IMG/VR virus record: IMGVR_UViG_3300027898_000001
DNA: 64,000 nucleotides
Strand: one strand, 5' to 3'
Source: a virus
Lineage: Duplodnaviria; Caudoviricetes
Below are positions 1 to 64,000 of this stretch, one piece after another. The notes beneath the pieces were generated by a model that was not told the DNA's origin, did no database searches, and saw only the letters and a list, made by a program, of their open reading frames with translations. Every line of letters begins with the position of its first letter. Within the stretch, counting starts at the first letter, position 1. The translations under genes and the position numbers were made by a program.

Positions 1-697
1 CTATTTTACGCAAGACAGTTACAGTGGTCTGTTTCTGTTTAATACGATCAAACATTGCTGTATTGCTATCTTTCTTATGGATAGTCGAATCACGCCAATC
101 ACGTATAGCTGTAAGTGCAGTAGCTATTGGATTAGTAGGCGATTCTTCACCAGAAGAAATATTTGAAAGCTTAAACTCGCTTGTGTATTTAAACGTATTT
201 TCACCTATAACAGTAGTTGGAAAACTAGTGTAAGCGCATTCCGAATCTGCAAGAAATTGTGGACCCACTATCTTCAGATTGAAATCCTGAAAAACAACAG
301 AACCAATAATATCAGACTTAACTGTATTCTTATCAGAATTAAAAATCAGGCTAGAGTGCGGGTTATCCATACAACTTTTATAAGTAGCATCATCAATAAT
401 AAGAAACGCAGGATTTTCCACTAGCGTACACATTTTATGTAATACGTTAATGGTGAACTCTGGACGTTCTACTTGCTGCTTTGCATGAGATAAAGCACTA
501 TAAAATGCGTCGTTCTCTAACTTAACTCCAAGCTGTTTGGCGATACGCTCCTCTAGTGAAGGATCCACCTGAAATGTTGCATAAAATGATTCACCTACAA
601 CGGTTCTAGCATTACCCGCTGTCCGCAAGTGAGAAGACAGTAGTGATTTATTTACGTTATCTACACAATATGTAACAAAATCATTTATACTTGTCAC
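1..697 (-). CDS. hypothetical protein, truncated at window edge (not in ORF track)
   Basis: Manual translation: GTG at 697 after a GGGGA RBS, open frame (MTSINDFVTYCVDNV...TVTVLRKI) running off position 1. Confidence 0.8.
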   Translation of the reverse strand, partial: MTSINDFVTYCVDNVNKSLLSSHLRTAGNARTVVGESFYATFQVDPSLEERIAKQLGVKLENDAFYSALSHAKQQVERPEFTINVLHKMCTLVENPAFLIIDDATYKSCMDNPHSSLIFNSDKNTVKSDIIGSVVFQDFNLKIVGPQFLADSECAYTSFPTTVIGENTFKYTSEFKLSNISSGEESPTNPIATALTAIRDWRDSTIHKKDSNTAMFDRIKQKQTTVTVLRKI

Positions 698-715
698 GAT
701 ACTATCCCCAGTTAT

Positions 716-1561
716 TTAAAATGAAGCGGCTTCGATGGCTGTCCACAATGGAATTTGCATAACAACGTGCTCATTACCATCGTTAGGTGCTTCGTAAAAT
801 TTAGGCAAAGTCTTTTCATCTGCACGACGCAAGATAATAGTGCCAAGTGCTTTAACAATATCCGCATCCGTACTATCTGCTTCAAACAATTCAGAATGAT
901 TAAACTCTTGGAACAGTACGTTTTTCTTACCTTCTAAATCTGTTACTTGGTAAGAGTAGGTACCAGCAGGTTGTTCATTAAGACTACGCAATTGTTCAAA
1001 CGTCAATGAAATAAGACGCGCTGGTAATTCAGGCGCTACCACTTCATCTATATTCACATTAGGATAGTCACGTTTCAAATCAGCTGCGGCGGCTACACGA
1101 TTTGGAATGAAGATATAAAGATCATCACCGTTTTGTTTAATACCTAAAGATGGAATACCTTCACCAGCATAGACAACAAGACCGTCTTTGGATTCGACTC
1201 CATTCACAGTATAGGTGAATTCAAAATAGTTGACCGGGCCTAATTGCTCTAGCAGAACCTGCTCCATATTCTTATGTACTTCCAAAGTAGATAATGCGGA
1301 TTTAGCTACATCATTCTTCGGCATAGAGAATTTATATTTGTTGGTAGGTTTGAAGTTTTTGTGTACAGTGCTTTTAAATACGAGACCTGTTACAACACCA
1401 TTAGCGTCACGATGATAACCAGAAGCGCCGTGTAATTCTGCTAAAGATTGCGCATGACGATCTGCGTCTTCATTGTACTTTATGGTGTCGAGTACGCTTG
1501 TGCGAATAGTCTCATTACGTACAGCAAAATAGGAGCGGCGAACATTGTGGTACAGTTTCAT
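716..1561 (-). CDS. hypothetical protein (281 aa)
   Basis: Long ORF tightly packed in the minus-strand operon; no motif recognised. Confidence 0.8.
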   Translation of the reverse strand: MKLYHNVRRSYFAVRNETIRTSVLDTIKYNEDADRHAQSLAELHGASGYHRDANGVVTGLVFKSTVHKNFKPTNKYKFSMPKNDVAKSALSTLEVHKNMEQVLLEQLGPVNYFEFTYTVNGVESKDGLVVYAGEGIPSLGIKQNGDDLYIFIPNRVAAAADLKRDYPNVNIDEVVAPELPARLISLTFEQLRSLNEQPAGTYSYQVTDLEGKKNVLFQEFNHSELFEADSTDADIVKALGTIILRRADEKTLPKFYEAPNDGNEHVVMQIPLWTAIEAASF

Positions 1562-1563
1562 AA

Positions 1564-1806
1564 TTAAGCCTTATAAAATTGAATGAAAGTAGTTTTTAAA
1601 AGTGGTTCATCTAACATAGGTATGCTGTTCTTTGTAAACCATGCATCTTTAGGTAGAACACGTTGTACGTACATTGGACTTAATCCATTGCGTTGTACAG
1701 CATACGCGCTAGATAAAAAGGTTTGAACATTGCTAGAACTGCCCATATTTACTTGATGTATAGCAATGTATATTTTAGATTTTCTTACTAAATCTCCAGA
1801 GTACAT
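1564..1806 (-). CDS. hypothetical protein
   Basis: ORF in operon, AGGG RBS-like sequence upstream. Confidence 0.65.
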   Translation of the reverse strand: MYSGDLVRKSKIYIAIHQVNMGSSSNVQTFLSSAYAVQRNGLSPMYVQRVLPKDAWFTKNSIPMLDEPLLKTTFIQFYKA

Positions 1807-1815
1807 AAATAAACC

Positions 1816-2103
1816 CTATTTTATTTCTTGCACAATATGCTCTGAGTTAGCACTTAAATTAATGTCTCTGTGGTTGTGCACATCAATAAGAAGTTTTGAA
1901 ATTTCATCATGTGTAAAGGTAAACAAATGATTCTCTTTACCTTCAATTGAAACGAGTTCGGCAGAAAGTGCAGCCGAATGCACAGCAGCATTACTTTTAC
2001 TCAATCGTTCTAAAATAAAACCAATCGCATATAGAATTCCTAGAACTACTAATGCTAATAAGGTTATTGCTCCAATTCCTGCTAGTATGTATAGTTTAAT
2101 CAT
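1816..2103 (-). CDS. hypothetical membrane protein
   Basis: N-terminal hydrophobic helix; ATGA overlap with the upstream gene; TAG stop. Confidence 0.7.
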   Translation of the reverse strand: MIKLYILAGIGAITLLALVVLGILYAIGFILERLSKSNAAVHSAALSAELVSIEGKENHLFTFTHDEISKLLIDVHNHRDINLSANSEHIVQEIK

Positions 2104-2468
2104 AGCACTACTTTTTTGACCTCGATGTTGAATTTGGAAATATAATCTTCGTAAACCTTTTGCATTCGTTTTGCATTCTCCGCATCACGAGTATGAAACA
2201 GAGAATCTGGCATCGGTAGTCCTGATTCGTGAACTACCATCAACATTCTCTGTAGCATATCCATACCAGTTACTGTACTTCTTGGGTCTAACCAGTAATC
2301 GAAACTAATTACTTCGTACATTTGATTGGATGCGATAGCGTCATCTAACTTTTTAATAAATTCACGAGGAGATTTAACAGTATCCCACTCAGAGAATTTA
2401 CTAATACGATTTTGATATACCAGATGAATAGGCCTTTCATCATCTAAAAATAATCCGCGATTAGTCAT
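2100..2468 (-). CDS. cyclic-phosphate-processing receiver-like domain protein
   Basis: LFLDDERP...EVISFD...TGMD pattern typical of stand-alone phage receiver-like domains. Confidence 0.65.
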   Translation of the reverse strand: MTNRGLFLDDERPIHLVYQNRISKFSEWDTVKSPREFIKKLDDAIASNQMYEVISFDYWLDPRSTVTGMDMLQRMLMVVHESGLPMPDSLFHTRDAENAKRMQKVYEDYISKFNIEVKKVVL

Positions 2469-3075
2469 GTTTTGGTCTCACAATATGTCCACAAATATAT
2501 TGTACAGCTTTTTCCATATCCGCCGCAGCGTGTTCCGCAGCGTCATCTTTTAAATTTTTGTATTGCGCTATTAATTCGATAGGTGCCTCTAATTCAGGCA
2601 ATTTATAACCATCATGCAATGCTACCTTATGTGTAAGATACTGATAATCACCTTCGTACATATCAGGCAATTTACCCAATGTGGTAAATTCTACTCTATA
2701 GGTTACTCTACCTGATCTATACATTATACCATGTCGGTATACATGTCCTGTTATCACCTTACTGTAATCGCATACAGGGTTAGTATTATGATGCACAATA
2801 GTTTCACCATATATGTAAGAAGCTCTAATGAGTTCCGTAAATTTGAACCTAATAATACTATCAAACTTTATACCCGTATTTACTTTTTTATCCTCACTGG
2901 TTTCGCGTATTCGCTCTAATTCCATCTTCCGTAATCTTCGTCTAGCTTCGGCCTGATATTTTATATTGGCAATGAAACCCAGATTATTGTTTGCACACAA
3001 TTTAAAATAGTCCACCACAAATGCAATAACACATAAAATAACAATAATGATTAAGGCGTCCTGACATGTCAACAT
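2461..3075 (-). CDS. hypothetical protein with N-terminal TM helix
   Basis: ATG at 3075 after GGAG RBS (track start 3099); hydrophobic stretch ALIIIVILCVIAFVV. Confidence 0.75.
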   Translation of the reverse strand: MLTCQDALIIIVILCVIAFVVDYFKLCANNNLGFIANIKYQAEARRRLRKMELERIRETSEDKKVNTGIKFDSIIRFKFTELIRASYIYGETIVHHNTNPVCDYSKVITGHVYRHGIMYRSGRVTYRVEFTTLGKLPDMYEGDYQYLTHKVALHDGYKLPELEAPIELIAQYKNLKDDAAEHAAADMEKAVQYICGHIVRPKHD

Positions 3076-3179
3076 TTTGTACTCTCCAAATAACTTCAAT
3101 TGTCTTCAATATTTACAGTATTTATTACTAATAATTTAAACAGCTCATAGTTCTTGAGCATTTTTATAGGAAACTGAGT

Positions 3180-3791
3180 ATGAAAATCAACAGTAAAACG
3201 CTGCGTTTTAACAAGTCAGGATCGTCTGATGTGGTAGAACACAGAATTCGATTTGCGAGTACATGCGAAGCGTTTGACTACGGTCTACAATACTCCGCTA
3301 TAAGGAATGAAATGATAGCTTTACGGTTATCTGACCTTATTCCTAAACAACCTGGTTCATATTCCATATTCATAACTGCGGTTGACGCAGCTGGAAATGA
3401 ATCAGATCAACTAGACTGTGGATCATATAGGTACGATGATATGGCTAAACTTAACACAAAAACCCTCCGCTTTTTACCATCAACTTCTGCTGATACAGTA
3501 GAGCATCGCATCCGCATTAATGTTGAAGGTGCGCCTTTTGACTATGCGACTGCGTATTCTTCTGTGCCATATACAGCAGCTAATCCTGTTGGTAGTGGTG
3601 CTGCTACTCCAGCAACTCAAGTATCAGTTAATATTGGTTCTTTGAGTAATGTGCCTTCAGCTACTGGTACGTATGAAGTATTCGTTACAGCAGCTGATGC
3701 TTCTGGAAATGAATCTGACCCGTTGGTTATTCACGGTGCGGTATTCGACTTCACTGCACCAGACGCACCAACTGCAGGCGAAATCGTTTAA
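3180..3791 (+). CDS. tandem Fn3/Ig-like beta-sandwich protein (two homologous units)
   Basis: Two copies of K(I/L)N(S/T)KTLRF...VEHRIR...FDY...TA(V/A)DA(A/S)GNESD; AGGA RBS. Confidence 0.7.
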   Translation: MKINSKTLRFNKSGSSDVVEHRIRFASTCEAFDYGLQYSAIRNEMIALRLSDLIPKQPGSYSIFITAVDAAGNESDQLDCGSYRYDDMAKLNTKTLRFLPSTSADTVEHRIRINVEGAPFDYATAYSSVPYTAANPVGSGAATPATQVSVNIGSLSNVPSATGTYEVFVTAADASGNESDPLVIHGAVFDFTAPDAPTAGEIV

Positions 3792-3792
3792 T

Positions 3793-3818
3793 AAATAGGG
3801 GGAAATTTCCCCCTATTT
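3793..3818 (+). terminator. intrinsic terminator
   Basis: AAATAGGGGG-aaattt-CCCCCTATTT followed by a T-rich tract. Confidence 0.75.
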
Positions 3819-3839
3819 TCTTTTCTACGGAGAATTATT

Positions 3840-4817
3840 GTGAAAAAGTTTCTTTTAGCTAGTTTAATGTTTTTACTTTCATACAGTGCGAATGCTGTCA
3901 TTATAAGGGCAGAGAATTTTTCCACAATGAGTGGTATTCAGATTGAACAGACTGCCGATGTTGGTGGTGGTAATAACGTAGGGTATTTTGATGCTGGTGA
4001 TTGGTTACAATACGCACCAGTTACTATTACTACCGCTGGACAATACACGTTTGCATTCCGTGTAGCTGGAAATGATTCATTAGGACAGTTTGTATTATAC
4101 GATAATGGTGCAACACTTATAACAGTGAGCGTACCTATGACTGGAGGATGGCAAAATTGGACAACTGTTACTTATACTGCGAATCTTACTTCAGGTCAGC
4201 ACGTATTTAAAATTTTAACAGTTAGTAGAAGTTTTAATCTAAATTGGTTCTCATACGATTTAGGTATTGTTCCTGCGCCTGTACTGCAAGCAGCTTCATC
4301 ATCCGCAGCATCGTCTTCTAGCAGTGCGCCAGTAACGGCATCAGGACCTTTAATATTAAGTAGTTCTACCACAGCATCTAGTAGCTTGTCTTCAACATCT
4401 AGTTCATGTGCGCCTGTAACGAATTGTGCATTATCATTACCTAGTGTTATACGTGTAAATTGGACACCACCTACACAACGAGAGAATGGTACTCCACTAG
4501 CAATATCAGAATTATGTTGTTATGATATTAGAGCTAGAGATACAAATAACAATGTGGTGTGGGAAACAAGTGTATCACCAGGTTCTACAACGTCTTATAT
4601 TTTTACTTTACCAACAGCATTACAGAAATCAATAAATCGTTTTGAAATAGCTGCGGCAGATACGAATGGTTTATATAGTGAATGGGCTACATTAACACCT
4701 ACAGACGGTTCTGTGTTAGCGAGTAGTTCGAGTGTTTCAACGAGTAGTTCTAAATCATCATCATCTTCATCATCAAGAAAGTTTATAGCTGCACCAACAC
4801 AAGGCAGTATACAATAA
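3840..4817 (+). CDS. secreted CBM6 carbohydrate-binding protein with poly-serine linkers and Fn3-like domain
   Basis: Sec signal MKKFLLASLMFLLSYSANA; CBM6 motifs GGGNNVGYFDAGDWLQY, RVA, TGGWQNWTTV, FNLNWF; Ser tracts; WTPPTQRENGTPL...YDI Fn3-type motif. Confidence 0.85.
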   Translation: MKKFLLASLMFLLSYSANAVIIRAENFSTMSGIQIEQTADVGGGNNVGYFDAGDWLQYAPVTITTAGQYTFAFRVAGNDSLGQFVLYDNGATLITVSVPMTGGWQNWTTVTYTANLTSGQHVFKILTVSRSFNLNWFSYDLGIVPAPVLQAASSSAASSSSSAPVTASGPLILSSSTTASSSLSSTSSSCAPVTNCALSLPSVIRVNWTPPTQRENGTPLAISELCCYDIRARDTNNNVVWETSVSPGSTTSYIFTLPTALQKSINRFEIAAADTNGLYSEWATLTPTDGSVLASSSSVSTSSSKSSSSSSSRKFIAAPTQGSIQ

Positions 4818-4840
4818 AAAGGGGCTTAAGCCCCTTTTTT
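4816..4840. terminator. bidirectional intrinsic terminator
   Basis: AAAAAGGGGC-ttaa-GCCCCTTTTT between convergent genes. Confidence 0.85.
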
Positions 4841-5074
4841 ATTTGCATTGGATAAACTTATTAGCTTACAAGACACTACAGCATCTTGGACTACTTGCCA
4901 ATCCATTATAGCCTTTGCAGGTATTGTTATTTTTAATTCGTGTTCCAGCAATACTGAAAAAGAGGCAAGAGAATCTATTGTACCACACAGTGATTTTATC
5001 TGCGTACTATCATCGAATCTACGGTTGCCTACAAACTTACTTAATTCGCTATATACTGTGGCACGAATATCCAT
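4826..5074 (-). CDS. acyl carrier protein-like (divergent, DSL serine retained)
   Basis: GTIDSLASFSVLLEHELKITIP...VVQDAV aligns with ACP helices II-IV. Confidence 0.65.
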   Translation of the reverse strand: MDIRATVYSELSKFVGNRRFDDSTQIKSLCGTIDSLASFSVLLEHELKITIPAKAIMDWQVVQDAVVSCKLISLSNANKKGA

Positions 5075-5103
5075 AACAAACTCCTGTTGTATGAAAAACT
5101 ATG

Positions 5104-5391
5104 TTAGGCTGTCTTCAAACTGATATGCTCATTAACAACATGGATCAGGTCTTGAATAGTATTAACATCATGGAGTTCTTCATCTTGAATTTCAATGTCA
5201 AACGCATCTTCCAATTCCATAACCACTTCAACAACGTCTAAACTATCTACACCTAGTGCAGCTAATTCGGTGCCTGGTTTTAGTTCTTCGTGTCTAAGTC
5301 CGATATTATCAATCAGAATTTCCAGAATTTTTAAAGTTGCTACATCATCTCCGAATTCAGGACAAATAGTGTTAGTTTGTATCACCTGCAT
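5104..5391 (-). CDS. acpP: acyl carrier protein
   Basis: LGVDSLDVVEVVMELEDAFDIEIQDEE canonical phosphopantetheine attachment motif (Ser50); acidic. Confidence 0.9.
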   Translation of the reverse strand: MQVIQTNTICPEFGDDVATLKILEILIDNIGLRHEELKPGTELAALGVDSLDVVEVVMELEDAFDIEIQDEELHDVNTIQDLIHVVNEHISLKTA

Positions 5392-5630
5392 TTTAATTCA
5401 CTCTCGCTTATTAGTTGGTCAATGTAAATGGTTAATTCTTCAAACTTGTTACAATTCAATACTACGTCCTCAGCGACCGTAACATCAAATCTCTGCTCAA
5501 TTGTCATCAGCACTTCAAACACTTCTTCTGGGTCGCCCAATTTATTAAGATGTAACCTAGCTTCAGGTGAAATACTTTCAACGTAATCATGCTTAACAAG
5601 TATATCGTATAAAGGAACTACGCACGACAT
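5382..5630 (-). CDS. acyl carrier protein-like, lacking the phosphopantetheine serine
   Basis: LGDPEEVFEVLMTIEQRFDVTV aligns with GxDSLDxVELVMxLEExFDIEI, but Ser is replaced by Pro. Confidence 0.65.
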   Translation of the reverse strand: MSCVVPLYDILVKHDYVESISPEARLHLNKLGDPEEVFEVLMTIEQRFDVTVAEDVVLNCNKFEELTIYIDQLISESELKCR

Positions 5631-5636
5631 TTGTAA

Positions 5637-5921
5637 TTACCTTTCAACAATTTCTATATCGTATTCTAAATCTGATAATGTTGATAGTGCGACATAAACC
5701 AGATTATTTTGTCTATCACGTATAACTTCTATGCAATCTAAATTTACATTCTTTGAACTATTATTTCCTGGAATTGATTTACGCACAGAAACAATTTCTG
5801 TAACATCTGAACAAACTGCTAAAAAGGCTTGTAGTGAGGTGCTATAAAAATTGTAACTATTTGTTACTACTCCTGTTGTTGGATCCAATGTTGAAGATTG
5901 TGGCATTATGATAGAAGACAT
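5637..5921 (-). CDS. hypothetical protein
   Basis: ORF in operon, 3-6 nt spacing to neighbours. Confidence 0.7.
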   Translation of the reverse strand: MSSIIMPQSSTLDPTTGVVTNSYNFYSTSLQAFLAVCSDVTEIVSVRKSIPGNNSSKNVNLDCIEVIRDRQNNLVYVALSTLSDLEYDIEIVER

Positions 5922-5924
5922 ATC

Positions 5925-6254
5925 TTACTCTACTTTGGCTGTACCGATTATCGTATTTCCATAATCCAACTGCTGGTAGATAGTCAACAATGTTTCTGGA
6001 AAGATGAATGTATCAATACGGTTCAAACAAGATGCGAATGACCCATACTCTTTTAAAATTATCAATGGTTCATCGTCAGACACAATATTTTTGAATTCTT
6101 CGTGTGACATTATGTTTGGAACAAAGCAAATAGTTTCCCGTAAATCTACGGTAATATAACGGTGTCCACTATCTTGTGTGATATGTATTCCAAGCGAAGA
6201 CATTGCAACCATTCGTTTAGCAAAGTCAGATAATTCCGAAGCAGCATGATCCAT
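5925..6254 (-). CDS. hypothetical protein
   Basis: ATG at 6254 after AGGA RBS (track start 6284 is a TTG). Confidence 0.7.
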   Translation of the reverse strand: MDHAASELSDFAKRMVAMSSLGIHITQDSGHRYITVDLRETICFVPNIMSHEEFKNIVSDDEPLIILKEYGSFASCLNRIDTFIFPETLLTIYQQLDYGNTIIGTAKVE

Positions 6255-6271
6255 AATAAGTCCTATTAAAC

Positions 6272-6640
6272 AAAAAGGGCCCAACTAAACCGTCATTCTC
6301 CAAACGTAGTGTGCACACTACAATTTGCGAGCTTCTGATTGAAGTCAGACCCTTGATGAGTTCTATTAGCCTAATAGGCAGAACAATTCTTTTTAGCAAA
6401 GTGCCCTACTTAAAGGGTTTTCGATTAGTTTGATAATGTTTTTCGGGTGTTGTATAACTTCGGATAGATTTATTGTATCCTATAAACAACACCCTAACTA
6501 GAACGAGCATATCTGTAGGCAATATCGGCAATTGTTGAATGTAGTGGACCTTTAATAGAAGGTGCCACAGTGTTACTGAAATATTGGCACAGATACGTCA
6601 CTCTAGTTTGCACTATATAGGCAAGTTCAAGCAACCATTT
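6272..6640 (-). ncRNA. candidate large structured non-coding RNA, family unassigned
   Basis: ORF-free 388-nt gap. 20-bp helix 6608-6589/6516-6496 with three G-U pairs (minus strand only), 9-bp stem 6494-6486/6453-6445, and several further hairpins. Confidence 0.7.
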
Positions 6641-6642
6641 AA

Positions 6643-6936
6643 TCAATTTGAATCCTCCGTACCAATATTCATCTTCCAGTATTCTAAATTTTGTTGTGCC
6701 TCTTCCAAAGTATCGTAGTAGTCAACGACCTTTTCGATATTGTGGTTAATGATTGTAGTGCCACGCAATCCACTTTTGTCGCTATCATACTCGGTAACAT
6801 CATACGTTTGTACAATATTGAAACGCAATTTGTGGAAAGCGGTTGGAATGAGTTTGTATAGCAGTTTGTAACCAATTGTCCGCGAGACTCGAATTGAGTA
6901 TTCTTTGATTCTGTTATTTACATGCTCAACTGCCAC
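6643..6936 (-). CDS. hypothetical protein
   Basis: ORF overlapping the upstream gene end. Confidence 0.65.
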   Translation of the reverse strand: MAVEHVNNRIKEYSIRVSRTIGYKLLYKLIPTAFHKLRFNIVQTYDVTEYDSDKSGLRGTTIINHNIEKVVDYYDTLEEAQQNLEYWKMNIGTEDSN

Positions 6937-7342
6937 GATATTCTCCTAGAATGTTTGAAACATTTTCCACTTTGTGCATAACAAGTACAGGCACACTTAA
7001 ATGATTTGTGTACGATTTCTTCTCGACTCGACCTTCGTTCGGATCATATAACGTAGTGATACCTGTATTATCAACACACATTAAAATATAGTGTGTACCT
7101 GCCATAACATTTAAAGAGGGTACTGTGCAGATATATACTCCACTATATTGTACCAAATGAGGATACAGTATAGGACGACAAATAAATCCATGTTTTGCGA
7201 ACAGCGCCAACATAATGTCTTCTGATATACCTACACCAAATGTAGGAGCTTCTTCTAGCAATATATCAATTGGTACTTTTGTTACCATAGAAATGCAAGC
7301 ATGTCCGCAACTATGGCTACAAACTTGTTGAACGAAATCCAT
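6926..7342 (-). CDS. peptidase C39-like cysteine protease
   Basis: QQVCSHSCGHAC (Q-x5-C), THY and YDP catalytic triad pattern; ATG at 7342 after AAGG. Confidence 0.75.
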   Translation of the reverse strand: MDFVQQVCSHSCGHACISMVTKVPIDILLEEAPTFGVGISEDIMLALFAKHGFICRPILYPHLVQYSGVYICTVPSLNVMAGTHYILMCVDNTGITTLYDPNEGRVEKKSYTNHLSVPVLVMHKVENVSNILGEYRGS

Positions 7343-7483
7343 AACGAATACCTTGTAGGAGAATTGCGCAGAGGTTGGTACGCAATTCAATTTTCTCTAA
7401 TTCTGCCACAACACAGTTAGCTTACGCGCTACATCGACCTTTCAACTCATCTACGACAATATAAATAAAGCCTCCGAGAAAAC

Positions 7484-7642
7484 ATGAACCTGCAAGGATT
7501 TAATCTATATCTGTTTGACACAATGGAACAAACAGATTGTGAGTCTACATTACTGCGGCAGGTACACAATAACTTATCTCACGCGCATCCTATATTTACA
7601 CTTTTAAGAAAGAGCAATATTACCATCAACTATATTGTCTAG
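7484..7642 (+). CDS. possible small protein (52 aa, not in ORF track)
   Basis: ATG...TAG filling most of a 260-nt gap, GAG upstream; overlaps the convergent gene by 39 nt. Confidence 0.3.
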   Translation: MNLQGFNLYLFDTMEQTDCESTLLRQVHNNLSHAHPIFTLLRKSNITINYIV

Positions 7643-7957
7643 GAGCCTGGAAGCACGATCTCCTGTGAATTTGACACGAGCCGGAATTTCACTCTCTAAT
7701 TCGAGTAACTTTTCTTTCAATATATCAATAACTTTATCACCTACACGCTCGCGCAAACCTTTAAACTTAGAATCATTCAAATCGTGTTTTATTGATTCAA
7801 AATGATAAACACTTACTGCTTTAAATCCACCCGATCTGTACGTTAGGATTAATTCAATAACATTCTGGTGAGTTACAAGAACATGGGCTTGTTGATTTCT
7901 TGTAGTAAGTGCTTTTGTGATTTTTGTATAAAACTTATTATGATCCATATTATGCAC
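7604..7957 (-). CDS. hypothetical protein
   Basis: ORF in operon. Confidence 0.7.
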   Translation of the reverse strand: MHNMDHNKFYTKITKALTTRNQQAHVLVTHQNVIELILTYRSGGFKAVSVYHFESIKHDLNDSKFKGLRERVGDKVIDILKEKLLELESEIPARVKFTGDRASRLLDNIVDGNIALS

Positions 7958-8498
7958 TCTTTCTTGAAAAGATTGATTTTATTTTAGCAACAAACACAGC
8001 ATTGATTCGTATACTTACATACGGTGTTGCCCAAAAGCTGTTATCAGTAAACTTACTGTAAGCATCTTGATAAATATTCCAACCAACATGTAATTCTAAC
8101 AACAATAGTGGAATTTCTTTATACCATATACCGTATTCTTCTTTCTGCGCATCTGTTATTATTGCAAGATAAGTAGGTGCAGGTTTACCTACGTACCATA
8201 GAATACTACCAGTGTTTCTAACACCTAGCCAATACCATGCTGTACAAAACCAACCGAACTTATCGTATATAGAACGTACAAATGGTAAAGTTAAATCACC
8301 GCACATCAATTCGTCTTTAGTTTCTGCCCATGCTAACCAATCAACATACTTAGCACGTTTTATTCCTAGCAAATCGCTAGGTCGTTTATCAGAAATAGTT
8401 TCATTAGATGCAAATGCGATGAAGAATGGTGTAAGAACAATAGCTGGTATTTTCCAAAGAATATCAAGCAATAGAAACAGTGTGATTTTTAAATTCAT
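7950..8498 (-). CDS. hypothetical membrane protein
   Basis: N-terminal hydrophobic helix, Trp-rich; GGAG upstream. Confidence 0.75.
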   Translation of the reverse strand: MNLKITLFLLLDILWKIPAIVLTPFFIAFASNETISDKRPSDLLGIKRAKYVDWLAWAETKDELMCGDLTLPFVRSIYDKFGWFCTAWYWLGVRNTGSILWYVGKPAPTYLAIITDAQKEEYGIWYKEIPLLLLELHVGWNIYQDAYSKFTDNSFWATPYVSIRINAVFVAKIKSIFSRKSA

Positions 8499-9399
8499 TC
8501 CAACCAACTCCTATATGAGATTCACGAATAAAATTGGTACTAGGTAAAATCAATTCAGTGCCATTTTCCAACATATACTGAACACAAAACTTATCTCTAT
8601 GTCCTTTTACTACACTTACAGAAGTGACAAGTACGGGATGTTGTACATTTTGTAATATATACATACGTCCAGGCACAGGTAACTCTCTATCTTCTTCCCT
8701 AGGGATTGGAATAAATGGATTACTGTCTTTGTACATGTTTTCTATAGTTAGTCGAACAATTACAGGAACAGAAATTTCTAAACTTATGTTTATGTTTGTC
8801 CTGGTATAATTAACATAGGTTAATTCGATACTTATACCAGGACCATAATCATTAGGCGATATGGTCAGAACCAACTTATAATCAGAAATAGTTTCTTCTA
8901 ATGAAAATTTCTTTATAATACGATGTGTAATAAAATCCTGCATTCTATTATGAAGATAATGGTTAATACGAGATTTGGCAACACTAATAGTGCAACCTAT
9001 GTTATCCTGCAATCTATAATCGTTTAATTCTGCAATTAATGTAGCTATTGCTATAATCGTACCTACAGAAAAATCTGTTCCAGCAACACTATTACCAAAT
9101 ACTACAGGTGATGTACCGTTGTATGGTGCAATACAATTAACCTGATTCTGCATTAAAATATCTCGATACGCCTGAGTTACTGGACCGCATCGAAATCTTT
9201 GATTCGCCGTATAGGTTGAAAATTGACTAGCTAGAGAATTCTCCATAACACTATCAATATATTTACGCACAACAATTTGGTTTTCTTTGTCACTTGACGT
9301 GTTCACAAAATAGTTTAAAGTAAATGGTGGTATTTTATCATCAACAAAACTATCTGGAAACCACACGTTGTAATTGGTTGGAACTAAAACATATAACAT
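8464..9399 (-). CDS. protein containing a tail-sheath C-terminal-like segment
   Basis: RDILMQNQVNCIAPYNGTSPVVFG aligns with RDALDQAQINCIRFIPGRGYVIWG of the sheath at 60492; ATG at 9399 after GAGG. Confidence 0.55.
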   Translation of the reverse strand: MLYVLVPTNYNVWFPDSFVDDKIPPFTLNYFVNTSSDKENQIVVRKYIDSVMENSLASQFSTYTANQRFRCGPVTQAYRDILMQNQVNCIAPYNGTSPVVFGNSVAGTDFSVGTIIAIATLIAELNDYRLQDNIGCTISVAKSRINHYLHNRMQDFITHRIIKKFSLEETISDYKLVLTISPNDYGPGISIELTYVNYTRTNINISLEISVPVIVRLTIENMYKDSNPFIPIPREEDRELPVPGRMYILQNVQHPVLVTSVSVVKGHRDKFCVQYMLENGTELILPSTNFIRESHIGVGWNEFKNHTVSIA

Positions 9400-9400
9400 G

Positions 9401-9811
9401 TCACAAGACCTCTTTAAATGTGGCGAAGACTGCCTTACCACGAGTCTTATTTGCATTCATACTCACGGCGTTCGTGATGCAAACACCACTGAACACGGAA
9501 CACTTCTGATTATCACGACCATAATCCGCTACAGAATCCCGCAACAGTTTCCAACCGCCACGATTTCTGTATCTTGGTTTAACGTAGGATAATGCTATAT
9601 AAATAGCGTCAGCATTCAATTCATAAAACTGCACAATACCAACAGGCGTATCTTTATGCAACAACAAGTAAGCCATAGTTTCTGTGCGAAATTCTAATCC
9701 GTAATGACGATCAACATAGCCAACTTTTAACAACTCTGCCTGCGCCTCTACAACTAATTGCATGGCACGTAAAGAGTTGGCAGTATTGAGAATTAGTTGG
9801 GTAGTAAACAT
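9401..9811 (-). CDS. GNAT family acetyltransferase
   Basis: SYVKPRYRNRGG acetyl-CoA binding motif A; 136 aa. Confidence 0.75.
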   Translation of the reverse strand: MFTTQLILNTANSLRAMQLVVEAQAELLKVGYVDRHYGLEFRTETMAYLLLHKDTPVGIVQFYELNADAIYIALSYVKPRYRNRGGWKLLRDSVADYGRDNQKCSVFSGVCITNAVSMNANKTRGKAVFATFKEVL

Positions 9812-9813
9812 AA

Positions 9814-10095
9814 TTAGTCTCCTGACGCTTCGTCAGAAAGACTCTCATCCACTTCGTAATCAACACCTCGAATACAAAGCTCTTCTTCATTTGTATGTAC
9901 GATAATACCGTCAGGCCTGCGCAGAACATAAAGTGGAGATTTTTGATTTACTTCAAACACAACACCCATGACTTTAGCCATGAAATGTTCCGCACCTTTC
10001 TGCTTTAGTTCGACAATCTCTTCCAAAGCATACTTAGAGGTGAAATGGCCTTGAGGTACTACTTCTTTTGATTCTACAAATACTTCTGTACTCAT
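9814..10095 (-). CDS. hypothetical protein
   Basis: ATG at 10095 after GAGG. Confidence 0.7.
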   Translation of the reverse strand: MSTEVFVESKEVVPQGHFTSKYALEEIVELKQKGAEHFMAKVMGVVFEVNQKSPLYVLRRPDGIIVHTNEEELCIRGVDYEVDESLSDEASGD

Positions 10096-10096
10096 G

Positions 10097-10333
10097 TTAC
10101 ACCTCTGTTTTAGGAATTTCTTTACCTGCGGCTGCGAATACATTTGCGCGAAACTCATCACACAGCGCGTTCAATGTTTTTGCATCCAAATCTTTCAAAT
10201 CAAATGAGGTACCTAATTGTAAGTTATGCACTGTAATACCCTCTTGTCTAGGACGTACAACAGGTGCTTTAACAATTTCTACACGCTTAGGTACTTCAAA
10301 TGGTTTTAATTCTATGTTGATAGTTATTGACAC
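10097..10333 (-). CDS. hypothetical phage protein
   Basis: GTG start overlaps the upstream TAG; LDAKTLNALCDEFR motif. Confidence 0.7.
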   Translation of the reverse strand: MSITINIELKPFEVPKRVEIVKAPVVRPRQEGITVHNLQLGTSFDLKDLDAKTLNALCDEFRANVFAAAGKEIPKTEV

Positions 10334-10797
10334 TATACCTTCTCCTCATCAAGTCTTTCATAAATATAGTAGCAGTACACAAACTGAATTGAATCATCTT
10401 CATCATACAGGTACTCATGTTGCGGTGTATGATTGCCAATATAATCTCCCCACTTATGCCAGCGCCAACCACCACTGCTAGATTGCTCGCTTTTATGTAC
10501 AGGTGTTATTGTGACAACGAATTTGCGATCAGGATCATTTACTAACATGGGACAAAAGTCTAGCAAATTTTGAGCACTATCACAAACACCATAGGCTTCA
10601 ACATAACAACCGTCACGATTAACTAGGTTTTCAGGATACCGTTCATAATATCCACGTAGAAAATCACTTGAACCGAAATGACCTATTTCATATACGCCAG
10701 TTATAACTTCATGTACGTTTTGAGAATTGCCGTTTATACGTGCTATTGTATTTAAAATTGGGTCACCTACTGTGACTCTGTATTCAGGTACTAACAT
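10333..10797 (-). CDS. conserved hypothetical phage protein (GGWRWHKWG motif)
   Basis: GGWRWHKWGDYIG motif recalled from large-phage hypothetical proteins. Confidence 0.7.
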   Translation of the reverse strand: MLVPEYRVTVGDPILNTIARINGNSQNVHEVITGVYEIGHFGSSDFLRGYYERYPENLVNRDGCYVEAYGVCDSAQNLLDFCPMLVNDPDRKFVVTITPVHKSEQSSSGGWRWHKWGDYIGNHTPQHEYLYDEDDSIQFVYCYYIYERLDEEKV

Positions 10798-10805
10798 AAT
10801 GCTAC

Positions 10806-11108
10806 CTATCGCTGTCTGGTACGTGTAAGTCCAGATAACATACCAAAGAAATATGCGTACACCTCACGTTCAGTTTGTACACACGTTAATTGTTGGAATG
10901 GTGCAACACCGCCTACCTCAACATACAGTTCATACGACTTTGTACTAACAGCACGACTGAACAATCCGCCACGTGTCGTATGTTTACGTTCAAGTAGTTG
11001 CCAATTCTTTTTAGTAGCGAGACGGATTTCCTCTAAATACCCTTGCAGTTCTTGATTCTCTAGTGGAATGTTTTGCTCGTGCTCATGTAAGAATGTTGTA
11101 GTTGTCAT
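10806..11108 (-). CDS. hypothetical protein
   Basis: ORF with AGG RBS. Confidence 0.7.
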   Translation of the reverse strand: MTTTTFLHEHEQNIPLENQELQGYLEEIRLATKKNWQLLERKHTTRGGLFSRAVSTKSYELYVEVGGVAPFQQLTCVQTEREVYAYFFGMLSGLTRTRQR

Positions 11109-11116
11109 AATACACC

Positions 11117-11539
11117 TTAAATGTGAGTAAAACCCGCTACTACCATTTCACCACACGCAGGACAATGATACTGACCAAGAGGTTCGAATATTAGCATTTC
11201 AGGATGTTCTGTACAGCTAAAGTCGGAGTTCTTGAAAACTCGAATTAGAATAACCTTTGAGGACATGCGTCTGGCGTGCACATGCAAACCTTTCGTAGAT
11301 AACAAACTTACAAAATCTTGCAGCAGTTTGTCGTACTGAAACTGTGGAATAGACTCATCATCTTGTTTAAATAGGACATCAAACACTTTTATATCTGATG
11401 GAATACCCACGTATTCGACATGGTTCCACGCGAAGTTTGATGCTTTGGTAGGGTCTGGAAGCAGTGTGTGCGAGGACTCTAGTACAACATGCTCAGGCAG
11501 AGTAATTCGATCAAATTTGTGCTCAAATATTGTGGTCAT
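11117..11539 (-). CDS. hypothetical protein with C-terminal zinc ribbon
   Basis: CTEHPE...YHCPACGEMVVAG. Confidence 0.7.
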   Translation of the reverse strand: MTTIFEHKFDRITLPEHVVLESSHTLLPDPTKASNFAWNHVEYVGIPSDIKVFDVLFKQDDESIPQFQYDKLLQDFVSLLSTKGLHVHARRMSSKVILIRVFKNSDFSCTEHPEMLIFEPLGQYHCPACGEMVVAGFTHI

Positions 11540-11546
11540 GGTGGCG

Positions 11547-12455
11547 TTACTCAACGATGTTAAATGATACATTAATAGTTTCAACTGCCGCTATAGGGGT
11601 TATTGAAACCATAGCTGACCTAGTTTTATGCTGTGTTGGAAAATAATGATAAAATTTAACCACGTCTTCCTGAGAATCTTCACCATAAACAATTTCATGT
11701 TCTGTAACAAATAGAGCCAGTTGCTTTAATACTGAGGCTTTACCAGATACGTTATTGAAGGGTACTTTAAACAATTTCAACAAATGGTATAATGCTATTG
11801 CATACAGTCGCTTAATATGGTTTGGATACAATTCTTTCCACGTTATTGTTTTTGTGTAAATGTTTGACACTGAGGCTTTTTGAATTTGTTTTTTATCTAC
11901 ACAACCATCTAAATGTTGTTGTATTGCCTTGTGGGTGTCAAAATCATTATCGAATTCATACAAGGCTTTAGCCGCATTTGTTTTTAATGTATCCATAATA
12001 CCATTAATAGTAAGGGTATCAAATAATGCATAACCAGTTGTAGTCTTAGGACCTAACACAGGTCGTGGTGTATCATACAGAAACATTTCGGCAGCAGTGT
12101 GGTCATGATCTGCAATTGGTGTGCGTTTATACGCGAAGTCCCAATTACGTAAAAGCGCTCGCGATAGTGTAGTGCCGAAGGCATCTTCTGGCGCAATACC
12201 ATAACCATAATGTTTTACCAATGCGAAACGGTAATAAGTGTAGGCTTGGACTTGTGCTATGTGATTGTAGTTCACACTGTCGCCACTATCAACAATGTGG
12301 AATGCACGTTTATTCACAATCTCTACAGTAAATGATATGTCTTCATTTAATGTGTCACATACAACCACTTTATCTGTAAGCGTAGATACAGATACGTTAT
12401 GTAATTCTGAACACGCTTGTAATAACTTTTCTTGTAATTCCAATGCGGTAATCAT
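11547..12455 (-). CDS. protein containing a tail-sheath C-terminal-like domain
   Basis: VLGPKT...IMDTLKTNAAKALYEFDNDFDTHKAI...SITPIAAVETINVSF matches the sheath pattern WGxxT...LKxxxxxxVYEPND...VxPxxxxExIxL. Confidence 0.55.
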   Translation of the reverse strand: MITALELQEKLLQACSELHNVSVSTLTDKVVVCDTLNEDISFTVEIVNKRAFHIVDSGDSVNYNHIAQVQAYTYYRFALVKHYGYGIAPEDAFGTTLSRALLRNWDFAYKRTPIADHDHTAAEMFLYDTPRPVLGPKTTTGYALFDTLTINGIMDTLKTNAAKALYEFDNDFDTHKAIQQHLDGCVDKKQIQKASVSNIYTKTITWKELYPNHIKRLYAIALYHLLKLFKVPFNNVSGKASVLKQLALFVTEHEIVYGEDSQEDVVKFYHYFPTQHKTRSAMVSITPIAAVETINVSFNIVE

Positions 12456-12679
12456 ACTTCCTTAACCTCGATTCTGCGAGCAAGCTCCAATGAATTTCCA
12501 GAACTATCAAATTGCAAGGAAGTTCTGTTATCAGAATATCCTAATACTCTATGTGTTCTAGCGCATACCATCTTATTTACAGCTATGTGATTTGCATTCA
12601 CTATTTCAACTTCTTGTCGAATATCACTGAACGTGCGGCGTCTGCGTCCTTTTAATCTTTCTACAACGTCTGCTTCCAT
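12452..12679 (-). CDS. hypothetical protein
   Basis: ATGA overlap with the next gene. Confidence 0.6.
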   Translation of the reverse strand: MEADVVERLKGRRRRTFSDIRQEVEIVNANHIAVNKMVCARTHRVLGYSDNRTSLQFDSSGNSLELARRIEVKEV

Positions 12680-12688
12680 TAAAATATC

Positions 12689-12910
12689 TCAACTAAAATT
12701 TTTAAGCCATTCTTCTTCTGATATTTCTACCCAATTTACAGCAGCACCTTCATCACGACCTATAGGTATAAAACCGATACTACAATTTTCTTCGGCAACT
12801 AAACAGTTATTGTACATTGTAGAATTCACTTCACCTACAATTTTAATTTCGCGTCCACCTGTATGGCGATACGCTTTACCTATTTCAAAGCACGGCATGA
12901 TACTAAGCAC
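12689..12910 (-). CDS. hypothetical protein
   Basis: GTG start 1 nt after the RNase H stop. Confidence 0.65.
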   Translation of the reverse strand: MLSIMPCFEIGKAYRHTGGREIKIVGEVNSTMYNNCLVAEENCSIGFIPIGRDEGAAVNWVEISEEEWLKNFS

Positions 12911-12911
12911 C

Positions 12912-13343
12912 TCATGTGTTACATGCAGTTGTGGCTAACTTGTCCGCTAGTTCATTAAAAACATTACCATTATGCGCGCGAACCCAAAACCATTGTATAT
13001 CGTGTAGGCTCACATCAAGTTGTTCCCAAAATTCTTTGTTCTTTACAGGTTTTCTATCGACTGTACGCCAACCATTACGTTTCCAGCCAGTTAGCCATTT
13101 TGTGATACCATTATACACGTATTGGCTATCAGTATAAATGCTAATAGAAGTACCTGCACGAAAAACACGATTTGCAAATTTAACGGCTTCAATAGCTGCT
13201 TGTAATTCCATCTGATTATTTGTGGTATTTGCAACATATCCCGATAAATGCTTTTGCTTCTTACCATCTGTTATAACAACACCCCAACCACCTGGGCCGG
13301 GATTACCTTTACACGCACCATCAGTGTATATTTGAATGGGCAT
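12912..13343 (-). CDS. rnhA: ribonuclease HI
   Basis: IYTDGACKGNPGPGGWG, TNNQMEL, TDSQY, WKRNGW, NELAD; ATG at 13343 after GAGG. Confidence 0.95.
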   Translation of the reverse strand: MPIQIYTDGACKGNPGPGGWGVVITDGKKQKHLSGYVANTTNNQMELQAAIEAVKFANRVFRAGTSISIYTDSQYVYNGITKWLTGWKRNGWRTVDRKPVKNKEFWEQLDVSLHDIQWFWVRAHNGNVFNELADKLATTACNT

Positions 13344-13376
13344 ATTATTAAACCTCTTATCATGTAGCATATAGAG

Positions 13377-13400
13377 AAAAAGCGGCTTTCGCCGCTTTTT
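13377..13400 (-). terminator. intrinsic terminator
   Basis: AAAAAGCGGC-tttc-GCCGCTTTTT. Confidence 0.85.
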
Positions 13401-13741
13401 TATACTGTTACTGGCTTCAAAACACTGTGTGGTGCTAAAGCTGTAACTTGAATTAACTCAACTTGTACAATGCCAGGATTCGGTTGAGAATCTAAAACTG
13501 CTTCGATTAAATCCTCGTACTTGGTGTGCAACTGTTCGATTGTCAAAGACGTTGAAACCAATTGATCTTCTTCCTGTACAAGTTTCTCGGTTGTAAAACC
13601 TTTCAGTGTTTTAAATTCTTCCGTAGTCGTAATCTTGAATGACAAGCGGAATACATTAATCGGTTGCACGACTGGAATAACTTCGGGTGCAGTAATAGTT
13701 GTCGAAGCACCTCGTGACGATTTAGTAGCTTTTGGTGGCAT
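13400..13741 (-). CDS. hypothetical protein
   Basis: AGGA RBS; ends at the terminator. Confidence 0.75.
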   Translation of the reverse strand: MPPKATKSSRGASTTITAPEVIPVVQPINVFRLSFKITTTEEFKTLKGFTTEKLVQEEDQLVSTSLTIEQLHTKYEDLIEAVLDSQPNPGIVQVELIQVTALAPHSVLKPVTV

Positions 13742-13805
13742 TTTTAAATTCCTGTGAAATTATGTGTGAAAGTGAGTAGTCTTTGCTACATATAGTATTT
13801 ACACT

Positions 13806-14669
13806 TTATGCTTTTGCTACTGTACCTGATGCTTTTTGCGCTTCATATTCTGTGGTTAAATATGTCAATAAATCGTCCACATTCAAACCTGTACCTGCTG
13901 CTTTTTGTGAGTCACAGTAATCTGTAAGGAATTCATTATCTTCACGTCCACTCCAGATTTTGAAGTAATCGTTTGAACGCTGTCCGTTTGAAGTACGGAA
14001 GATGTTCAACAAGTTTTTAGAAACGTAAATTTCATAAACGTCATTAGCAGTTACGCCAAAAGCATCGTACAACGCATGTAATAACGCCCAGTTAGGTTCC
14101 GCGTTATTCAAAGTAGTGTGACAGAACTGTTCCAATAAATCTACTACCGGGAATTTAGTAATATCAACTTCTGCATGAACACCGTTAACAGTTTCAGAAG
14201 GGCTGAATTGAATCTTCTCATACGCATCGTTTGACGCATACTTACCAATAGGCTCAATAGTGATAGTATTGTCCATTGTTGATAGTTCTTCTGCAACATC
14301 GTGTAATACGTCTTCTGTTTCCGCTTCGGTAAATTCGTAACCAACACCTGGAGGTACATCTTCATCACCGAATGCTAATGCTACATAACCAGCCCGTAAA
14401 GAGTGCGACAATGCAAAATGGTGAATATCAATTAATTCTAACACAGCTTGTGGAACATTAGTTGGAGTCTTTTTCCACCATTTATAACCAATATGGTCGA
14501 TAGCTTCGGCAGCTTCTTTCCAACCAGCGCGATAATACTGAATATCACAATTACAACTTGTGCGCCAGGCCTCAGACATTACATCGTTTGCTTTACCTTG
14601 TAGCAACAGCATATCGCGCATTTGTTGATAGGTAAAACGAATCTTTGGTGTATAAAAAGCTAATGACAT
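13806..14669 (-). CDS. dut: dimeric (all-alpha) dUTPase
   Basis: EAAEAIDHIGYKWWK, ELIDIHHF, YVSKNLLNIFR, KIWSGREDNE dUTPase_2 motifs. Confidence 0.88.
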   Translation of the reverse strand: MSLAFYTPKIRFTYQQMRDMLLLQGKANDVMSEAWRTSCNCDIQYYRAGWKEAAEAIDHIGYKWWKKTPTNVPQAVLELIDIHHFALSHSLRAGYVALAFGDEDVPPGVGYEFTEAETEDVLHDVAEELSTMDNTITIEPIGKYASNDAYEKIQFSPSETVNGVHAEVDITKFPVVDLLEQFCHTTLNNAEPNWALLHALYDAFGVTANDVYEIYVSKNLLNIFRTSNGQRSNDYFKIWSGREDNEFLTDYCDSQKAAGTGLNVDDLLTYLTTEYEAQKASGTVAKA

Positions 14670-14698
14670 AAAAATACCCTACTATTTTTGTGATTTAA

Positions 14699-14998
14699 TT
14701 AACGGAGACTTGCATCTATTGGTTGATTTGCTACTACAATACGAACACCCATGTAATAACAGGAAGCTGGAACATCACCCAATTCAGGAACGCGAGTAAG
14801 ACCACGAGGTGCAGGTGCTGTACGATCTGCATAATACTTATCAGAGTTTACAACATCTTTGTGGAAAGGAGAATTAATAAAAGCTTTCATTTCGTCCGCT
14901 GACAATGTAATCTTTTCGATAGATTGATTGTTTGCTACTGCCGTAAGAATAGCATTACGGACTTGTCCAACAATAGTTGTGTCAAATACTACTTGCAT
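14699..14998 (-). CDS. hypothetical protein, weak resemblance to the capsid A-domain
   Basis: Clear ORF with AGGT RBS; see findings. Confidence 0.65.
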   Translation of the reverse strand: MQVVFDTTIVGQVRNAILTAVANNQSIEKITLSADEMKAFINSPFHKDVVNSDKYYADRTAPAPRGLTRVPELGDVPASCYYMGVRIVVANQPIDASLR

Positions 14999-15010
14999 AA
15001 AATATACCTA

Positions 15011-15796
15011 TTAGTTGTCTTCAAGTTCTCGGATACTGATAAGCTCTATGCTTGCGTGGCGGGCAATATCTTCTACCTCACCATTGCTATCATAGGTATC
15101 ATCATAAATAATACGTTCAGGTTGTGCTATTGATAAAAGGCTCATACATGTTGCGCAGGGTCTTGACGTAACATACATTGTGCTACCTTCTAGTCTAATA
15201 CCTAACTTTGCCGCCATACCAATCGCGTTTTGTTCAGCGTGATTACAAGGACATAAGTGGAGACCTTCACCTGTTTTGCAACCACGTTCTACACGTAAAC
15301 AAGTTTTTGGATGAGGTGAACCCGCAGCAACCCCATTATAGGCACTCATAACAGGCACTTTGTTTTGAACTACCTGCACACCAACTGCGCGACCAGCTCG
15401 ACACGTTGTACGACCAGCTGCCCAGAAAGCGCCACGCATAAAATGACGATGCCAACTTTCTCTAGGCCGTTCAAACACAAACCCATAGTGGAACGTAATT
15501 ACAGGTTGTTGTTCAAACAAGTCATCACTATCAAAATAAATGGATAGTGTATCACGATATTTAATTATCTTAAATTGCTTACGTTCATTCTCAGAAATAT
15601 CATAAGCCATATTTAAAAAGACTTTTGCCATTTCAAAGAAAGTTTCATCCGAACAAGTTATTGGATAAAGTTGTTCTAACACGTTACGTATAACACTGGC
15701 ATTATGCTTATCAATAAAAGGCTGAAACTGCTTCATTTGCTTCAAACCGCTATTGATAACATCTGACGGTGTAGGGTCTTGCGCTAACCTTGACAT
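15011..15796 (-). CDS. dCMP deaminase with N-terminal extension
   Basis: SAYNG, HAEQNAI, PCATC zinc-deaminase motifs. Confidence 0.9.
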   Translation of the reverse strand: MSRLAQDPTPSDVINSGLKQMKQFQPFIDKHNASVIRNVLEQLYPITCSDETFFEMAKVFLNMAYDISENERKQFKIIKYRDTLSIYFDSDDLFEQQPVITFHYGFVFERPRESWHRHFMRGAFWAAGRTTCRAGRAVGVQVVQNKVPVMSAYNGVAAGSPHPKTCLRVERGCKTGEGLHLCPCNHAEQNAIGMAAKLGIRLEGSTMYVTSRPCATCMSLLSIAQPERIIYDDTYDSNGEVEDIARHASIELISIRELEDN

Positions 15797-15841
15797 AGTA
15801 ACTCCGTATACACTTTAAGATAAGATATTATTCTTTTACAG

Positions 15842-18595
15842 TTATGTTATTTTTGAAGTGCCGCTGAACGAGAATGCGCTACCGCCATCTGAATTAAATT
15901 CTGATATAGTATCAGTAGTAGGGTAAGTCCACTGCTTATAATCAACATCTGGAAAAGTATCTAGGCTCCGTGGTTGTGGTGAAGTAGGGTCTGCGGCTGC
16001 TTGCTTTTGACTATTGCTACTTCCCATTTTAGCTAAAGTGCCCCAAGATATAGGACCTCTATTCATAGTAATAGCATCAGAGACAGATTCTACAGCATTA
16101 GTTGGTGTGATACGTTGCTTACTCACAGCTTTTTCTAACAATGGTGCTACACCAGAGCGACCGAAGCTAAAATTAAATATCTTCGAGAATCCAGTATCGT
16201 TTTTAGCACCTGTAATACCATCTACTACCTTACCTTTTACTGCCCACTGACTTACATTAATAGATGGTGATAGACCTACAGATTTACCTATCTTTAACAC
16301 ACCACCGAGCGCTTGTTGAAAACCACTCTGTGTTGCCGTAGAATTAGGGTCACCCGCAATAACTTCGTGATTACCAAAAGCCGCAGATAACTTTGGAATC
16401 TTACTCGCAATAGTTTCTACGAGACTACTAGCATCTGTAGGCATACGTGTACCAAAAGTTTTCTGATAAATATTACCACCACCATTCAACAACACTTTCT
16501 TAGGATCTTTATATGTATCTACAAATTTCTTAGCATAATCTACTACGGATTTAGGATGTAACAACACATCTTTAGGAGATAATCCAAACGTGGCCGCTGG
16601 AAACAAAAAGTTTGTACCAAATTTAGATAGGTGGTCTGCTGCGGATATTTTCTCCGCATTTGCAAGTGAACTTGGAATCTTAGAAGGATCAGAAAAATCT
16701 TTTAAGAACACACCACCTTTCAATGGGTCTGTTACAAAACTACCTATATTTATATTACTGCTAGTTGCTGGGGAAACAATACTAGTGTACGGTGTTGTTT
16801 TAAGTTCAGATAATGGATCTTTACCTGAATCTAAAGTAAATCTATCTAACACGGGTTTTTCAATAGGGGTATTTAAAGAATTTAAAGTGTCTTGACTTAG
16901 ACCGTTTAACCCAACACCGTTGAACGCACTATCTCTAGCTTCACCTTGATTCTGTAAAACAGCGTCAATTGAATTATTTGCACTCAATTCTACAACAGAC
17001 GCTGGTATCTTCTTAACAGTAAAAGAGCGATCTGGATTGAAAGCATCTGGCGATATTGTCATAGCGTCTTTCAATCCACTATCACCTTTGTTCACATCAG
17101 CTACTGCCTTAGCTAAATCGTTTTGTGCGACTATAGCTGGACTAGTAGGTGTCAATGAACCTGGTCCACCTAATGGTGTACTAGGTATAGCAGGATTCGT
17201 AGCATCGAAATTACCTAAACCATCCATAAGATTGTTTAACTGATCCGCTTCTGGTAATACATCTTCTTTCTTTCTAACAATGGATTGATTAGTTGGTAAT
17301 GTTGTAGCTTGTGTATTGCCTTGCAACTGAGCTACGCGGTCCGCAGTTAAATCATCGCCCGCATTCGCTTTACCCTTTGCTGCGCCACTAGCGTCTGTAC
17401 CTGTCTTCGCAGCCGCGCCAGTATACACATAGCTGCGGTAAATATCAAATACTTCACTGTAATTAATACCATTTTTAATGCTGATAGTTTTGCCTGCAAT
17501 GATATACTTACCATTGTTAGATACACTGTCCACATCCAAAATACCTACGGCATCTTTCTGCACATATTCTATAGTATCAAATTCAGTTAAAGTAGTGAAT
17601 TGGTTAGTCAATACACGAAGACGTTCGGAGAATAAACCTAATCCTCGAATGTTTTGATAAATTGCTTGCTCATAGTCTTTATGTATATTGCTATGCGGAT
17701 GCGGTTCTGTACCATGATCGAATCCTACATAGTTTACACGAGCTGGACCTTCTAATTGATCTTTAACTTTAGCGTTTACTGGTAATGCTGGACCAAATGT
17801 AGGCGCATCCATACCATCAATTACAGGAGGTGAAGCATCTTCTAATGTATGACCATGTTGCACTTGACCGTAGTTGACCCAATGTGTCATCAGACCACCA
17901 GTGCTATTCTCTTTCATTTCACGTAATTGGTAAATTGGAGCTGTTTTGCCGCTAGCATCTGTATTTAGTGCAAATGTAGCAACAGGATCTTTCTTCATTA
18001 ACGCGAATAAATCCTTATACTTAAATACACCGTCAGTAGTCAACACTTTAGACATACAACTAGTTTCACTGGCGTAGCCGCGCATAACAATATCTTCTGC
18101 AAAACTACAACGTGTGGTATTCACGTTCAACCAATTCATGTTGTCATCCGTACCACCTTCTGGACCATCAAACTTCAAATCACTCTTAGCAACCATATTA
18201 GCCAATGCTTGGTCAGACGTTGCACGATAACTTTCACAGTAAACACTAGTACACCATTTAGGCGCATCAAATATACAAACAACTTTGATTTGAGGACCAT
18301 CAGAGTGTATTTCGCGCTTTACGCTCCACACACGAAACGATTTGGGTACCTTTTTATCTAAAATGCCATCACGTACTACAGTTATAGTGATTTTAGTACC
18401 TTCAACAAGGTTCATATCACGTTGTAAGTGCCCACCCTGATCCTGCAAAAACATAGTCAGAGTAGGCACGACAATACCCAAGCCACTGTGAATCAGTACC
18501 TGTATAATCAAGTTTGGGCTCGGTTGTGATTTTTGATCGTCAATTTCTATTTCACAATAGACAATCTTAGAAACGTGAATAACATTAAGAGACAT
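15842..18595 (-). CDS. baseplate hub-like structural protein with long low-complexity C-terminal region
   Basis: 917 aa; position after a gp53-like gene; N-terminal ~390 aa resembles gp27/VgrG-type hub organisation. Confidence 0.5.
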   Translation of the reverse strand: MSLNVIHVSKIVYCEIEIDDQKSQPSPNLIIQVLIHSGLGIVVPTLTMFLQDQGGHLQRDMNLVEGTKITITVVRDGILDKKVPKSFRVWSVKREIHSDGPQIKVVCIFDAPKWCTSVYCESYRATSDQALANMVAKSDLKFDGPEGGTDDNMNWLNVNTTRCSFAEDIVMRGYASETSCMSKVLTTDGVFKYKDLFALMKKDPVATFALNTDASGKTAPIYQLREMKENSTGGLMTHWVNYGQVQHGHTLEDASPPVIDGMDAPTFGPALPVNAKVKDQLEGPARVNYVGFDHGTEPHPHSNIHKDYEQAIYQNIRGLGLFSERLRVLTNQFTTLTEFDTIEYVQKDAVGILDVDSVSNNGKYIIAGKTISIKNGINYSEVFDIYRSYVYTGAAAKTGTDASGAAKGKANAGDDLTADRVAQLQGNTQATTLPTNQSIVRKKEDVLPEADQLNNLMDGLGNFDATNPAIPSTPLGGPGSLTPTSPAIVAQNDLAKAVADVNKGDSGLKDAMTISPDAFNPDRSFTVKKIPASVVELSANNSIDAVLQNQGEARDSAFNGVGLNGLSQDTLNSLNTPIEKPVLDRFTLDSGKDPLSELKTTPYTSIVSPATSSNINIGSFVTDPLKGGVFLKDFSDPSKIPSSLANAEKISAADHLSKFGTNFLFPAATFGLSPKDVLLHPKSVVDYAKKFVDTYKDPKKVLLNGGGNIYQKTFGTRMPTDASSLVETIASKIPKLSAAFGNHEVIAGDPNSTATQSGFQQALGGVLKIGKSVGLSPSINVSQWAVKGKVVDGITGAKNDTGFSKIFNFSFGRSGVAPLLEKAVSKQRITPTNAVESVSDAITMNRGPISWGTLAKMGSSNSQKQAAADPTSPQPRSLDTFPDVDYKQWTYPTTDTISEFNSDGGSAFSFSGTSKIT

Positions 18596-18596
18596 A

Positions 18597-18917
18597 TTAA
18601 ATCCTAGTCGTTTTCTGCACGTTATTTAACTTAGCTAGAGCTGAGGTTAATTCATTAACATTAGGTATCATAATACGCATACCAGTTTTTAATTGGAAGT
18701 TGTCGGCGATCTTATTGTAAGCCAGTATTGCCCACCATAAATCGGTAGTGTTGTAACAAATATCAGAGATTAGCGCTGCATTGGCTTCAGTCATAGAATC
18801 TACAGTGTAATACTGGTAATTATTTACACTGTAGACAGCATCGAAACTACGGTCACGCAATGGATCCATTCCCAACTCATCTACTACAACGTAATCAATT
18901 CTCTGGGTCGCACTCAT
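18597..18917 (-). CDS. baseplate wedge / LysM-like protein (T4 gp53-like)
   Basis: LISDICYNTTDLWWAILAYNKI...LKTGMRIMIP. Confidence 0.7.
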   Translation of the reverse strand: MSATQRIDYVVVDELGMDPLRDRSFDAVYSVNNYQYYTVDSMTEANAALISDICYNTTDLWWAILAYNKIADNFQLKTGMRIMIPNVNELTSALAKLNNVQKTTRI

Positions 18918-18918
18918 A

Positions 18919-19611
18919 TTATGCACTCGCTAGTTTAGATCGGAAGAAACCGTCAATATCTTTACGTGATACTGTCCAGAATGAAGTGGCACTCACTGTG
19001 ATTGTAGCATTCATAGGAGCACCTTTCTGACCCATCTGTGTATCAAAATCACAAGATACATCATCAATAACACAAGGGGTCATGGTAAAGAAATCACCGA
19101 TGCGAATTGTGATTAAATCACCACTACTTTGATCCCATGCAGTATATGCAGTGTTGAGTGTTGGTCCAGGTGCGTGTAAGAATCCAGCAGCATCTTCTGT
19201 AGGAGCTACCAACTTCATCATATCACGCATGTTTTTCAAAACATCATTCACTTCGTCTTCTTGTGCGAACAGTACAAATGGAATGGCTATTTTTAACATA
19301 GAGCCACCTTCCCATACCGCGCTACTTAAATACTTGTTACGCGATGTGACACCTGTTGCAGCGGTAGCGAACTGACCAGCTGCACTACCAACACGACCAG
19401 CCATATCTTGCAAGGGTGCTGCAAATGGATTATCCCAATTTGAAGATAACTGAAACTGATAATTCTTGGGAAGTGGTGTAGTGATATCTATAATACGATT
19501 GCCGCCAGTAGTAGCTGTCAACTGTGCGGTATAGGCTCGATGTACACCAGCTGTAACAGCATTCTTTGACGCCTTTGGTGGTGTCGCAGTACCTTGATTA
19601 GTCGAAGCCAT
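18919..19611 (-). CDS. baseplate tail-tube initiator/cap-like protein
   Basis: Position between tape measure and gp53-like genes; PCVIDDVSCDF...PMNATITV beta pattern. Confidence 0.5.
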   Translation of the reverse strand: MASTNQGTATPPKASKNAVTAGVHRAYTAQLTATTGGNRIIDITTPLPKNYQFQLSSNWDNPFAAPLQDMAGRVGSAAGQFATAATGVTSRNKYLSSAVWEGGSMLKIAIPFVLFAQEDEVNDVLKNMRDMMKLVAPTEDAAGFLHAPGPTLNTAYTAWDQSSGDLITIRIGDFFTMTPCVIDDVSCDFDTQMGQKGAPMNATITVSATSFWTVSRKDIDGFFRSKLASA

Positions 19612-22481
19612 TATATAATCCCCATATTAAGCAGACCTAAGCCATTATCGTGTGCAGCATGCGGTACGTCATCAATACGAGTAGTGTTGTTTGCTACTGG
19701 TACAGGCACAGTGCCTACTTTAATGCCAAGATCAGCTTTGGCTTTATCTGTAGAGCGTACACGTTCAATAGATGTATCTGGTGCGTTGTTTGTAATAACT
19801 TGTTTCGTTGGTGAATACGTAGCACGAACAGGTGGTGTTTCATTAACAGCTTTAGCGCTAGATACAACAGGGCCTGGTTGTGATATACTACCCATAGGTG
19901 CAGGTACTGAACTACCTTGCGTCACTTGTGGCCTAGCAAGCATCATAGGTGGTGTGCCAGATACTGTCGGGCTCGCAGGTGCTGTGGAGCTTTGTGGTGC
20001 ATTTGTCGATTGCGGTTGTACTAATAACATGCTAGGATTAAAACTGCCACCAGCTGGTGTTGCACCTGGAGTATTTGTAGTAACATTACTAGCACCACCA
20101 CCAAACAAGGACTGTAGAAAACTTTGAGTCTCTGGATTGTTATCTTTCAGAATGTTTTTAAATGCAGCCTCAAAAGCTGTTTGAATAGCAGTAGCAAGCA
20201 CTTCAACATCACGAGGCACATCACCAGATGTTCTCATTGTCTCTGTAGACTTAGCGGCTAAAGCAGAAGTAGTACCATTTACAATAGGCTCTGCTTTCTT
20301 TTCAGTGTCTGTCTTTTTATCTGAACCAAAATAATCTAAGGCAGATGCAGCAAGTGCACCGCCAGGTATAAATGGTAACGCACCCATTGCAACATTCTTA
20401 GCATTTGTACCTATACTATTATTCTTAGCGCGACCCCATGCACCCCCATCACTCTTAGGATCATTCTCATCACCGAATGCCCATGTTCTAGCACCATGTG
20501 TGAGTTTTTCTCCACCATAATAACCAACGGCACCACCGACTAAACCACCTATAGCAGTACCGACAACAGGCACAACTGAACCTATTGCGGCACCTGTAGC
20601 TGCACCAGCTGCTGCGCCAGCTGTACCACCACCTAGATCGACTAAACTACCAGTCTTCTGTGCTGTAGTGGCTTTATCATCGTTGACAATATTATACGCA
20701 TCATACGCAGTCATCGCAGCACCAACAAATGGTAATGCTTTTCCGAAACCCCTACCTACCGATTTAACACCACTACGTATTGCACCTGTTTTAGCTGCAC
20801 CTTCAGCCGCCATAGGCGTAGCAGATGTTTCTACAGTAGCACGGGGTGCAGACTCTACCGCAGTTGCTCTAGCTTCGGCTTGGGGTTTCACTTCTGTGAA
20901 TTCCGCATCTACAGCAGCACCGAATGGGGAATTAGCGGCTACCGTAGGTGAAGGTAGACCCATGCGTTCAGGTATGTTTGAAGTTCTAGGAGCTGCTGGG
21001 GTAATAGGTGCGCGTACAGATTCAGATGTTAATGGTGAAGTGGATTTACCTATATCAGAAGCAGATATAATTTCAGGAGGTGCAGAACCTAAAGATGAAA
21101 CAGTGGGCTTCTTACCCATTAAATGATCTGTCATCTTATCGCCATAATAAGCAGCGGCACCGAATGCTGTAGCAGCGACTAGACCATTTCTTACACCGTG
21201 TTCTGAACTAGATACATTTGTACCATTTGATGTTACACTCTGCATAGCATCTGTAGATATAGGAACACCTTTAGCTTTCATGGCATCATAAATATCTTTG
21301 TTGTCTGTCTTAACAGCAGACTCCGCTGTCATTACACCAGAACGAACAGCTTCTTGTTGTATAGCATTTAAAGGAAAGCCTGTTTCTGGATGTGCAATAA
21401 AGCCTTGTGATTCAGAAATCTGTGTACGGAGTTTTCGTAAATCTTCACCAGCTAATGGTGGAAGACCTGATTGTATACGTTGATTTTGGTACTCACGCTC
21501 ATCTGTAGATATTTTTGAGTTAGTATCAGCATTATCTACGGCTTCTTCACCTTTACCCATTAAATACGATGTACCTGCAGCCGCTGCTGTGCCTAATGCA
21601 AGAACAGTACCTAGTTTACCTTTGGCACCATGTTCACCATGCAGAGCATCAGTAACAACAGTTTTTAAACCGGAAGCTTTCTCTGTTATTGCATCTTTGG
21701 CACCAGACAACTTACCACCAATCTTACCAAAAATACCTTTTTCTTCTTCCAATGGTGGTGTTTTAGGACGACCGCCATGACCTTCTTCCTCCAAAGCACC
21801 GGGTCTAGCTTTTTCTCTTAAGTGTTCTTCTTCCTCTAAAGAACCTGATTTAAACTTGCCTTTACCTCGTATCTTGTCATACACACCTTTAGCTTTCGCC
21901 ATTAGTGCTGCACCTAACAAAGAATCGACTAAACTACCAATGCTGCCAAACACATCATGTTTAGGATCTTTAGGATTGCCATCAACTGAATGTGTATCTA
22001 AACCGTATGGAGTTCTTGCTTGTGTAATAGATTTAGGTGCAGTTTTCTCATCCTTAAGAAGTTTATAAATTTCAGAAGCGCTCTCATTCAACTTAACCAT
22101 TTTCTGATCTAGTGAGTGAAGCTGACTTACTTGAACAGCATTAAACTTTTTATCTTGGTCTTTCTGTGTAGACAACGATTGAACAACTGCATGATTATCT
22201 ATGTTAGCATCATGGGCTATTACAGATAACTTATCAGTGATCGCTTTCACAGGAGTAGTTTGCGAAACACTACTAGATTTTACTTCTGCTTTTTTGGCAT
22301 CGACTGCCACTTCTTTGGCTGTAGATACTTCACCCTTAGCTTTTACCTTACTAGGAAGTTTACCACCAAAGCCTTCATCGTCATTTGCGGAAGATGATAC
22401 AGGTTTAGTTTCAACAAGTTCATTCTCTACATCAGGCTTATATTTGTTTGCTAATAGCTGTAATGCTTTACCTTCTGCCAT
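19611..22481 (-). CDS. tape measure / baseplate hub (gp29-like) protein
   Basis: Gly/Ala-rich with glycine-zipper GAAAGAATGAAIGSVVPVVGTAIGGLVGG; follows the tube and chaperone genes. Confidence 0.6.
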   Translation of the reverse strand: MAEGKALQLLANKYKPDVENELVETKPVSSSANDDEGFGGKLPSKVKAKGEVSTAKEVAVDAKKAEVKSSSVSQTTPVKAITDKLSVIAHDANIDNHAVVQSLSTQKDQDKKFNAVQVSQLHSLDQKMVKLNESASEIYKLLKDEKTAPKSITQARTPYGLDTHSVDGNPKDPKHDVFGSIGSLVDSLLGAALMAKAKGVYDKIRGKGKFKSGSLEEEEHLREKARPGALEEEGHGGRPKTPPLEEEKGIFGKIGGKLSGAKDAITEKASGLKTVVTDALHGEHGAKGKLGTVLALGTAAAAGTSYLMGKGEEAVDNADTNSKISTDEREYQNQRIQSGLPPLAGEDLRKLRTQISESQGFIAHPETGFPLNAIQQEAVRSGVMTAESAVKTDNKDIYDAMKAKGVPISTDAMQSVTSNGTNVSSSEHGVRNGLVAATAFGAAAYYGDKMTDHLMGKKPTVSSLGSAPPEIISASDIGKSTSPLTSESVRAPITPAAPRTSNIPERMGLPSPTVAANSPFGAAVDAEFTEVKPQAEARATAVESAPRATVETSATPMAAEGAAKTGAIRSGVKSVGRGFGKALPFVGAAMTAYDAYNIVNDDKATTAQKTGSLVDLGGGTAGAAAGAATGAAIGSVVPVVGTAIGGLVGGAVGYYGGEKLTHGARTWAFGDENDPKSDGGAWGRAKNNSIGTNAKNVAMGALPFIPGGALAASALDYFGSDKKTDTEKKAEPIVNGTTSALAAKSTETMRTSGDVPRDVEVLATAIQTAFEAAFKNILKDNNPETQSFLQSLFGGGASNVTTNTPGATPAGGSFNPSMLLVQPQSTNAPQSSTAPASPTVSGTPPMMLARPQVTQGSSVPAPMGSISQPGPVVSSAKAVNETPPVRATYSPTKQVITNNAPDTSIERVRSTDKAKADLGIKVGTVPVPVANNTTRIDDVPHAAHDNGLGLLNMGII

Positions 22482-23436
22482 ACTTATTACCCCGCACTGC
22501 TTTGTCGAGTCTGCGTTTTTCCTCATCTTCTTTGCGATCTTTGACTAAACAACTATTATGATAAAGTAATTGTTTAACCAACATGTTTTCATTTGGCTGT
22601 AAACCAAATTCAGCAAGTAAGGAGTATTGAATGTCAAGAATGTTTTTATCCGAATTATCTGCAAAGAATGTGGTGAAATTCACATTCTGTCTGTACGTAG
22701 TTTTATAGCCACAGTTACGACACCGTAGTGGGAGCATTTCATAAACACCATGATAGTGCTCTTTCGATACACGCATTAACTCAACAAACTGTTCTGTAGA
22801 TAACACATCTAACGCCACTAACTTTTCTTCCAATGTATTGCCAGCTTTTACCCATCTTGCATACTCGGCCATTTGTGCGTCTTCAGGACATTCTTTGCGT
22901 ATATCATTTAGCTCTTGCAATGTCCCAACACGAGGAAAGTCCATGAAGCTAGGTAGAGAATCGAAGTCATCCTCTAACGAAGTGATACGCATTGCAGCAT
23001 TGTTGATAAGTTCGTTTGTTTCCCAACCACAGGTTCCGTATTCCAGTCCCTGATAAGCCATGTCTTCATGTGAAACTCCTGTAACAACACCATCATCACC
23101 GCCTATCTTTCGCATAACAGTGTTCGCACAAGTCCAGCGTACAAATGTAGGACTTTCAGGATAACTACTACGTCTAAGCCATGCAAGTAGAAACGTGAAG
23201 TCACCATCTGTAAGAACATTAACATCCACGCTAGAGCAAGCATTAACCGCGCGGGTTAGATGGAATATACCACGAGGGGAATTAGCTGTAAGGTGTATAA
23301 GAGGTAATTCAGTTAGACGAAAAGGTCTTAAATAGATCTCTCTAAGATCTATATCACGATATGCAAAATAACCTGTAGGCAAATCACCTATGTTTTGATA
23401 ATTAGGATCGGTTGTAAATCTTTTATCAGTTACCAT
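22468..23436 (-). CDS. baseplate/tail assembly chaperone (gp26-like), paralogue 2
   Basis: LTDGDFTFLLAWLR, DFPR, ARWVKAGNTLEEK, HGV, CxxC shared with the upstream paralogue. Confidence 0.6.
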   Translation of the reverse strand: MVTDKRFTTDPNYQNIGDLPTGYFAYRDIDLREIYLRPFRLTELPLIHLTANSPRGIFHLTRAVNACSSVDVNVLTDGDFTFLLAWLRRSSYPESPTFVRWTCANTVMRKIGGDDGVVTGVSHEDMAYQGLEYGTCGWETNELINNAAMRITSLEDDFDSLPSFMDFPRVGTLQELNDIRKECPEDAQMAEYARWVKAGNTLEEKLVALDVLSTEQFVELMRVSKEHYHGVYEMLPLRCRNCGYKTTYRQNVNFTTFFADNSDKNILDIQYSLLAEFGLQPNENMLVKQLLYHNSCLVKDRKEDEEKRRLDKAVRGNKYGRR

Positions 23437-23458
23437 TACAGGTTGTTGTATAGGTGCA

Positions 23459-24241
23459 TTACACTCGGAAGAACAGGTCGGCTGTGATTTCGAACTTTGA
23501 AATGTGTTTTTGATTGCAGCGAGTACAGTTTTTAGCAACATAGCGTTTCACACCATGAGAATGAGTTAAGTTTGCTTTTAATGCGGCTTCGGCTAAGTCC
23601 ATAGGACTATTTTCGAGTATCGCAAACTTCTCTTCTAAGGTAGTACCTTCACGTATCCAGCGAGCCGCTTCAACTAGGTTCAAACGCTCAGGGTCTTTAC
23701 GCATTCTATTAGCATCAGAACTAGTTAGCATTCTAGGAAAATCTAAACGCGCATCTAATACGTCTTCTGTTAGGATCTTTAAATCCAAATCAGGTAATGC
23801 AATGCCAATAGAGTTATCTGTCTCGCAATATATTGCTTCAACTACTAGAAAGTCCGGATTTTGTAAATCTGATTTTTCTGCATCTGTGGCTGCAATATAT
23901 TTTTCAGTTAATTCTTTAAGATCTTCTGAGGTGAAAATTCTATTCAAACCAGTTGTTTCTTTCCAAAGTATATTATCACAAATCCATTGAGCAACCAAGT
24001 TATCTTTTGAATAACCCACTATTCGCTGATAAGCTAGTAGATAATGGAAGTCGCCATCTGTGAGCTGTCTGGAGTCTATGGAGAGCACTTCCGATAGCGC
24101 ATCCAACGTGGGTTCCATAGAAGCTAGAGCAACCGCTTTAGATAGCTTTTTTAGCTGTTTTACCCCAAACATGTCCATTTCTATATGACGCATGTTATAG
24201 GGTACCATACGACTTGGTAGAACATCTGATCCAAATTTCAT
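23459..24241 (-). CDS. baseplate/tail assembly chaperone (gp26-like), paralogue 1
   Basis: LPSRMVPY, LTDGDFHYLLAYQR, DFPR, ARWIREGTTLEEK, HGV, CTRC. Confidence 0.6.
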   Translation of the reverse strand: MKFGSDVLPSRMVPYNMRHIEMDMFGVKQLKKLSKAVALASMEPTLDALSEVLSIDSRQLTDGDFHYLLAYQRIVGYSKDNLVAQWICDNILWKETTGLNRIFTSEDLKELTEKYIAATDAEKSDLQNPDFLVVEAIYCETDNSIGIALPDLDLKILTEDVLDARLDFPRMLTSSDANRMRKDPERLNLVEAARWIREGTTLEEKFAILENSPMDLAEAALKANLTHSHGVKRYVAKNCTRCNQKHISKFEITADLFFRV

Positions 24242-24257
24242 AAAATCACCGTTTGTG

Positions 24258-24761
24258 TTATTTAATGTCTTGATCGTCTACGGAAAAGTTTTGTTGTATC
24301 CGTATACGACTGTTATCTGTGTATGTCAAATCGAATTGACCTCTAGCTGCTGGCCATATACCTTTTAACGTAGCTGTAAGTATCGTGTTGTTGCCTTGAT
24401 CTAACAGCGCTACTGGTACATCACGTTTGTAACTGGCTGGAAGATAGTACAGTCCTGTATCAGGATTGCGAATTGCTTTTCTCCAAGCTTCTAACCATAG
24501 TGTAGTAGTTAGATTTTTATCTTCATAGAAAGTAATATCTGTAGCAGTAATATTTTGAAATCCTGGAAAATAAAGATAACTACCTGCTATGAATACTTCT
24601 TGTTCTATGTTTGTATTGTAGAACGGTAAGTTGACAGCTTCTACATACTCTCGTGGCAAAGTTATACCGCCAAAAGATGGTAACGCCAGAACTACCCATT
24701 TGAATGACAATAGCGGGTCAGGCATTTTATTAACTAAATCAAAGCTAACTAATTCATCCAT
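24258..24761 (-). CDS. tail tube protein (gp19-like), copy 2
   Basis: DPLLSFKW, ITFYED, WLEAWRKAI, YKRD, LKGIWP, FSVD tube motifs. Confidence 0.8.
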   Translation of the reverse strand: MDELVSFDLVNKMPDPLLSFKWVVLALPSFGGITLPREYVEAVNLPFYNTNIEQEVFIAGSYLYFPGFQNITATDITFYEDKNLTTTLWLEAWRKAIRNPDTGLYYLPASYKRDVPVALLDQGNNTILTATLKGIWPAARGQFDLTYTDNSRIRIQQNFSVDDQDIK

Positions 24762-24776
24762 AGCACACACCAATAA

Positions 24777-24812
24777 AAAAGGTTACGTAACCGCTAAGCC
24801 ACGTAACCTTTT
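24777..24812. terminator. hairpin/terminator between the two tube genes
   Basis: AAAAGGTTACGT-12 nt-ACGTAACCTTTT perfect 12-bp inverted repeat. Confidence 0.65.
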
Positions 24813-24836
24813 GCGCGCGGCTTATTGCCGATGATA

Positions 24837-25346
24837 TTAACGGATACGTTTGTACACGTCAAATTTGAAAGTAGTGGATAGTGTGATAATACCACCACCA
24901 GCACCATCAAATGATTCTTCAGGAACTTCAGACACCCAGCAGTTTTTAATCTCATACTGTGCAGCAACAGAACCATCTTGTTGATACATAGTCATGGTAC
25001 CAGTAACTGCGTAATCTGCTTTGAATGAACCGTGCTGTGTATCTGTAGCACGAATCTTCTCAGCCCAATCTTCAAGCATCTTCGCCATTTCACCTTTAGA
25101 GTTCTCAATGATTTCTAAGGTGAAAGAGTTTGAGAAAGTTTTACGTGCGGCATGCATGGTCTTATGACCAAACAATTCCACTTCAACTTCCGCTAATGTA
25201 ACACCAGGCTTAACCGCAGTCTTACATTGTACGGTCATCTGACGAACACTACCACCACCAGGAATCGAGGCAAAGGTAAAATCGAAGTTGTCATTTAACA
25301 TTGGATCTTTGACGTTAAGCACGTCATCAAGCGTTGGCTTAGGCAT
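24837..25346 (-). CDS. tail tube protein (gp19-like), copy 1
   Basis: DPMLNDNFDF, FTLEIIE, LEDW, YEIKNCWV, FKFD; directly after the sheath. Confidence 0.85.
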   Translation of the reverse strand: MPKPTLDDVLNVKDPMLNDNFDFTFASIPGGGSVRQMTVQCKTAVKPGVTLAEVEVELFGHKTMHAARKTFSNSFTLEIIENSKGEMAKMLEDWAEKIRATDTQHGSFKADYAVTGTMTMYQQDGSVAAQYEIKNCWVSEVPEESFDGAGGGIITLSTTFKFDVYKRIR

Positions 25347-25363
25347 AATCAACTCCGAAAATA

Positions 25364-26953
25364 TTAGTTAGTAGCATTAACAAGACTTTGAGCGAATGTG
25401 ATCTGACCAGTTTTAGGTATGATTGCATTCAAATGGATACGTTTAGCTGGTAGTACAGGGTCAACATACACATCTAATATCAAATCACCATTAGCAATAT
25501 TCTCATTAGAATTGTTGCGATCATCACAAATAATTTCGTAACCGTACAGACCACGGCCACGTTTAATAGGTGCTAGAATACTATCACACAATGCTTTCAT
25601 ACTAATGCGCAAGAAAGTATCGTTAGGTTCATACACACCAACTAGTGAACTGTTTGCGATGCTGGTCTTCAACAAAGAAATCAAGCGACGGACGTTGATG
25701 TTTGATAATGCTGACGCGAACGATTGTAACGTATCAGCGCCCCAAACAACATAACCTTGTCCAGGCATAGAAATCAATGGGTTGATTTGATTGTCTGCAA
25801 ATAAATCACGATGACCTTGTTTGTATGCAACACGAAGACCTTGGACACTCAACTGACTACGTGTAATACCGGCAGGTGCGAACCAAGCAGCGGCTACACG
25901 ATCAGTACGGGCAAACACACCAGCAACATGACCAGAACACGGTATATACAAATTGTTTGCACGATCAGTATCACGTATAAGGATATCTGGAGCATATAAA
26001 GCACCATAAGAAGTGCTTACATTCAAAGTATCTCTACGCCAATTAACAGCGGCTTGTGCATCTTGTTGATCTGAAGGTACGTCTAAGATTGCAAAACAAT
26101 CATCACGTTCCGCAGCAATTTCTAACATACGTTGTTGGACGGTAACATCAGTATAACCGGCATTTATTAACAGGTTAACTGTAAGGTCTTCAACGTCACG
26201 GAACACTTCCCACGCATTAGCAATATCCGAAGTGGTAACCGCAGTTCCGTTATCACCTTGTGTTATACCACCACTTGTCAACGCATTTATTAACACCGCT
26301 TGTTCATTTACTAAGAAACTTGGGTGTTGACGATTAACAAGGACATGAATACGCTTCGACGTTTCTGTCAGATTTTCGATATTCAGTTGCTTACCGAATC
26401 CATCCAATTTATCAAATAGCGTAGCACGATAACTTTCAACTGCAACGGAACTACTACCTTCAAATACGTTCAACACAAAGCCTTGATTGCTTGCGTCGTT
26501 TGTATCAGGATAAATAAGTACACGCAAATTGTTGTTCCAATCGCCCGGATTATCTGCGTAAATCCACATAATATCGTTTGTATCAAAAACAATATCAGCG
26601 GCACTATTAAGTCCTACTGTGAACGGAACAGTTGTGCTGAAATTGTTGACAGTAGCTACTTTAATGCCACCCAATTTAGCGTTGTTTGCAATCCGTACAA
26701 CATACAATTGGCTACTGTCTTCTAAGAATGCAGTGGCACAATAGTGCATGTAAGTGAGTGTGGGATCTGATACACCATATTGTGCGTTCAAATCTGTTTT
26801 ATCTACAACTAAACTCGCTACACCTACGGGACCCTTGTGAGAAGGTCCAACGATAGCACCAATACTGGTCGGAGCTGCTGTAGTTCTTACCGTATCATCG
26901 ACTTCTCCGGTGTACACGCCGGCGCTTGTACTGGAGCCTGAATTTATAGACAT
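25364..26953 (-). CDS. tail sheath protein 1
   Basis: SAGVY...GPVG, WFAPAG, QINP, VWGADT, INVRRL, YEPND, VDPVLPAKRI. Confidence 0.93.
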   Translation of the reverse strand: MSINSGSSTSAGVYTGEVDDTVRTTAAPTSIGAIVGPSHKGPVGVASLVVDKTDLNAQYGVSDPTLTYMHYCATAFLEDSSQLYVVRIANNAKLGGIKVATVNNFSTTVPFTVGLNSAADIVFDTNDIMWIYADNPGDWNNNLRVLIYPDTNDASNQGFVLNVFEGSSSVAVESYRATLFDKLDGFGKQLNIENLTETSKRIHVLVNRQHPSFLVNEQAVLINALTSGGITQGDNGTAVTTSDIANAWEVFRDVEDLTVNLLINAGYTDVTVQQRMLEIAAERDDCFAILDVPSDQQDAQAAVNWRRDTLNVSTSYGALYAPDILIRDTDRANNLYIPCSGHVAGVFARTDRVAAAWFAPAGITRSQLSVQGLRVAYKQGHRDLFADNQINPLISMPGQGYVVWGADTLQSFASALSNINVRRLISLLKTSIANSSLVGVYEPNDTFLRISMKALCDSILAPIKRGRGLYGYEIICDDRNNSNENIANGDLILDVYVDPVLPAKRIHLNAIIPKTGQITFAQSLVNATN

Positions 26954-26991
26954 TTAAAGTCTCCTGTTAGTGACTGGTTTAAATTATCGTA

Positions 26992-28443
26992 TTAAATGTG
27001 TGTTAGACTGCAACGCACAGCTTCCGAACTCAGGCCACTTATTACAATAGACCCATTAAAACTACCATGAAATACAAACAATCCAGTACACAATATAGTG
27101 ATAGTCTGTTGTTGAAATGCAGGTGCGGGCGGTACAGGCGGTACTATAGGTGGAGAAGATGGACTTGAGCCTGTAGGTGGTACAACTGTAGCTACACCCT
27201 TAACAAGCAGACTAGAACCACTATCTGTTGTTATATCAAGATAAGATGCTTGAATAGTATCAGCATACGCTACATTTAACTTGTTATCTCCGCTTACACT
27301 GGCAGCTGACACTAGGTCCAAGGTACCTTCGAATACACCTGTACCTATAACTTTCTCGGTACAGCGGACATATTCAAACTCACCTGTGCGCATATTCGAT
27401 ACGGCAATATCAATATAAATACTACCAGTTAAATCGTAATCGAAAAGAATCACAGGTATTGATGTATCTGGAACTACAGTAGAAGGTAATGTAATTAAAC
27501 CATTCGTATTTGCGTCACTGCGCACTGTAATTGAACCAGATACAGTAGGTGTAGTCGCAGCTTTAGTATCTGTAACTATAACAGATATAATATCATCTAC
27601 TGACACACTAAGAACACCATCATTATCCGCATACGTACTAGTGTTAGCAGCAGTTGGAAAAGAAAGTGCAAATATGCCAGGTGACGTTTCTACTAGAGAA
27701 ACACTTTCCACTTCACCTGTAGTGTTATTAATTATGGTACAAGGATACGTACCGGAACCGGCAAGGTCTACATCTTTAGCTAAAATAGCAATTGGTTTAC
27801 CTACATAAATAAACTGATTGACCTGCAGATCAGTATCAACGAAAGGACTAAACGTAGTTATTTCTACACTAACATCTTCTTGTTGTCCTGATATGTTTAC
27901 GTTGTCATGATATATGATGCGCAATACATCCAGGTGCGAACAATTCATAGTACCATCAAAATCTGTACCCTTTGCTGTGTCGTAAACTGTAGGCAAAGTA
28001 GCACTGAACGTACCATCGAATTGTTTAATTAATTCTAACTGTTCTGTCTCACCCGTGCGTGTGTTGAAAATAACTACACGCACTGTAGGTGTAAGCAAAG
28101 GTAAATCTTTATCTTCTAATCCAATAACAAGACCGTGTCCAGCCGTTATATTGAATACAGTTAATACACCAGTGTAATCAGTAGGTATAACTACAGGTTG
28201 GGGTGTCGCATTGACAGGACCAACTTGTGTTAATGTCACTTCAACTGGAAACATTGAACGTAAACAAAATGCTTTATTAACGAGGTCAATTGTTTTGTTC
28301 TGAGTTGACGTTACGATGAAATCACCGCTATCTAGCGTATCAGAATCTTGCAGCTTCGCACTACAAGTTTGCCTGAAAACGCTTTGTTTTCCTATTTCAT
28401 CTACTTGGTACGAGCGAATCTCACTCAATAATGTTGTGCCCAT
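26992..28443 (-). CDS. structural protein with three internal beta-rich repeats
   Basis: N(T/N/M)xTGExExxxxxE...G(T/I/V)F repeated three times. Confidence 0.65.
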   Translation of the reverse strand: MGTTLLSEIRSYQVDEIGKQSVFRQTCSAKLQDSDTLDSGDFIVTSTQNKTIDLVNKAFCLRSMFPVEVTLTQVGPVNATPQPVVIPTDYTGVLTVFNITAGHGLVIGLEDKDLPLLTPTVRVVIFNTRTGETEQLELIKQFDGTFSATLPTVYDTAKGTDFDGTMNCSHLDVLRIIYHDNVNISGQQEDVSVEITTFSPFVDTDLQVNQFIYVGKPIAILAKDVDLAGSGTYPCTIINNTTGEVESVSLVETSPGIFALSFPTAANTSTYADNDGVLSVSVDDIISVIVTDTKAATTPTVSGSITVRSDANTNGLITLPSTVVPDTSIPVILFDYDLTGSIYIDIAVSNMRTGEFEYVRCTEKVIGTGVFEGTLDLVSAASVSGDNKLNVAYADTIQASYLDITTDSGSSLLVKGVATVVPPTGSSPSSPPIVPPVPPAPAFQQQTITILCTGLFVFHGSFNGSIVISGLSSEAVRCSLTHI

Positions 28444-28445
28444 AC

Positions 28446-29099
28446 TTACTCCGTTTTCGTTTGTACGGAAGATGTAACAGTACCGGCATTATTAATCTTC
28501 GGTACCATTTTAGAAACACCTGCTTTAGTTTGAATTTTAAACGTAAATGTAATATCATAAGCAGCAGGTTTATCTGTAGCTTCCAATGCCGCAGTAGGGA
28601 AGGATATGTCGGGTGAATCGAGATATACGAATACTTGCCAAGGTTCACAGTTCTCAGTAGAACACATAAATGAGAACTTACCCAATGCACTTATGATACC
28701 TATTTTCGGTATCAGTACAAACATATCTTGAATATCATTTGTCAGGTAATGGAATTCAATTGATAGGTTTACAGGAAACATATAATTCTTTGCAAGATAA
28801 GCATTAGTGAATTCGTCAATACTCATGCTGCTGCTATGGCGACCAATAGCCTTTAAGTTACTCTGGTCTGGAATTATTTGAAAACTATTCAGCTTGAACC
28901 AACTATATGGGAAGTTTTCAACATCTTGCCCATTACGTCTTGTGATTTCTGGAGCATCGTGCATCACAAGATACATGTTAGATAAGCCCAAATGCTTCAT
29001 CATGGTACGCTTGAATCCTTCAATCGTTAAATATAACGCTGAGGATTTATCTTGAACTTTACCAAGCATATCAAATTTGTGTGTAGTATCTAGTGTCAT
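28446..29099 (-). CDS. head-tail joining / tail terminator-like protein
   Basis: Position between head and sheath genes; FPVNLSIEFHYLT pattern; weak. Confidence 0.45.
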   Translation of the reverse strand: MTLDTTHKFDMLGKVQDKSSALYLTIEGFKRTMMKHLGLSNMYLVMHDAPEITRRNGQDVENFPYSWFKLNSFQIIPDQSNLKAIGRHSSSMSIDEFTNAYLAKNYMFPVNLSIEFHYLTNDIQDMFVLIPKIGIISALGKFSFMCSTENCEPWQVFVYLDSPDISFPTAALEATDKPAAYDITFTFKIQTKAGVSKMVPKINNAGTVTSSVQTKTE

Positions 29100-29150
29100 A
29101 ATGACATCCAAAAATAAAACCCTCATTTGTTTGACCAAAGAGGGATTGTA

Positions 29151-29594
29151 TTATTTAACTCGTATAGGGCCTGCAGATGCGATTATCAAGTGGGAATCTT
29201 CTTGTTCGTCAAAGGAAGGTGTAGGTGCATAGGGTTCTTGTACACCAAATGCTTCTTCGTTTTCTGCCAATGCTTCAACTACAACATCACCATCATCGAG
29301 CAAACTGCTCTCGGATCTAAATACAGCTTCTACTTCATCCACAATAGCAGATAATTCAGCATTACTGCAAAGACTCTCAATGTAATCGGCTGAGGCTAAA
29401 GATGGGGCTAACGTGTTATCACTTTCACCTGCATTTTTATGTGCAGCATTCTTAATAGGCATGCGATTAACGTAATCGACTAGACTATCCAGACCTTCAG
29501 TTTCCATAGCAGTAGTAAACAACTTAGCAGCACCATCAAATTGTTTTTCTTTATATGCCATGATAGACAGGAGTATTAAATCTTTAGCATTCAT
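29151..29594 (-). CDS. hypothetical virion protein
   Basis: ATG at 29594 after AAGG, downstream of the capsid terminator. Confidence 0.7.
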   Translation of the reverse strand: MNAKDLILLSIMAYKEKQFDGAAKLFTTAMETEGLDSLVDYVNRMPIKNAAHKNAGESDNTLAPSLASADYIESLCSNAELSAIVDEVEAVFRSESSLLDDGDVVVEALAENEEAFGVQEPYAPTPSFDEQEDSHLIIASAGPIRVK

Positions 29595-29611
29595 AAAATG
29601 TACCTTAAATG

Positions 29612-29637
29612 AAAAATGGGGCCGAAGCCCCATTTTT
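29612..29637 (-). terminator. intrinsic terminator ending the capsid+endonuclease transcript
   Basis: AAAAATGGGGC-TTCG-GCCCCATTTTT (UUCG tetraloop on the minus strand). Confidence 0.9.
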
Positions 29638-29717
29638 ATAATCATGCAATACAGTTACCGGGCTTAACCGTACCGTTGATCTTTTAAGACAATTAACACA
29701 CGAAACGATTTCTATGT

Positions 29718-30731
29718 TTACGCAGCTAATAAACTTTTAACATTAGGCTGTAACTGTCGAGCTTCTACAATTAAGTTTTTATCTTTACCGTAGAATCTCT
29801 CTGCCTTTTGTCTAAGTCTACTTTTTAAACTAGGTACATTATAAGTATCGAGGTCACCATTATCCACATAGTTACGAATAATAACACCACACATTACCAT
29901 GAAACTACGAATGCGCTTATCATATAACGATAAAGCCTCATGTTGTTTCTTAATACTGTCCGATATCTTACTATTACGCGCTTTCAATGCTTTAGGATTA
30001 GAACATATTGCTTTAGATATTAGTTCTCCACGAACAGCACGATCTTCTGTACTTGCGGAGTCCCAATAAGCCTTACTCGATTTGGATAACTTCTTACTAA
30101 TTCGTTTACGGTCACTGTCGGTCATTGTAGCGAGGTGGTTGAGTTTAGCTTTCGACAATCTTTTGGAACGTCTACGCAATTCAGCTTTAGTAGCATTCTT
30201 TTGGGCAGCACTAAACTTTATACGCAAGGCTTCACGTTCTTCGTCGGTTCTAGCGGCAGCAGCTTGAGAGATTCGTTTATACCATACAGATTTTATTTCT
30301 TCTGGCATTTCTGCTATAGCTTTACGAATAGCCTTAGCACGTTTATCGACCACTGCTTTTGAATCCTTTCTACCTACTGTACCTTCACCACCATCTGTTA
30401 GATTAGTAAGAGGACCTTCACCTTTTCTACCTATGATACGAACAGCTTGAGACTCTAACTTGAATGCACGATCTTCTGTTAGATTTTCAGCTACTTTAAC
30501 AATTAAATGTCTTTCGCCTGTCTCTTTTAAGATTCGCTTTATTTTGTTAGACTTCCATTTATTGTATCGTGCGGAGGTGTTAGTTGCATCATGATTGAAG
30601 CATCTACTGCCACGACCTTTGCCAACATAAAATGGTTCATAGTCAAAATTAAGCTTACCGCTTTTACCGTAAACAAACTTACCTGGTTTTCTTGTATCTA
30701 ATAAAACATAAACATAGAAATCGTTTCGCAT
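29718..30731 (-). mobile_element. free-standing GIY-YIG homing endonuclease
   Basis: FYVYVL...FYVGKG.GSR...H...E...LTNLTDGGEG catalytic domain plus basic helical repeats; sits between the capsid stop and its terminator. Confidence 0.85.
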
Positions 30732-30732
30732 A

Positions 30733-30818
30733 CTAATTGTCCCTACAACAATTAGATAGAAACTCTGTGCTAGTGTCTAGGGTAACACGGCGGGCCAGCC
30801 TTGTCACACAGAGTTTCT
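30733..30818 (-). promoter_or_regulatory. structured RNA leader of the endonuclease (three-way junction plus RBS hairpin)
   Basis: 12-bp stem 30818-30807/30769-30758 enclosing two sub-hairpins; 8-bp CTAATTGT/ACAATTAG hairpin around the AGGG RBS. Confidence 0.6.
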
Positions 30819-30851
30819 AAATTTTTCAATGGAACTTTACTTCGCCTGATG

Positions 30852-31943
30852 TTATAGGCGTTTTCCCTTCGCAACTGAGCGTGCGTTTGCGAGGACGAAC
30901 GAAAACGGTGAAGTCATATACCAGCCCTTAGTGCTGTTGCCTTGGTTTGCACCAGTGGTAGGAGTAGAACTAATACCACCACGAGTTGAGTATGCTGCAT
31001 GGTTCTCAGGAGAAGCAACAACATAAATCTCACCAGCGTTCAGAACTTTCTGGTTAGCTTGACGGAAAGCATCAGTGATAATGCTCATACCAACAAGAGT
31101 ACCCAATTGACCACTCAACACCAAATCATACTTGGTAATTGGATCAAGGAAAGTTGCGAAGTCGTTTGAGCCGATAATATCAGCCCAGTAATCGTTAGAG
31201 ATAATCGCAGTAGTAACTGGGATGTTCCAACGAGCAACAGCTTGACGCAAGTTACCCAAGTTTTTAGTAGTCAATTCACCAGAAATATATTCAAGGTTGT
31301 TTACTACACCAACAGTACGGTCAGCGGCTTTCTTCCACAAACGGTCTTCTGCAACCATGATGCTTTCCAAACCTTGGTTGTAAGCATTTTCAAGCAAATC
31401 ACCGTTAACTTGTTGCAGGTCAAGGTTCTCAACACGCACGTTAGCAACCAATTCAAACTCGTCAGGAGTAAATACTTTCTGACGAATAGTTTGGTAACCC
31501 ACGTTAGATGCAGAAGTGGCAACAACTGCTTGTGTGTCATAAGATGGCATCGGAACACGAGGCATCTCACCAGTCTTCAATGTTTGACCTTGACAAATAC
31601 GACGCAAGAAACCTTCACGGTCTGCTTGTTCGTTGATTTGACGAGCTAAGCCACTACCAAGAGCTTCCCATTGCATTGGGTCGTTCAAAGCTGCTGCCAA
31701 TACTTCACGGCGTGCAGTTTGTATATCAGCTGGTTGTTGTTGAGCGGATGCTTCAACGATTGAACCAGATGCATAGGCTTGCATCAAGTTACCGATTTGT
31801 TTAATCAAATCGTTTTTATCCGACGCGTTAAACTCTCCGGTACGACCGTCAAGAGCACGAGCCATACCCTTACCAAAACGCAAATCTTCAAGCGGTGCAC
31901 CGGACGCTAATACAAGCTGTGCGTTAGCATATTGATTGTTCAT
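30852..31943 (-). CDS. major capsid protein (HK97 fold)
   Basis: 363 aa; strong GAAGGAG RBS; highly biased codon usage; PDEFELVAN, EDRLW, GQLGTLVGMSIITD; follows scaffold and decoration genes. Confidence 0.85.
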   Translation of the reverse strand: MNNQYANAQLVLASGAPLEDLRFGKGMARALDGRTGEFNASDKNDLIKQIGNLMQAYASGSIVEASAQQQPADIQTARREVLAAALNDPMQWEALGSGLARQINEQADREGFLRRICQGQTLKTGEMPRVPMPSYDTQAVVATSASNVGYQTIRQKVFTPDEFELVANVRVENLDLQQVNGDLLENAYNQGLESIMVAEDRLWKKAADRTVGVVNNLEYISGELTTKNLGNLRQAVARWNIPVTTAIISNDYWADIIGSNDFATFLDPITKYDLVLSGQLGTLVGMSIITDAFRQANQKVLNAGEIYVVASPENHAAYSTRGGISSTPTTGANQGNSTKGWYMTSPFSFVLANARSVAKGKRL

Positions 31944-31981
31944 AAAAGGTAATCTCCTTCAAGATTATTAGTCAAATAGTA

Positions 31982-32668
31982 TTAGCGCAACGTAACTACT
32001 AATGATGGGTTAGCCGCAGAAGGTGCAGACTCTACGATTACGTTCTTCAAAACAGTACCTGGACCTGAAGTGGTCAAAACACCATTTGGACCAAGAACTG
32101 GGTTGAATACACCAGACCAATCAGCAGAAGCATCATAGTAAGAAGTAGCAACATCGCCTTCAACTACCAAACCGATAACACCTTCAGCAGATGAAGACAA
32201 ACCACCTACAGGAGCATTACCACGGAACATAGTTGCTTCAGCAACTGTCAGCGCGTATTGGAATTGAACAACAACTGCACCACCAGCAACGTCAGAATGG
32301 TACGTCAAGTTAAATCCAGAAAGTTGAACTTCACCCGCGTTAGGTGGAGTCGCAACAACATTCAGTTTAACACCGTTAACCTTAACGAGGATTTGACCTG
32401 TTTCTGGAATACGCGGTAATACAGTAACGTAAGGACCAGTTACTGGTACAACATCTTCTACCACAAGATTTGCAAACTGTGGAGGAGTATTACGAGACAA
32501 ACTCAAACCGGCGAAGATTTCACCATCTGCACCTGTAGAAGGAACAACAACAGTAGTGTCACCCTCTTTAACAAATACAGCAGAGATACCTTCATCAACG
32601 AAGATAGCACCGGTTTCAACTGGACGGTGTTCTGTACGGAACACGCGGGAATATTTTTGGTCAATCAT
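31982..32668 (-). CDS. capsid decoration/structural protein
   Basis: Immediately upstream of the capsid gene, same biased codon usage, beta-rich. Confidence 0.6.
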   Translation of the reverse strand: MIDQKYSRVFRTEHRPVETGAIFVDEGISAVFVKEGDTTVVVPSTGADGEIFAGLSLSRNTPPQFANLVVEDVVPVTGPYVTVLPRIPETGQILVKVNGVKLNVVATPPNAGEVQLSGFNLTYHSDVAGGAVVVQFQYALTVAEATMFRGNAPVGGLSSSAEGVIGLVVEGDVATSYYDASADWSGVFNPVLGPNGVLTTSGPGTVLKNVIVESAPSAANPSLVVTLR

Positions 32669-32687
32669 AGCTTAGCTCCAATAAAGG

Positions 32688-34754
32688 TTAGCGATTTCTT
32701 TTTCCGAGTGTTGACAGAACGGCCGTCAGATCGACGGTCTTTGCAACTGGAACGGGTTCAAATGTAGAACTGGCAACAGCCTGCATTGCAGGTTTAGCTT
32801 GTTCCGTTTGTACTGCCTTGCCGATTGGCATAATACCGCTTGATTGCCCTGAAGCGCTCGATACGGCTTCTGTCAATTGATTCTGCACAGAAACATCATA
32901 ACTCATAATGTCTTTTGCTTTGGCAATCATGTTACGGATGTAATCATCATTACCAGATGCAAATGCAGATAGAACCAGCTTGTCAGAATTTTTAACACCC
33001 ATTTGCTCCATGGTAGTAACCAATGTAGCTTTAACTGGGTTTGTAACATCTGCGAAGAATGCGTTGTTAATACCGCGAGCAGCAGTAGCTAAGGCAGCTT
33101 CAAAGCGCGCAGACAAATCTTCACGGTGTTTATTCAAATCAGCAGATGCTGTGGCAACTTGTGCTTCCACTTGGTCTGCAATATTTGTTTGAACGTAAGT
33201 ATCAACATCAATAGATGTGGCTATACCTTTAAAGCCAAACTGTGACAATGCAGTTAAAACACCATCAGTTTGCGCAGATGCTAACACTACATTACCAAAA
33301 GCTGGTGTAGTGAAAATATCTTTGTGTGCAGTATCAACACTACTAGCAATTGCAACTGGCAAATCACCATGGAATGCAATCCACTTAGCGTGACCATTAA
33401 CATTACTTGCGTATGTCATAAATAGGTCAGTGTGTTTCAATTCACCAGCAGTGGCAGCAAAAGCTAATAGGTCAGTAGCTACGGCAGTTTGAGGTGCGGC
33501 AACTTCTTTAATGACTTCAACAACTTTTTCTACTACGACAGGTGCAACTTCGGTAGAGGCAACAGCAGCAGGCGCAGTAAGTGGGTCAACGGCAGTGGCA
33601 TCAGGAGTTGCTACTGAAGACGCTACTGCTTTTTTGGCCTTCTTAACTTTCTTATCTGCTTTCAATTTAACTGCTCCACTTGAAACTGATAATGAGTTAT
33701 CATCGTCCAATTCTGCATCATCTTCCGACTCTTCTTCGGCGTCATCATCTTCGGATTCTTCATCTTCCTCAGATTCTTCATCCTCGTCTTCGTCATCCGA
33801 TTCTTCGTCATCTACTTCATCGTCTTCTGAATCTTCATCCTCGTCTTCTTCGGATTCTTCATCGTCATCATCAGAGGCTGTAACTTTAGCCGACGCATTT
33901 ATATCGGTATCATTCTCATCACCGTTTAAATCGTCTTCGCTTAAATCGTCATCATTCAGATCAACTTCGTCGTATTCAACGTCATCATCTTCAGGATCCA
34001 TTAAACCACTAGAACATGAAGGACAGAACACTGGACGATCTGAACTAGAAACAACATGGTGACCACAAGCATTAGATGCACACACATACATGTGAGCTTT
34101 AAACTTGCCTTCAGCACTTGCTTCTACCTTGAATTCTGGCGCTACTTCAACAGCAGTGGCAGATTCGCTGGTATATGGAGAAAATTTGAAGGTACTACCA
34201 GTATTAGCAACAACTACGTGGTCACCGCAATCGTATGCGGCTGTAACGGTTTGTTGTTCTAGTAGTTTGCGATACTCTGCTACGGCATCAGCAGCAGTGG
34301 CAGCAACAGCAACAATTTCTGTGGTTTTCGCAGTATCTTGGTGAGCAACAGCTTTACTTGCAACATGTGCGTTGATTTGTTCTTCGCTCATATTTGTAAG
34401 TTCAGAAGCGCAAGCAGTACAATGCTTCATTAAATCCGCATCATCCGCAATTACGTGAGAGTCGCAGCTGGTACATACAGTGTAGAAAGCGTTAACTTTA
34501 ACTTCACCAGATGCTGTAGAAACAAACTCCAGCTTTTCAACCACATCTTTTGCTGCTGGTTTAAGATTATTCACACCCGATAAAGGGTTCATTGGAATAA
34601 TCTCGGAATCTGAACTGCTTAGGATCATAAAACTAGCATCCTCGTCTTGCATAGCAGATACAGATACGCCAGTAGCAACTGATTGGTAACGACGCTCGGC
34701 TTCTGCGCGAGTATCACCAGTCACTACGATACCCCGGAGAGTAACGTGTTTCAT
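32688..34754 (-). CDS. prohead core/scaffold-like protein with two zinc ribbons and a long acidic tract
   Basis: CTSC/CTAC and CASNAC/CPSC clusters; roughly 100-aa D/E tract; position between protease and capsid. Confidence 0.6.
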   Translation of the reverse strand: MKHVTLRGIVVTGDTRAEAERRYQSVATGVSVSAMQDEDASFMILSSSDSEIIPMNPLSGVNNLKPAAKDVVEKLEFVSTASGEVKVNAFYTVCTSCDSHVIADDADLMKHCTACASELTNMSEEQINAHVASKAVAHQDTAKTTEIVAVAATAADAVAEYRKLLEQQTVTAAYDCGDHVVVANTGSTFKFSPYTSESATAVEVAPEFKVEASAEGKFKAHMYVCASNACGHHVVSSSDRPVFCPSCSSGLMDPEDDDVEYDEVDLNDDDLSEDDLNGDENDTDINASAKVTASDDDDEESEEDEDEDSEDDEVDDEESDDEDEDEESEEDEESEDDDAEEESEDDAELDDDNSLSVSSGAVKLKADKKVKKAKKAVASSVATPDATAVDPLTAPAAVASTEVAPVVVEKVVEVIKEVAAPQTAVATDLLAFAATAGELKHTDLFMTYASNVNGHAKWIAFHGDLPVAIASSVDTAHKDIFTTPAFGNVVLASAQTDGVLTALSQFGFKGIATSIDVDTYVQTNIADQVEAQVATASADLNKHREDLSARFEAALATAARGINNAFFADVTNPVKATLVTTMEQMGVKNSDKLVLSAFASGNDDYIRNMIAKAKDIMSYDVSVQNQLTEAVSSASGQSSGIMPIGKAVQTEQAKPAMQAVASSTFEPVPVAKTVDLTAVLSTLGKRNR

Positions 34755-34865
34755 AGCGTTTCCTATGTTGGTTAATTATGTGGCATGCCACGTGACTAAC
34801 GCAATAATGTAACAAAATCGCGTATACAATAAATTACAGAAAACAAGAATAATATTCAAAAATAA

Positions 34866-35174
34866 TCAATAATCGTCTTCATCAGAAGATTGAGTTATTT
34901 CACCGCATTTTATACATTGTGTATAGTCTTCGTCTAAAGCACGAAAAAACTCACATCCACACGCACACGCATAAACTTCAAAATCAGCAGAATCTGGCGG
35001 AGGTACTATCTTAAAAGGTACGGTTCGCATAGTATTGCATGTAGGACATGGTATATCCTGTATCTTACCTTCTTCGATTTCCAGTTCAAACTCATGCAAA
35101 CACTCTAAACAAGTGAAAGTAGGTGTAATGTTTTTATTTCTGTAGTGAAACATTGGTATCACATTATCTGTCAT
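34866..35174 (-). CDS. double zinc-ribbon protein
   Basis: CLEC, CPTC, CACGC, CIKC. Confidence 0.7.
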   Translation of the reverse strand: MTDNVIPMFHYRNKNITPTFTCLECLHEFELEIEEGKIQDIPCPTCNTMRTVPFKIVPPPDSADFEVYACACGCEFFRALDEDYTQCIKCGEITQSSDEDDY

Positions 35175-35550
35175 TTGCCGCCTCTATTAGCTTTTTAATC
35201 GAAAATCTAGCTACAACAGGATACGAGTATTGCTGCCCATGTTCCGTGTAATGATAAATATTTGAATTATCTATAAAGCTATTGGAGAATGTATCATTAA
35301 TTATAGAGTTTCCTTCCGCTATAAATGAATGTGAAACATTTATATAATTAACATCTGTATTTGGAGTACCACATACAACTAAAGAGGCTGAACTATCGGG
35401 GTGCTGTCTAATATAAGTGGCAGATGCTGTATGACAATGCGAAAGATTACCGAAATATCCACTCTTTATATCACCTTTAATAGTGTATATCAACTTTCGC
35501 ATAACATTGGGTAACAATGTAACTACGTTGGCGGATACACTAATCTCCAT
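35164..35550 (-). CDS. hypothetical protein
   Basis: ATG at 35550 overlaps the Acb1-like stop. Confidence 0.6.
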   Translation of the reverse strand: MEISVSANVVTLLPNVMRKLIYTIKGDIKSGYFGNLSHCHTASATYIRQHPDSSASLVVCGTPNTDVNYINVSHSFIAEGNSIINDTFSNSFIDNSNIYHYTEHGQQYSYPVVARFSIKKLIEAANDR

Positions 35551-36085
35551 CACGTAAATCCTCAGGCCACTGCAAAGATAAATCAAAGTGTATAGGATTG
35601 TCAGCTAACCAGTTATTGGCAGCTTTAATCTTATCCTCGAAATCTTCAGGTAATTCTTCGATTTTAAACAAAGTAATATGTGGTTGATAGGGTACGAAAG
35701 TAGGAACTGCACCTAAACCACGATAATAAGAGTGCGCAGCGATTAGGTCTTCGGATTGAAGTTTAGCTACAACATACGTTTTATCATTATGTCCAACCCA
35801 GTGCGTTACTTCAATACATGTAGCACTTAGTACCTTATTACCATAGTACGTGGCAGATTTATCTATAGGTACTTCACTGTACATAACAGTAACGTGTAAA
35901 TCTTCTCGATCAAGTTCAACTCCAAGTATATCAGTAACATATTCTAACGTGTTTGGAGATATAATGTCGAGATCAGCTTTAACATACAAACCATTAGACC
36001 CAGTGTACATAGGTGTAACCGTTGTCTTAACTATGTAAGATACTGGAGCACGTACATCCGCATTAATAGGTATTGTAATCATCAT
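35540..36085 (-). CDS. acb1: anti-CBASS Acb1-like 2H phosphoesterase (T4 gp57B family)
   Basis: GLYV...LHVTVMYS...LQSEDL...YQPHITL: two HxT motifs in the Acb1 arrangement. Confidence 0.85.
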   Translation of the reverse strand: MMITIPINADVRAPVSYIVKTTVTPMYTGSNGLYVKADLDIISPNTLEYVTDILGVELDREDLHVTVMYSEVPIDKSATYYGNKVLSATCIEVTHWVGHNDKTYVVAKLQSEDLIAAHSYYRGLGAVPTFVPYQPHITLFKIEELPEDFEDKIKAANNWLADNPIHFDLSLQWPEDLRDGD

Positions 36086-36456
36086 AGCATGGTACCCTCA
36101 ATACCTATAAGTTTACGTTGTGCAGTACGTTGCTCTAATGCTTCCAAAGCAAGGCCTAAATGAGTAATCGCAGTTATGTTGAACTCGCTAGGGACTATAG
36201 TATTCAACATACCAATACGATGTCTTAGTACTGCAATTACGGCTTCATTAGAAATACCGTTAACACTTTCATGTGCAGGACCATTCTGGAAAGCTAAAAT
36301 TGTATTAACGCCTCCAGGGTTCTTTTCATCGTATATAGCATACGTTTTGGGTCCGTCTTGCATGATAGCGCAAATACCATTTTCATCACGATATATAGTA
36401 GGTGCAATTGCATCAATACGAGCATAACCACCATCAGAAGTTAGTTCAATTTCCAT
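36082..36456 (-). CDS. tad1: Tad1-like immune-signal sponge protein
   Basis: FQNG..HE..NG...LRHRI...SEFNITAITHLGLALEALEQRTAQR...IEGT matches the Tad1 pattern FQxG...RxRL...ENxxAxTHxExALxxxxxRxxxRxxxxxxGT. Confidence 0.75.
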   Translation of the reverse strand: MEIELTSDGGYARIDAIAPTIYRDENGICAIMQDGPKTYAIYDEKNPGGVNTILAFQNGPAHESVNGISNEAVIAVLRHRIGMLNTIVPSEFNITAITHLGLALEALEQRTAQRKLIGIEGTML

Positions 36457-37241
36457 TATCTTCTCCTCACATTGTTTTTGTTTGAAATGAATTGTTGACC
36501 TGTTCTTGAAAACTGATTGATATCCATAATAATATCGCTGTTTGCAACAACATAGGCTGGATCGACTACAGCGCTTGTCTCAAAGCCTAGAATGCCTTCA
36601 CAACGACGGAAAACTAACTGACCATCTGGACGCATGTAAGTCTTTCTGCGAACCTGCGTATGGTCACACTGTCGACCACCACCTGGACCTACTCTGTTTC
36701 CGCATACGCTACAAGTATATGTTTTAAACCACATACCCATAGAATATGTATTGATAGAACCATTCAAAATACCTGATACTAAAATAGGATCTTTAGTGCG
36801 GTCAAAACCTAATAGTTTGACACATTTAAAATGATTACCTACAAATCCAGGCATTGGTTTCAACATAACGTCAAAGATAACACCTTTAGCACGGTCAAGA
36901 ATTTTATTGTCGTGTTCAACATGCGTAGGTTTTCCTACCCAAGTGCGATATGCCTGAACACCAGCATCTGGATTAAAGCGTAACAATTCCGCAGCACTCG
37001 CAGAATCACCATTAGTGTTAGGTAAATCTGAAATAATACTAGGTACAGGTACGAGAATGTAATCAGACAATTTAGGGCTGATTTTGTACACTTCAGCAGC
37101 ATGTGGTAACCAATCTGCTACGTTTAGAGTGTGCGAACCACTTCCCGTAACTTTATTTGATAACGCAATATCTTTACCTTTACCTACACCGTTCAATTCA
37201 GTTGGGGTGCTACCTATACTGAAACTCATTGATAACATCAT
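36456..37241 (-). CDS. prohead (capsid maturation) protease
   Basis: KPTHVEHDN (His), INTYSMG (Ser), zinc insertion CSVC..CDH, FETSAVVDPAY. Confidence 0.75.
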   Translation of the reverse strand: MMLSMSFSIGSTPTELNGVGKGKDIALSNKVTGSGSHTLNVADWLPHAAEVYKISPKLSDYILVPVPSIISDLPNTNGDSASAAELLRFNPDAGVQAYRTWVGKPTHVEHDNKILDRAKGVIFDVMLKPMPGFVGNHFKCVKLLGFDRTKDPILVSGILNGSINTYSMGMWFKTYTCSVCGNRVGPGGGRQCDHTQVRRKTYMRPDGQLVFRRCEGILGFETSAVVDPAYVVANSDIIMDINQFSRTGQQFISNKNNVRRR

Positions 37242-37243
37242 AG

Positions 37244-38872
37244 TTAATTCCTCTCAATTATAGAGCATACCCAAGAACGCGCTTCAGGCAAAGTCATTAA
37301 TGTTGGCGAGTGTAGTTCAAGATTATGTTCTACCTCAGGTTTATCGTTAGTTAAGACAAACGGTTCTTTGATTTTAGGATCAATAGAATCTGCATGTGGA
37401 AATTCCATTGGATTAAAGCCTGTAATTACGTAGGCTCTCCAAATCCGGACACTTTGTCTCGCATCAGAATCATCCTCATCTGCGTATATCTCACCAACAT
37501 GCTGCTTACCTAAAAATACATTCCAACGTGTACGTGCAGCTATTGGAACATCGCGTTCTTCTGGAACACTACGATACGAAATCTTTGACCTTGTTTCACT
37601 ACTTGTAGATACAAACTTAGTCTTACCTACAGTGTTATGTAATTCATCAACATCTAAGTGAAATAAGTAGTCTGTGTAAGCGTCATATACTCTATCCACA
37701 TTTTTACGATACGCTTCATCTGGATGTAAATCTTCATCGTCATCATTAGAAGCTGCACCTTGGAAGGTATCCCAATTGTCGTAAATTTCTTTAGCTATAT
37801 GCAATGCTAGTGGTGCGGCACCCATAGACACTAGTGCAACACCACCTGCAATCATGGCGTATCTTCCAAGAATACTCATTGCAACGATAAGATTACTGCG
37901 ACCACCTTTTTCTACTTTCTCTCCGTTGAATATCTTACCAACTGCTTCCATATCACGAACAAAGAAATTAGGACGCTTCTTAGACTTTTTGTCTTTCTTT
38001 TTACCGTTCTTCGGTTTCTTCTTATCTTCTTTTGCTGCCGCGGTATCATCCTCTTCATCTTCGTCTAAAAGGTCTTCAACCTTCTTCTTTTCAGCCCGAG
38101 TATGCTTGGATTTCTTAGCAATGTCTTCTATTTCAGGGTCTTCATTTTTAGCATTCTTGTTGACAGCTTCACGCTTCTCATCAGGAGTAATATCTTTAGC
38201 ATCTAGGCGATCATTCTCCAACTTGTCTTCAAATGAGGCAAGAACAGCAGCTTTCTCCTTCTGCATATTTGTAGAAGCGGCTTGTACGTCTTTAGTAGTA
38301 AGCTCTTTGCAAGCTTTAACAGATTCTGGATTAATGGCATGTTTAAAATCTTGGTGAGCTTCATCCCGAGTTTTATTAACAATTGCTAGTTCTGCGGCTT
38401 TCAATTTCTCCAACTTTGGTGATGTTGGAACTCTATTGATAGACGCTTCACGCTTTGCAGCTAATATAGGGTTTATCTTTTTAACAAGAATATGCTTCTT
38501 GCCAACAAATTTTCTATCCACATCAGGATAACGCTTATCGTATACCTTCTGGTCACGCTTACCTAGCTTATCGTAACTCTGACGACTTATCTTGCGAGTA
38601 AAAACAGAAGGAGCTTTAGCCTGTCCAGACTGTTTAACCTTTACAGGTCCTTTAGTTTGAACGTGCGAATCCTTAGAAACTGGACGCTTGTGTTTTAAAA
38701 GAAAGCGGTTTCTGGAATTAGGGTATTGTTGTATATAAAGTTTTTGTTTTGCTCGACTGAGCTGTAGAAAACGCTCAGAACCCATTCTAGGTAACTTCTT
38801 CTTTTGAATGGGTTCTGCATGACGTTTATTAGAGGGTTTGCTAAGACTCAATGAAATAAGCATGCCAATCAC
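37244..38872 (-). CDS. putative internal virion protein, basic N-terminus
   Basis: Lys/Arg-rich N-terminal half, central hydrophobic helix pair; upstream of the protease. Confidence 0.6.
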   Translation of the reverse strand: MIGMLISLSLSKPSNKRHAEPIQKKKLPRMGSERFLQLSRAKQKLYIQQYPNSRNRFLLKHKRPVSKDSHVQTKGPVKVKQSGQAKAPSVFTRKISRQSYDKLGKRDQKVYDKRYPDVDRKFVGKKHILVKKINPILAAKREASINRVPTSPKLEKLKAAELAIVNKTRDEAHQDFKHAINPESVKACKELTTKDVQAASTNMQKEKAAVLASFEDKLENDRLDAKDITPDEKREAVNKNAKNEDPEIEDIAKKSKHTRAEKKKVEDLLDEDEEDDTAAAKEDKKKPKNGKKKDKKSKKRPNFFVRDMEAVGKIFNGEKVEKGGRSNLIVAMSILGRYAMIAGGVALVSMGAAPLALHIAKEIYDNWDTFQGAASNDDDEDLHPDEAYRKNVDRVYDAYTDYLFHLDVDELHNTVGKTKFVSTSSETRSKISYRSVPEERDVPIAARTRWNVFLGKQHVGEIYADEDDSDARQSVRIWRAYVITGFNPMEFPHADSIDPKIKEPFVLTNDKPEVEHNLELHSPTLMTLPEARSWVCSIIERN

Positions 38873-38903
38873 CGTATAATGATATTGGCATAAATTATTG
38901 TTT

Positions 38904-39983
38904 CTAAGCAGTTGTGGTGATAGGAATTTTGCGGATAATCAACATATCATTAACAATTGCAGGGTTACTGGGCTCTATTTGAAACGCAGAATCAATAAAA
39001 AATACTGCTAAATCATACTGACCAGTAGCTTGATAACAAACTGCGAGCATGTGTTGGCACCAACCACGGTAGTACATTTCATTACAAATAACAGAGTGTG
39101 TAGGCTTTGTAGTAATCATCAACATTTGACGTACACAGGATATACAATCATGGTATTGTTGATTTCTAAACAAGAACGATGCAAATGGTGCCCAACTCTC
39201 ACGAACATCTGGAGCAGACCATGCACCATACTTATAAGCTATGTAGGCATCTTGATAATTGTTTAACGCCTCATAACACTGTGCAATGAACTGATAAGCT
39301 TCTGACACATGGTAGTTACTCTCTTCCAGTTCCGTGGCCTTTGTAAGGTAGGTAATAGCTTCGGAGTGGCGACCAACTATCAATAGTTCACGACCCAAAT
39401 AGCGGTGCGCTCTACCATCAGCTTCGTTAGACACAGCAGCATACAGCATAGGCAGATAATCGCGTTCTTTCTCCAAATCTGGCAAGTGGTACACTTTAAT
39501 ATCTGTGCTAATGATGTAAGGATTAGTCACATCAGAAGTTAATATTTCATGTATAGGATATTTCCACGAAAACACACGATTATGTACTGCAAGTCTATCG
39601 TAAGTAATATTAGGCTCACCGTTAACAGTATCAAATATCATACGTATGTTGACACCGTCTGGTCTGCGCAGCAAAGCAGCTTGCAGTTTATCGTACCAAC
39701 CTTCTTCCATTACTTCATCTAAATCTAAAAACAAGGCATAATCGCATGCGGTTTCTTGCATAGCGTTTTTGAATGCAATGTTTCTAGCAACATCGAATCT
39801 GAATGGTTGAATGGATGCCTCACCTACTAATGTACGCTCACATGAAAGCAATTTATCTATCGTACTATCATCGGAACCTGTATCGAGAACATACACTGCA
39901 TCTGCCTCTTTAATAGAATTGTACCAACGGTATACATGCTTGGCTTCATTCTTGGCAATTGCATAAACAACTATCTTAGGCAT
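38904..39983 (-). CDS. family 2 glycosyltransferase with C-terminal TPRs
   Basis: YAIAKNE...VLDTGSDDST, FDVARN, LDLDE (DxD), PIHE; TPR-like helices. Confidence 0.9.
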   Translation of the reverse strand: MPKIVVYAIAKNEAKHVYRWYNSIKEADAVYVLDTGSDDSTIDKLLSCERTLVGEASIQPFRFDVARNIAFKNAMQETACDYALFLDLDEVMEEGWYDKLQAALLRRPDGVNIRMIFDTVNGEPNITYDRLAVHNRVFSWKYPIHEILTSDVTNPYIISTDIKVYHLPDLEKERDYLPMLYAAVSNEADGRAHRYLGRELLIVGRHSEAITYLTKATELEESNYHVSEAYQFIAQCYEALNNYQDAYIAYKYGAWSAPDVRESWAPFASFLFRNQQYHDCISCVRQMLMITTKPTHSVICNEMYYRGWCQHMLAVCYQATGQYDLAVFFIDSAFQIEPSNPAIVNDMLIIRKIPITTTA

Positions 39984-40372
39984 TACGATTCACCAGTTTC
40001 AGATGATGAATTAAAATCAATAGTACTATCACACGGTTCTTCCGTAGAACTTAGTTTGTGTGACACCACCATATCTTGAGCTACAGCCAATGGCAGTATT
40101 TCTACTTTCATTGTAAGAACTGCGGTAGAACTGTAATCAAATGCTGGCAGTTGAATTGACTTTATCTGCATAGCATTCAAACCAGCAACATCTATTTCAA
40201 AGTTACATAATGCACTTGGACTATTAGGCACTTGTGTGATCTTAACTGCCTCAGAATCTAACGTAAATGCAGTAGCCGTTACCTGTATAGGTGTACCTTC
40301 GAGCAATACAGATATAACACCAGAAATTTGATCTTCTGTAAGGTTTAATTCTCTAAGACGTTTGTATAGCAT
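39983..40372 (-). CDS. hypothetical protein
   Basis: AGGAG RBS; TAATG coupling to the glycosyltransferase. Confidence 0.75.
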   Translation of the reverse strand: MLYKRLRELNLTEDQISGVISVLLEGTPIQVTATAFTLDSEAVKITQVPNSPSALCNFEIDVAGLNAMQIKSIQLPAFDYSSTAVLTMKVEILPLAVAQDMVVSHKLSSTEEPCDSTIDFNSSSETGES

Positions 40373-40388
40373 GATTTTCTCCTAATAT

Positions 40389-40562
40389 TTAATTTGGACG
40401 ATTACTTACACGTATTTTACCATTTTTGTAACTGACGTACCTAACACCTTGATCTAAACTTGTACTAACAGGAAACAAGTCTGCCAATAAACATAACACA
40501 GTGTATAAGACTTTTAAGAAAAAGAATATTAGAAATGCGAAGCTGAATATGTGAAACCACAT
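40389..40562 (-). CDS. small membrane protein (57 aa, not in ORF track)
   Basis: MWFHIFSFAFLIFFFLKVLYTVLCLLADLF...RPN*; fills the gap exactly. Confidence 0.6.
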   Translation of the reverse strand: MWFHIFSFAFLIFFFLKVLYTVLCLLADLFPVSTSLDQGVRYVSYKNGKIRVSNRPN

Positions 40563-40566
40563 TTTA

Positions 40567-40803
40567 TCACCGTTCGAAATGTTTATTAGTAGTTATATCT
40601 ATTTTGAAGTGTTGTAGCATAAAGGTAGCCGCAGATCGCTCCGAAGCAACTTGTTTACCATTAGAATCAATATAACCGCTAACAGTCATTGCATCATAAC
40701 AAGATCGCGCATGTGCAATATACCAATCATAGGCAAAGTCTTCGTTGATTTGTAATGACTGCCGTAGTATCTCAAAAGAATTACGGTTATAGTGTTTGTC
40801 CAT
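40567..40803 (-). CDS. hypothetical phage protein
   Basis: TAATG coupling to the HAD gene. Confidence 0.7.
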   Translation of the reverse strand: MDKHYNRNSFEILRQSLQINEDFAYDWYIAHARSCYDAMTVSGYIDSNGKQVASERSAATFMLQHFKIDITTNKHFER

Positions 40804-41243
40804 TATAGCACCACTTTATCCCAATCAACATACGGTCTTGGTTTAGGCTCTAACGCAGTACCTGCAGGGTATATTAGAGGGCAACCATAAGCGGCATCAT
40901 CAATATACACTTGAGCATACGCTTTAGGTGATTCTGTCCATCCAGCTTGTGTGGGGTTCTGATTGATACCATATAACTCGATACCATTATCTCGTAAATA
41001 GTTGACAGCTTGTGAAAGCATATCACCATCTGGCCCACCATCACTGCGCATAGTCCAAAGAATAATCTTGTAGCCTTTTGACATGAAACTACGAAGTTTA
41101 TCTAAAGCGCCGGGTACAGGTTCACCGAGATTCGGATAACGGTGAGTGACAATAGTACCATCGAAATCAACTGCAACCAACATATAAATGTCCCTTAGTG
41201 CTCTAGCAACACTGGAAGATGAAAGATCAATTTGTATTTCCAT
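40803..41243 (-). CDS. HAD-superfamily hydrolase
   Basis: VAVDFDGTIV, ILWTMR, YIDD motifs I, II and IV. Confidence 0.85.
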   Translation of the reverse strand: MEIQIDLSSSSVARALRDIYMLVAVDFDGTIVTHRYPNLGEPVPGALDKLRSFMSKGYKIILWTMRSDGGPDGDMLSQAVNYLRDNGIELYGINQNPTQAGWTESPKAYAQVYIDDAAYGCPLIYPAGTALEPKPRPYVDWDKVVL

Positions 41244-41252
41244 AATAATCTA

Positions 41253-41588
41253 CTAATTGAAGATTTGTGGGAATAAATGTGCGAATGGATTATGGTAAGG
41301 TACAAACAATCCACGTAATATTTGACTGCCGTCCTCACCACGAGAATATATTTCTGTCTTACCTAACTCAACTAATTCTAAATAGCGCGGCATGTGCATA
41401 GAACTTTGATACGTTGTACGCAACACAGACGCTATAGCTGTTATCGAACACTCTGACATGGGCATATCAACCAACGCCTGTTGTAATTCATCAAATTGTT
41501 GTGTGCGGTGTAACTTACGCAATGCAGAAATGATTGGGAGCAATTCCACGGCAGTTTCTGCTTGTAAATCAAATTGCTTCCAAAACAT
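41253..41588 (-). CDS. hypothetical protein
   Basis: GAGG RBS; ends TAG TAG. Confidence 0.7.
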   Translation of the reverse strand: MFWKQFDLQAETAVELLPIISALRKLHRTQQFDELQQALVDMPMSECSITAIASVLRTTYQSSMHMPRYLELVELGKTEIYSRGEDGSQILRGLFVPYHNPFAHLFPQIFN

Positions 41589-41595
41589 AATAACC

Positions 41596-41946
41596 TCAAA
41601 TTAATTTGCCGAAACTTAATACTATCCTACAACCTTTTTCGATAGGTGTAACATGGTGATAACTAGTGTCTGCGCGAAAGAAATAGAATCGCTCTCGCCA
41701 TTGCCAAAGCATCTTAGGACACACAAACTTACCGCCAACATAGGCTTTCCACAATTCGATATTGAATCTATACATAGCCTGACCATTTGAAGGGTCTTTA
41801 TGCTTTGGTATATAACTACCTTCTTTGTAGTAAAACAAATAGCAGTCGAATCCAAATCGTTTAGAAAAGGCTAGTGTGAATATACGATAACCAGTATCGT
41901 GAACATCATTACCCCATCTAAATAGTTTTAGGGTAGGTTTAATCAA
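41596..41946 (-). CDS. 2OG-Fe(II) oxygenase
   Basis: PKHKD (HxD), YHHVTPI (His), RIVLSF (RxS-like). Confidence 0.8.
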   Translation of the reverse strand: MIKPTLKLFRWGNDVHDTGYRIFTLAFSKRFGFDCYLFYYKEGSYIPKHKDPSNGQAMYRFNIELWKAYVGGKFVCPKMLWQWRERFYFFRADTSYHHVTPIEKGCRIVLSFGKLI

Positions 41947-41956
41947 TCGGCGTTTA

Positions 41957-42595
41957 TTAATCTATGTCATGGCAGTTCTCGTCATCTTGGTGTGTTTTAA
42001 CAGATAAGACTTTTACGCCCTCTGATTCTTGTAAATCAACTAACTTGCACGTAACACCAGTTTGTGTGACAACTACACCACCCGTAATGTGTACGTTGGA
42101 GAAGGCTTCTTGTAAGTGTTCAATATCTGCTTTAGTGGGTAAATATGTATCATCACCTACGATAACATGCAATATGGTACGTTTTGCAAACTTTAGCTTA
42201 TCAGCAACATCGCCAGACAACGATGGACCGTTGTCTTCCATAGTAACAGATACAGTAGGTTCTATAGTATGTCTAATATCCCAAGTACCATTACCAGCAT
42301 AACCTTTTTTAAGTACAGCTGGATTAAAAGAAATCTCAAGCATACCATCGTCACGTTTAACTAATTGAATGCTCTTAGCAGCTATGGTGCGCACTTCTTT
42401 CTGTACAAGGTCATCAACAATCGCGGATAGAACACGATCAGCACTATCCAAATCTTTACAAGTGCGAATGTACGGAATATATTCGATAGGCTCTGCTAAT
42501 TCTTCACCTTCTTCCATAAGACAGAATCTAATATTCTTAGCTTTCAACAAAATACCTAGCGCGAAGTCTAGGTTGTGTTCTACAATTGCACTCAT
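41957..42595 (-). CDS. hypothetical protein, C-terminus resembling a portal clip segment
   Basis: ILHVIVGDDTYLPT...GVVVTQTGV; see findings. Confidence 0.6.
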   Translation of the reverse strand: MSAIVEHNLDFALGILLKAKNIRFCLMEEGEELAEPIEYIPYIRTCKDLDSADRVLSAIVDDLVQKEVRTIAAKSIQLVKRDDGMLEISFNPAVLKKGYAGNGTWDIRHTIEPTVSVTMEDNGPSLSGDVADKLKFAKRTILHVIVGDDTYLPTKADIEHLQEAFSNVHITGGVVVTQTGVTCKLVDLQESEGVKVLSVKTHQDDENCHDID

Positions 42596-42624
42596 TACTA
42601 TTCACCGAATTGTTTTAATAAGTT

Positions 42625-42694
42625 TGGCTCTACGCCAGGGAATCGAACCCTGCTGAGTCGGTTTTAGAGGCCGGTCAGGCTACCTGCGCATAGA
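42625..42694 (-). tRNA. 70-nt amber-suppressor tRNA (anticodon CUA) with tRNA-Pyl-like architecture
   Basis: TCTATGC G CAGG TAG CCTG A CCGGC CTCTAAA ACCGACT CAG CAGGG TTCGATT CCCTG GCGTAGA G CCA: acceptor 7 bp, T arm and CCA intact; anticodon at 42665-42667. Confidence 0.8.
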
Positions 42695-42698
42695 ATAA

Positions 42699-44126
42699 TT
42701 ATAAAGCGGTTAAAAACACCTTGTTTGCAGAACCTTGTGAAGTACCTGATATTAAGGTCTTACCAGATGCCGAAATACTGTTAGTAGAGCCAAAGTATTT
42801 AGCATAGAAAGTACCGTGCGTTGCTGATAATATTGTAGGTGCCGCTATTATCTTATTTACAGTAATTGGGAAATTAGGAGGAGACGCAGTTGTATCCCAC
42901 ACGTATTCTTTAATCACACCAGAATAATAAGCTGCTGGCCAAGCATAACCGCCAGTATCCGTGTATGTTGTAGTAGATAATGTTCTATAACTTTTTGAAC
43001 CATCTTTGTTTAAACCAACAGCTTCAATGTATGCTAAATAAGGACTACCGTCATACGATGGAAACGATGGGAAGTTTAAACTTCCATTTGATGTTCTATC
43101 CCAGTTTATTTTCGTATACAACCCGGTACCTGGTTGGCCTATAGTAGCTGCTACACGTAATCCATTTTCTGATAATGAATGTACTCTAGTGGGGTTCGCA
43201 TACGAGCCCGAAACAGTAAAACTGCCAGATGTGGTTGAATAGGTTTGTTGCGTCCAGTTAACTAGACCGTTGTACTTCCAAATAGATACCTGTGATTTCC
43301 AGTTAGTGGATTGTAGTACCTGTTGCCATTGCAGTGTTATAGCAATCGTGTAACAGTCTGGAGTAGTTGCTACGTTAAATATTGCACGACCTCCATTAAT
43401 AGCTGGAGATTCCCCATTTGCTACAGGTACTATCTTTTGCGCTAAGTTCCAAACATCACCAGCACCTCGCATGTAAACATATACGGCACCCATTGTAGTA
43501 GATGTGGTGTTTGATGCTGTGCCTGTACTCTCATCGAAAGCATTGTTGAAAACAATTATATTACCATAAGTGTTTAGACGGCAAAAATTAATACTGTTTC
43601 TAGTGCCCGCAGATGTGGTTATAGCTACACTGAATGTGAATACGTTATTTACCCGTAAATACACAAGAACATAAGATTTATTAGAACCCGTTCTTGCTGC
43701 TAAGATAGTAAGAGTGTTACCATCACTAGACAGAGACAGTGGATTCATATTAAATCCAGAAGCGTCCGCAGAGTTTATAAATCTGTACGGTGTTGCTTCT
43801 ACAGGAGGTAAAATAACTTGACTAACTGTCCACGTGTTATTACCATTGATAACATGATGCACACCGTTATTGTCATTTAATGTAGTGAATCCCACTGGAT
43901 TCATATCTGTATTGGTGTATACAACTATAGCACCATTACCATTTGTAGTATATGATTGTATTGCAAGGGTGTTACGTTGCTCTGAAATCGCATACGCACT
44001 ACCGAATGATCCTGGAGAACTTAACCCGTACGAAGATAGAGTTGGATCAGTAGGTAAGGCAAATTCTACACCGTATGTGACACCCTGTGGGATAAATCCA
44101 GAATATCCAGTTTTAAATAACAACAT
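42699..44126 (-). CDS. beta-propeller-like virion/adhesin protein
   Basis: FG-GAP-like FGSAYAIS, GAVYVYMR, SLSSDG repeats. Confidence 0.6.
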   Translation of the reverse strand: MLLFKTGYSGFIPQGVTYGVEFALPTDPTLSSYGLSSPGSFGSAYAISEQRNTLAIQSYTTNGNGAIVVYTNTDMNPVGFTTLNDNNGVHHVINGNNTWTVSQVILPPVEATPYRFINSADASGFNMNPLSLSSDGNTLTILAARTGSNKSYVLVYLRVNNVFTFSVAITTSAGTRNSINFCRLNTYGNIIVFNNAFDESTGTASNTTSTTMGAVYVYMRGAGDVWNLAQKIVPVANGESPAINGGRAIFNVATTPDCYTIAITLQWQQVLQSTNWKSQVSIWKYNGLVNWTQQTYSTTSGSFTVSGSYANPTRVHSLSENGLRVAATIGQPGTGLYTKINWDRTSNGSLNFPSFPSYDGSPYLAYIEAVGLNKDGSKSYRTLSTTTYTDTGGYAWPAAYYSGVIKEYVWDTTASPPNFPITVNKIIAAPTILSATHGTFYAKYFGSTNSISASGKTLISGTSQGSANKVFLTAL

Positions 44127-44146
44127 TCGCTATACTCCGAAAAGTT

Positions 44147-46165
44147 TTATATCTTGAATTTCTTACGGAAACTCTCAATAGTCATTACAGGGATATTTGC
44201 AGCCTCAGCTGCTTCTGTTTTGTTGTTACTATTGCCAAGTTTTGTGATTACGTGCGTAGCTGTTTTAACACTACTAGCTTCTGCACCGCCATTTTTCTTA
44301 ACGTCCTCTACTAACTGCGCGTCACGAACCCCAGTCAGTAATATTTTAACTCCGCTGAGTTTTGTACTGATGGGTTTCTCTTTCTTAGGTTCAGGTACTA
44401 TAACAATCCCTAAATGCGCAACGAACTCGACAAACTTAGGCAAACGCTCTGCAATTGTTTTAGCTGTATCTGCAATGCCGTGTACTTTGCGAATACGATC
44501 TTCCAATGAGTGTGCATCTTCAATTGTAGCCAAAGTCATAATGTTGGGTATTGCTGTGATAACATCTTGTAGTTTACTGCTGCCAACTTTATCGCCAAAT
44601 ATATTACTAGCATAGCCTAGCGTAGCGAACCTAGCATTGGTCTTAACTACTTTAAGATTATCGACTACGTTCTTGGCACTAGTTTGTTGAAAGCCATCTA
44701 ACGCTATAAGATCGGACATTGTTACACGCAGTATTTTACGGATAGTATTGAAGCCATTATCGTATAACTTAGCTACAGTACCTTCACGCAGACCATCCAC
44801 GTCTAATACGTTGAAGAAATGCACAATACGTTTCTTTTTAATATCTTTTGAATCCTTAGATACCATGGCATGTACACCACCTTCACCTATTACGAATGGA
44901 ACACTAGGTGTAGATGCTTTTCTAGCAGGCTTAATTACTTGCAGAATATATGGTATTACATCACCGCTACGAACAACACGTATAACACTACCCACATTAA
45001 TAGGTAGTACAGGCAACTTGATTTTCCTTTTAGCGGCTGCTGCTTCATCTTTAGTGGTGTATCCGTGTTGCATATAAAAATAATTGTGACCTGCAAAGTG
45101 TTTAACTTCAACACCACCTAAGTCAACTGGATCTACTATGATACGTGGAATTAAACGATTGTGTCGAGATTCGTTCCACTCAATTGCTTTAACAACTACA
45201 TCTTTTGCAGCATCCAATGAATTGACTTTGAATGCTCTGGAGTGTTTAGGATTAGATGCTGCTGCTTTATATGGGGTGTCATGTTCTACGATAATACCAT
45301 CAATCTCATAATAAGAAGTGGCTTTGTACTTATCCAACAACTGAAGCAATGAGGCTTCATTAACTTTCGACACAATAGAGTGACGAACAACAGTAAATCC
45401 CAATCGCTTTAGAATAGACAGTTGTTTTGATTTACTCTGTCCAGCACCCTTACCCCGAAGAATCTCATAACAGGTAACATCGAAGTCTGCTACAGCTTTA
45501 CTTGGAGCATTACGTGTAAGCAATCCACCACCCATGTTGCGAGCAGTCTTGTACTTACCAGTTCCATTTGCCTTCGAGTGTTTTGCATGAAACGATTTCT
45601 TTTTAATTAGAAATTCTGCGCGTAAGATAAATTCATTATTTATAGGTATGTTTTTAGGAATGTTTAAAGCTGGAATTACACCACTCACATCATTGCCTTT
45701 AGTACCATCACCACGAGTATAGCACTTACTAGGTACACCGTTTTGATACACCACTTCTAGGGATATACCATCTAGCTTATCACTGATTACATAAGAACCG
45801 GCTGTCAAGAATTTTGACATATCTTGACCTGGCTTTATTTTATCTTGACTTGCCATTGGAATAGGTAACTTAACTTCTACTACACCATTTCTAGGCTTCT
45901 TGCTAGCAGGTGCACCTATTTTACTCGCATAAACACTATCAGGAAATGTTTCAAGAATCCAATCTTTGAAAATATCGTACACATCATTAGAAACAGGTGA
46001 CTTATTTTTAGTGTGGTACTGAATATCCAGTTTCTTGGCTACAGCAATAGCATCCCGCTTTGTAATGTGCAAATGTTCAATAAACTTTGAACCATATTTC
46101 TTGATATACCGTGAAATGATCTTAACATCTTCTTCCACGCTTGCTGTAGCCATAAACTGTAACAT
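44147..46165 (-). CDS. ligA: NAD-dependent DNA ligase
   Basis: SDKLDG adenylation motif, TRGDG, EIDGII, RSGDVIPYI, HhH region, C-terminal BRCT. Confidence 0.95.
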   Translation of the reverse strand: MLQFMATASVEEDVKIISRYIKKYGSKFIEHLHITKRDAIAVAKKLDIQYHTKNKSPVSNDVYDIFKDWILETFPDSVYASKIGAPASKKPRNGVVEVKLPIPMASQDKIKPGQDMSKFLTAGSYVISDKLDGISLEVVYQNGVPSKCYTRGDGTKGNDVSGVIPALNIPKNIPINNEFILRAEFLIKKKSFHAKHSKANGTGKYKTARNMGGGLLTRNAPSKAVADFDVTCYEILRGKGAGQSKSKQLSILKRLGFTVVRHSIVSKVNEASLLQLLDKYKATSYYEIDGIIVEHDTPYKAAASNPKHSRAFKVNSLDAAKDVVVKAIEWNESRHNRLIPRIIVDPVDLGGVEVKHFAGHNYFYMQHGYTTKDEAAAAKRKIKLPVLPINVGSVIRVVRSGDVIPYILQVIKPARKASTPSVPFVIGEGGVHAMVSKDSKDIKKKRIVHFFNVLDVDGLREGTVAKLYDNGFNTIRKILRVTMSDLIALDGFQQTSAKNVVDNLKVVKTNARFATLGYASNIFGDKVGSSKLQDVITAIPNIMTLATIEDAHSLEDRIRKVHGIADTAKTIAERLPKFVEFVAHLGIVIVPEPKKEKPISTKLSGVKILLTGVRDAQLVEDVKKNGGAEASSVKTATHVITKLGNSNNKTEAAEAANIPVMTIESFRKKFKI

Positions 46166-47562
46166 TATTTCACCAATGATATTGATTTGAATGTAGCGAA
46201 TTCTGCCTGTGTTTGCAGCTTCGCCAATTTATCGGTAGGGTACGTCTTATCCATTATTTCTGCAACCTTTTCAAACTCACGCATAGTGAAAGCAACAGGT
46301 AAACGTATACGATAGAACTCATCATCTTCTGAGTCCACTTCATATAAGAAATACTCCATGAGATTATCATTGCGTTCAAACTCGTGCGCATCGACTACAA
46401 CGAATTCACGCTTACCTGCTTTAAATATGGTACCGGGCTGCAATTGATCTGCAACTTCGTTCTCCAAATCTTCGACAGCGTGTTTAGGTAAATTTTCGTC
46501 TTCGTCATCGTCCTGTTTAAACTTAACAGGTTTCTCATGTTGCTTAGCATCTTGTTCAAGGTCAATAGGTGTATCCATTTCCTTTTGGATGTCTGCGGGT
46601 CTACCGTCACTATGATTTTCTGTATCATCATAGCCTATATTCTCATCCCAGTCTTCCAAGTCGGGAATCTTCGTTATTACGTTATTTACAACATTTTTGA
46701 TTCTGTTCGCTGTATTTAAACGTCGGCGATCTCCATGCAGTTTAGCTACATCGGACACCTCTTTAATGTCGTATTTAGGTACAATAACATCTTCTAATGC
46801 TCGTGGTATTATAGGCGTAGCACTAGTATCACGAGGTCTGCGTACAATGATACTATTTTTACTCGCACGATCTTGTTTTTTCAATACTTTACCTGTAGGC
46901 AAATCTACAATACCTTTACGTTGTTGGGTTAGAGGTAGGCAACGTGAATTATTTTTAATGTGGTCGTACATTTCATGCGAAATCATTACACGCTTATCGT
47001 CATCGTGAATGACATAACCACCTATGGATGGATTCACGTAACGTAAACCTACAATATCACCAGTATGTAAAACAGTTTTCGTCTTACCTGCACGTTTAGA
47101 TTCAACGTGTATAGTAGGTTTATTTACTTTACGCCACTGATAATTCTCATAATCCAATTCACTTGCTTCAATAACTTTGTGTTCTGGTTTAAAATAATCG
47201 TCAGTGCGTAGTCTTGTGGCTTTTAGTTTAGGAGCAGTATCTACTTTACGCGCGCGAACATAACCAGCATCTAGTTCCACCTGTGGTATGGCACCACGAT
47301 AGGGTTTAGCGTGTTCCATGATAGCATTATGTACTTTTTCAGGAAATCGAAACGTGATATGAAGTGCATCTGCTTTGATTAATTGAAAACCTTTTCTATT
47401 ACCTTTAATGCCGAACAAGTCACCCTTATTAAGAATCAGCTTGTGTTTAGCATTGTACATATTGTTGGGTTTAAATGGGACTTGGCGTGTAAAAACGAGC
47501 CACGAAAATGAAGACGTATCAAGATCGAGCAGTCCAGCTTCTGCTAAAAACATATTAACCAC
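46165..47562 (-). CDS. hypothetical protein (465 aa)
   Basis: Long ORF coupled to the ligase start. Confidence 0.75.
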   Translation of the reverse strand: MVNMFLAEAGLLDLDTSSFSWLVFTRQVPFKPNNMYNAKHKLILNKGDLFGIKGNRKGFQLIKADALHITFRFPEKVHNAIMEHAKPYRGAIPQVELDAGYVRARKVDTAPKLKATRLRTDDYFKPEHKVIEASELDYENYQWRKVNKPTIHVESKRAGKTKTVLHTGDIVGLRYVNPSIGGYVIHDDDKRVMISHEMYDHIKNNSRCLPLTQQRKGIVDLPTGKVLKKQDRASKNSIIVRRPRDTSATPIIPRALEDVIVPKYDIKEVSDVAKLHGDRRRLNTANRIKNVVNNVITKIPDLEDWDENIGYDDTENHSDGRPADIQKEMDTPIDLEQDAKQHEKPVKFKQDDDEDENLPKHAVEDLENEVADQLQPGTIFKAGKREFVVVDAHEFERNDNLMEYFLYEVDSEDDEFYRIRLPVAFTMREFEKVAEIMDKTYPTDKLAKLQTQAEFATFKSISLVK

Positions 47563-49213
47563 CTTTTATATAACCAGCAACAATCGGATTAGCACCGCCA
47601 AGCATGTTAGCTGTGTATACAAAGCCGCCACCTTCCCAAAGAATAGGAATTGAAATATTCAATTTTGTACTCGGAGAAGTAAATCTAAATGCTAGTGTAT
47701 TACCATTTACTAATGATGCTGTTTGTGCAGACACACTGCCATTTTTCAACAACGTAGAACTGTATATATTTGGTATTGTGATAGTAGCAGGACCATCCGC
47801 AATACCCGCAACAGTTACAGAAGTTGTAGTAGTGACCGTGTTTATTGCAGGTACAGAACTACTATACGTTACGTTATCTGGAGCATTATCTTTTACGCTA
47901 AGCATACTAGGAGCATCTTCATAAAAACGGCTCGTGTATACAATAGAACTGCTACTATCTTTTGTCATACCAACAAGAAGTCTAGCAGTATCACTTGCTG
48001 TATATGCACCAAGAACTGTAGGACTTGTCAAAGCATACTTACCGAATGTACCGTTGTTAATACTACCAACACACAAATAACTAGGTGTGACTACCACATG
48101 TGTAGGGTTTTGTAATACTGTTTGATTTACGACAGCGTTAGTAATCAAATCAATTATGCTTACGTTATCTGAACCTGCATTGGCAACGTACACATTGGTG
48201 TTAGACATGCAGATAGCCCAAGGATCAGTACCGACAGTTATGTACACAGGAGCTGTCACACTATCGTAAAACACTTTAGCTACTTGATTAGTTCCTAAAC
48301 AAGTTACCCAAGCATTGTTGCCACTGTCTACAGCTATTTGGTGTGGCTTAGTGCCTGCAGGCAAATCGAAATAGAATAGTCTTGATAGAGTTGTACCGTT
48401 AACGTACTTCCAATATTCAACTCTGTCAGCATCGTGACATGCTACCCAGAAACCATAGTCACCAGCAGTAGGTGTAGAAGTACCACATACACCATAAGGA
48501 CCTGCACCCGTATGTGCAGTCGCTAGTAAAGAGTGAGTAGCCCCATCATAAACATAAACAGCATTATCTACAGGTGATGATACCAATGTGTTCGCAAATG
48601 TATTGTTTGCTGGAGAGGCTGTTGGTGTATAGCTGACGCAATATGGATGATTAATAGTCCAGTAATCAACAGCTAGTCCAGTAGCTGGACTGATACGATG
48701 CACTTTATTATCAACATAGTCAGCTAAAAACAAGTAAGGTAAACCATCATTAGTAGGTCCACCTGTAGTTGGTGTAATATTTGTAGTCACGGTACCATTG
48801 GTAGACAGTGTTGTCGCTTTTAATCTATTGTTGGGAGACACTTCTGTATACCCAGCAAAGTTTGAAAAAGGATTATCTGTAGTTGCCGCTGTGTATAATG
48901 CTAGTGTAGGATCTTGTACAGTTATAGCACCAAACACAGTCATCGCAAGATTTGCAAATAGAACAGGTGCGAACACAGGCGTACTGTATGCGTTCGGCAT
49001 AGTACCAGTAACAGCTAATGTATCACCACTACTAACTGTGGTAGTTGTACCTACTGTAGAACCATTCTTTAAAAAGGTTGCACCGGATAATGTAACTGTA
49101 CCTGTAAACGATACTGCGGTGTTAGGAGGTATGCTTAATAACGTAATGGCGTCAGACGTTACTACTGTACCTTTAGCCACATTGTATTTGGGCTGTATTT
49201 GAGGAATGCTCAT
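47555..49213 (-). CDS. YVTN/NHL beta-propeller tail adhesin-like protein
   Basis: GAGPYGV, GTDPWAI, VYVANAGSDNVSIIDL repeats flanked by Thr-rich Ig-like segments. Confidence 0.7.
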   Translation of the reverse strand: MSIPQIQPKYNVAKGTVVTSDAITLLSIPPNTAVSFTGTVTLSGATFLKNGSTVGTTTTVSSGDTLAVTGTMPNAYSTPVFAPVLFANLAMTVFGAITVQDPTLALYTAATTDNPFSNFAGYTEVSPNNRLKATTLSTNGTVTTNITPTTGGPTNDGLPYLFLADYVDNKVHRISPATGLAVDYWTINHPYCVSYTPTASPANNTFANTLVSSPVDNAVYVYDGATHSLLATAHTGAGPYGVCGTSTPTAGDYGFWVACHDADRVEYWKYVNGTTLSRLFYFDLPAGTKPHQIAVDSGNNAWVTCLGTNQVAKVFYDSVTAPVYITVGTDPWAICMSNTNVYVANAGSDNVSIIDLITNAVVNQTVLQNPTHVVVTPSYLCVGSINNGTFGKYALTSPTVLGAYTASDTARLLVGMTKDSSSSIVYTSRFYEDAPSMLSVKDNAPDNVTYSSSVPAINTVTTTTSVTVAGIADGPATITIPNIYSSTLLKNGSVSAQTASLVNGNTLAFRFTSPSTKLNISIPILWEGGGFVYTANMLGGANPIVAGYIKGG

Positions 49214-49223
49214 ACGTTATCCC

Positions 49224-49829
49224 TTATTCTAATGGTAACCACGATACCGAAACAGAAGGTGTTACAGAACTAGCACCAGTATTTGTTATACGCCAATATG
49301 TGGTAACGATAGGTGTAGCTTCCAGATTACACAGAATACCATAACGTCTACCAAAACTAATTGAGTTATCTTGTAACTTACTGCTACCATCATCAGTCAA
49401 ATGACCAGTGTAGGAAATAAAGGTGTATGGATTCGCATCGTTACGTGCAACTGTACTAAATGCTTCGATCTTCAAACTAGGATCACTAACAGTTAAAGTT
49501 TGAATAATGCTAGTTAAGCCAGTATCTATAGTGAAATCTAACGTACCATTAGCTGCAATTGCAGAAGCAGCCGTATATGTAATGCTATTACGCACAGGAG
49601 TTGTTATAACAGGTACCCACGTAGTCAAAGCACCTACGTTGACAGTGAACGTGAGTCCTGTATCTTGACAATACACCAGCATGCCGGCTTTACGTGCAGA
49701 TACTGGAATAGCGTCACGCGCTGCGGTTGTAGCAACACAACGATAACCACCACGTAAATAAATATCTTCCATTAGAAATGGAATAGCTGAGGATGACGGT
49801 ACAACAAACGAAGTAAAGATGAGAGGCAT
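49224..49829 (-). CDS. tail fibre-associated protein
   Basis: N-terminus paralogous to the N-terminus of the long fibre at 54924. Confidence 0.6.
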   Translation of the reverse strand: MPLIFTSFVVPSSSAIPFLMEDIYLRGGYRCVATTAARDAIPVSARKAGMLVYCQDTGLTFTVNVGALTTWVPVITTPVRNSITYTAASAIAANGTLDFTIDTGLTSIIQTLTVSDPSLKIEAFSTVARNDANPYTFISYTGHLTDDGSSKLQDNSISFGRRYGILCNLEATPIVTTYWRITNTGASSVTPSVSVSWLPLE

Positions 49830-49854
49830 TTTAAGGACTCCGAAGGAATGTATG

Positions 49855-50418
49855 TTAAATTATTTGGCAAAGCACATCTAAGTCCAGTTGCTGTAACGCT
49901 GTGAAGGTAGTTGTATTATCAATTATAGTTTTTGCATTAAACTCCATGTCGAAACATTTTTGAACATGTGTAGAGTAGAGTACGTTTAATGCAGTCAATT
50001 CAGTCAATGTGAAGGTCACCCACAAATTTGAATTAAATTTCCAATTTAAAGTAGCTGCTCCAGAAGATTGCATACCATTCAATTCAGCCGCAATTGATTT
50101 ACGTGTAGTGCGATCAGAGGGTAATACAGTATTGTTGAAAGTAACTCCACCGACTTCTATATCATAACGGCGATTTGCTACAGTATTTTTTAAAATAGCT
50201 TGCACATCAGGTACACTTCTATTTGTTATTTCGAGAGAACCATCTATGCGTTGTGTGTATGTAAAGAAGTTTAGATCGGGTATTACAGGATCAGGTACTT
50301 CTGTAATACCGTATTGTGTTCGAGAATCAGCATCTAAAAAGAAGTTGGCTGGAAATTGAATATCATCGAAAACATGTGAAACATTTATATCGAACAACTC
50401 ACCATTGCGTAAAAACAT
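49855..50418 (-). CDS. tail fibre assembly chaperone (DUF4376-like)
   Basis: RYDIEVGGVTF...SDRTTR...WKF...HVQKCFD; ATG at 50418. Confidence 0.7.
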   Translation of the reverse strand: MFLRNGELFDINVSHVFDDIQFPANFFLDADSRTQYGITEVPDPVIPDLNFFTYTQRIDGSLEITNRSVPDVQAILKNTVANRRYDIEVGGVTFNNTVLPSDRTTRKSIAAELNGMQSSGAATLNWKFNSNLWVTFTLTELTALNVLYSTHVQKCFDMEFNAKTIIDNTTTFTALQQLDLDVLCQII

Positions 50419-50453
50419 ATAATCACCATGAGAAATAGGATCGCAAGATATAT

Positions 50454-51071
50454 TTAACCCCACGCAGAGAAACCTGATGGTGGTGTATATAACAATTGAC
50501 TTACATCGAAAAATGCATTCCAAACATTGTTAGATTGGACTGCACTATCAGACCGTGCGCAAATACCGTAAGAACCACCAGCGGTCATTGCACCGGTAGG
50601 TGTGGTACCTGTAGCAGGATTACCGCTGTTTATATAATTAGGCACATTAAATGGATCCATGAACCAAATTTTCTTATTATCTAAGTCAACGGCTACACCA
50701 TAACGTGTATTAGAGGCGTGAGCTATTGAAAAATGTGTAGAGCTACCATCTCCGTAATAATCACCAGCAGATCTCATTAGATACTGCCCAACATTCAAAT
50801 ACGATGTTGACATATTAGAGGTTGTTATGGCTACACCCCAAAATATGTCATTACCATTAGAGTAGTTTATCGTTATCTCGAAATACCATTTACCTGTACT
50901 ATGTTTTGTTACAGAAAATGCACCGGCATAAGAACCAGTAGCGTTTTCTGATATAGTTCTATTCCCATTAGAGTAAGTCATTCCAAATTGCGATGTTGTA
51001 TCCCAAGCACCAAGACTAGCTACAACAGGTTGAGGGGCTAATAGTAATGAGTTTGCACCACCTGGATTCAT
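50454..51071 (-). CDS. SPRY-domain tail protein
   Basis: GKWYFEI, YGVAVDLDNKKIWF, SGNPATG. Confidence 0.8.
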   Translation of the reverse strand: MNPGGANSLLLAPQPVVASLGAWDTTSQFGMTYSNGNRTISENATGSYAGAFSVTKHSTGKWYFEITINYSNGNDIFWGVAITTSNMSTSYLNVGQYLMRSAGDYYGDGSSTHFSIAHASNTRYGVAVDLDNKKIWFMDPFNVPNYINSGNPATGTTPTGAMTAGGSYGICARSDSAVQSNNVWNAFFDVSQLLYTPPSGFSAWG

Positions 51072-51072
51072 A

Positions 51073-54000
51073 TTAAGTACCTTTCAACAAATTGCATACA
51101 ATACGACCAGTAGTATCAACTTGATACACTAGCATATCAATAGCGCTCGCAGTAGTGGTTAAAGCAGGTGCAGTACCACCAGCAAATCTCCAAGCAGTAG
51201 AGTACGCTAAAGTACGGCTACCTGTACTGTCTTGTGCTATAGTAATACATCCACTTTGACCTACTACAATATTTGTAGGTGTAGCTAAAGTGGCGTTGCC
51301 TGTTAGAGTTACAGTAAAGTGGTTAGCTACACTAAAGTCTGGAGTAATAGTAGTAGCATACGTCAATGTAGTTTTATTACCACGAGTTGCAGCATTAAAT
51401 TGGCTATTGCCGGCTACAGTTAAGTTGCCTGTTAGCGCTGTATTGATACCAGTTATCTGAAGAGGTATTTGGTTAGATGCGTTCCACAAGCCTACAGATG
51501 TACTATCTGAGTATAAACCGCCTTGCAACGCACCGGAACTATCATACATTCCAATACGAGCTGCACCAGTCGCACCAGATTTAAGATTTACTGATGTACC
51601 TGTAGCTGTTAAGAAACCTGTAGCTGTTATATTTACGTTTCCTTGTACTGTTAATGCACCTGTTAACGTACCACCTGATAGTGGTAAATAAGAACCACCA
51701 GATCCAGCCAACTGTGTTGTTGCTCCATTTATCTGAGCAAATACACCAGATGTGGTGGACCATACATCACCATTCACAGGTGTTGTCGGGGCTACACCAT
51801 GAGGCAAATTAAGACTGGCTGCAGACGTTGTAGGTGTAAGTGTGATAACTTTCCCAGTAAACGTATCACCATCTCTATTTGCAGGTGTGTAACCCAATGC
51901 TGTAGTCACGTTACTGCTGGACACAGAAGACAAATAACTAGTCACATCTAATGACGCTACACCATTGGTCATCTTAACGAGTCCAGTGGCTGCTGTAGAT
52001 AATGCAGACATACTAGTTAAGTTAGAGTTTAGAGTTTGAGCATCTACAATACCATAACCAGCAATTGATGTTGGCTTACTTGTGATATTGCTCCAGACAG
52101 GTGCAACTGCATTCTGACCAACAGAGGTGACTCTTCCTTTAGCGTCAATAGCTAATGTTAATACGGTGTTGTTACTACCATACGTGCCTGACGTAACTCC
52201 AGAATTAGCAAGAGTAGTCGCGAACGATCCACTACCACTACCGGTAACATCACCTGTTAGCGTAACTGATCCACTACCATTCAACTGTGCAGTTGATCCA
52301 TTTACTTGTGCGAATATACCAGAAGACGTTGACCACATATCACCATTTACAGGTGTTGTAGGCGCACTACCAGGAGCTAAGTTTAAATACGCATTAGTTA
52401 CTGTAGAAGCCGCTACAGTTACTTTACCTGTAGTAGCTATGTTCAAACTTTCTGAATTATTTGCACCAATAATTACAGGTGCACCATTACTATTGACACT
52501 ACCTTTAACTACGTTTTGAAACAAAAATTGCCCAAGTCCAGCTTTAGGTACATTAGTAGAATAATTACCAGTTACTGCTGTTCCATAAAATCTAGCAAGT
52601 GCTCCAGTGTATGAAGGTGTGCTAAGAAAATCATAAGCTACTGCACCGTTATCCACAACTGATGAAGTTGTACCACCTATGCCTGAATATACGGCATTAG
52701 TTGCATATAAATTGGCAGCAGATACGTTATTACCACCAGCATTTATATTACCTGTAACAGTTACACCAGTGTTGCTTACAGCCAATGACTTAGTTGCATC
52801 TGGAGAGACTAGACCCATAGAACTGCCGTCCCACTTAATGAATCCTGAGTTGGAACCATTAGTAAGACCTTGTACTGTACCTGAAGCGTTAGTTGTGTTA
52901 AGTGTGAGGGGTGTTCCAGCCGCTCCAGAGTTGATAGTTAGTGCGCCAGACATAGTATCACCAGCTTTATTAACTGGCGTAAATCCTATTGCAGTCAGAA
53001 CCGCACTATTAGATAATGAAGTTAAATAACTTGACGTGTCTATAGAAGCAACACCATTAGTCATTTTCACAAGACCCGTAGTGCTTGTACTTAATCCAGA
53101 TACGCTAGTTAAGTTAGCATTAAGTGATTGAGCATCCACAATACCGAAACCGGATAATGTTGTAGGCTTACCTGTAGTAATCTTAGACCAATCTAAATTT
53201 GGTATATCAGTAGCCGCTAAATTTGTACCTGAGGTAACACGACCTTTAGCATCAACTGTTGTTTTTGTGTACGTACCAGCTGATACTCCACTATTCGCAA
53301 GAGTAAGTGCTATAGCGTTGGTACCAGAGCCTGTAGCATCACCAGATACTGTGATAGATTGGTTCGCAGTAAGATAGTTAGATGAGTCGTATGTGATTGC
53401 ACCAGCAGTGCTCTTAACTAGACCAGTACCAGATAATAACGGTTGAGCATCGGTAATGCCGTAGCCTGATAACGTAGTTGGATTAGTACCTGAGGTAACA
53501 CGACCTTTAACATCAACTGTAACCGATTTATAAGTACCCGCTGTTACACCGGTTGGAGATAATGCTGTAGCGAATGCTCCACTACCACTACCTAATACAT
53601 CACCTGATAGTGTGATATTACCACTACCACCAAGCTGTACTGTAGAACCATTTATTTGAACATACGCAGCGCTAGATGTTGCCCACATATCACCATCAGA
53701 GGGTGCTGTTGGTGCAGTACCTACACCTAGATTCAATCCAGCACTTGAAGTGGAAGACGCGGATAAATTCACTTTACCTGTAAGTGTACCTCCACTTTTG
53801 TCTAGTTTTGTTGACAAAGATGAGGCATCCGCTTTTAATGCAAGTCCAGTTGTGTAAGTGGTTGTATCAACTTTATTCGAGAGCGCTGTATCAACGTAGG
53901 TCTTATCTGCTTTTAGTACAATGCCAGTGTTATATACTGAAGCATCCAATTTAGTGGCTAATGCTGCGTTATATGCAGTCGAATCTACTTTATTACCTAA

Positions 54001-54924
54001 TTGTGTATCTACATAAGTAACGTCAGCCTTTAAAAGTAAACTGGATGTTACAAATGCAGTACTGGCTTTTGTAGCCAATTGAGAATCAACATAAGTGGTA
54101 TCAGCTTTAGCTGCCACAGTAGAAGTATCTGCTTTACCAGCTATACTAGTGTCCACATAAGTCTTGTCTGCCTTTAACACTAAGGCGGTATTCATATCAT
54201 TTACGTTTGCTTTTGCCGTAAGTGATGTATCAACGTAGGTCTTATCTGCTTTTAAATCCAATGCCGTTTGTTGGGCTACACTGACAGGCTTAGTAGCGTC
54301 AGAAGTATTACTAACATTACCCAGACCCACATCAGTTGAGGTCAACTGTAATGCTGTTTTTGCAGTAGATGCAGTAGCACCTATGTTTAGCAAATTGGCT
54401 TCACTATATTTCGTGTACCAAGATGACCAAGTATTACTAGCGTAGAATCGTTCTTTCGCTACACCTGTAGTTGCATCATACACGGTTTGATATACTTGCT
54501 CGGCACCGGCTAGGACATGGACTAAAACTAAACCTGGAAATGGTGAATTAGGTAGACCAGAACCTCGTAGAAAACCCGTATAATGTGTATAGTTATTCAG
54601 ATCATCTTGTATAGGTACAGCAGTAGCACCTAAGCCAAATGCACCAACAACCATAGAAGCATTTTGATTCGTGTCTATAACAGTTTGCTGGACAATCGTT
54701 CTAGGTACAAGTTCCCATGTTGTTATGGTAGGACGTAAGGCAAAATACTCGTCAGTAGTAGAAACATACACCATCATACCAACTTTACGAGAACCTGTTG
54801 AGATAGCATCACGCGAAGCATAATCTGCAACTGTTCTATGTCCACCCTTAACATACTTATCTTCCAAAATAAATGGAATGGCAGTGGATGTTGGTTCAAT
54901 ATAACTCGTCAACTTAACAGACAT
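51073..54924 (-). CDS. long tail fibre protein
   Basis: KADKTYVD 13-aa repeats, three GVxxGTY..VDxKGRVT repeats, three APTxPxxGDxW motifs, C-terminal TLTQDxTGSRTL-type domain. Confidence 0.85.
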   Translation of the reverse strand: MSVKLTSYIEPTSTAIPFILEDKYVKGGHRTVADYASRDAISTGSRKVGMMVYVSTTDEYFALRPTITTWELVPRTIVQQTVIDTNQNASMVVGAFGLGATAVPIQDDLNNYTHYTGFLRGSGLPNSPFPGLVLVHVLAGAEQVYQTVYDATTGVAKERFYASNTWSSWYTKYSEANLLNIGATASTAKTALQLTSTDVGLGNVSNTSDATKPVSVAQQTALDLKADKTYVDTSLTAKANVNDMNTALVLKADKTYVDTSIAGKADTSTVAAKADTTYVDSQLATKASTAFVTSSLLLKADVTYVDTQLGNKVDSTAYNAALATKLDASVYNTGIVLKADKTYVDTALSNKVDTTTYTTGLALKADASSLSTKLDKSGGTLTGKVNLSASSTSSAGLNLGVGTAPTAPSDGDMWATSSAAYVQINGSTVQLGGSGNITLSGDVLGSGSGAFATALSPTGVTAGTYKSVTVDVKGRVTSGTNPTTLSGYGITDAQPLLSGTGLVKSTAGAITYDSSNYLTANQSITVSGDATGSGTNAIALTLANSGVSAGTYTKTTVDAKGRVTSGTNLAATDIPNLDWSKITTGKPTTLSGFGIVDAQSLNANLTSVSGLSTSTTGLVKMTNGVASIDTSSYLTSLSNSAVLTAIGFTPVNKAGDTMSGALTINSGAAGTPLTLNTTNASGTVQGLTNGSNSGFIKWDGSSMGLVSPDATKSLAVSNTGVTVTGNINAGGNNVSAANLYATNAVYSGIGGTTSSVVDNGAVAYDFLSTPSYTGALARFYGTAVTGNYSTNVPKAGLGQFLFQNVVKGSVNSNGAPVIIGANNSESLNIATTGKVTVAASTVTNAYLNLAPGSAPTTPVNGDMWSTSSGIFAQVNGSTAQLNGSGSVTLTGDVTGSGSGSFATTLANSGVTSGTYGSNNTVLTLAIDAKGRVTSVGQNAVAPVWSNITSKPTSIAGYGIVDAQTLNSNLTSMSALSTAATGLVKMTNGVASLDVTSYLSSVSSSNVTTALGYTPANRDGDTFTGKVITLTPTTSAASLNLPHGVAPTTPVNGDVWSTTSGVFAQINGATTQLAGSGGSYLPLSGGTLTGALTVQGNVNITATGFLTATGTSVNLKSGATGAARIGMYDSSGALQGGLYSDSTSVGLWNASNQIPLQITGINTALTGNLTVAGNSQFNAATRGNKTTLTYATTITPDFSVANHFTVTLTGNATLATPTNIVVGQSGCITIAQDSTGSRTLAYSTAWRFAGGTAPALTTTASAIDMLVYQVDTTGRIVCNLLKGT
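53225..53520. repeat. 35-bp direct repeat pair (1 mismatch) in the tail fibre gene
   Basis: gtacctgaggtaacacgaccttta(g/a)catcaactgt at 53225-53259 and 53486-53520. Confidence 0.85.
53887..54254. repeat. 29-bp identical direct repeat pair in the tail fibre gene
   Basis: tgtatcaacgtaggtcttatctgctttta at 53887-53915 and 54226-54254. Confidence 0.85.
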
Positions 54925-54977
54925 AAAATGTCTCCGAGAAAAGATAATGGGTCCCTATACTAGCGGACCCAAAGATG

Positions 54978-57900
54978 TTACGATATAGTCACAGTGAAAG
55001 ATATTACACCGATACCTGAGAAGTCAGTACGGTATACTTTCCAAAGAGAAGCACCTGTACCATCATCGTAAGTAACAGTCAATGGACCTGTAGTAGTTCC
55101 TACATCACCATCTGCCCACTGCATACCATCCCAACTGCCTGGGAACCCTGTACTGTTATCCGTGAATACTGCGCTGCCCATATAAGCAGGGTGTGCGAAG
55201 TAACCGTATTGCGGCGTATCACCATTGGTACCCCAAGTGACGTTCATATTAACAGTTGGGAAAGGGCCAGCACCTGTTAAGTGCGTAGTTAACTGTTGAT
55301 CTATAAACTGTTGAGGGCCTGTCCAATGTTGATATGGAGTGCCACCCTGGTTAGTTGGTACACCGTTGACAAGATTTGTCTTACCGCCGGTGAAGTCTGT
55401 ATCAGAGAACTGACCAAGACCGTAGTACGCTTTAGCCACATTAACATGTGCAGAAGCCGTTACACTTAATATCAAGGATGCGGATTTAGTCACACCATTC
55501 TCCGTATAACTACCTGAAATGGTTGTGTTAGTGTTACTTGCTACAGTGGCTGCAGTGAACACCCCAGTAGTTGCAACAATACTTCCCGCTGAACCAATTG
55601 AACTACTCCAGTTAGTAATCGGCACTATAGCATTTGTTCCGTCTTCATAAGTAGCCCTGAATTGGAACGTAGTTGTACTTCCGCCGGCTAATGTAGAAAC
55701 ACCGACAACGCTCGCACTAGTCAAGAAGTTCACAGTGTTAGTCACGTTAATAGTTTTAATGCCATTAACTGTTGCGCCAGCTTCTGTGTACGCGGCACCG
55801 ATGTTAGTTGTTTGCGCAGAGGTCACGTTTACAGCAGGAGTAAACAAACCAGATGCTGCAACTATACTACCAGCAGAAGCATTCGAGTTTGTCCACGTAT
55901 TTGTAGCTACGTTGTTCACAACGCTACCATCATCGAATGTCACATTCAATTGGTAAGTAGTCGCAGCAGAACCTTCGCCCATTGTAGACAAACCAGAGAT
56001 TGTTGCACTTACTGGTTTACGTACATAAGTAACTGTCAGTGTTTTTGTATCTGAAACTGTAATACCGTACGCGGTGTAAGATGCTGTAATATTGGTAGGT
56101 TGATCTGCCAACACGTTAGCTGGAGTAAATACACCTGTATTAGCAACAATACTACCAGCAGAGGCATTAGAGCTTGCCCAGTTGGTAACAGGAACACTAG
56201 TTGTACTACCGTTATCGAATGTTACACTCAACACATAAGAAGTATTGGCAGCAGTTTCAAGTAACGTAGACGCACCAACAATAACCGCACTTACTGGACG
56301 TATTTTAGTATCGTTCACAGTCACGTTGAATGTGTTGGAAACAGTTTGACCATTCTCTGTCCATGAAGCACTAATAACAGTATTCTGATTACCTATTATG
56401 GTATCAGATGCTGTGAATACACCAGTTGTCGCATTAATAGAACCCGCTGTTGGATTTGTACTGCTCCAATTAGTGGGACTCTTAACTACGTTGCTGTTAT
56501 CGGTGTAATGAACCGTGAACGTATAGTTAGAAGTACCACCTTCGGATATTGTAGCGCTACCTGTAATCGTAGCAGTAGCTGGATATACCGTTGTATCTAC
56601 AACACTGATAGTTTTAGTACCATTAGCTGTTTGTCCATCTACTGTGTAAGATGCTGTGATATTAGTTACCAAAGCATTACCTGTTACGTTAGATACAGCA
56701 GTAAAAGCACCTGTTGAATCAATCGTGCCTGCTAATGAATTTGAACTCGCCCAATTAGTAACAGGTATGGTAGATGTACTGGCATCAGAGAATGTAACAC
56801 TCAAAGAATATGTACCAGAACTGTTCTCATTGATTGAAGACGGTCCAACAATAACAGCACTTACTGGATACTTAGTAACGTCTTTAACTGTGATGTTTTT
56901 AGTACCGTTAACTGTAACACCATTGGCTGTATAACTACCAGTCAATGTAGTAGGCTGATCAGACAACACGTTAGTAGTTGCTGCGAATAAACCTGTTGCA
57001 GAATTTATAACACCTGCAGCACCGTTAGACGTTGCCCAGTTTGCTATAGTAACATCACTTGAAGTACCATCTGTGAAAGTAACATGGAACAAGTATTGAC
57101 CTGTTGTGTTTTCATTCACGTTAGATGGACCATTAATTATAGCACTTACTGGGTAAACAGTAGTGTCAACGACTGTCAACAATTTGGTTGCACTAGCAGT
57201 TTGACCATTATTGGTATACGAGGCAGAAATGGTCGCAGTGGCATTACCTGTAGTAGGCAAAGCAGAGAACGAACCAGAACTACTACCTATAGTACCAACT
57301 GATGGTGTATCACTTGCCCAGTTAGAAACTGCAACATCACTAGAGGTGGCATCGGAGAACGTAACATGTAACGTATACACTTGTGACGTACTTTCATTCA
57401 CAGAGTTAGGACCAACAATTGTTGCACTAACGGGGTAAACAGTAGAGTCTGCCACAGTGATTGGTAATGTTGCATTAACAGTGTGACCATCTAGTGTATA
57501 CGATGCTGTGATATTAGCTGTAAGCGGAACACCAGTCACGGAGTTAGCAGTAAACACACCCAATGACGTGATACTACCAGCGGCAGCATTATCTACTGCC
57601 CAGTTCGTAACAGTTTTAATCACATTGCTATTATCTGCAAATGTAACACGTAGTTGATAAGTCTGTGTAGCATTTTCCATTAATGCAGCAGTACCTAAAA
57701 TAGTAGCACTTACTGGATAAACGGTAGTATCTTGCACAGTCAAATTCAACGTAGCACTTTTTGTAACACCACTTTCAGTATAACTACAGCTAATAACAGT
57801 TGGCGTAGATGCGAGCACATTGGTGTTAGCCGTAAACACTCCGGTCACTGGATCAATCGCACCTGCAGCCGCATTAGAGCTAGCCCAGTTGGTGATAGGT

Positions 57901-59828
57901 ACAATGTTGGTAGCGTTGTTTTGATATTTCACACTAGCAGTAAATGTCTGCGTAGTATTTTCACCCATTGTAGCATTACCAAGAATGGTAAGTGTAGATG
58001 GATAATTGGTTGTATCAACAACAGTAACATGCAACGTATTGCCTACAGTTAGTCCAGATTGCGTGAACGATGCTGAAATATCCGTAGTCTGATTAGATGT
58101 TACTTGATTCGCTGTGAATAAACCGGTTGTAGCATTTATAACCCCTGAAGTAGGGGTACTGCTTGTCCAGTTAGTTACAGGCACTACAGAAGTTGTTCCA
58201 TCTGAGAAAGTTACAGATAACTGGTAAGTAGAAGTAAGACCTTCATTAACAGTTGCCGCACCTTGTACAACAGCACTCAATGGATATATGGTTGTATCTA
58301 CGATAGTAATGTTCTTGGTAGCAGATACGGTACGACCATTATTAGTATAAGAAGCACTAACAATTGCAGCAACCGCACTATTAACATTCACAGGTGCAGT
58401 CAATACACCAGATACAGCATCAATCGCACCTGCAGAAGCATTATCCAATGCCCAGTTAGTTACTGGAACAGTAGTGCTACTACCATCTGTATAAGTAACA
58501 GATAAAGTGTAAGTAGATGTTGTATTTTCATTTACATTCGCACTACCAACTATAGTAGCTGATTGTGGATATACAGTGGTATCAACAACTGTAATATCGT
58601 GAGTTGTGGAAACAGTAACACCACCTTCTGTGTACGATGCACTTAATGTAGTCAACTGGTTAGAGGTCACATTCAACGCTGACGTAAACACACCGGTAGC
58701 TGCATTTAATGTACCAGCACCTGCATTACTAGATGTGAATGTTGCAGGTACTACGGGCTTAGTTGTACCGTCATTATAACTGGCGACAACAACGAATGAA
58801 GTAGTATTGCTACCTTCATTAATATTACCTATACCTTGAATTTGAATACCTGTTACTACAGCAGTAACAGTAATATCAACAACAGTCAGGTCAAATGTAT
58901 TAAACTGCGTAACACCACTAGCTGGATGTGTCCACTCTGCACGTACACGAACAACTTGATTACCACTTATGTTGTTTGTAGTAAGTACACCAGTTGTAGA
59001 GTTAATGGTACCAACCGACTGTCCACTAATAATGCTCCAAGATGCTGGGATGCTGCCTTGTTGTGTACCATCTGAGAATGAAGCTACTGCGCTGAATACA
59101 ACAGGCACTTGTTCATTGACAGACGTACCAGAACTGCTACTAATGGTTAGAGTTTGATACACGGGTCCATTATAAATGACTTCCGATTTAGCAGGTGTTG
59201 CCCAAGAACCATAAACGGCACCAGTAGTGTTATTAATGCTGGTGATCTTTAAAATCTGACCCGCAACTGGTGAAACATTACCATCAATATGTACAAAGAA
59301 ATCATTGATGCCTGTACTTCCAGCCAACATAGTTGCTGGATATTGCGGATGCGAATGTGGTGTAGGTTGACGCGCATCAGACATTCTAGGATCTTCGTTA
59401 GATACCACAACAGGGTCAAGTGGTGTAGTAGGTAACAAGTTCAACTCGAACAATCCACGAACATCAACAGTTGCCAATGCTGGTGCACTGAGTTCAATTT
59501 CACCCAATTGGAATGTACTGGTTAAATCCCAGAATTGGGGCTCTGCTGCAATATCTTCTTCAAACATCAACTGAGCCCATGTGTTGCGATACCCCATACT
59601 AGGTAAAGCAGACACACGGCGTAGTGCTTGAGCATAACGAGGTGATGCAGGATCGGCTACAATCCACGTTACGTTAAGGGGTAACGTAACGTGGTTTGGT
59701 TCCATGTAAGCAATACATATAAAGAAATCTTGATTATTGTATTGCGTTATTAATGTGATAGGGTTTTCGACCGCGATATTACGCTTGTCTGCAACACTCA
59801 ACCACAGTTGAATAGTATCGGCTAACAT
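54978..59828 (-). CDS. Ig-like repeat virion protein (about 13 repeats of ~97 aa)
   Basis: Repeated YPxSAxIxGxxxxxE...Y.L.V.F.D...V.NW.SS...AG.I...G.FTA...ASYT.xG.T. Confidence 0.85.
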   Translation of the reverse strand: MLADTIQLWLSVADKRNIAVENPITLITQYNNQDFFICIAYMEPNHVTLPLNVTWIVADPASPRYAQALRRVSALPSMGYRNTWAQLMFEEDIAAEPQFWDLTSTFQLGEIELSAPALATVDVRGLFELNLLPTTPLDPVVVSNEDPRMSDARQPTPHSHPQYPATMLAGSTGINDFFVHIDGNVSPVAGQILKITSINNTTGAVYGSWATPAKSEVIYNGPVYQTLTISSSSGTSVNEQVPVVFSAVASFSDGTQQGSIPASWSIISGQSVGTINSTTGVLTTNNISGNQVVRVRAEWTHPASGVTQFNTFDLTVVDITVTAVVTGIQIQGIGNINEGSNTTSFVVVASYNDGTTKPVVPATFTSSNAGAGTLNAATGVFTSALNVTSNQLTTLSASYTEGGVTVSTTHDITVVDTTVYPQSATIVGSANVNENTTSTYTLSVTYTDGSSTTVPVTNWALDNASAGAIDAVSGVLTAPVNVNSAVAAIVSASYTNNGRTVSATKNITIVDTTIYPLSAVVQGAATVNEGLTSTYQLSVTFSDGTTSVVPVTNWTSSTPTSGVINATTGLFTANQVTSNQTTDISASFTQSGLTVGNTLHVTVVDTTNYPSTLTILGNATMGENTTQTFTASVKYQNNATNIVPITNWASSNAAAGAIDPVTGVFTANTNVLASTPTVISCSYTESGVTKSATLNLTVQDTTVYPVSATILGTAALMENATQTYQLRVTFADNSNVIKTVTNWAVDNAAAGSITSLGVFTANSVTGVPLTANITASYTLDGHTVNATLPITVADSTVYPVSATIVGPNSVNESTSQVYTLHVTFSDATSSDVAVSNWASDTPSVGTIGSSSGSFSALPTTGNATATISASYTNNGQTASATKLLTVVDTTVYPVSAIINGPSNVNENTTGQYLFHVTFTDGTSSDVTIANWATSNGAAGVINSATGLFAATTNVLSDQPTTLTGSYTANGVTVNGTKNITVKDVTKYPVSAVIVGPSSINENSSGTYSLSVTFSDASTSTIPVTNWASSNSLAGTIDSTGAFTAVSNVTGNALVTNITASYTVDGQTANGTKTISVVDTTVYPATATITGSATISEGGTSNYTFTVHYTDNSNVVKSPTNWSSTNPTAGSINATTGVFTASDTIIGNQNTVISASWTENGQTVSNTFNVTVNDTKIRPVSAVIVGASTLLETAANTSYVLSVTFDNGSTTSVPVTNWASSNASAGSIVANTGVFTPANVLADQPTNITASYTAYGITVSDTKTLTVTYVRKPVSATISGLSTMGEGSAATTYQLNVTFDDGSVVNNVATNTWTNSNASAGSIVAASGLFTPAVNVTSAQTTNIGAAYTEAGATVNGIKTINVTNTVNFLTSASVVGVSTLAGGSTTTFQFRATYEDGTNAIVPITNWSSSIGSAGSIVATTGVFTAATVASNTNTTISGSYTENGVTKSASLILSVTASAHVNVAKAYYGLGQFSDTDFTGGKTNLVNGVPTNQGGTPYQHWTGPQQFIDQQLTTHLTGAGPFPTVNMNVTWGTNGDTPQYGYFAHPAYMGSAVFTDNSTGFPGSWDGMQWADGDVGTTTGPLTVTYDDGTGASLWKVYRTDFSGIGVISFTVTIS

Positions 59829-59839
59829 AAGTAACCCTC

Positions 59840-60475
59840 TTAAACCAAATCAGTAGTTTGCAGTTTGCGCCAAACAGCCGTTGTTGCAGAAGTCGCAACA
59901 AGTGTAGCACCATTAATAGGCGCATCTGAACCACTTATTGTCACAATCCCTGAACTTGTACGTAGTTGTGTTGCAGGTACCTCAGGATGCGTATGAGGCA
60001 GTGGAGTACGTGCGTCGGTCAATCTTGGATCAGTATCAGAAACAACAACTGGATTAGAAGCTACAGCAGCTGGTGTGGATAGTCGAGCAATACCTGCTAC
60101 AGTTACTTGCGCTGGTGATGGCCCTGCATTACTAACACCTAATTGAGCCTGATCAGCAGAATCATACGTTTGAGGTACCCAAACAGAATCAAACGTATCT
60201 AATACTTGCCATGTCTGGTGCCAAGGTGCAGTAGTGTCTTTACTAACACGTTGTAATGCCATTCTGTAGAACGTACTAAGTGGGTCAAGAACTACCCACG
60301 TTACGTTAATTGGTAATACTAAGGTTGTAGGTTCATTAATAGCGCATACGATTGCGTGTACAGTACTATTCGTTGGGTTACTAATGCGTAATACGATGGG
60401 GTTGTTGGCATCTAGGTTGCGCACATTACTGATCTGCTCTAAATCACCAATCAAATCTTCAAGACGTTTTTCCAT
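59840..60475 (-). CDS. virion protein paralogous to the N-terminus of the Ig-repeat protein
   Basis: LP(I/L)NVTW, DP...AL(Q/R)RVS, PVVVS..DPR..DAR.P.PH.HP..PAT shared. Confidence 0.75.
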   Translation of the reverse strand: MEKRLEDLIGDLEQISNVRNLDANNPIVLRISNPTNSTVHAIVCAINEPTTLVLPINVTWVVLDPLSTFYRMALQRVSKDTTAPWHQTWQVLDTFDSVWVPQTYDSADQAQLGVSNAGPSPAQVTVAGIARLSTPAAVASNPVVVSDTDPRLTDARTPLPHTHPEVPATQLRTSSGIVTISGSDAPINGATLVATSATTAVWRKLQTTDLV

Positions 60476-60491
60476 AATAAAATACCTTCAA

Positions 60492-62120
60492 TTATTCAGA
60501 GAATTTAGTGCCAGTTGGTTGAATAAACGCAGTCAAGTGGATGCGTTTAACTGCAATTACAGGATCGGCGTACACATCTAGTATCAAGTCACCTGAAGCT
60601 ATAGTATCAGGTAAGTTGTTTCTATCGTCACACACAACATCATACGCATTCAAACCTCGACCTTGTTTAATAGGTTCTAGGAAAGATGAAGTGATACCGC
60701 GAAGCTGTTTGCGCAAGAACTCATCATTAGGATCGAACACACCAAACGCTACAGAAGTAGAAATAGATTTCTTGATATAGTTAAACAAACGGCGCACGTT
60801 CACATGTTGTGTAGCACTTGGTTGTGTTTGTAGAGTAGCTTGTCCCCAAATAACATAACCACGACCTGGAATAAATCTGATACAGTTGATCTGTGCTTGA
60901 TCCAAAGCATCACGGGCACCTTGATTATACTTCTTACGAATATCACGAATTTGTAATTGTCCGCGATTCAAACCAGCTGGTGCAAACCAAAGAGCGCGCT
61001 CTGAATCTGTACGCGCGAAAGCTGCGGAAACAAGACCAGATGGTGGCATCCAAACTTTTTTGTCATTGTCTGTGTCATCAATTTGAACCCAAGGTCCATA
61101 AATACCACCGTAACTATCATTGATGTTTAAATCGTTTCTACGGTAGTTTACTGCATCTGAAACTTCTGCCGCAGCATCAGGCATATCTAAGATAGCGAAG
61201 GCATCAAAACGATTACGAGCAACATCAACCATAACACGTTGTACAACAGGGTTCGCATAACCACCATTAACTAATAGGTTAACGTCGATGTGTTCTGCGT
61301 CATCATATAACTGCCACGCATTAGCTATTTGATCTGTAGTTACAGGCAAACCATCTGTAGCACCTGATAAGAATTGGAATGGTGCTGTGAGTACGGGCAC
61401 GATTTTGCAATAAGGGTTATTACGTACACGAATATATTTAGAACGTGTATTGATAACGTCTTCTACAAACAAGCCACTACCATCAGTATTAACTTCACCA
61501 ACGGTACGTGATACTAAGAATGATTCTACAGGTACGTTATTCGGCCCTGTGTAGTTGTAGAATACGTCAATATAGAAATGGTTTACGTTGTGGTCAGAAC
61601 CTACATTACGACCTTTTGGATTACTTGGACGTATACCAATAGCAATGTTGTTATTCCAAGCACCCGGATTCGCTGCGCAAATGAACATTAAGTCATTGTT
61701 TATATCAGCATCACCTGGATTAAAGCCTAAATTTGTAAACGGATCATCTTTACCTAATGGTACGTTTGAACCATTATCGAAGTTATTTAAAGCCAGTCTT
61801 GGAGTTTGTGCAGTTGGATCATCTACAGTAAGATAAGCACCTGCTGTAAGTGCTCCGTTAACAACACGGGTAATATACATACGGGAACTGACTTTACTGA
61901 ATTGTTTAGCACAAAGCAGCATAAATCCGTACTTACCGGCGTTAGGTTTACCAAATGTGTTATCAAGTTCCGTAGTGTCTGTGATGAGAGTACGTTCACC
62001 TACAGGTCCACGTCCTGCTGCACCAACAAAGGCACCAATCGAAGACGCGACTGAGGCAACACGCTGAGAAAGATCAATTTCGTTGGTGTAAACACCAGCA
62101 CTGGGGAAAACTGTATTCAT
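60492..62120 (-). CDS. tail sheath protein 2
   Basis: FPSAGVY...RGPVG, WFAPAGLNRG, QINCI, IWGQAT, VNVRRL, FDPND; ATG at 62120 after AGGA. Confidence 0.93.
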   Translation of the reverse strand: MNTVFPSAGVYTNEIDLSQRVASVASSIGAFVGAAGRGPVGERTLITDTTELDNTFGKPNAGKYGFMLLCAKQFSKVSSRMYITRVVNGALTAGAYLTVDDPTAQTPRLALNNFDNGSNVPLGKDDPFTNLGFNPGDADINNDLMFICAANPGAWNNNIAIGIRPSNPKGRNVGSDHNVNHFYIDVFYNYTGPNNVPVESFLVSRTVGEVNTDGSGLFVEDVINTRSKYIRVRNNPYCKIVPVLTAPFQFLSGATDGLPVTTDQIANAWQLYDDAEHIDVNLLVNGGYANPVVQRVMVDVARNRFDAFAILDMPDAAAEVSDAVNYRRNDLNINDSYGGIYGPWVQIDDTDNDKKVWMPPSGLVSAAFARTDSERALWFAPAGLNRGQLQIRDIRKKYNQGARDALDQAQINCIRFIPGRGYVIWGQATLQTQPSATQHVNVRRLFNYIKKSISTSVAFGVFDPNDEFLRKQLRGITSSFLEPIKQGRGLNAYDVVCDDRNNLPDTIASGDLILDVYADPVIAVKRIHLTAFIQPTGTKFSE

Positions 62121-62219
62121 AGAAAATGTCCTATTCACGTTTCTGGTTTAGTTGGTATAGAAACACAAAGTTCTAATTCAACACACAGTAAATTAGCGAA
62201 TAGGATGTTGGAATACGTT

Positions 62220-62408
62220 TTATAGTAGGTAGGAAATTCCGACGGATAGCATAGCTACTATCGACATATATAGGAAGAAGCGGGATATTTTATAGTGAAA
62301 AATAGCAGATTCTAAGTCTTGTGTTATTTTCAGTTCTTCTGCCTTACGTTCAAAATACATAGCAGGGCAAGAAAATATAAGTATTAAACACAGCTTGAGG
62401 ATTTCCAT
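62220..62408 (-). CDS. small membrane protein
   Basis: Two hydrophobic segments. Confidence 0.55.
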   Translation of the reverse strand: MEILKLCLILIFSCPAMYFERKAEELKITQDLESAIFHYKISRFFLYMSIVAMLSVGISYLL

Positions 62409-62734
62409 GATGCTTTTACCAATGTTATCGAATCTCGTAAAATAGATTCCGTTAAAGCGCGGTCAGTTCCGAGTAATGTTGATAGATTTTGAATTAACAT
62501 GTACTGCATGGTAGAGAAGTACATTGGACCATTACCATATTGCTGAGAGTCTTGCAACAACGCATTATAATCGTTGAAACCTAGAGAATTGGCAGCAGCA
62601 TCATACAGTTTAATATCTATTAACCCATTTTTATTTTCTTCACACACTACGTTAGCAACATCGTTACAGATAGTTTTTAGTTGTGGTATGAAGTCATTTG
62701 GAATACGGACCATTGACATATCTAGTGGTTCCAA
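62384..62734 (-). CDS. hypothetical protein
   Basis: ORF in operon; start uncertain (62734 TTG or a downstream ATG). Confidence 0.65.
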   Translation of the reverse strand: MEPLDMSMVRIPNDFIPQLKTICNDVANVVCEENKNGLIDIKLYDAAANSLGFNDYNALLQDSQQYGNGPMYFSTMQYMLIQNLSTLLGTDRALTESILRDSITLVKASWKSSSCV

Positions 62735-62913
62735 GAGTTTAGCGTAAAAGAAAGTATACCTACACCATACATAGCAGTTATTATCTTCAAGAACTCTAGG
62801 AAACCTTTACGTTTTCTGAAAAAGAACAGGAATGTTAACCAAAGAATTGCTAGAGAAATACCTACAGTGTAGAATACTAAAACAGCACCTAAATAAAATG
62901 TGGCGGCAGCCAT
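62722..62913 (-). CDS. small membrane protein
   Basis: Two TM helices separated by RKRK. Confidence 0.6.
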   Translation of the reverse strand: MAAATFYLGAVLVFYTVGISLAILWLTFLFFFRKRKGFLEFLKIITAMYGVGILSFTLNSWNH

Positions 62914-62914
62914 A

Positions 62915-63592
62915 TCATTTCTCCATCATGTTTATATTAAACCCAGTTAGCTTACGATATATTGCTAATGCAGTATCTATTTGACCATCTGCATCCAATT
63001 GTTCTATTACGTTGAACACACTGAATTTAAAGCCTTCTATATTTTCAGATAACTGCTTTGCAGTCTGTCTAAGATTCTTTAACTTAAGTTCGGCTTCTGC
63101 AACTAAATCCACATCAGTATCTTTGAACTTCTCGTATATGGAATTAGCACTAGGTGCATCATAGTCATTAGATTCGTTTTTAAGTCGAACCATTGCAGCT
63201 AAAGCAATTAAAGATTCCAACGCACCTAAGTCATCAATAGCATACGCGGCCTTACCTTCAATGAAGTAGTCCGTTAGTATCTTGCGGATAGCAGGTCTGA
63301 AAGACGCGGTTTTATCTGGATGGGTTAACGCACTCAATCTACGGAACTTCTCTTTAATATCTTTCTTCGTGCTACGTTTTTGTTTCTTATCAACTGCATT
63401 CTGCTTTTGTTGGTGCTTCTCGAAAGCAGAGTTATATTGTTGCACCATTTCTGGACACATTCTACGATACTTGCTATCTAAATAATCATATCTAGTAGTT
63501 GTATCCTGTATTATTTTACGCATCCCAGCAATGTGATTAGTTACTTCTAGTATTTCAACACCGAACGGGTCGAAACGAACCAATGTAGTCAT
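62915..63592 (-). CDS. J-domain (DnaJ-like) protein
   Basis: IKEKFRRLSALTHPDK: helix II plus HPD motif. Confidence 0.8.
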   Translation of the reverse strand: MTTLVRFDPFGVEILEVTNHIAGMRKIIQDTTTRYDYLDSKYRRMCPEMVQQYNSAFEKHQQKQNAVDKKQKRSTKKDIKEKFRRLSALTHPDKTASFRPAIRKILTDYFIEGKAAYAIDDLGALESLIALAAMVRLKNESNDYDAPSANSIYEKFKDTDVDLVAEAELKLKNLRQTAKQLSENIEGFKFSVFNVIEQLDADGQIDTALAIYRKLTGFNINMMEK

Positions 63593-63957
63593 TGCATTAA
63601 TTCCGATAGAGTTACAGTATTGCTGGATATGGAAACAGCAGGTTTAATTGTGCGTATATTACCAATCTTTATTGCAGCTATACTAAGATCCCCTAAAGGG
63701 GCAGGACAACCATCTGTTCCGCAGTGGGTAACGCATAATGTGTGATCTACCTTAACACCAGCTATAGCACGATACTCAACACCACTAAATACACCCTTAA
63801 CAATAGAAAATCTACGTTCCATAAAACATAAGCAGTGATACGATTCGTCTAACCAGCGCGTTTTACCGTCATTCAATACTGTGAACACTCTTTTTGGAAA
63901 AATAACAAATGTTTTATGCCATTCATTGCTCTTATGGCGTTTAGAAAATAATCTCAT
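63589..63957 (-). CDS. hypothetical protein
   Basis: ATGA overlaps at both ends. Confidence 0.65.
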   Translation of the reverse strand: MRLFSKRHKSNEWHKTFVIFPKRVFTVLNDGKTRWLDESYHCLCFMERRFSIVKGVFSGVEYRAIAGVKVDHTLCVTHCGTDGCPAPLGDLSIAAIKIGNIRTIKPAVSISSNTVTLSELMQ

Positions 63958-64000
63958 AGATGATCCAACACATTATTAATGGTTTTCTCACGATTGTCTG

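Follow-up and report, generated by a model that had tools for sequence, protein, structure and literature searches.

Three independent hairpins in the intergenic gap ahead of an acyl carrier protein operon of a jumbo myovirus

The 388-nt gap upstream of an acyl carrier protein (ACP) operon in this jumbo phage genome contains three strong and mutually independent RNA hairpins, here named D1, D2 and D3. The reading that we favour, with about an even chance of being right, is that the gap is operon punctuation, a transcribed spacer that carries three independent hairpins between cassettes of one minus-strand operon. The first-pass annotation of the same DNA had proposed one multi-domain noncoding RNA (ncRNA) of about 370 nt. 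That proposal is not supported, because the hairpins are independent, a candidate gene (ORF50) overlaps the 5' third and the 3' hairpin is terminator-like; it is further weakened by the absence of the probable promoter motif from the gap and by related phages, which share neither the sequence nor the strong folding.

The sequence analysed (the window) is a stretch of 64,000 nucleotides, part of a jumbo myovirus genome of approximately 260 kb (ENA contig of 260,131 bp), and nearly all of its genes are on the minus strand. The tail sheath has 46-53% identity to those of the Pseudomonas phages PaBG, NCTB, HRDY3 and Lu11, and there are two sheath paralogues:

25364-26953, minus strand: tail-sheath paralogue
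60492-62138, minus strand: tail-sheath paralogue

The presence of two sheath paralogues is a hallmark of the PaBG/Lu11/NCTB ('Lupandier') group (PMC7412058), and together with the sheath identity it places the phage in or near this group. Sigma-70-type factor genes have been reported in PaBG-group phages (PMC7412058), which suggests that these phages transcribe with the host core RNA polymerase and, consequently, that terminators composed of a hairpin plus a U-run should work in them. The features of the gap and its borders, in the order in which a minus-strand transcript would cross them, are as follows:

6643-6936, minus strand: upstream gene of 97 aa, from the ORF list, codon score +0.29 per codon
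6655-6660, minus strand: Shine-Dalgarno-like GGAGGA, 6 nt before the TTG at 6646
6494-6646, minus strand: ORF50, candidate gene of 50 codons, TTG start and TAG stop
6255-6642: intergenic gap of 388 nt, between the 97-aa gene (upstream) and the 109-aa gene (downstream)
6496-6608, minus strand: D1, a singly bulged helix of 21 bp, extended by 7 bp and capped by a hairpin at 6544-6568
6445-6494, minus strand: D2, a perfect stem of 9 bp with an inner one of 5 bp
6355-6444, minus strand: spacer with weak small hairpins only, helix probabilities 0.5-0.75
6275-6354, minus strand: D3, an 80-nt rod-like hairpin with the closing stem AAGGGUCUGACU/AGUUGGGCCCUU
6268-6276, minus strand: U-tract UUUUUGUUU, whose first two U pair with AA at the D3 foot
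5925-6254, minus strand: 109-aa gene of the SGHRY-motif family, first of the ACP operon, ribosome site AGGA at 6261-6264

The 97-aa upstream protein has no Pfam or PHROG match, and a search among 5.8 billion proteins returned only itself. The 109-aa gene heads a five-gene block, at the end of which lie one clear ACP gene and two ACP-like genes. The gap had been called the largest in the window, which is roughly right at 388 nt, although some 150 nt of this length may belong to a gene.

On the minus strand, the folding energy of the gap (a 391-nt stretch) is -111.7 kcal/mol, compared with -84.9 +/- 5.5 kcal/mol in dinucleotide shuffles (z -4.88), and none of 100 shuffles was as stable as the real sequence. 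Comparison with such shuffles had been named in advance as a test of the structured RNA, and by this measure the gap clearly exceeds its controls. The z score on the plus strand is -2.66. As a background, 80 windows of 390 nt from the same strand gave a mean z of -0.9, with a standard deviation of 1.27 and a minimum of -4.1, and ten pieces of other intergenic gaps in the window ranged from -1.7 to +1.2. The partition function retains D1, D2 and D3 as the only robust structures and finds no robust pairing between domains, so that the supposed multi-domain organisation amounts to three neighbouring stem-loops. Each of the three is more stable than 200 of 200 shuffles, which accounts for three of the four consecutive segments of the gap; the fourth, the spacer (6355-6440), is not significantly structured, with z about -1.3 on the minus and -0.3 on the plus strand. 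Helices of at least 20 pairs, with 1-nt bulges allowed, occur 2-4 times in whole-window shuffles of 64 kb, a number equal to that of the real sequence, and a single long helix is for this reason not decisive. What goes beyond chance is that three strong structures lie clustered in a single gap. Long helices are otherwise few on the gene strand; one of them is a 22-pair hairpin (9453-9503, minus strand, z -2.9) where genes 9401-9811 and 8464-9456 meet or overlap.

The long helix that the first-pass annotation had drawn by hand proved exact: 6608-6589 pairs with 6516-6496 over 20-21 bp with one bulge (duplex -21.4 kcal/mol), and its CAAUAUU/GAUAUUG extension and a capping hairpin are present as well. 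D1 as a whole has pairing probabilities of 0.91-0.96, includes six G-U pairs and is much more exceptional on the minus strand (6494-6612, z -4.92) than on the plus strand (z -2.61). The stem of D2, GGGUGUUGU/ACAACACCC, was likewise recovered (-15.6 kcal/mol, pairing probability 0.98-0.99); its fold is equally stable on both strands (6440-6499, z -4.54 minus and -4.80 plus), and D2 is thus uninformative on strand. For D3, the basal stem has a pairing probability of 0.97 and the inner stems of 0.52-1.0, and the fold of -32 kcal/mol corresponds to z -4.39 on the minus and -2.12 on the plus strand (6270-6355). The robust helices comprise 87 pairs, ten of them G-U, with no 1x1 A-C mismatch on the sense strand. 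The earlier argument from wobble pairs is borne out by these counts: the G-U pairs, the absence of sense-strand A-C mismatches and the difference in z between strands indicate that D1 and D3 are RNA-level structures of the sense strand.

D3 has the appearance of an intrinsic terminator. Its foot, AAGGG...CCCUU, is followed by the U-tract, the proposed 3' end GGGCCCUUUUU being confirmed at 6282-6272, and D3 ends 20 nt upstream of the ATG at 6254 of the ACP operon. A scan of the minus strand of the window for hairpins followed by a T-run gave D3 the top score; its G+C-rich stem and the UUUGUUU after it agree with the pattern of intrinsic terminators, whose U-run starts within 0-2 nt of the stem. 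Intrinsic terminator hairpins are usually compact, with a stem of 5-14 bp and a loop of 3-8 nt; the stem of D3 encloses 54 nt of further interrupted helix, hence is not a compact hairpin, and a consensus terminator scan did not report it. The same layout, AAGG..CCUU and then a U-run, is that of the plain intrinsic terminators of the window (AAGG...CCTT followed by T5-6):

about 4820, minus strand: plain intrinsic terminator, perfect and bidirectional, between convergent genes
about 24780, minus strand: plain intrinsic terminator, adjoining the next gene without a promoter between
about 29616, minus strand: plain intrinsic terminator

Outside this phage, the sequence that a covariance model of D3 matched best was a plain bidirectional terminator of Xanthomonas phage PhiXhv-12. 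D3 shares with known intrinsic terminators the G+C-rich foot followed by a U-run, an A-run that pairs with the first U's and a position between cassettes. It differs in being 80 nt long with three internal loops, and in lying 20 nt before a start codon without a promoter after it; its terminator role is a prediction. Phage operons also use such terminators to attenuate transcription internally, as at T7 T-phi and lambda tR1-type sites. D3 would serve as an intrinsic terminator for the host RNA polymerase, stopping part of the transcripts. No promoter is recognisable for the ACP operon itself, and its expression would depend on read-through past D3, at a lower level.

Candidate promoters are consistent with a transcript that enters the gap from upstream. 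The octamer TGTAAATA occurs eight times in the window, always on the gene strand; four copies are inside genes and four are intergenic:

3110-3117, minus strand: intergenic copy of TGTAAATA
7593-7600, minus strand: intergenic copy of TGTAAATA, ahead of a C39-like peptidase gene
12574-12581, minus strand: intergenic copy of TGTAAATA
13796-13803, minus strand: intergenic copy of TGTAAATA

It is the only 8-mer present in four of the 17 intergenic gaps, and this, together with its invariable placement on the gene strand, means that it is probably a phage promoter element; it resembles the T4 late promoter TATAAATA. The gap at 6255-6642 has no copy of TGTAAATA. The nearest upstream intergenic copy, at 7593-7600, is a candidate promoter for a transcript crossing the gap. 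Sigma-70-like matches are at chance level (five found, 7.2 expected), the sole one near the gap being 6708-6681, and in the corresponding gaps of relatives such matches are at chance level or below. Given the absence of TGTAAATA and the chance level of the sigma-70-like matches, the gap is most simply an internal part of a transcript that starts upstream.

Hairpins processed by RNase III are found between phage cistrons, as in the T7 R0.3-R1.3 sites and lambda sib. With 21 bp plus 7 bp (pairing probability 0.91-0.92), D1 has the length expected of an RNase III substrate, at least about 20 bp of near-continuous double-stranded RNA. It is similar to the T7 and lambda sites in having at least about two turns of near-perfect double-stranded RNA, a small internal loop and a location at a cistron boundary, and it differs in that it may lie within a coding frame and that its cleavage is only predicted. 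Judged by helix length, D1 may be the target of a double-strand-specific, RNase III-type RNase, or else a brake on stability or translation; a cut in D1 would uncouple the fates of the upstream and downstream messages. D2 could possibly be a barrier against 3' exonucleases.

The coding frame in question is ORF50. Its TTG start overlaps the TGA stop of the upstream gene (A-UUG-A) and is preceded by the GGAGGA element at the spacing usual for other ribosome sites in the phage; GGAGG occurs only seven times on the minus strand in 64 kb. The codon log-odds of ORF50, +0.28 bits per codon, fall within the range of the real small genes in the window (0.20-0.84), and are reached by 5-7% of ORFs in shuffled sequence and by 31% of antisense ORFs. 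ORF50 was predicted by the gene caller in one assembly, and no other ORF of the gap has coding character. Protein and family searches found no homologue or family for it; the protein at the same position in the related phage L027 has a weak 6-residue match, GP..AYRYA[RK] (E 0.044). Taking all of this together, the chances that ORF50 is or is not a real gene are about equal. If it is counted as a gene, 239 nt of the gap remain noncoding. The end of ORF50 coincides with the 3' foot of D1, and synonymous re-codings of ORF50 were compared with the real sequence: D1 is more stable than 1000 of 1000 re-codings (z -3.7), while six control genes in the same test gave z of -2.0 to +1.5. D1 is thus exceptional even with the peptide held fixed. 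The overlap of start and stop codons suggests that ORF50 may be translationally coupled to the upstream 97-aa gene. If the punctuation reading is correct, the gap is an example of ordinary phage operon punctuation that aids the annotation of transcription units in a poorly known group of jumbo phages, and it flags a 50-codon gene that was probably missed.

A full HMMER search yielded 12 relatives of the 109-aa protein, a family of 12 representatives with an invariant SGHR[YW] motif, and loci were compared for six of the 12 (P0004-P0007, P0009 and P0016). The two closest relatives are those of L027/L032 (57% identity) and L028 (46%), and both have the same operon, composed of the homologue, a small protein and an ACP. 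L027 and L032, at 99.4% identity, represent one phage, and the three SNPs between their leaders carry no signal. The homologues are located as follows:

L027, 640-990: homologue of the 109-aa protein
L028, 1282-1644: homologue of the 109-aa protein
L032, 5001-5351: homologue of the 109-aa protein

The SGHR[YW] protein therefore heads an ACP-containing operon in three diverged jumbo-phage lineages. A noncoding gap of 223 nt in L027 and 237 nt in L028 precedes the operon, in comparison with the 239 nt left here after ORF50. The genes upstream of the gap are unrelated among the three phages and the downstream operon is conserved; the gap is consequently a cassette boundary, where terminators are expected. 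The gaps of the relatives are not significantly folded (z -0.2 in L027/L032 and -1.8 in L028), and pairwise scores between them and the present gap equal those of shuffled sequences. RNAalifold consensus structures reach only -0.7 and -3.1 kcal/mol, a comparison of low power with three lineages, and the D3 covariance model has no match in the L027/L032 or L028 gaps. Neither shared sequence nor a consensus structure was detectable among these three lineages. L028 has a modest hairpin (z -2.7) with a GGGCCC foot, followed by UUU, about 20 nt before the ATG; the hairpin of L027 equivalent to D3 is not significant (z -0.5) and has no U-tract. There is no gap before the homologue in L029 (a 43% relative), L031 or Xanthomonas phage PhiXhv-12, and L030 has a different gap of 538 nt, in which a small ORF and a TATAAT box occur. 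The closest lineages thus retain a gap the size of a leader but not the strong structures of the present one. A DNA search of 50,697 phage records, and of PaBG, NCTB, HRDY3 and Lu11, gave no homologue of the gap; both flanking proteins are singletons by word search, and scans of IMG/VR gave nothing syntenic.

The gap matches no known RNA family, as had been anticipated: Rfam 15 (4227 models) has zero matches in the whole window at gathering scores. At E values up to 10 over positions 5900-7000, only chance-level matches appear, with 11.7-18.7 bits against thresholds of 48-86. The families without a match include ROOL, GOLLD, tmRNA, RNase P, 6S, SRP, group I/II introns, riboswitches, ribozymes and T-box. 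A group I or II intron splitting one gene was also considered and rejected, since the downstream protein is as long as its homologues and its gene is preceded by a separate ribosome site.

A different interpretation, which we consider unlikely, is that the gap is a cis-regulatory leader of the ACP operon in which D3 acts as a conditional terminator under the control of upstream sequence, a ligand, a protein or the translation of ORF50. A terminator-like hairpin right before a ribosome site is the classic layout of an attenuator, and a noncoding gap of 223-239 nt stands before the same operon in three phages despite unrelated upstream genes. Ribosomes translating ORF50, which ends exactly at the 3' foot of D1, would melt this helix. 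As in leader-peptide attenuators and riboswitch leaders, there is a short ORF with a good ribosome site, structure, and a terminator-like hairpin before the operon. However, no antiterminator competes with D3. The pairings proposed earlier for a pseudoknot or switch, 6438-6428 with 6305-6294 and 6430-6422 with 6292-6283, do exist as short complementary segments, but they are weak (-5.0 and -4.3 kcal/mol) and compete with D3 helices of probability 0.88-1.0. In a search for terminator/antiterminator alternatives of comparable stability none was found, the competitors having -4.3 to -5.0 kcal/mol against -32 kcal/mol for D3. In addition, ORF50 and D3 do not overlap, the ORF being 140 nt further upstream, unlike a leader peptide, no riboswitch, T-box or leader matched even at E up to 10, and the relatives provide neither a conserved aptamer-like core nor a detectable common sequence or consensus structure in their gaps, which are not significantly structured; L029, L031 and PhiXhv-12 have no gap at all. 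If there is a leader for the ACP operon, the evidence favours a plain attenuating terminator; a switch is not indicated, as no competitive alternative pairing was found.

Also unlikely is a discrete and stable ncRNA of a new family, about 230-370 nt long, which would be transcribed from an unrecognised promoter of its own or cut from the operon transcript, for example in D1, with its 3' end at D3. Many sRNA genes are built in this way, with very stable structures on the sense strand (here three) and a terminator-like 3' end; no ORF besides ORF50 shows coding character, and no known family matches. In its size class of a few hundred nucleotides, its phage context and its many helices, the gap resembles ROOL, GOLLD and HEARO; it differs from them in having no Rfam match, no predicted multi-helix junctions or long-range pairs and no homologues found. 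There is no candidate promoter, as TGTAAATA is absent and the sigma-70-like match at 6708-6681 is at chance level. Neither the 50,697 phage records nor the four nearest phages contain a homologue, and a search for paralogous copies found no second copy in the window. The gaps of the relatives are about 150 nt shorter and weakly folded, and no tertiary or long-range organisation is predicted. A type I toxin-antitoxin or hok-like mRNA was dropped from consideration because the gap has no hydrophobic small ORF.

A further proposal, likewise unlikely, is that the spacer or the 239-nt noncoding part is a functional RNA of a new kind linked to the phage ACP operon. It would be either a processed or trans-acting ncRNA released between D1 and D3, or an attenuator responding to a signal. 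In the latter case a signal such as the translation of ORF50, a phage protein or a metabolite would time the expression of the carrier-protein module. The presence of a leader of about 230 nt in each of three diverged phages would then be a case of function outrunning the detectability of sequence and fold. Should this leader prove to be a regulatory RNA, it would open a way to learn at what time, and for what reason, jumbo phages make acyl carrier proteins of their own.

A DNA-level feature, such as the repeats of a recombination or mosaic junction, the remnant of a palindromic element, or a replication or packaging site, is very unlikely. The gap is a cassette boundary with unrelated upstream genes in the relatives, it is about 150 nt longer than theirs, which is about the size of D1 plus ORF50, and D2 is a perfect Watson-Crick palindrome with an equal fold on both strands. 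Against this, D1 and D3 depend on ten G-U pairs, each of which would be an A-C mismatch in the opposite strand. A replication origin was rejected, as no direct repeats or iterons were found and the cumulative GC skew passes straight through the site without a shift. A MITE or host repeat was rejected as well: the pattern of the D1 arms has no true match in 185,579 species genomes, IMG/VR or JGI metagenomes, and four metagenome matches are due to chance, sharing only the 20-21-nt pattern. Least probable of all is a hairpin-rich spacer without selected function, for although long helices arise in shuffled sequence, z -4.1 is reached by some coding windows and no conservation was detected, three of four consecutive segments beat all 200 shuffles where ten other gap pieces do not, every wobble pair favours the transcribed strand and D3 has a well-placed U-tract.

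Two further observations concern a relative and the stop codons. A 13-nt match upstream of the ACP genes of HRDY3 was attributed to chance. The apparent 'gap' of 271 nt at that place (L020 1403-1672, PQ015379.1 299902-300171) shows no RNA structure (z +0.6) and appears to be coding sequence that was left unannotated, with small ORFs for two peptides, one short and hydrophobic, the other zinc-ribbon-like with CxxC...CxxC. An alternative genetic code or a long hidden ORF in the present gap was rejected, since mixed stops occur in all three frames and phage genes stop at TAA, TGA and TAG. TAG is the stop of six of the 68 genes in the window, and also of ORF50. The window includes a tRNA-like gene (42625-42695, minus strand) that ARAGORN identifies as tRNA-Phe with the anticodon AAA and that scores far below threshold with the Rfam tRNA models (best tRNA-Sec, 17.9 bits). 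Its T-arm and encoded CCA are canonical and its D-arm is tiny; in an alternative reading, the loop can be taken as CUCUAAA, which would give the anticodon CUA of an amber suppressor.

What the first reader, a model, noticed from the sequence alone, without database searches (positions are those of the whole stretch)
42625..42694. Amber-anticodon tRNA built like tRNA-Pyl in a phage that uses the standard code
Seen: a 70-nt tRNA with a single nucleotide between acceptor and D stems, a 4-bp D stem with a 3-nt loop lacking G18G19, anticodon loop CUCUAAA, a broken anticodon stem (three central pairs, C-A at 31-39, extra bases on the 3' side), a 3-nt variable loop CAG, discriminator G73 and encoded CCA. 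Established: this combination defines pyrrolysine tRNAs, especially the compact Methanomassiliicoccales type. Ordinary phage amber suppressors are canonical Gln/Trp/Tyr-derived cloverleaves. Differences from tRNA-Pyl: U1-A72 rather than G1-C72 (as in tRNA-Gln/Asn), and no PylRS or pylBCD in this window. Inference: an orthogonal or Gln-charged suppressor, a decoy for host anticodon nucleases or PylRS-like enzymes, or a horizontally captured tRNA-Pyl relic. The weak anticodon stem means it could be decaying.
Basis: partly seen in the sequence, partly recalled or inferred. Interest (0 to 1): 0.85.

Follow-up and report, generated by a model that had tools for sequence, protein, structure and literature searches.

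The report
D-armless amber tRNA gating neighbour gene
This freshwater jumbo phage carries a real but oddly built tRNA that reads the stop codon UAG; it is not a pyrrolysine tRNA, and it most likely exists to read one deliberate UAG at the start of a nearby small enzyme gene, a pairing kept in at least 14 phage lineages, two of them cultured.

Summary
The 70-nt tRNA-like gene at 42625-42694 (minus strand) is real. It has a perfect acceptor stem, a canonical T arm, a CUCUAAA loop, G73 and an encoded CCA. The tRNA-Pyl reading fails. Across 12 lineages the proposed D hairpin is not conserved. Instead, four bases of the D region pair with the would-be variable loop and extend the anticodon helix (47 of 48 cells paired, strong covariation). 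A conserved linker GG covaries with T-loop C56, so the tRNA elbow is kept. No PylRS was found in complete relatives.

The RNA is linked to a 116-124-aa cupin/2OG-oxygenase-like gene (window 41596-41970). In 14 lineages, including cultured Xanthomonas phage XaC1 and Vibrio phage nt-1, this gene has an in-frame TAG 1-6 codons after its start. Homologs without the tRNA have Gln at that position.

Best reading: a dedicated, probably Gln-inserting amber suppressor that gates one gene in a standard-code phage. Nothing is experimental.

This scan had already noted the amber-gated oxygenase module and rewired-D-arm or D-arm-less phage tRNAs on other DNA. I found no published description of either.

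The parts
42625..42694 (-). Whole 70-nt amber-anticodon tRNA-like gene. It starts 4 nt after the TAA stop of the upstream ORF and ends 29 nt before the ATG of the next ORF.
   Evidence: (87.5 bits with model R1)
42688..42694 (-). Acceptor stem 5' strand (UCUAUGC). It pairs with 42629-42635; all 7 pairs are formed.
   Evidence: acceptor covaries at 7 of 7 pairs in 12 lineages
42679..42687 (-). 9-nt linker GCAGGUAGC that replaces the D arm. Its GG (42684-42683) is conserved and acts as G18G19.
   Evidence: GG with U55-C56 in 12 members; GA with U55-U56 in 2
42675..42678 (-). CUGA, the 5' strand of the 4-bp helix that extends the anticodon stem.
   Evidence: 47 of 48 cells paired, 4-5 pair types per position
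42658..42674 (-). Anticodon arm CCGGC-CUCUAAA-ACCGA. The anticodon CUA is at 42667-42665. C27.A43 and C31.A39 are unpaired.
   Evidence: 31.39 unpaired in 9 of 12 lineages, 27.43 in 7 of 12
42653..42657 (-). Bulged C (42657) followed by UCAG (42656-42653), the 3' strand of the extension helix.
42636..42652 (-). T arm CAGGG-UUCGAUU-CCCUG, canonical.
42625..42635 (-). Acceptor 3' strand GCGUAGA, discriminator G (42628) and encoded CCA (42627-42625).
41957..42595 (-). Orphan 212-aa ORF between the tRNA and its client gene. It has no homologs. L232 and L236 also have unrelated ORFs inserted at this place.
41596..41970 (-). Client gene: a cupin/2OG-Fe(II)-oxygenase-like protein (phrog_13746). Read from ATG 41970-41968 through the in-frame TAG at 41964-41962 it is 124 codons. 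Gene callers start it at TTG 41946 (116 aa).
41962..41964 (-). In-frame amber codon (codon 3) of the client gene, followed by A.

Best explanation
This is a functional amber-suppressor tRNA of a non-canonical 'rewired D arm' build. There is no D stem-loop. A 9-nt linker keeps the GG that docks on the T loop. The four bases that would form the 3' half of the D stem instead pair with the would-be variable loop, stacking a 4-bp helix onto a weak 3-bp anticodon stem. This should keep the L-shape dimensions. Its main job is to read one deliberate UAG placed at codon 3 of a nearby cupin/2OG-oxygenase-like gene, so the enzyme is made only when the phage's own tRNA is present, processed and charged: a one-codon translational gate with its own key. 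The residue inserted is probably glutamine, charged by host GlnRS through U35. Shown: the RNA's conservation and fold by covariation, the conserved TAG in the client gene, their co-occurrence, and Gln at that position in tRNA-less homologs. Inferred: transcription and processing, aminoacylation, decoding on the ribosome, the residue inserted, and why a gate is useful.
For: RNA reality and fold: model R1 scores 87.5 bits (window), 86.6 (L043) and 83.5 (XaC1), against 51 bits or less for hundreds of ordinary tRNAs in about 1.5 Mb of loci. On 12 lineages, 90.8% of cells pair, 0 of 500 shuffles reach this and slid controls give 30-43%; the extension helix pairs in 47 of 48 cells with 4-5 pair types per position. 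The tertiary 19-56 pair covaries (GG/C56 12 times, GA/U56 twice).
Linkage: members were found through the protein, not the anticodon, yet all carry CUA. They lie next to the protein gene in XaC1, L225, L227, L230/231, L233, L234 and L235 (17-51 nt upstream of its start), the L116 group (166 nt), L232, L236 and the window (610-934 nt), and nt-1 and L229 (just downstream).
Gate: an SD-plus-ATG/GTG start (the SD is only weak in the window itself), then 1-6 codons, then TAG, then the conserved motif KP[TS]L[KR]..[RK]WG in frame, in 14 lineages. In L228, L232, L233, L234 and nt-1 no other start keeps about 35 conserved residues. Between TAG and TTG the window and L225 agree at protein level with synonymous codon changes.
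Co-variation: five lineages without an intact CUA tRNA (L226, FLC9, RP12, Lu11, HRDY3) lack the gate. L226 has a relic RNA with a 10-nt loop.
Gln: TAG aligns with natural Gln in P0010, P0011 and P0016/17. 13 of 14 TAGs are followed by A, a context that classical E. coli work found to favour suppression (own knowledge).
Against: There is no experimental evidence of any kind: no RNA data were available for this phage, and aminoacylation and decoding are untested. The anticodon stem has only three standard pairs and 31.39 is usually unpaired, which is unusual for an efficient decoder. No D-stem-less tRNA has been shown to work on a bacterial ribosome with bacterial EF-Tu, as far as I found. In the window itself, TTG 41946 could serve as an ordinary start, possibly coupled to the stop of the preceding ORF, and neither upstream ATG has a strong Shine-Dalgarno site. 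So the gate is less compelling here than in XaC1, L228 or L234. The phage still ends about 9% of its genes in TAG (7 of 75 in the window), so an efficient suppressor would have a cost. The tRNA/TAG association (14 against 5, Fisher p about 1e-4) is not corrected for shared ancestry. The Gln inference rests on three or four homologs in a poorly conserved, Lys-rich tail.
Confidence: 0.68

Rival explanations
1. A tRNA-shaped RNA that does not decode. It would be a processing signal (RNase P/Z cut site), a 5'-leader element or a partner of the cupin enzyme. The short ORF ending in TAG would then be a leader peptide, and the enzyme would start by termination-reinitiation just after it.
For: In seven lineages the RNA ends only 17-51 nt before the start codon of the mini-ORF. 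In the window it is wedged 4 nt after one ORF and 29 nt before the next. The anticodon stem is weak. The codon after TAG is AUU or AUA in 8 of 14 lineages, a possible weak restart codon. There is no evidence of charging.
Against: The CUA anticodon, U33 and A37 are kept in all members although they were found through the protein. CCA is encoded in nearly all. The RNA can lie downstream of the gene (nt-1, L229) or 600-900 nt away (window, L232, L236), so it is not a fixed leader. Six lineages have ACC, ACU, AAC, AAA or GUC after TAG, which are not start codons. tRNA-less homologs replace TAG with a Gln codon instead of keeping the leader. L228 uses a more canonical CUA tRNA with the same gate.
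Confidence: 0.14
2. A general amber suppressor used against the host or for many phage genes. The oxygenase-like gene would be only one client or a by-stander.
For: Suppressor tRNAs are reported in standard-code jumbo phages with unknown targets. Hundreds of canonical CUA tRNAs occur in viral contigs. Two window genes ending in TAG are in frame with the next ORF.
Against: Apart from the client gene, the window has no gene interrupted by TAG, and recoding TAG barely raises ORF coverage (0.945 to 0.964). The candidate fusions have no support from homologs. The only gene shared by the otherwise unrelated carrier loci is the gated one, so the pair moves as a unit.
Confidence: 0.1
3. A decaying tRNA pseudogene with no function.
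For: It is missed by Rfam and mis-called by ARAGORN. It has two C.A mismatches in the anticodon stem and a shrunken D region. Its thermodynamic fold is no better than shuffled sequence (z = -0.63).
Against: Compensatory changes occur in all helices across 12 lineages, acceptor and T arms are perfect in every member, the anticodon is invariant and the tertiary 19-56 pair covaries. An identical copy occurs in a metagenome from another study and year. L226 shows what a true relic looks like (15 bits, swollen loop).
Confidence: 0.05
4. A tRNA-Pyl homolog or captured relic that works with a PylRS-like enzyme.
For: CUA anticodon, compact body, G73 and encoded CCA, one client gene with a single in-frame UAG, and the same CUCUAAA loop as tRNA-Pyl (own knowledge of tRNA-Pyl sequences).
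Against: The D stem-loop, 6-bp anticodon stem and 3-nt variable loop are absent. The T loop is canonical and the GG contact is kept. The 1-72 pair and the discriminator vary among members. No PylS match was found in XaC1, nt-1 or a 100%-complete 311-kb relative, while the control rings in Methanosarcina. Homologs have Gln at the TAG position.
Confidence: 0.03

Closest known systems
Phage-encoded Sup(CUA) tRNAs of TAG-recoded ('code 15', TAG=Gln) phages such as crAss-like and Lak phages (e.g. PMC9523058; Borges et al. 2022, own knowledge)
   Same: A phage-borne CUA tRNA that probably inserts Gln at in-frame TAG codons of phage genes.
   Different: In those phages many late genes are recoded and the tRNAs are ordinary cloverleaves. 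Here the genome uses the standard code, one gene has one TAG near its start, and the tRNA lacks a D stem-loop.
E. coli amber suppressors supE (tRNA-Gln CUA) and su+7 (tRNA-Trp CUA, charged mainly with Gln) (own knowledge)
   Same: CUA anticodon. The anticodon arm CCGG-N CUCUAAA ACCG-N is the tRNA-Trp/Gln type. U1-A72 and G73 in the window copy resemble GlnRS identity elements.
   Different: Those are point mutants of canonical tRNAs. This one is a conserved natural gene with a rebuilt core, and the acceptor identity elements vary between members.
tRNA-Pyl (pylT) with the single in-frame UAG of methylamine methyltransferase genes
   Same: A compact CUA tRNA encoded near a gene that carries one in-frame UAG.
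   Different: There is no PylRS and no tRNA-Pyl core (D stem, 6-bp anticodon stem, 3-nt variable loop, non-canonical T loop). The residue is most likely an ordinary Gln at a non-catalytic N-terminal position.
D-arm-lacking mitochondrial tRNAs, e.g. metazoan mt-tRNA-Ser(AGY) and nematode D-armless Ser tRNAs (PMC1636415, PMC12221289)
   Same: The D stem-loop is replaced by a short connector while the acceptor/T domain and a longer anticodon helix preserve the overall geometry.
   Different: Those tRNAs are organellar, often need adapted EF-Tu, and have usually lost the D-loop/T-loop contact. Here the T loop is canonical and the GG-T-loop contact covaries, in a phage that uses bacterial machinery.
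prfB (RF2) autoregulation through an early in-frame UGA (own knowledge)
   Same: A stop codon placed early in a gene acts as a translational gate that senses the state of the decoding machinery.
   Different: prfB uses a +1 frameshift and senses RF2. Here the gate would be opened by a dedicated suppressor tRNA encoded alongside.

Membership tests
tRNA-Pyl | CUA anticodon in a CUCUAAA-type loop | tested here: met
tRNA-Pyl | True D stem (4-5 bp) with a small loop, one base after the acceptor stem | tested here: not met
   The hairpin can be drawn in the window copy only. It pairs in 52.5% of cells across 12 lineages. The competing extension helix pairs in 47 of 48 cells.
tRNA-Pyl | 6-bp anticodon stem and 3-nt variable loop | tested here: not met
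   There are three standard pairs flanked by mismatches, and the 'variable' bases pair with the D-region 3' strand.
tRNA-Pyl | D loop without G18G19 and T loop without the T54-Psi55-C56 sequence | tested here: not met
   The T loop is UUCGAUU, and the linker GG is conserved and covaries with position 56.
tRNA-Pyl | G73 and G1-C72 identity elements | tested here: not met
   The window has G73 but U1-A72. In the family the discriminator is A, G, U or C and the 1-72 pair varies.
tRNA-Pyl | Co-occurrence with PylRS and pylBCD | tested here: not met
   There is no TIGR02367 match in XaC1, nt-1 or a complete 311-kb relative, with a positive control. pylBCD was not searched for. The window's own genome beyond the 64 kb could not be searched, and within the window only about 23 ORFs were screened.
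Canonical bacterial/phage tRNA (Rfam RF00005) | Cloverleaf with a D stem-loop that reaches the family's score | tested here: not met
   No hit at gathering score. The best clan hit is tRNA-Sec at 17.9 bits against a cut-off of 47. The D region is 13 nt against 17-22 nt in 155 CUA tRNAs.
Canonical bacterial/phage tRNA (Rfam RF00005) | 7-bp acceptor, 5-bp T stem with a UUCRANN loop, discriminator plus CCA, 7-nt anticodon loop with U33 and a purine at 37 | tested here: met
Phage suppressor tRNAs of recoded (code 15) phages | Genome-wide in-frame TAG in phage genes | tested here: not met
   The window is 94.5% covered by standard-code ORFs and TAG serves as a stop for 7 of 75 genes.
Phage suppressor tRNAs of recoded (code 15) phages | In-frame TAG that aligns with Gln in homologs | tested here: met
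   Met for one gene only.
Amber-gated gene plus own suppressor tRNA cassette (earlier notes of this scan: e1-5319559, e1-5370690) | CUA tRNA on the same strand next to a conserved gene with a TAG within the first few codons after an SD-ATG | tested here: met
   In the window the SD is weak and an orphan ORF lies in between.
   I did not test whether it is homologous to the sense-anticodon examples of that note.
2OG-Fe(II) oxygenase / cupin superfamily (client protein) | DSBH barrel with an HxD...H metal triad and a basic residue for 2OG | tested here: inconclusive
   H57-x-D59, H105 and R115 are invariant. The model is an all-beta barrel with pLDDT 89. Pfam hits are below cut-off (PF23169 17.2 bits, PF05118 13.2 bits; PF13640 weak in some homologs). 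Fold matches are generic cupins and AspH, PolD or NMAD-1 cores at TM 0.4-0.6.

The most novel reading that the evidence does not exclude
The pair is an autonomous, portable two-part translational switch. A structurally orthogonal, D-stem-less tRNA may escape host tRNA-targeting defences or be charged or modified in a special way. It controls a minimal 2OG-oxygenase-like enzyme that itself acts on the translation apparatus or on the tRNA, as OGFOD1/Tpa1, Jmjd4 or ALKBH-type enzymes do in other systems. That would close a feedback loop on stop-codon read-through during infection.
Probability: 0.1. Interest if true: 0.9.

Novelty: new variant of a known kind. Interest (0 to 1): 0.72.

Why it matters
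(1) It would be a natural tRNA without a D stem-loop working with bacterial machinery, an architecture so far documented only in animal mitochondria. Standard finders miss it or mislabel it: Rfam finds nothing, ARAGORN calls it Phe(AAA), and it is unannotated in the published XaC1 and nt-1 genomes. Phage tRNA inventories and genetic-code inferences are therefore incomplete.

(2) It gives a concrete client for 'orphan' suppressor tRNAs of standard-code jumbo phages, whose targets the literature leaves open.

(3) A one-codon amber gate with its own key is a simple natural regulatory device, and a possible first step towards whole-genome TAG recoding.

(4) A compact natural suppressor scaffold with a rebuilt core is of interest for genetic-code expansion.

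(5) It is directly testable, because Vibrio phage nt-1 on Vibrio natriegens and Xanthomonas phage XaC1 are in culture.

Tried and rejected
- Rfam at gathering score found nothing; at E-value threshold only tRNA-Sec (17.9 bits) and trivial T-arm matches.
- The single-sequence fold is no better than shuffles.
- blastn of the locus and of the XaC1 RNA against 50,697 phage records found no relatives.
- The search for related loci with the 475-aa neighbour and with the ligase found none in IMG/VR. The 475-aa and 212-aa neighbours are orphans.
- No whole genome is held for the window, so the other 196 kb could not be searched.
- Sequencing runs: no RNA holder is listed. Laying contigs gave an identical copy in one other study and a 35-nt partial match to an unrelated contig. 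The likely source run laid nothing.
- PaBG and NCTB, the closest known phages, have no such RNA at the syntenic place.
- Read-through fusions of window genes 2103-1564 and 41588-40803 have no support from homologs.
- Pattern GGTAR-N5-YCGGYCTCTAAAACC gave 0 viral and 4 unrelated genome hits.
- The L115/L116/L144/L201 RNAs share the CUA loop, the short D region and the gated neighbour, but do not fit the extension helix. L031 is ambiguous (53 bits; ARAGORN gives a 75-nt form).
- Fold searches of the client protein gave only generic cupin/DSBH matches, so its substrate stays unknown.
- The 212-aa ORF of the window and the 204-aa ORF at the same place in L232 are unrelated.

Full report
**What is at the coordinates.** On the minus strand of 42625-42694 lies a 70-nt tRNA-shaped gene.
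- The acceptor stem has 7 pairs (U1-A72 to C7-G66).
- The T arm is canonical (CAGGG-UUCGAUU-CCCUG).
- The discriminator is G and CCA is encoded.
- The anticodon loop is CUCUAAA.

The gene starts 4 nt after the TAA of the upstream ORF (42699-44126) and ends 29 nt before the ATG of the next ORF. Rfam reports nothing at gathering score. The best weak hit is tRNA-Sec at 17.9 bits, E 0.44. ARAGORN calls the gene tRNA-Phe(AAA) in a shifted register. The open questions were which fold is right and whether the gene is alive.

**Genome and code.** The window belongs to a ~260-kb freshwater jumbo myovirus distantly related to Pseudomonas phage PaBG, phage NCTB, Lu11 and HRDY3. Tail sheath identity is 41-51% and ligase identity 37-43%. 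It uses the standard code: ORFs are dense, stops are about 53 TAA, 15 TGA and 7 TAG, and reading TAG as sense raises ORF coverage only from 0.945 to 0.964. An identical copy of the tRNA region occurs in a metagenome from another study and year.

**Relatives of the RNA.** A pattern built from the anticodon loop and T arm found 81 loci, and a looser one found at least 117 viral loci. Nearly all are ordinary cloverleaf CUA tRNAs with a tRNA-Trp/Gln-type anticodon arm. In 155 of them the D region is 17-22 nt; the window's is 13 nt. C27.A43 is common in the canonical ones too, and C31.A39 also occurs in one canonical member, L045. L043 shares the window's exact dimensions.

**The link to a protein.** A local tblastn of all window proteins against all fetched loci gave one informative hit. 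The short-D CUA RNAs of L116, L144 and L201 are followed by a homolog (57% identity) of window ORF 41596-41946 (phrog_13746), and no other gene is shared. I then used the protein as the handle.
- In cultured Xanthomonas phage XaC1 an unannotated 70-nt CUA RNA lies 20 nt before the gene's start codon. The XaC1 paper lists 8 tRNAs and no suppressor (PMC11273794).
- Contigs encoding 11 further homologs were fetched, and a model of the RNA was run over them. Ten of them carry a CUA RNA beside or near the gene; one of these (L228) is of a more canonical type, 1.9 kb upstream. Vibrio phage nt-1 has one just downstream of the gene. The eleventh contig (L226) has only a relic.
- The more distant protein homologs in FLC9, RP12, Lu11 and HRDY3 have no such RNA.

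**The fold.** The window, L043 and XaC1 copies align without gaps.

|---|---|---|
| 3 sequences | 12 of 12 cells paired, all four pairs change on both sides | 8 of 12 cells paired, no double-sided change |
| 12 lineages | 47 of 48 cells paired, 4-5 pair types per position | 52.5% paired, slid controls 30-44% |

For the whole structure on 12 lineages, 90.8% of cells pair and 0 of 500 shuffles reach this. Positions 31.39 and 27.43 are unpaired in 9 and 7 of 12 lineages, so the 'broken' anticodon stem is a family trait. The 7-10-nt linker keeps a GG. In the two members whose T loop has U56 instead of C56 (nt-1 and L230), the linker has GA instead. This is covariation of the tertiary 19-56 pair, so the D-loop/T-loop elbow is kept.

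The architecture is therefore:
- acceptor and T arms as usual;
- no D hairpin;
- a linker carrying the G18G19 equivalents;
- a 4-bp helix that takes the place of the D stem by stacking on a weak anticodon stem.

The model of this fold scores 83-87 bits on its three founders, 33-62 bits on other members and 51 bits or less on ordinary tRNAs. It separates the closest members but not the distant ones.

**The client codon.** In 14 lineages the protein gene has the same layout: a Shine-Dalgarno site (only weak in the window), an ATG or GTG, 1-6 codons, a TAG, then in the same frame the conserved motif KP[TS]L[KR]..[RK]WG and the rest of the protein.
- Gene callers start downstream. In L228, L232, L233, L234 and nt-1 this cuts off about 35 conserved residues for lack of any other start codon.
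- In the window the layout is ATG 41970, ACA, TAG 41964-41962, then I-N-K-R-R-L-I-K-P-T-L-K. L225 reads I-G-K-R-N-L-I-T-P-S-L-K at the same place, with synonymous codon differences and TTA where the window has TTG. The stretch between TAG and TTG is therefore under protein-level selection.
- The window case is weaker than the others. TTG 41946 could serve as a start, and the upstream ATGs lack a strong Shine-Dalgarno site.
- The five lineages without an intact CUA tRNA have no gate. L226 reads M-K-K-Q-I-G-K where L234 reads M-K-K-TAG-I-G-K, and it keeps only a relic RNA with a 10-nt loop.
- The 14-against-5 split gives Fisher p of about 1e-4, but this is not corrected for shared ancestry.

**Which residue.** TAG aligns with a natural Gln in P0010, P0011 and P0016/17. 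Thirteen of 14 TAGs are followed by A. Gln fits GlnRS recognition of U35, and in the window copy also U1-A72 and G73 (own knowledge). Acceptor features vary between members, so this remains an inference.

**The protein.** It is a 110-124-aa all-beta barrel (AlphaFold pLDDT 89) with invariant H-x-D, H and R. Pfam hits to 2OG-oxygenase families are weak. Structural matches are generic, to small cupins and to AspH, PolD and NMAD-1 cores at TM 0.4-0.6. Its substrate is unknown.

**tRNA-Pyl.** Every structural hallmark fails except the CUA anticodon and the compact size; see the membership table. No PylS is found in XaC1, nt-1 or a 100%-complete 311-kb relative, with a positive control in Methanosarcina. 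The window's own remaining 196 kb could not be searched.

**Rivals.**
- A non-decoding tRNA-like leader with termination-reinitiation is the main alternative. It is disfavoured by the invariant anticodon, the variable position of the RNA, non-start codons after TAG in six lineages, and Gln codons in tRNA-less homologs.
- A general suppressor role cannot be excluded, but no other interrupted gene is seen in the window.
- Decay is contradicted by the covariation.

**Known or new.** The library holds D-arm-less tRNAs only from mitochondria. Suppressor tRNAs of standard-code jumbo phages are reported without identified targets. This scan has already noted the same amber-gated oxygenase module (e1-5319559, e1-5370690), D-arm-less amber tRNAs before TAG-gated PTH-like genes (e1-5319185, e1-933198) and 'rewired D arm' phage tRNAs (e1-4046767) on other DNA. 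I reached the coupling independently. Those notes are AI leads, not evidence.

This report adds:
- the specific fold of this suppressor, with secondary and tertiary covariation;
- the rejection of the tRNA-Pyl reading;
- the Gln alignment;
- two cultured phages in which the RNA is unannotated.

**Limits.** Everything is comparative. Expression, charging, decoding and the purpose of the gate are inferred.

Noticed in passing
window 41253-41588 (-): The gene just downstream of the gated gene ends in a tandem TAG-TAG and is in frame with the next ORF (40803-41243, a HAD/'phosphoheptose isomerase'-like protein that stands alone in other phages). A double amber stop could be a safeguard against the phage's own suppressor.
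   Followed up: partly
window 1564-2103 (-): ORF 1816-2103 ends in TAG and is in frame with ORF 1564-1806. Read-through would give a 179-aa fusion. No homologs were found, so this stays undecided.
   Followed up: partly
L226:2037-2111 (+): Next to the TAG-less (Gln) homolog of the gated gene lies a tRNA-like relic. Its acceptor, T arm and CCA are intact, but its 'anticodon loop' has 10 nt (15 bits with R1). It looks like a suppressor that decayed after its client codon was lost.
   Followed up: partly
L228:404-480 (+): This lineage has the same TAG-gated gene, but a more canonical 77-nt CUA tRNA with C33 (loop CCCUAAA) lies 1.9 kb upstream. The gate is therefore not tied to the rewired body.
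   Followed up: no
L115, L116:5179-5249, L144, L201: A second kind of short-D CUA tRNA (15-nt D region, 4-nt variable loop GAAA) lies 166 nt upstream of the same gated gene. It does not fit the extension-helix fold, and ARAGORN finds nothing there.
   Followed up: partly
L209:2182-2269 (XaC1 record 305983-306070): The annotated tRNA-Ser just upstream of the unannotated suppressor has the unusual anticodon ACU according to ARAGORN.
   Followed up: no
L236:2760-3116: A PTH2-family peptidyl-tRNA hydrolase gene lies 1.2 kb downstream of the gated oxygenase gene. This echoes earlier scan notes on CUA tRNAs paired with TAG-gated PTH-like genes.
   Followed up: no
window 25364-26953 and 60492-62138 (-): Two paralogous tail-sheath genes (phrog_23). 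The PaBG-like relatives also show two matching places each.
   Followed up: no
window 42861 (-): A TGTAAAYA motif, which other readers of this genome proposed as the phage's promoter box, lies 167 nt upstream of the tRNA inside the 3' end of the preceding ORF. It could drive the tRNA and the gated gene.
   Followed up: no
run X3, 269-nt contig matching window 42635-42669: An unrelated aquatic-metagenome contig shares 32 of 35 nt with the anticodon-3'/variable/T-arm part. Its flank seems to give a fully paired UUGGU/ACCGA stem around the same CUCUAAA loop. Its 5' half does not look canonical, and the contig could not be fetched.
   Followed up: partly
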